Shown one piece after another: positions 1 to 64,000 of a stretch of 64,000 bases of DNA (position 1 is its first letter; each line of letters begins with the position of its first letter). The translations under genes were made by a program, and so were the position numbers. Under the pieces are notes generated by a model, which saw only the letters and a program-made list of their open reading frames with translations, searched no databases and was not told the origin of the DNA. This stretch comes from Saccostrea echinata (Eukaryota): the NCBI RefSeq assembly GCF_033153115.1, contig NW_026889750.1, forward strand, positions 34,782,001 through 34,846,000. The letters are read 5' to 3'.

Positions 1-153
1 AAAAAAAATGAGTGCATAGTGTAACCAGCATCAATAACTGTAAGTAATCTAGCATAGAAATTAACAAGTTAGAGCTGATTCTTATAAGTTTGTTCAAGTC
101 ATAGCACAGTGAACTGTATGATCTAAATTAAAAGAAAAGTTTCATTATATTAC

Positions 154-2546
154 CTGAACATGATGTTTTATCCTCGTTCAGGAAGTACCCAGATCGACAC
201 GTGCAATTGAATGACCCTTTACTATTGATACAACCTTGTTCACACTTGGAAGTAGGTAGTTCGCATTCATTGATATCTAGAGTTAAAAAAAAATTCCTCA
301 TTTAAAATTGTAAAACGTGTGTGCAAATTGCAAACAGTTACTAGTATCTATAAAGAAATAATGCATAAATCACAAAAATACAATATGCATATACAATTTT
401 CAATCAATGAAATGCATTTGCATGAAGCTGACATATATATGTAGAACCAATGTGCCTGCATTTATATTCCCCTCCGTCTTGACAGTTCACTTTGTTAGTG
501 CAATTTTATAAATCATTCATACATAAATGCTTGGAATTATTTTGGAAAACTTTTTCTAGCATTTAGCAAATTTTGAGCTTCTCATTGGTCTTTTTATCAA
601 GTCATAAATCATATCATGTATCTAATTTTTGGGATTGAGAAAGAACCCTCTGAAATTAAGATGATATGTACGCAAAAAGAGAAAAAGGAATACATACCTT
701 TACAGTTAATGTTGTTCTTGGCCAACTCAAATCCTAGTGGACAAATACATTTTATGGTTCCGCTAATATTGCCACACGAATATTCACATTCCTTTTCAAA
801 GTTTTCACAGGGATTTATGGCTGAAAATTATATTTTAAAATGATTTAAATGAAGTGTTGAAAAAAATTGTTGAATCTTAGCAAAAGTTTTTGTTGCTTTT
901 TATGTAATTCAGAAATAAGGACAATAGGTTTGATTATTAGTATTAACACAAACGGAACTTATTAAACGATATTTATTTGAACTCTGGAAACCAAAGAACA
1001 ATTATAGACTTTATGTTTACCTCCTTTGTCACAGGAAGCCCTGTTTGAATTCAAGAGAAAACCCAGGTGACAATTACAATTAAATGAGCCTTGTGTATTT
1101 TGACAGATTTGTTCACATCCCGATGAAAGCTCCAAACACTCGTCAATATCTGACAAATTAATTAATAGAAATGAAATCGAAACTGTTCCTCAAAACTTTG
1201 ATTAATTGCAAAAAATGTGTTTTTAACTCAAAAAGATATTTGATAGTGTAAAATCAATATACATGTATTTTCTTTTTCATATTAACAACACAAACTCCCC
1301 ATACCTAAATATGAAATAATTCATAAAAATCCATTCCAACAGAAGAAAAACATACTTGCCTATATTAACATAATTGTGTTTTTTTTGTATCTGTATATTT
1401 TTTTTATTCCACTTCGTGAAAAAAGTTGGTCTGCATAATTATTGTTGGGGGCAAAAAAAAAACAATATAAGTAGAATATACTTTTAGTGCACAAGCACTC
1501 ACCTTGACAAATGCCATCAACTTTTCTAAAACCACTGATACAATTACATATATAACTCCCCTCTGTGTTTTCACAAGTCTCGGTAGTAACGTTACAGGAA
1601 CTGGTCGATGCAGAAGAACATTCATCAATATCTTATTGAAGGAAAAACGATGGTACATGTTTACAAGATATTTAAATTTATGAAATTTCTACAAAAAAAT
1701 AAATTTATAAGAAGCAAAACCTGCAAATAACCTGCACATTTATTTTCAATTTCCTTAAAGCCACTCGGACATTCTGAGCAATTATATCCACGGCCTAATT
1801 TGACTTCTTCTTCGGGAGTAAGGTCAATGCAGTCCCTTCCATGGGAACATGGACTTTGAAGACATGCATCTGTTTCTTTTTCACACATCTCACCTGAAAA
1901 TAGAAAGTACATCTATTTTATTTTGAAATTCAAATCTTTTTAAAACTTCTAAGAAAGCAAAGGAAACATTTAGAAAAAGATTATTCATTTTGATTCTTGA
2001 GCTGCGGTAATCATTGTAATATGCTTATCAATTTCTGATATAAACTGTAGTAAAAGAAATGTATACAAATAAGGGAATGCGAATTTAAAAAGATATCTGA
2101 CAGGATTTTGTCATTTAAAAAAGGGATCTGGTTCCACATTCTTGAATACAACCGTAAATGTTGAGAAATTAAAAACATTCTCAGCAATTCTGACTAAGAA
2201 TACCAATTCTGCGAAAAAAAAAATATAACCATAAGCAGCAAAATCAAAGGATTACTTTGTTAAATGGCTGCTAAAATACCAAAAACGTAATTCAAATATT
2301 TGCAAAATATTTATTGCATTACGAGTAATATTATAGTGATATACATCACATTCGAAGAAAAAAGTAAAGTGAAACTTACCAGAATACCCAATTTCACAGT
2401 TGCAAGTGACTCTGTGTATCTGATCGTTTGCTGTTGGAAAAGCAGATTCATAATTACATGCACCATGATTTCCACATCCGGGGCATACGTTGATTATAAC
2501 ATCTAATACAGGAGATAGAGCGCCAACTGCATCTTCTGCGATGATA
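154..2546 (-). CDS. EGF / calcium-binding EGF exons of the mucin-like gene (6 exons)
   Basis: DIDEC/DINEC starts, C-x-N-x-x-GS[FY]-x-C-x-C motifs, 123-167 nt exons with phase-1 donors. Confidence 0.92.
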
Positions 2547-4685
2547 CTGTCAGCAAACAAATTTATTATACTTTTTAGGTTCTCCAATTCAGCAGATGGG
2601 CAGTATACGATAGAAAATTATTGAATTATGGTATTCTTAAGTCACATTAAACATTACATAAAATAATTTAAAGTAAAATTAACCTGATTCCTGCCATGTT
2701 ATCAGTTGTTGGAGTCCATTTAGCAATTCCAGTTTTATTATCGAAGAAAAAATTCCTAGGTTGATGCAGAATTTTGTACACTGGTCTTTGATTTCCATCA
2801 TCAGAGACGTTGAACATCAAATCCACCTCCTTGTTAATTTCAACATTTATTGTGGTATTACCAGATATTTGCGGCGTTTCATTTTCTGAAAAAAGAGAAT
2901 TTAAAACTATAAAACAGAGCCTAAAAGCTAACCAAAAGTAATATACAGTCGAGATCGAGGTCAACCAGATTTTCGTGGGTAAAATAAGCCGACCTATGAC
3001 AGCGATATCTGCTTTCGAGCTTTTCTCTTTCTTTCCAGATGACAATGCAAGATTCAGGTCCCCCGTTGCAAGATAGTCAGAAATACAGGCTGACGAAGGA
3101 CGTGGACCACATTTTGTCTTTGCATCATCTAGCCGATCTGCATCCATTTCGTCGGTAAATATTGGCACAAAATCGGGATGTGAAAAATTTCTGTAGGTCA
3201 TGCTTTCATCATATTGAAAAAGCGAACTTTCATTTACCAACCCTTTAACAAAATAAGGAAAAACTGGTTAGAACACAAGGTTGTTCTTGACATAAGAAAA
3301 TATATGCTTTGGTAATNNNNNNNNNNNNNNNNNNNNNNNNNNNNNNNNNNNNNNNNNNNNNNNNNNNNNNNNNNNNNNNNNNNNNNNNNNNNNNNNNNNN
3401 NNNNNNNNNNNNNNNNNNNNNNNNNNNNNNNNNNNNNNNNNNNNNNAAAAGAATTATTAGACAATAAACAGAAATCATTGATTATCTAATCATATATAAT
3501 TATGTATCTTTTCTAGGCATTATAAAGACCAAAGAGGCATCATTTGAACCCGTGCTTCCTAACTTTGCACAATTAACAACTTATCTTGCAAAAGCAATGC
3601 AAGTTGACTTCAAGTACTATAATTATTGATATAGAAGAACATAAAAGCACTAATGTTTTGTTATAAGCACAATGATTTATCACTAATNNNNNNNNNNNNN
3701 NNNNNNNNNNNNNNNNNNNNNNNNNNNNNNNNNNNNNNNNNNNNNNNNNNNNNNNNNNNNNNNNNNNNNNNNNNNNNNNNNNNNNNNNNNNNNNNNNNNN
3801 NNNNNNNNNNNNNNNNNNNCAATTTTTGATAATCGGTTACTCGGACGTTTTTCCGATCGAGTACCCGAGTACTCGGTAAAAATGAAAAAACAAGTGTGTT
3901 AATTTTCTTGAGCCTGGTTAAGCTCTGTTAAATCCGAAAGCTGTTTTTATCACGTTTAATAAATGTATGTAAACAACTGAGTCAAAGGGAAATGAATTTT
4001 TGGTACCAAATTTATTTATCAAATAAACACAAAAGACACAATTCATACATCAAAAATTACAAATGGTTTACAGTTCTTGTTTATAGGACCTATTTCATCA
4101 ACGCAAAAAAAGAGAAGACAATCTGTTACGCAGGTTTTGATGTTAGACTAGCGAAAGAGAAGGAAAGGACGTTGTTGGGATCGCTAGTCTAATATTATTT
4201 TATATATTGATTGTTTCCCACTAAACTTACTATGCAAACTGACTTTCAACATTTTTTAAAATCTTTAATTATTTCTAAACATTTCTTCGGTAGCGGCATT
4301 TCTATGCATGTCTGACTTCGCCGCCGTACATGTGTATATTAAATAATTTAAGAAGATAATAGACCATGCTTAAACGATGTTTACTGAAAACAATCATTGA
4401 AGCCATCCAAAAATTAAGTACTTCAATAGGTGAGAACTGCTGTGTACCACATGATTGGTCATTAATTACCGTATATATACAGCCACAGGCGATAACAGGT
4501 GTTTTACAGGTGTAGATGACGACACGCTAGTTTCCGTATGAACATTTAAGTAATTTTTTTGATAAGTTTTTGATAAAAATATGTACTTTGAAATAAGAAC
4601 AAATACACTTCCGAGTACCATTTTTAGTATTCGATACTCGGACGTTCGATCGAGTACCCGGTTAACCGGGTACTCGTTGACATCC

Positions 4686-4778
<93 letters not shown>

Positions 4779-6207
4779 TTAGAATACTACAAGGAAGAAA
4801 AAAGGCTAAAATATATATAGAAATGTTGAAAAATAGGAAAAACATACATTGCTGTCCAAAGTTATAAAATATTCGCCTCTCTGTGCTTGTCAAATTTTCA
4901 TGTAACTGTGTTCCATTTGGCAGAATGAAATCGTTTTCTTTAATTCCATCAAAGTTTCCCATTAAGCCCAGTATCTTTCCTTTATGGTTCTTGCTGACAA
5001 GCGTTTCGCAGACCAAAAAGTCTTTTCCTAGACTTACTTTAACAGCAATTGCTGGAATGAGTAAACTCAAATTTTCATTGCCTTCTTCATTAATTTTGTT
5101 TGAGTAATGAAGTAATACGTGTACATAGTAATGATCGTAAAATTATTTTGTTCCTTACTCGATTTCAAAAATGAAGCAGAAATTTTGTCATTTTCCCACT
5201 GCAGAAATATATCAGATGTCAAGAATGTGTAGCTTGTATTTTTGAATTTATTTGTCAGATCTCTTCCATTGACCAATATAACCATCACTGAAAAAAATCG
5301 TAATGTATTGTACAATTGTAGATACAAACATACCTTGTTACAAAGAAAAGATACGCATAACATGGATAATTCTTACATTTTTTGTCTTTGGACATTTCGA
5401 CCTGTACTTTGGCTCCTGTTTGGTCTTTAGCCACAAAAGCACTAAATATTGAGGCATTGATAATCTTTCCACTTTCCGTTGTTACAAGATCTGTTCGAGC
5501 CTGCAGTTCGAAGTTCGTTGTGCTGGAGTTTATTTTCATCATGGTGTATTCTCCATACCCATTAAAGGTGTAGTCCTTGCCATCAAGTGTAGTTATATGG
5601 GGATCCCCATAGTTAATTCCTTCAAGAAAAGTCAACAGTTTGTAGATAAACTGGTCTCCTTCAAGAAAAGTCAGCAGTTTGTAGACAAACTGGTTTGTTT
5701 ATAGAAATTTTAGAATTCTGCGAGTAATTTTTAACCAACAAATTAAAATTTATTACATCGTGGCTAAGAAAGCCTAACTTTCCTTAGGTCTGATTGTAGT
5801 TTGAAAGTATTATGATCCCGAACGAGCTCGGGAGATGGAATATATGCAGTAGTTTCAATGACGGAACTATTAATCTTAATCAAACTGCACAATAACGACA
5901 ATCATAAACTTTGAATATGCCTGCAACATAATTTTTTAAATTACTACAGCTGACTTGGAAACGGAAGAAAAAGGAAATGTTTTAATTTTATTTCAAAGTG
6001 TGAAAACTTTCTTGCAAAATAGAAATAAGTACCGATAATTGCTAATTTTCTATTTGCTTAATTTTCAGACTGACTAATGACTGAGCCAGCAAAAATATAT
6101 TGCGTTTTCAAAAGTACTAATAAACAATTTAGAGTATCTGACGTGTACATAAATAACAAAAATCTACCGGAAAGTCGATGTCTTCATCGAACTTTATTTT
6201 ATCGATA

Positions 6208-6282
<75 letters not shown>

Positions 6283-9200
6283 AAGAAATTGATAATAAAA
6301 GATGCTTCTGATATACCAGTTTGAAAAGGAGACCTCCTATAACAACTTGGAATATGACGAAGTTTGTAGTACAAGTCACATTGTCCTGTACTACAGCACT
6401 GATGTTTTGGTGTCCGATCATTCTTGGTGTAGTTGGGGCGTTGAAAGAACGGATTATACTTTAAAATGGTTCCTGCTTTTGGCTTTGATCGTTGTAATGG
6501 CCCTAAATTATTTGTGTCGGCGTACATATCATAGCAACATTCCTGAGATTAAGAACGAGATTTTGATAAAGTTACCGAGGTTCAGTTTTCTTTATTGAAC
6601 AGTTTGTAATTATTTGAAATAAATCAGATGTTTGTTAATTAGGATTTTTAATCTTTGTATACTTACAATGTTGGAGTCTACTATCACGGAAGCATAGCAC
6701 AGTAACCTGTTTTCTTTGTCAAATCTGTTTATGGTGAATCGCGGGTCAAACTTGAGAAGCCTGTTATGACAAGGACATTGAATGTGTGGCCTGCTGTTAC
6801 CAAAATTATTATTATTTTCCAAATGCCACTTTGTGCACGCTGCTTTATCTTTTAATTCCCGTACCCCTTCCGTCATTTTGTAGATCCAGACACCAGGTTC
6901 ACCTGTTAGAAAATTCAATAAAGAGTATAAATATTCTAAGTACAGTGAATGTCAAAAAGATTAAACTTCTCATATGATCTATAATAGTGTTCAGTTTGCT
7001 ACATTCACTCACGTTATCGTGGTGGAAAAATAACATTTTTTAAAAATAAATCATAATGAAACAATTATAGGACATACATTGAATTGTGCATCTACAAAGT
7101 TTTAAATTTAAAAGTACACATATAATAACCTCGATTTCCAGGGTTTTTGCTCATCGTAAAAGCTCCCTCTTGAAGGGAAAAGGGATTTGTTTTCGAAATG
7201 CTACGGTATCGGTATCCTATAACAATTTTCCGCTCTTTAATAGACTGCAAATTCACATCCAAATAATTCATTACTGTAAATGTGTTGTCGCCATCTGATA
7301 TCAGGAGACACTGGAAAGTTACTTTCTAAAATTAAAAAAAAACTATTGTAGTATCTGCGTAAATTCTTTTATTCTAATCTTTCAACTTAAATTACTCCTT
7401 AAAAATAGATCAACCAAACGCTTAAGAATATTTTATTACATGTTTTATAATCTTAAGAGTAAATATAACGCAGAATATTTTTAAAGTTTATCGTGCTTTA
7501 TGAGACTTGAAAAATGAAAGTCTCTTATACTGCATGATCAGCGTGTGTCACTCTTAAAAACAGCTTATTAAGAAATAATTATTGAATCAGCTGTTATTGG
7601 CCAGAGTTTACTTACATTCCTATAAATAATGCCAAACTGCTTGCATCTATTCAACCTCACCATTCAGAGTATTTGATATACATTGAATCTCTGGATATGT
7701 TTCTATTCATCAATACTTAATGAATAATTAAACAATTGAAATCAACTGTTGGTTTTCTCAGTTTTACCCAAATTTCAAGTTTTCCATAGGAATACCTTGC
7801 TGGATGGATTAAAATACTTTCTCAGACAAGTGAGTCGATATTCTTACAGGAATATGAAGTTTGATTTTTAAGTTTTACCAAGCTATGTAAAAAAAATAAG
7901 ATAAGGGTGTAGTTCTGAGTATATAAGTGTTCATCGACACTTTACACATAAGAGTATGAAGGCAGATTAAATATTATATGTGTCATGAAATTATACATTC
8001 AGTGTCATGTACATCGTATCAAAATCAATACCTGTGATTTATGATCAAAAAGTGTCATATTTTCCCACGTCACTTTCACGAGCCAGGTAGCTTCAAAATC
8101 TTTAAAATCCTTGAAGTATTTCTTTACAATTTTATCTGCTTTTTCTATTAACGCAATGTCTTTTGCATTCTCTTTTCTACAATATATGTAAGCTGTAGAT
8201 TACGGGAAGATTGATTTATCCATTTTTCTTACAATCAGAAATGTAAAGGAAAGTGAATGTCTTCTAGAAATTTTTTATCATGTAAAAAAGTTTCTTGAAA
8301 AGTATAGGAAATATAAATACCTCTCATAAGATTGGAAATATACTTTTCCTGAAGCGTCTGATGATAAATCCGTACAAAAGGGACAAATAATTTGTTTGTC
8401 TTTCTTTTTTAGCGAGTGTTTATCAGGATTGTCAGCCCTATTAAAGTTATCGCTCCTCGGATTCAGTCCAATTATACCATTTGTTCCAATCTAAAATTTA
8501 ACATATCTTACTATAAAACACTGCTATATCATCATAGACGCAAAGGGCAAAGTTTTCAGATTAACATTGATACTTCCTAATCGGTTTGGACTATGAAGTA
8601 TATTTGTTTGTATATTCAATGCTTAAATTTCTTTCTACTATATTTTTTTTTTTAAAAATGAGAATGCTCTTGGGAGCTTGTTAAATGCTGATCTAAATAA
8701 AGTACTACAAGAATTGAAAAATCTAAGCATTTGAGAAATGGAAAAGCGTATGTAAAGATTTTCGTAAACTCAAACATTTTATATGAAATAGATACTTTAT
8801 AGTTTGTAATATAATATGAAAAGCAACTTCTACAAAGGAAATATATACAAAAAAGGATTGCAATACATGTTTACTTAATTGTGTTACATTTCACACATAT
8901 TTTTTTTACTAATAAATTGTTCCGAAAAGCATAGATCCAACTCCAGACTTCTTTGTACTCGCTCGATTATTTATTATTTAAGAGAAACATCAATAAAAAT
9001 CATATACGGTACCAATTTTGATGCACCAGATGCACATTTCGACAAATGATGTTCAAGTTCCCATGCCGAAACGATGGAAATCCAAAATATTCATATAATT
9101 AGAAAAAAAAACTTTGAAGAGCAGAAAAAGAGCGTATCAAAGACTGGAGCCAAATACGTCGAAGGATCAGAGCTATGCATGAGGGAAATAATCCTTAATT

Positions 9201-12200
9201 TTGAAATAAATTTCTTAATTTTACCACAACAATTAAATATATATTCGTATTTTCAAGCTAGAACTGAAGTACTTAGCTACTGGACTGTAGTCCCTCGGGC
9301 ACTAACAGTCCACCTGTTGAGGCCTTGACCCAGGGGTCATAATGTAAATCATATATGGTACCAATTTTGATGCACCAGATGCGCATTTCGATAAATTATC
9401 TCTTCAGTGATGCTCATGCCGAAACGTTGGAAATCCAAAATATTTAAATAAGAAAAAATTTTGAAGAGCTGAAAAAAACAACCTAATTAAAGCTTACTAT
9501 GACATTGTTGAACCCTTCCATCGACCCGTTACCAATATAAGCTGTAGTTATGGCTTTTAATCTTTGACTCGTATTATCATTTCCAGTGAGAACGAAGTCG
9601 CCGTCTCCATATGGCATGGATACATTTACATCATACTGGCCTGAGAAAGATCACATAATATTATTTATATTTCTTTATTTAGATCAATTCATGTATATTG
9701 TATAGCATATTTGATATGATTAATTCTGGATATGAATATTTGTAATGGTATTAAAAATCAAGAAAACGTTTCGGGAAATAGAAATTCAGAAGATTGAAAA
9801 CCTTTTTTGCTTTAAGGTACGTTTTTGACAAAAAAAAAAAACCCAAGTAAAATTTGAATCTGAAAGATGGAACTTCACAAATAATATGATAAAAGATTTT
9901 GAATGGAAATTTTTCGTCAAATGATGAATGCATGCATATTAATTCTTGCATTGGTATTTACAATTAATATTTTACAAATATAAAGGTATACAGTAACTAC
10001 ACAGGCACTTGTTTCGGTAATGAATTGTTTAATCCATAGCATATTAATGTACCATTTCATAGTGTGATTCGACTTTTCCACTCTGCGAGAAGAGTTTTGA
10101 CGCTGTTTACGGAGACAAAGGAAATTAAAGATGAACATGCCTTAAATGGTTGTGTAGAAAAATTTACGTAGAAGACAATGATAATAAACAGTTTGTCAGT
10201 GCATTTCCTCTGAAAGTGTAAATGAGTGCGATTCTAAGGAGGGGGTACACATGAACTCCACGTAATTCGGAGCTGGATACCTTGTGTTATTATTAAACTA
10301 TATGGGTTAAAACATTTATTACAGAAACAAGTGCCTGTGAGTAACTAGGAATATGCAACTTAAGTAACATCTACATGATAAATAACCTTAGAATGCTTCA
10401 ATAGATAGTTTATGATTTAAGAACAAATTCTTACTTTCTAATGTTTTTATGGTATAAACAGATGGTTTACTTTCACGTTCCCCATATGAAGGATAATTAG
10501 TTGTATATCCATAACTTAATGCTGTAATAGTAACGTTATAATAGTTGTGTGACATCAGAAGTTTCTCCCAAAATATCTCCGGCACGTCCCCCTCTGTCAT
10601 TTGTTCATAGCCATCGATGTTCACTTTATAACGGTTAACAAAGCTATTGTTCTCTGAATCAGTCCACCTCAAAAATAAATTGTCCGCGGAGAAATTGCAG
10701 GAAGTTGATAATGGTCCAGGTGACAGTGGCTCTATTACAGAAAAAAATATAATTTATATTGAACACAAAACAAAGAGAACTTAGCTAAATGAATTATAAC
10801 CATTTTTTTTAAATTTGCGATCTTCGTTATATATATTGATTTTTGAATGATATAAAGATGAAATAGTTTCCAGTATGTCACATGTTTACAATTGTTACAT
10901 TTTATACTCATTGTTATATACATGTATATGTAATTTGGCCTTGAAAAGAGAGCTTATACATGGTAATCGAGTAAAAAATTAAAAACTTTCTGTTGTTATT
11001 ATGAATACATTACTAAAGAATCTTAATTGCCTACCAGATAGATATGGAATTGTTTCATTGGACATTGATATGAAGTAAACAGTTAACTCTTCACAAAATA
11101 CCTAAAATCACTTCAGTCCTCGGGTTATCTATGTAAATGGTCTGATCAGGGTTGCTCAATTGAACTTCGGTCCTGATATGGATTTCATAAAGGCGGCCTG
11201 GTCTAAGGTTACATAGAGATGTATACGCTGTTTGATTTCCAACTGGAAAGTTTTCTTTTGACCTCCAGTTTTCTTCAAGGATTATCTCATACCCTGATAT
11301 CAGCTCCTCATCCTGAGAGGGCGGGTTCCATTCAATCGAAAAACTACATGTTGTACTTTTTATTTGAATTGATCCAGCCAACAAACGGTTTCCTTTTGTT
11401 TGAAACAAACATACAGTATAAGTTGTAATATATGTTGCAAGAATCGGTTACCGCTATTTTATATGTGCATGAACGTTACCTTGAATGAGAAAAACTGCAT
11501 TATACTTTTAATGAATGAGCAATATCTTGTAAGTAACAAATTTATCACATTTATTTCAGATAAATAGACACTTACTATTATAACAAGTCGAATTTTTGTG
11601 ATAAAAAGAAGAATTACAGAGACATTGCTCAGTGCGACACTCTAAAGCAATATTTGGTAAGCATTCCCTAGATTTGTTGCATGGCTCAGAAAAGTGCAAG
11701 CCTGAAAAATAGTGATTCATACATGAATTCAGATTAAAAAGTATTGATTATTAACAATTGTAAATACAGTTTAAAATTCCAAAAATACATACAGGTCTTT
11801 ATCAGTACAGAAGTTTGACATGACTTACGGGTCAATGAAGAATTGCAATTATTTAGATACTCGAAAATATAAAACATTAGCTACAAAAGCTTACATTTGA
11901 GAACACATACTTCCTGAAACCCTTACGTTGACGGAATTCAAACTTGACCCCCATCCGTCTGAGTTCAGTGCAAGACATTGGTAGAAAAAACCACCATCAA
12001 GATCGAAGTCCACTCTGTTGATGACCAGAAGAGGATCTTCGAGGTCCAGCAAACTTCCTCTATATCTTTCTTCTGTCGTGTCTAAATCGGTCATCATCCC
12101 ATTTTTGATCTTTCGCCATTTGGTTTCGGTGACAGGTGGGAAGTCAGGATTATTTAGAACAGAAGCATTTATCCTCAATGTAGAACGATATGGTACTATC

Positions 12201-34622: not shown

Positions 34623-37248
34623 ACTATAGTAAACTTTCGTTAACCCCTTCTCTACCGCATCGGTCAATATGACCGATAGCGCGTTAAAACAAGACTTCGC
34701 GAAGATCTCCGTATCTTTTTTATGATAGCATTAAGGTATATAATCTATATATCATCTTTTAGGAAATTTTCTCTACTTTTAAACCCTGTAAAAATTTTAC
34801 AGATTATACGTCGGTAATGAATAGATTTTACGTTTTGAAGACATTCATGACTTTGAAAATGGCGCAAATTTCCAAAGCAAAGACGATTTTCCCGACGATG
34901 GCATATTTTTCCTGATTAATTGCATAAAGAAAGTTTGTTATATTTAAAAAGCATATTTTCTCTGCTTTTAAAATATGTAAAAATTGTTGTTTTTACTTTA
35001 AAAATTTTTTTAAAAACAAGCATTTTCTTCCACATTTGTGTTTTTTCTCGTTTTATTTCATAATATTTAAACAAAGCTCACTTTTACTTGTATTTCTATA
35101 TTGAAATAGGGAAAACAAAATACAGATGGTAAAAGTGAAGAAAATTTCCATTCCAACAAGCCTTTACTGGTCTTCTAACTCTCAGTATTTTCTGAATTAC
35201 GATAGTTTGAATTTTGGACCTCCGCGTATTTTATTTTTTGTTGAAAAATCGGGGCTGATCAATATTTAACGTCAAGGTCGATTTCGTTGCGCCTCACTCG
35301 GAACAACATATTGTTTAGTACTATTTTATTATATATTTTTATTGAAATAAATGCTTTTTACAAAATAATTGGTTAAAAAAACAAATAATATCTTTAAACC
35401 TTTAGTGAAGTGTGGTATTTTTTTCACATAATGAATTTACTTATCTATTTTTAGACATAGAATAATGTTGAGAAAAAAAAAATGTACATGTATATTCCCT
35501 AAGAGTCTTTACGTCGAAAAAGTCAGAATTTATATTGCTGTATATGTCATATATTCTTTATATAAAATATAATTAGACCTATACTAACATGACATTTAGA
35601 TTTAAACCATTTTGAAACAAGCACTCGCATAAATTTTACACGACTCATCACTGTACGAGTTGATACCAATCGAGATTACCACGTGTTTCCGCAATCGTAA
35701 CTACTCGGCCATTTCCGTAACCACAAATAACCTTTTTATCGGTTACGGAAAAGGGCGAGCGTGATCCGAATGGTGTTTCCGCTGTAGGTGGCAGAGGATA
35801 GTTTCGGATTAAGTACCGGTCAAAAATTAGAAAAAATAGAGGAACCTAAGGTTTGAATGTATATTATAGGTAATTTTATTGCTAGAATATTTTATGTGTG
35901 CATTTGGAGGGAATTGGTGGCCTTGTATATTTTATTGATATATGACACTTTAGTGTCACTACTACTGTTTATGGGATATGGACTAGAAATACGAAACTAA
36001 GATCAAAAATCACTCTTCCGGTATTTCACCAGAAAAGCAGGGTGGGTTCATAGGATGAATTGAAGCTTGAAAACGAGGTGGTTGAGCCATTATCTCTTGC
36101 TGTTCAATGGTATGTACAAGTGTTGGTCTGCAATTTGTGTGGTAGCTTAGGGCATTAGCACGGGCCTGGAAGCAGTTGCGGATCTGGCGAAATAGTGAAA
36201 ATAAGCTTATTTTACATGAAATTTTGAGATTGTCCCTGTGCCATCATTAGGGCTCATTGTGCAAGTTGTACATGTTTTATTCCTAAAAGATTCAAATTCC
36301 TCAAGGGACTAGATCATATTATTATTACATGTAGAGAGAATTTAAAATTTTCCAATGCACATTTTAAAAGCAGCTCAATATTAAGGAAACCGTCAGTCAA
36401 ACGTTTTGATTGCCAAAAAAACTATTCTCTGCCACCGTAGCAGTAAACAACAACACGATAATGTGAACATCAATTTTCATGATTATTTTATGATGGATCA
36501 CATCAATTCATCAGATAAGAAGGTCATTCCTTTGGTATAAGAGGTGAATAAGTATTGGTTGAAGAGTTTAAAACTGTTTTGAAAGTGCATTTATTCACGT
36601 TCAAATGAAAACAAGTGGTACACTACAGCACTATGCACTGATACTGATTCACGTACATGCATAGGCGTTAGCCGGTATGAACTCGCATTATTAGATTGAT
36701 ACTTGTTCAGCTAATTTTGTGTTGTTTTTGAAGTGTATAAATTTTGATGACCACCCTAAGTACCATTCAAAATAAAATCAAATTTGGCATAATTCTTGAG
36801 AGTTGTCGTCTAACACAAACACATCGAATTTTTTAGCATGTTCAGGGTGCTGGTTTCGGAACGTTCAGCTGTGAAGATCCACTTGCTAATCCAACCATAC
36901 ACTGGAAAGACCATGATGTGGAGGACACAGGTGCTTATTATAACCAATGAACAGGTAAATCATTTTTTTCTATCTTTTTGTTATGAAAATTCCTGTATCT
37001 CTAAACATTAATTCTAAATAAAGTGAACTTTTAATTGTATTTATTTGATATTGCATTCACACATTGACTTACATTTTGAAAAAAATATGTGATACTCATG
37101 ATATTTATAATGCATGATTATGCATGTAAACTTGCCATTTTACCACCCATTATGCTCAATATGGAGCCAGCTTTCTTTTATAGACTGCTGTGTTATTTTC
37201 AATCTGCATGATGTATGTGAATAGAATTTCTCTTTCTCAATTTTTCAG

Positions 37249-39335
37249 TTTCTGTTGAATTATCACATATACATGGGTGGTCAAACTTCATTCAATGGAT
37301 GGCTATTCCTCAACACTCCCCTTGTTCGGAGAATTTTGCCCTGGAGAAACAGTTTTCAGTCCATTGTGTCCTTTCTCTAAAAAACCCTGACAGCCGAAAC
37401 TGAAAAAGGTATTTTTTTTTAATTTTGATAGAATTAATGGGTATGTTATTTCTTTTAGCTCAATAATTGACTGAAATGATGGTTTATTACTAGGCCGGTA
37501 ATTTTTTAGTCATAATACATTGACGTCCCCATACCATATACATGTAACTACATGTATCACATAATAAATAAACTTTATAAATAAATACTTTTAATTTGAA
37601 AATGAAAGTTATTTCAACATAATCAGTGTGTTAATTCTAGCTTTCTTACTTTTATACATGTAAATTTACATATTAAATTTTTATAATACCTATTTAATTA
37701 TAAAAACTTAATCTTTTATAGGATAGAAACTAATTGTGCGAATACAACCAGAACTGATTATGTCTTGAACAAGTCAAAGGAGTTCCTCCAGTCTTTCAGA
37801 GAGATGGCAGTTAATGAAAGAATGGTGGCCACAAAGAGAAAGTGCTCTGGTATTCAGCATTTTGTGAATGATGTCTGATTTGGAATTCAGTTAGCAATAT
37901 TTCTGGATTTGTATATTTGGGTAAAAAAAAAAATTTAACTGATTGACTAAACGTTTTGCATTAAGTATTGCGATAAATTAATTTTTTTTTTCAAGATGAC
38001 AGTTCAAGTCTTTAATGTACCCCTAAAGCACTTGGCAAAGAATTTAAAAATGAAGTCAGTTAGTTTATATTGTCTTGCTGAAATAAACATTGGGGGAAAA
38101 TTCATGATAATAAAGATGATTTTTTTTTGGTATCAAGAAATGGATTTATTTTTGTTTAACAGAAAGATTGTATAGTAGTTACTGTTATGTAATTTTTACA
38201 TCACTGTTCAGCCAAATTATATGCAAAAATAGATATTCTTACGAGAAAAAGATTAACGTAAACAAAGGAACTATTTTCGTCTTATTTTGTACTTGAGCCG
38301 CATTGTCAATTATTGCATTAAAAGACCAAGTCAAATGTTTCTCATCAAACATGGCTATTGAATATCGGTATTCTTCTCACAAATCCTTAGCTTATCTTGC
38401 TATCAGTAGTCAGGATTTTTTTTTTCTCGAGTCATGATTAAAGTTTATAGACATCATTTGACCAGGCAGCAAGTGCTAAATGACATTATCTTCATTCAGG
38501 ATATTTCTGGACACTCGATAATGAAAAACTCATGTAAACAATGATTCATAAGATGCTAGAATTCCATTCTTTAAGGACATACGCAACGTACCTTACCTAC
38601 TGATAATTTTTCAAGATATTCTTAATTTAAGATTATAGTGCCATCAGATGCTCGTCGACAAAAAATCAGCATGTATTACCAGGAGAAATCAATTGATGAA
38701 AATTCTTGTATAATTCAAAGAAAAATACACAAAAATTACTAAACACATATTTTAGATGTTTTGTTTATCCAAACTTGTTTTAGAAGAAGTGTTTTACAGC
38801 ATATATAAACATACAAATGTAGCACACAATTCCTTTAAGTATTGGAACTCTTCAACTCCAGGGGAAAAGACAATAAAGTTCAAACTACGTTGCGTATGTC
38901 CTTAAATAGCTATGGCATCATCCAACTTGAAGATGATGTGTACATCATGTAATCTGGAATCTATATAGCAGAAATAGACTTGCAAATATACTAACAAATA
39001 AACCTATCTGCTTGTTTATTATTCTTCAGATACTTCATTTTTAAAAATGCTCTTTATTTCTATCAATAATGCAAGCGGTGATTCGAGATCATGTGACCTA
39101 AACAATACTGACTTTTGGTAGCATAATAGGCCAAGGGTTTGTGAGAAGAGTAGCGGATCAGATATCCTTGGCTTCCAAAGATGAGCAAATGCATGCCACA
39201 TAAATTAGATGAATGAAAGGATTGTAATGAAAAAGCCACTTATTTGAAAAAGAGATTTAAAGTTCCATGCATTGTCCATCTTGTGAGGTTTCTTCACACT
39301 CATCAAATGACAAAAATTGTTTTAACAAGTGACAC
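37249..39335 (+). pseudogene. Intron-containing piggyBac transposase pseudogene
   Basis: YMG.VKL.SMD.Y...RN.F..I.SFL (37249-37408, AG/GT bounded); EMAVNERMVATK..SGI.. (from 37722, DE motif now NE); C..CEV......KNCF..*H terminal Cys-rich remnant (~39260-39335). Frameshifts and stops throughout. Confidence 0.7.
38575..38901. mobile_element. Kolobok-like MITE nested in the piggyBac
   Basis: Perfect 16-bp TIR GGACATACGCAACGTA / TACGTTGCGTATGTCC flanked by TTAA on both sides; GG..CC termini. Confidence 0.8.
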
Positions 39336-39859
39336 AATAAAGACACGAAATCTGTTCAAAACTAGAAAATGTAAGATAATTCTTGTAAGAAAAGAAAATT
39401 GTAAGTATTTTCTTATATTCCAATAGACAAAGAAAATAGTGGTAGTTTTTGAAAATGATGAAATAAGTACTTAACTGTATAATTTATGAAAATTTGTTGA
39501 TAACTAGTTGCATTACTTTTTTACCATATTATTTTAACAGTATGTGTCACTAAGGTTGATATAACATGTAATCACATCTTACAAATTTTATGTCAGTTCA
39601 CTTAAGTTATAGATATATTTTTTGAATGGCAACCAAGATATGCAAAGTAAAAAAAAAAAAAGAACAATTCATTCGTGTAATATCTCTGTAGATTTTGTCG
39701 TTCACAATTTTATATGTCAATTATTAGACAATATGTCCATAATAATTGCAGCATTTCAAAATGGATATTTTCTTGCAATTTAAGGCAGAATTCTGTATTG
39801 ATATGACCTTGACCCCCTAAGAAAAGAAATCTCAAGGTCAATACTTAAGAATTGAAATT

Positions 39860-40435
39860 TTTGTTGATGCTTAGCAACCACTTAGAGGTCATTGAACACA
39901 TATTTGAACATAAGTGGTATATGGATGTTGTAGTTCAGCATGATGCCTTCTAAAGAGTTTATTCAGAACTGTCTATTTCAGCATTCATTGTTGTAAAATT
40001 TTAGCTAGAATATTGAAAAGTGTTGAAAAAACTGATAAAATTCTGCACTTATTTGACTTTTGACCTCCTAAAAATAAGCCTACTGAGGTCAAACTTTAAC
40101 ACAAATATATTACTGTACATCCCTCTTAATATTATGACCCCATATCTGACTTTAAAAGGTAATGGAATGCATAAATGTAATTTGGATGAACAAAAAACAA
40201 GAAATACTGCCCGAAAAATACAAAATACCCGTTGCTTAGCAACCTCTTTAAAATCTTTATTTTGCAGAATTGAAATAAAAGTTTATGTGATTAATGTAGT
40301 TCAGTATAATGCCCTTTTATGAGTATATTCTAAATTTCCTATTTCAACATACATCATTGTAAATTTTTAGCTTAAAGATTAAAAAGTGTCCAAAAATTCA
40401 ATAAAATTCTGCACTTATTTGACCTTTGACCTCTA
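39860..40435. repeat. Degenerate ~365-bp direct repeat in the piggyBac right arm
   Basis: GCTTAGCAACC at 39869/40234; TTCTGCACTTATTTGAC at 40041/40407. Confidence 0.65.
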
Positions 40436-41522
40436 TTTCCAGTAGTAAGGTCAGTCGTGAGGTATCTGAATATCTATGGAATATCATCTCTGGAAAATTC
40501 CCTACAAAATGGTATGCATTATGCCTAGCTTTCCCTTTGGATAAAAAAGTTAAAAATTAATTTATAATGATATGTCAAAAGGTCTCCAAAGTCGCTTAAA
40601 ATGCACCGGTAGAGAAAGGGTTAAGGTATGGCTAGCCCAGGGATCATGATCCATAAAGACTAAATGGTTAGATTTCTCTCCCATATAAGAACAATACAAA
40701 TATAAAACCCCAATTGTAATTCAGCCATTTATGAATAAACTTAAGACAATTAAGAAATGAGGTACAAACTCGGGAAGCTTTCACGTAAATTTTGTCTTTC
40801 CTGAACAAATAGTCCTCGAGGGAGAAAGCCCTTTTCAGTATTTCTTTACTATTATTTTTTCCTTGTAAAATTGAGTGATCCTTCTTTTGAAGAAATCTTA
40901 ATCTACCCCACCAACGACACTTTGTGCGTTTATGTCTTGAAATTTGTCTGGTTGTACATGACAACAAGTTAGTATTGTAAAAACAAATACATATGATATA
41001 TGACAGATAAATAAACACTGAACAGTTTTAAATCTTAAAATCTCAATTTAACTTTTTTTGTTCGGGTGAGCTAATAAGGGGCAAGCGAACAAAAATCGAC
41101 AAACACACTTGACATGTAAGAAAGATCAATAAACAAATATAAATTTATTTTCCCATCTCAAAAATATGCTTAAAAAATCTAAAATAGGAAACGTAATAAC
41201 AAACTACAAAACACGTACTTATGCGAAGCAAAACTTACGAATACGGAGTTAGGAATCGTATCTGCAACAGGTCGTCTTATCTTAAACTGCCAAAAGGTAA
41301 AGCATTGATTAAACTATCATTAACAATTTTAGGCAACTGAGGATTGATATATTTAATCCGAAGAAAATAATATTAAAGGAGAACCAAACGACACATCAGG
41401 TGGTATGAACGAAGGCATGATATCCCTTAAATGTTCCGACAAATTTGGATCTGTTAAAAAATAATGTTACAAATGAATTTCAGACAGTACAGCATACATG
41501 TTTACTTTCATGGATGTTTAGG

Positions 41523-41555
<33 letters not shown>

Positions 41556-42606
41556 ATTACTTATTCAAGCTGTTATTCTTTAATTTCGGTAGCTTTGATT
41601 AATCTGATCTTAAAATATCCCCATCCCTCGTTATTTTGTAAGTGAAAAAATACTAACCTCCTGAACCAATAGTCGCACTGTACCAGTTACCTTTCCCAAA
41701 CTGACTTGACCTAGTGGTTGAGGTCTCTTTTCTTTCTCCAGATTCCTGTCCCCAGGGGGAGAAAATGCTTTTTGGACCCCAGCTTCCATAACGTACACGT
41801 ATCGTTGATCTAAATTAATTTATTTTCTTAAATGATTTAATTTGTAAACATTAGATAAACTTATCTAGTTTATTATTTTATCGTAATGCTATCACCTTTA
41901 TTTTGATTTTGATTTTGAAAAAAAGAATGATAATAGGAGCAAGATCAAAAGTGTAAAGTTTGTAGATATATGCAGTTTTATAGAAATCCTACCTATCCAA
42001 GTTACTCTGTTTAGTTAACTCCCTCCTTTGTGATCGTCGTTGACAATAAACACAAACAATAAATATTATCGCTATAGCTACCAGATGGAATGGTAAAGCA
42101 ATCCCTAATCCTAAGATTAAGCTATATATAGTTTTCTGGAATTCATAAAAAGAAACGGATTACGAATGCAACATATCTTAAAAGGTACAACTTCAGGAAT
42201 GATAATAGTATTAATTTTTGAGAACAGTAATCGAAACAAAGATACAATCAGATAATATAAAAAAAAAAATATTAAAATACACTTATCGATGTAATAATTA
42301 TCCAGAAAAAGTTTCATTAAGTAAATCTATTTTCTATTTTTTAAAAAGTCTTATAATTACGCTATTAATTCAATCATTTCTTACTATGTATATTTTGTAT
42401 GTAGATAGCAAGTAATGGAGACTTTAATAAAAAGCAACAGAGCATACCTTTTGCTTTCTTCCCTCTGAAAATAAGGGAAACATTATTATAAGTAATGGCA
42501 GATATTTTGCCTTCCTTTTTTAATTTTTTGTTGCTTTACATTTTATAAAAGTAATCAAAAGAACAGTTATTGCATTTTTATCTTTCCTTGTAATTATAAT
42601 TAAGGT

Positions 42607-43240
42607 AAACAAGAGGCCCAAGGGCCTTGAATCGCTCTTCTGATAAACGGTACATGTACAATCTATCACTTCTATACTATTTGAAACCTCTAAGTATCCT
42701 GTATATTTAGATAAAGCCTTGAAATTCCAAAGAAAGGCCATCATGACCTACATTTTAGATGAAACACTATGAGAACCAAAGATGATTCTAAGCCAATTAG
42801 TACCTGAGAGTAGATCATGGTGACCTACTTATCACTTGTCATTCTCTGAGGACCCAAGATGCATCAACTAAGTTTGATGATTTTAAACCAATTGATACCT
42901 ATATATTTTTGAAATTATAACCATAAAATTTCAAAAGTAGGTCACAATGACCTACTTTTCAGATGACATACTTTGAGGACCCAAGATGCATCAACTGACA
43001 AAGTTTGATGATTCTAAGTCAATAAGTACCTGATATATTTAAATAAAGCCATAAAATTTCAAAAATAGGTCACAGTGAATTCATTTTCAGTCGACTAACT
43101 CTGCGGACCCAAGATACATCAACTGACAAAGTTTGATGATTCTAAGCCAATTAGTACCTGAAATATTTAACTAAAGCAATTTATTTTCAAAAGTAGGTCA
43201 TGGTGACCTACTTTTCAGTCGACAATGTCCCCATTCTTCT
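42607..43240 (-). mobile_element. HINE remnant with ~127-bp tandem repeats
   Basis: AACAAGAGGCCCAAGGGCCT terminal hairpin; GGACCCAAGAT[G/A]CATCAACT recurs at ~42850, 42976, 43105. Confidence 0.7.
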
Positions 43241-44388
43241 TTGAAATGAAATATTGACTTTAATTTCTTTATGACTTGGTAACATACCCGTTTACAAAAA
43301 ATCCAGAATTCGCATTTGTTGTTTTTTCTGAAAATGATTATCTCTCAGAAATATATAAATCTTACTTTTTTAATGAGATGTTTCAACTCTTAAAAATAAG
43401 TTTTTTTTTCTCTAAAAAGCAGAGTACGGTCATGTACCTTTGAATATGTTAACGTTTGTCAATCATTTGCTTCGTAATAGTGCAGTAACATATTGATATA
43501 AACAGGTCTGAAAAATTCAATAATTCAGTATACACATATATACATAAAGTAAACATTTGTGTCTTTGTCATATCAGAGAATTATGAAATTTGTTAAGGTA
43601 AAATACTTGTATACAAATATCAATCATACAAATCTGATTTAATTTCAACACATTTTTATTATTGAATCTTTTCGGAAAAGAATGGGGACAGTAGCAAACA
43701 AATATTCTAAACATTATAGGTTTGGCATTATATATCTTTTATATCCCACCAAAGGCTTTCTCTTTCATGTTAAAATTTTATTGCCTCCTTTTCCATACTT
43801 TATGTCCCTACTGCTGTTTCCAGATGAAGGGATTTATTTTTGTTTTTGAAAATTTTAATTGCAGATAAGAGTAAACCGTCAATTAATAACACATGTATAC
43901 AACTCACATTTTCCGAGCAATGAGAATGCCGTGACAGCGTTGAAATCTTCATGTACACATAGTACAATTTACTCAAGCAATGAGTAACCTGACAAAGCAA
44001 ACTGTACATAGCACTGACACTTCACACTTAATTTAACTGTAGAATGACATGGCTGATATCGACCATCGTATGAATGGGCATAGAAATAATGGTACTATAA
44101 GTTGTGAATATATTTTTATATCGAAAGATTATTGGTAGGATGTACTAATAGATTTATCAGAAAAATGTGCATTTTCACCACTGAGAGCAACGAACCCCAA
44201 GTACAGTTTGTATTTCGTAATAAACTAAATTACATGTAAAGAGAAAATGTTAGTTAATGAAAATGGTATTGTTCAAATGCCATTAAAGCTGTTAAATTTT
44301 TTTGCACAAATCATTACATTTCAGTGGGCTTTTTTTCTTTCTTAAAAAGGTTTGTATCAAATACATAAACTAGGCCTAGGGTGCTAAA

Positions 44389-44435
<47 letters not shown>

Positions 44436-45974
44436 AAGTCTTTATCAGTAAAATGTGCATATTCGCTTCTTTTCCGTGTTGGAAATGGAATAAGAGCACC
44501 CGAAAGTATAATATCTATAACATAATATTATCTGGTTTCAAAATAAGCAACAATTAATGAAATTGCTATTTTTCAAGTTTTTTTTTTTTACAAAAGGAAG
44601 GAGGGGGCGTACATGTATATCTACTTCTACTCCGAAACTAAGTACGTGGTTTTGAACAAAGTATTTCTTCCTTCTATAAGTCTGTAATTACTTTTATATT
44701 AATGCAATAAGTATTTTGATAGCCCAGTTACCCATTAAATTGCATATTTCTTTCCATAATCCTCTCATCACTAGAACACCATATCTTATCCTCCTTCAAT
44801 GAACAAAAAGTATGTAAAACAGTTTGTCTTGTGTTGCCACCTTTGTGACGTTTAATAATTTGTTTGAAATTCTCAAAAGTATTATTAACAATGGCATATA
44901 ATTTTAGCAGACACAAAATATAAATATGAGAAATAAACCAATTTGTAAAGGGAGATAATCCAAATTTCCAGTAATTACAACTTTGACTTAACAGAAAAAT
45001 CATGAAAATGGGTCTGAAAACGCCACTGACTTTACCGCACTGGGGGAAGTTCAGACCCATGAAGAAAAATGGCAACACACATCAAACAATAAACATACCA
45101 GAAGTGAGAAAATTTACCTAATCTGCACATTGCAATATGTGAATAAACATATGTCCAATAATGCAACAAAACACCATCTGTTCATGAGACATATAGGACA
45201 AGATAATGTATCAATCTATTACAGTTCAATTATAATAAAAATTCAATTTTTCCCGTGTTCTATGAGGGCTAAACATATGCTCCATAATAACAAAGTCAGA
45301 AGATTACTGTTGTAAGTGGATGCATTTCATATGCTCAGTCTTCTGAGTATTAACAAATGACTCAGGGACTGATGTGCCTGATAAGGGATAAACATATGCC
45401 CCAATATTCACAAAGCATCACATTCCTCACTGTCTTTTACCAAGTCCACACGTGTGTAGACTTTTTATCTTTCAGCTTGAAGTATTAATAATAGACTTAA
45501 GCAAAAATGTGCCATGTGAGGGATAGACATATGCCCCCATATTAACAATACATCACACTGTAAATTTCATCGCTGTCTTTTTTCAAAGTTTATATGTGTG
45601 CAGTCTTGTCACCTACTAGCCTAAGTATTAACAATTGACTTGAGCACTATTGTTCTGGATGAGGGATAGTCGTATGCTCCCATAAGTTAATATTCATGAA
45701 AATCACTTTGAAATCAAGATCCTCAATCAGTAACAAAAGATCTGCCCCAAGGCTCCATTTCCACTCAAGCATATACCTGTATCAACATGGTGTCACATGT
45801 CTAATGCATCCGATTTCCATCTACCCAGGAATCTAATCTATCACTCATCCCCCTTGATGCACAGTAAGAGGCTATCCCAATTCGAAAGGAATGTCCTTTG
45901 AATCTATTGACATCTAAATTTCAAAACATGAGACTTTGCTTTAATACATTTGAAAATTCTTGCCTTGTGACTGC

Positions 45975-46686
45975 AAAAGGATAAATCCGGAACGCATTAA
46001 TTAAAATACATTCCTAGATAAATCAAATAAAATCGATGGAAAAATCGCCAGGGTAAAAGCTGAAACTAAAACGAAAAAACTCAAGCGGGTACAAAATGGC
46101 AGGTACAATGACTGCCTGAAACTTGTACTTAGGCCTTGCCTAGAGTACCGTAAAATTAAACAATTTTAGTAATCAACTAATACCGTAACAAACAAATTGG
46201 CAGACATTTCTCCAACGATTTTCCTTCTTAGAAAAAAGGATAAACCCGGAACGCATTAATTAAAATACATTCCTAGATAAATCAAATAAAATCGATGGAA
46301 AAATCGCAAGGGTAAAAGCTGAAACTAAAACGAAAAAACCCAAGCGCGTACAAAATGGCAAGTACAAAAGACTGCCTGAAACTTGTACTTAGGCCTTGCC
46401 TAGAGTACCGTAAAATTAAACAATTTTAGTAATCAACTAATACCGTAACAAACAAATTGGCAGACATTTCTCCAACGATTTTCCTTCTTAGAAAAAAGGA
46501 TAAACCCGGAACGCATTAATTAAAATACATTCCTAGATAAATCAAATAAAATCGATGGAAAAATCGCAAGGGTAAAAGCTGAAACTAAAACGAAAAAACC
46601 CAAGCGCGTACAAAATGGCAAGTACAAAAGACTGCCTGAAACTTGTACTTAGGCCTTGCCTAGAGTACAGTAAAATTAAACAATTT
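45975..46686. repeat. ~260-bp tandem repeat, ~2.7 near-identical copies
   Basis: GGATAAA[T/C]CCGGAACGCATTAATTAAAATAC at 45979, 46238, 46498. Confidence 0.92.

Positions 46687-64000: not shown

What the first reader, a model, noticed from the sequence alone, without database searches (positions are those of the whole stretch)
9372..9413. Intact hammerhead ribozyme in the sense strand of a host intron, 85 nt after a splice donor
Seen: all type I hammerhead core elements (CUGAAGA, GAAA, AUC site, 6-bp stem I, 4-bp stem II, palindromic GCGC loop on a minimal stem III) on the same strand as the mucin-like pre-mRNA, just after the donor at 9497. Known: metazoan non-LTR retrozymes are short tandem repeats with minimal, often dimeric type I hammerheads that yield circular RNAs. 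Inference: host transcription produces a self-cleaving intron, which could affect splicing or expression or feed retrozyme RNA production.
Basis: partly seen in the sequence, partly recalled or inferred. Interest (0 to 1): 0.8.

Follow-up and report, generated by a model that had tools for sequence, protein, structure and literature searches.

The report
Retrozyme hammerhead copy in host intron
The hammerhead ribozyme motif is real, but it belongs to one ageing copy of a small jumping element (a retrozyme) with about two thousand sister copies in this animal genome. It landed in an intron of a cell-surface protein gene, and nothing shows it does anything for that gene.

Summary
Window 9413..9372 (- strand) holds a complete type I hammerhead: 6-bp stem I, CUGAAGA, 4-bp stem II, GAAA, 2-bp stem III with a GCGC loop, and a cut after C9378. 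Rfam Hammerhead_1 aligns over its full length at 28.2 bits, below the gathering score of 34. A descriptor finds it once in the window and never in 100 random windows.

It is not a host invention. It lies in a 1.4-unit, roughly 486-nt copy (8992-9477) of a ~345-nt repeat with about 2000 candidate places in this 923-Mb genome. Copies share a fixed 3' end and have variable 5' ends. The unit is collinear with the published, self-cleaving Mytilus galloprovincialis retrozyme Mg353. Against Mg353, four of the 12 helix pairs changed on both sides and none is broken.

The host context also holds. The exon 9640..9498 has a donor GT at 9497 that four paralogs conserve. The intron is 1007 nt, against about 110 nt in the two paralogs where the next exon was found; none of the four paralog loci holds the element.

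This copy is fairly old. Its stem II is weakened and its downstream hammerhead is dead, so it cannot excise a circle alone. An effect on the host is untested and looks unlikely.

The scan has already found this family several times on other DNA of this genome. It is an ordinary passenger insertion.

The parts
9372..9413 (-). Type I hammerhead ribozyme motif, with complete core and three helices. Stem II is 2 nt shorter than the family's usual type.
   Evidence: Sequence read; descriptor hit; Rfam RF00163 at 28.2 bits over model 1-45.
9377..9378 (-). Predicted self-cleavage site, after C17 = 9378 and before U9377.
   Evidence: Position in the hammerhead alignment. Cleavage was not measured.
8992..9477 (-). 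Retrozyme insertion of about 1.4 units, 34.8% G+C: full unit about 9477..9130 plus partial unit 9129..8992.
   Evidence: Direct repeats with spacing 347-353; matches to about 2000 candidate places in the genome; boundaries; G+C.
9023..9064 (-). Decayed second hammerhead. The CUGAAGA core and stem II are destroyed. The GAAAUGUGCAUC|UGGUGC half, with a would-be cut site at 9029/9028, is retained.
   Evidence: fails the descriptor.
9498..9640 (-). Host coding exon of 143 nt, encoding the pre-NIDO 'PYGDGD...GFNNVI' segment. Acceptor AG lies before 9640 and donor GT at 9497-9496.
   Evidence: Open frame with compatible phases. Four paralogous exons end at the same residue followed by GTAAG or GTAGG.
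8491..9497 (-). Host intron of 1007 nt, phase 0, GT..AG. Nearly half of it is the retrozyme copy.
   Evidence: The introns measured at the same position in two paralogs are about 110 nt, and none of the four paralog loci holds the element.
8321..8490 (-). Next host exon, the start of the NIDO domain.
   Evidence: Pfam NIDO profile positions 6-51, E 0.012. A contig of run X1 covers 8321-8422 and is spliced to 8176..8032 with GT..AG ends on the - strand.

Best explanation
This is one fairly old copy of a bivalve non-LTR retrozyme, a non-coding, non-autonomous retroelement of ~345-nt units that each carry a type I hammerhead. It inserted about 15-20 nt downstream of the 5' splice site of a phase-0 intron in a NIDO-VWD-EGF extracellular protein gene, in the same orientation as the gene.

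At the family level the mechanism is the published retrozyme cycle. This is inferred from the literature and from the anatomy seen here. Multimeric transcripts are cut by the hammerheads, the ~345-nt monomers are circularised by a host RNA ligase, and they are copied back into DNA by a retroelement reverse transcriptase acting in trans. That process leaves copies with a fixed 3' end and variable 5' ends.

At this locus only the upstream hammerhead still has an intact core and pairing. I expect it to cut the intron RNA slowly at 9378/9377 in vitro (about 55% likely). Because it has a weak stem II and lies only 887 nt from the acceptor, I expect it to lose the race with splicing in vivo. That would make it a passenger with no appreciable effect on the host gene, and it cannot release a circular monomer on its own.
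For: Family membership and dispersal:
- There are 2042 first-look candidates and 103 scored matches at 78-100% identity, in arrays of 1.2 to 3.7 units.
- About 24 of 29 sampled loci end at the same 3' point, 37 nt after the cut site, while their 5' ends vary.
- 40 of 64 hammerhead occurrences in the sampled loci pass the descriptor.

Homology to a validated retrozyme:
- Nine words from the published M. galloprovincialis construct Mg353 (PMC7229834 supplement) occur in the same order in the window unit. Four of them are 9-12-mers that occur only once or twice in 64 kb.
- Between Mg353 and this family, 4 of 12 helix pairs differ on both sides, 1 on one side, and none is broken. The 8-nt helix III palindrome is kept.
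- Mg353 self-cleaves at about 0.1 per min, and mussel tissues hold abundant circular RNAs of this element.

Expression and age:
- Contigs of the family occur in run X1, which also holds GT-AG spliced contigs of the host gene.
- The window copy differs from the family majority at 6.8% of sites (sampled range 1.6-8.5%). Its two repeated parts are only 82% alike.

Host exon and intron.

Kinetic argument: slow ribozymes in introns do not affect splicing, whereas fast ones do (Fong et al. 2009, as summarised in PMC10919898).
Against: - No cleavage assay and no RNA ends are available for this locus.
- The Rfam score is below the gathering threshold, both here (28.2 bits) and in the usual family type (32.1 bits).
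- The hammerhead fold is not the predicted minimum-energy fold of the motif or of the 513-nt transcript. The same is true of the proven-active Mg353 motif.
- Target-site duplications are not evident for the window copy.
- Circularity of the family's RNA in this species is not shown, because contigs cannot tell circles from multimers.
- The reverse transcriptase partner was not identified here.
Confidence: 0.85

Rival explanations
1. Domesticated or regulatory intronic ribozyme. The sense-strand hammerhead cuts the nascent intron soon after the donor and so tunes splicing or output of the NIDO-VWD-EGF gene, as proposed for the amniote RECK/CTCL hammerheads and shown for the Cpeb3 HDV-like ribozyme.
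For: - Sense orientation, 84 nt after the donor, with an intact catalytic core.
- There is precedent for intronic ribozymes affecting the host mRNA.
- The copy has been tolerated for a long time.
Against: - It is one of about 2000 family copies, and other sense- and antisense-intronic copies were noted in this genome.
- The hammerhead shows no excess conservation at this locus. It has 1 substitution and a 2-nt deletion in 44 nt, against 6.8% overall, which is within expectation.
- None of the four paralog loci holds the element.
- Stem II is weakened.
- The related mussel ribozyme is slow, about 0.1 per min, and the acceptor lies only 887 nt downstream.
Confidence: 0.05
2. Source locus. Host transcription through the intron feeds retrozyme RNA production. 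The intact core cuts its own site and, through a hybrid helix III with the decayed downstream copy, also cuts 9029/9028. That would release a 349-nt monomer which could be circularised.
For: - AUGCGCAU (unit 1) and AUGUGCAU (unit 2) can pair over 8 bp with one G-U pair, and the downstream stem I 3' strand and C17 are intact.
- For two intact copies, the predicted minimum-energy homodimer is exactly the double hammerhead.
Against: - The predicted minimum-energy structure of the intact and decayed pair is not the double hammerhead.
- In the 513-nt transcript neither hammerhead fold nor the hybrid helix III is predicted.
- The retrozyme contigs in run X1 differ from this locus by 5-11 letters per 100 and carry the family's usual stem II.
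- The copy is old and diverged.
Confidence: 0.04
3. Catalytically dead relic. The core letters survive by chance, but the shortened, A-U-rich stem II with a 3-nt loop and the loss of loop 2 contacts abolish useful cleavage under cellular Mg2+.
For: - The hammerhead fold is predicted at -0.4 kcal/mol, against -3.7 (family) and -5.7 (Mg353).
- The 2-nt deletion looks like a recurrent post-insertion lesion. The ten copies that carry it are no closer to the window copy elsewhere, and in L044 the neighbouring unit has the normal stem II.
- At about 7% divergence some copies keep a core by chance; 40 of 64 sampled still pass.
Against: - All invariant core positions, the G10.1-C11.1 pair and four stem II pairs are present. 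The G>A change at 9392 turns a U-G pair into U-A.
- Minimal hammerheads with short stem II are active in vitro (established knowledge).
- Rfam aligns the full model.
Confidence: 0.35
4. Chance resemblance to a hammerhead in A+T-rich intron sequence.
For: - The Rfam score is below the gathering threshold.
- There was no hit when the whole window was scanned.
Against: - No hit in 100 random windows.
- The motif is the conserved module of a repeat family with about 2000 copies.
- The helices covary with a published, active homologue.
Confidence: 0.01

Closest known systems
Mytilus galloprovincialis non-LTR retrozyme (construct Mg353; Cervera and de la Pena 2020, PMC7229834)
   Same: - The unit is about 350 nt, low in G+C and non-coding, forms short tandem arrays and is present in thousands of copies.
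- The type I hammerhead has a 6-bp stem I, a 4-bp stem II with a 5-nt loop, and a 2-bp stem III capped by GCGC inside an 8-nt palindrome.
- Sequence words are collinear around the whole unit.
- The helices are kept through compensatory changes.
   Different: - The sequences are clearly diverged: 10 of 44 hammerhead positions differ, and N7 is A rather than U.
- This genome is 923 Mb, so the species is probably another bivalve.
- The window copy also has a 2-nt shorter stem II and a dead partner hammerhead.
Rfam RF00163 Hammerhead_1 (type I hammerheads of newt satellite 2, Schistosoma Sm-alpha and similar)
   Same: The full 45-position model aligns. The core, CGAAA-NGCGCN-UC and the open stem I all match.
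   Different: Scores are 28.2 bits (window) and 32.1 bits (usual family type), under the 34-bit gathering score.
Conserved intronic hammerheads of amniotes (RECK, CTCL, DTNB; de la Pena and Garcia-Robles 2010, cited in PMC6155905)
   Same: A type I hammerhead on the sense strand of an intron, with retroelement-like ancestry.
   Different: The amniote motifs are single-copy and conserved at orthologous positions across classes. This one is a recent-to-middle-aged copy of a repeat with about 2000 copies, it is absent from the four paralog loci, and no orthologue data exist.
Penelope-like elements with hammerheads in their pseudo-LTRs (proposed autonomous partners; bioRxiv 10.64898/2026.07.22.740005)
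   Same: A hammerhead lies close to a fixed 3' terminus, copies form partial tandems, and 5' ends are variable.
   Different: The element has no reverse transcriptase or other ORF. No similarity to the Penelope-like copies of this window was found. The partner was not identified.

Membership tests
Hammerhead ribozyme, type I | Catalytic core CUGANGA ... GAAA ... with A15.1-U16.1, a non-G residue at the cut site and a G10.1-C11.1 pair | tested here: met
Hammerhead ribozyme, type I | Three helices around the core, with helix I open (5' and 3' ends in stem I) | tested here: met
   6, 4 and 2 bp. Pairs are kept through compensatory changes against Mg353.
Hammerhead ribozyme, type I | Score at or above the Rfam RF00163 gathering threshold (34 bits) | tested here: not met
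   28.2 bits for the window copy and 32.1 bits for the usual family type. Alignment is full-length in both.
Hammerhead ribozyme, type I | Mg2+-dependent self-cleavage giving 5'-OH and 2',3'-cyclic phosphate ends | not testable with these tools
   Only contigs of one small run were available.
Metazoan non-LTR retrozyme | Short tandem units of 150-450 bp, each with a type I hammerhead, in many dispersed copies | tested here: met
   Unit of about 345 nt in arrays of 1.2-3.7 units, with 2042 candidate places.
Metazoan non-LTR retrozyme | Low G+C (<45-50%), no LTR/PBS/PPT and no coding capacity | tested here: met
   34.8-36.4% G+C. Only spurious ORFs of 56 and 84 aa on the + strand. PBS and PPT were not searched for specifically.
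Metazoan non-LTR retrozyme | Expressed as linear and circular RNA of unit length | tested here: inconclusive
   Family contigs with head-to-tail joints occur in a run that also holds spliced host contigs. Contigs cannot show circles, strand or ends.
Metazoan non-LTR retrozyme | Target-site duplications flanking the array | tested here: inconclusive
   Short flanking repeats occur in some sister copies (L013, L007, L024), but none is clear at the window copy.
Metazoan non-LTR retrozyme | Homology to a published, experimentally validated retrozyme | tested here: met
   Collinear shared words and a matching hammerhead architecture with Mg353. No full alignment was made.
Domesticated intronic ribozyme | Conserved presence at the same intron position in orthologues or paralogues | tested here: not met
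   None of the four paralog loci holds the element, and the introns measured in two of them are about 110 nt. Orthologues are not available.

The most novel reading that the evidence does not exclude
The sense-strand hammerhead, only 84 nt from the donor, does cut the nascent intron. It could do so alone, or after pairing through its 8-nt palindromic helix III and stem I with abundant retrozyme RNAs made from other loci. In that case the level of retrozyme RNA in a tissue would set how much of this NIDO-VWD-EGF pre-mRNA is spliced. That would be a trans-acting link between a selfish circular RNA and host gene output.
Probability: 0.04. Interest if true: 0.6.

Novelty: new member of a known kind. 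Interest (0 to 1): 0.15.

Why it matters
For this locus, very little. It shows that the scan's hammerhead calls in this genome are copies of one retrozyme family, related to the mussel element that is already characterised.

Collectively, the roughly 2000 copies could be used to ask whether selection removes active ribozymes from pre-mRNAs. Many copies lie in introns in both orientations, with intact or decayed hammerheads. Comparing those classes would be an inexpensive genome-wide test of the cost of intron self-cleavage in an invertebrate.

Tried and rejected
- **Rfam scans.** At gathering thresholds over the whole window, and at E<=10 over 701 nt, Rfam found no hammerhead. This was a filter effect: a 62-nt query recovered it. 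RF00163 over the whole genome gave nothing at E<=0.001, and the control genomes did not ring either, so that result is uninformative.\n- **Minimum-energy folding.** Neither the motif, the 141-nt context, the 349-nt monomer nor the 513-nt transcript shows the hammerhead fold. I dropped this as a criterion because the proven-active Mg353 motif behaves the same way.\n- **Heterodimer of the intact and decayed copies.** The predicted minimum-energy structure is not a double hammerhead.\n- **Target-site duplications.** No clear one flanks the window copy.\n- **Subfamily test for the short stem II.** Ten copies share it, but they are no closer to the window copy elsewhere, and one array mixes both forms. 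It gives no evidence of a propagating lineage.\n- **Excess conservation of the hammerhead.** Within the family it is slight and is shared with the next ~70 nt, so there is no locus-specific signal.\n- **RNA evidence.** Only one small run of contigs was on offer. It shows no contig from this intron or from exon 9498-9640.\n- **Link to Penelope-like copies in the window.** No similarity was found, and no other hammerhead. The full Mg353 sequence has no reference id, so the full alignment was left out. Only short words and its 44-nt hammerhead, read, were used.\n- **Masked stretches and refusals.** Stretches of N in the window were left as they are.
Full report
**1. The observation**

Read on the - strand, window 9413..9372 is GCAUCA-CUGAAGA-GAUA-AUU-UAUC-GAA-A-U-GCGC-A-U-C-UGGUGC. 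This gives:
- a 6-bp open stem I (9413-9408 with 9377-9372);
- the invariant core CUGA-N-GA;
- a 4-bp stem II closed by G10.1-C11.1;
- GAA;
- a 2-bp stem III (A9386-U9379, U9385-A9380) capped by GCGC;
- C17 at 9378.

A descriptor I wrote requires the core plus at least 5, 3 and 2 bp in stems I, II and III. It finds exactly this site in the 64-kb window and none in 100 Markov-1 random windows. A relaxed version adds no further site.

Rfam found nothing at gathering thresholds over the whole window, nor at E<=10 over 701 nt. Given only 62 nt, so that the filters are lax, RF00163 Hammerhead_1 aligns to 9372-9413(-) over all 45 model positions at 28.2 bits (E 8.9e-6 for that small search). This is under the curated 34 bits. 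A sister copy of the family's usual type scores 32.1 bits.

**2. What the motif belongs to**

The motif sits in a direct repeat with spacing 347-353 nt. The unit 9480..9130(-) has 2042 first-look candidates in the window's own 923-Mb genome. The 40 candidates scored gave 103 matches at 78-100% identity, on many contigs.

In 29 non-redundant sampled loci the copies form arrays of 1.2 to 3.7 units. About 24 of them end at the same point...TATGATTTACAT(T), 37 nt after the hammerhead cut site. Their 5' ends fall at many positions of the unit. A fixed 3' end with ragged 5' ends is what target-primed reverse transcription of a multimeric or circular template would leave. That is an inference.

The element is A+T-rich (34.8-36.4% G+C). 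It has only spurious ORFs of 56 and 84 aa, on the + strand. Of 64 hammerhead occurrences in these loci, 40 pass the descriptor. The usual form is GCAUCA CUGAAGA GACA-UAAUU-UGUC GAA AUGCGCAU C UGGUGC.

**3. Relation to a published element**

The supplement of Cervera and de la Pena 2020 (PMC7229834) prints the Mytilus galloprovincialis genomic retrozyme construct Mg353.

Nine short words read from it occur in the same order in the window's 349-nt monomer, at positions 25, 45, 64, 80, 95, 194, 221, 255 and 291 after the cut site. The four longest are 9-12-mers that occur only once or twice in the whole window.

The two hammerheads have the same architecture. Of the 12 helix pairs:
- 4 differ on both sides and still pair: one in stem I (A-U against G-C), two in stem II (A-U against U-A), one in stem III (U-A against C-G);
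- 1 differs on one side;
- none is broken.

Helix III plus its loop remains an 8-nt palindrome in both. This covariation is the strongest evidence that the motif is a working ribozyme at the level of the family.

According to that paper, the mussel repeat self-cleaves co-transcriptionally at about 0.1 per min. Mussel tissues hold abundant circular RNAs of it. RNA ligases rather than the ribozyme probably close the circles.

**4. The host gene**

The - strand carries exons with FN3-like, NIDO (E 2.7e-7 and 0.012), VWD (E 2.3e-7) and EGF-like content.

Exon 9640..9498 is open in one frame. It starts after an AG and ends ...GFNNVI|GTAAGC. Its phases fit the exon upstream, which ends at 10435 in phase 1, and the NIDO exon downstream, 8490..8321, which begins IGTNGIIGL.

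Four paralogous exons on the same contig are 43-54% identical. All four end at the same residue, followed by GTAAG or GTAGG. In the two paralogs where the next exon was found, the intron is about 110 nt, and none of the four paralog loci holds retrozyme sequence. In the window the intron is 1007 nt (9497..8491). The retrozyme copy (8992-9477) starts about 15-20 nt after the donor and makes up nearly half of the intron.

The only sequencing run on offer, X1, is held as contigs. It shows GT..AG joints on the - strand for neighbouring introns (8177-8320, 7326-8031, 6901-7127 and 11392-11574), so the gene is transcribed from the - strand. It has no contig over exon 9498-9640 or over this intron.

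The exons were searched one by one by reference. The joined protein was not built.

**5. State of this copy**

The full unit differs from the family majority at 6.8% of sites; the sampled range is 1.6-8.5%. Its two repeated parts are only 82% alike. The insertion is therefore not young.

Within the hammerhead it has a 2-nt deletion (at 9400/9399) and a G>A change at 9392. Together these turn GACA-UAAUU-UGUC into GAUA-AUU-UAUC. Pairing is kept, but stem II loses its second G-C pair and loop 2 shrinks. One substitution in 44 nt is not significantly fewer than the roughly three expected, so nothing indicates selection at this locus.

Ten copies in the genome share the short stem II. They are no closer to the window copy elsewhere (82-93%), and in L044 the neighbouring unit has the normal form. 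I therefore read the deletion as a recurrent lesion, not as a propagating variant.

Predicted energy of the hammerhead fold:

| Copy | Energy (kcal/mol) |
|---|---|
| Window copy | -0.4 |
| Usual family type | -3.7 |
| Mg353 | -5.7 |

In none of the three is this fold the minimum-energy fold, so the energies rank the copies but do not decide activity.

For two intact copies, the predicted minimum-energy homodimer is exactly the double hammerhead with an 8-bp helix III. This fits the dimeric mode known for hammerheads with a minimal helix III.

The downstream partial unit has lost CUGAAGA and stem II (GGGAACUUGAACAUCAUUUGUC). It keeps GAAAUGUGCAUC|UGGUGC, with the would-be cut at 9029/9028. The predicted pairing of the intact with the decayed copy is not a double hammerhead.

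**6. Most likely mechanism and effect**

*Shown:* a core-intact hammerhead of a retrozyme family, on the sense strand of a real intron.

*Inferred:*
- When the host gene is transcribed, the motif can fold and cut the intron at 9378/9377. I put in vitro competence at about 55%.
- The related mussel ribozyme has a half-time of several minutes, and here stem II is weaker.
- The acceptor lies only 887 nt downstream.
- Work summarised in PMC10919898 found that fast ribozymes in introns reduce spliced mRNA, while slow ones have no effect.
- I therefore expect no appreciable effect on the host.

With one dead hammerhead, the locus cannot release a unit-length RNA by two cis cuts. The retrozyme contigs in X1 differ from this locus by 5-11 letters per 100 and carry the usual stem II. 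The RNA pool therefore comes from other copies.

**7. Comparison with what is known, and novelty**

This is the known kind 'metazoan non-LTR retrozyme' (PMC7229834). The family is homologous to the mussel element.

Intronic copies are common for such elements. About 42-44% of Xenopus retrozyme copies overlap introns, with modest depletion relative to intergenic DNA (bioRxiv 10.64898/2026.07.22.740005). Conserved intronic hammerheads are known in amniotes (PMC6155905), but their defining feature, conservation at a fixed genic position, is not met here.

Earlier notes of this scan already describe the same family on other DNA of this genome. They include sense- and antisense-intronic copies, and two follow-ups called them ordinary decayed copies. 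I reached the same reading independently from the data above.

**8. Verdict**

The motif is real and correctly placed. The retrozyme reading is right and the functional inference is unsupported. This is an ordinary passenger copy of a known kind of element, of low interest by itself.

What remains worth doing is a genome-wide test of orientation against hammerhead intactness in introns, and a simple cleavage assay.

Noticed in passing
window 60762-62017 (compare window 9323-9342): A tandem repeat of period 168/344 with 7.3 copies. It shares an 18-20-nt word (ATGrCCCCTGGGTCArGG) with the retrozyme unit. In the unit, that word lies just 3' of the point where retrozyme copies end. The best match is 61984-62003 at 95%, E 0.005. 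This could be a shared module or chance.
   Followed up: no
window 10000-10339: A MITE-like pair of inverted repeats (10000-10038 and 10301-10339, 87% complementary) lies in the host intron upstream. Contigs of run X1 cover it.
   Followed up: no
loci L002-L030 (sister copies): Retrozyme copies end at a fixed 3' point...TATGATTTACAT(T), 37 nt after the cut site in about 24 of 29 loci, while 5' ends vary. Some copies have short flanking repeats (L013 CAATA, L007 ACATA, L024 about 9 nt). This fits target-primed reverse transcription from a defined 3' signal.
   Followed up: partly
G000 contig C1 at about 34.75, 34.95, 35.33 and 38.23 Mb (L032-L035): Four paralogs of the pre-NIDO exon lie on the same contig, with the same donor position. 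The introns measured in two of them (L033, L035) are about 110 nt. This looks like a local family of NIDO-domain genes.
   Followed up: partly
L007 (C62:1298711-1302051) and L008 (C24:2787378-2790718): Two retrozyme loci on different contigs have identical flanks and identical elements. They are either a duplicated segment or an uncollapsed haplotig.
   Followed up: no
window 8997-9478 (other first-stage note s1-803517): The idea that the intact core cuts the decayed downstream copy. Helix III can pair over 8 bp with one G-U pair, but the predicted minimum-energy heterodimer is a different duplex, GCAUCUGGUGC with itself.
   Followed up: partly
window 3309-3464, 3661-3822, 15105-15270: Stretches of N (masked or gaps) lie inside the host gene region.
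   Followed up: no
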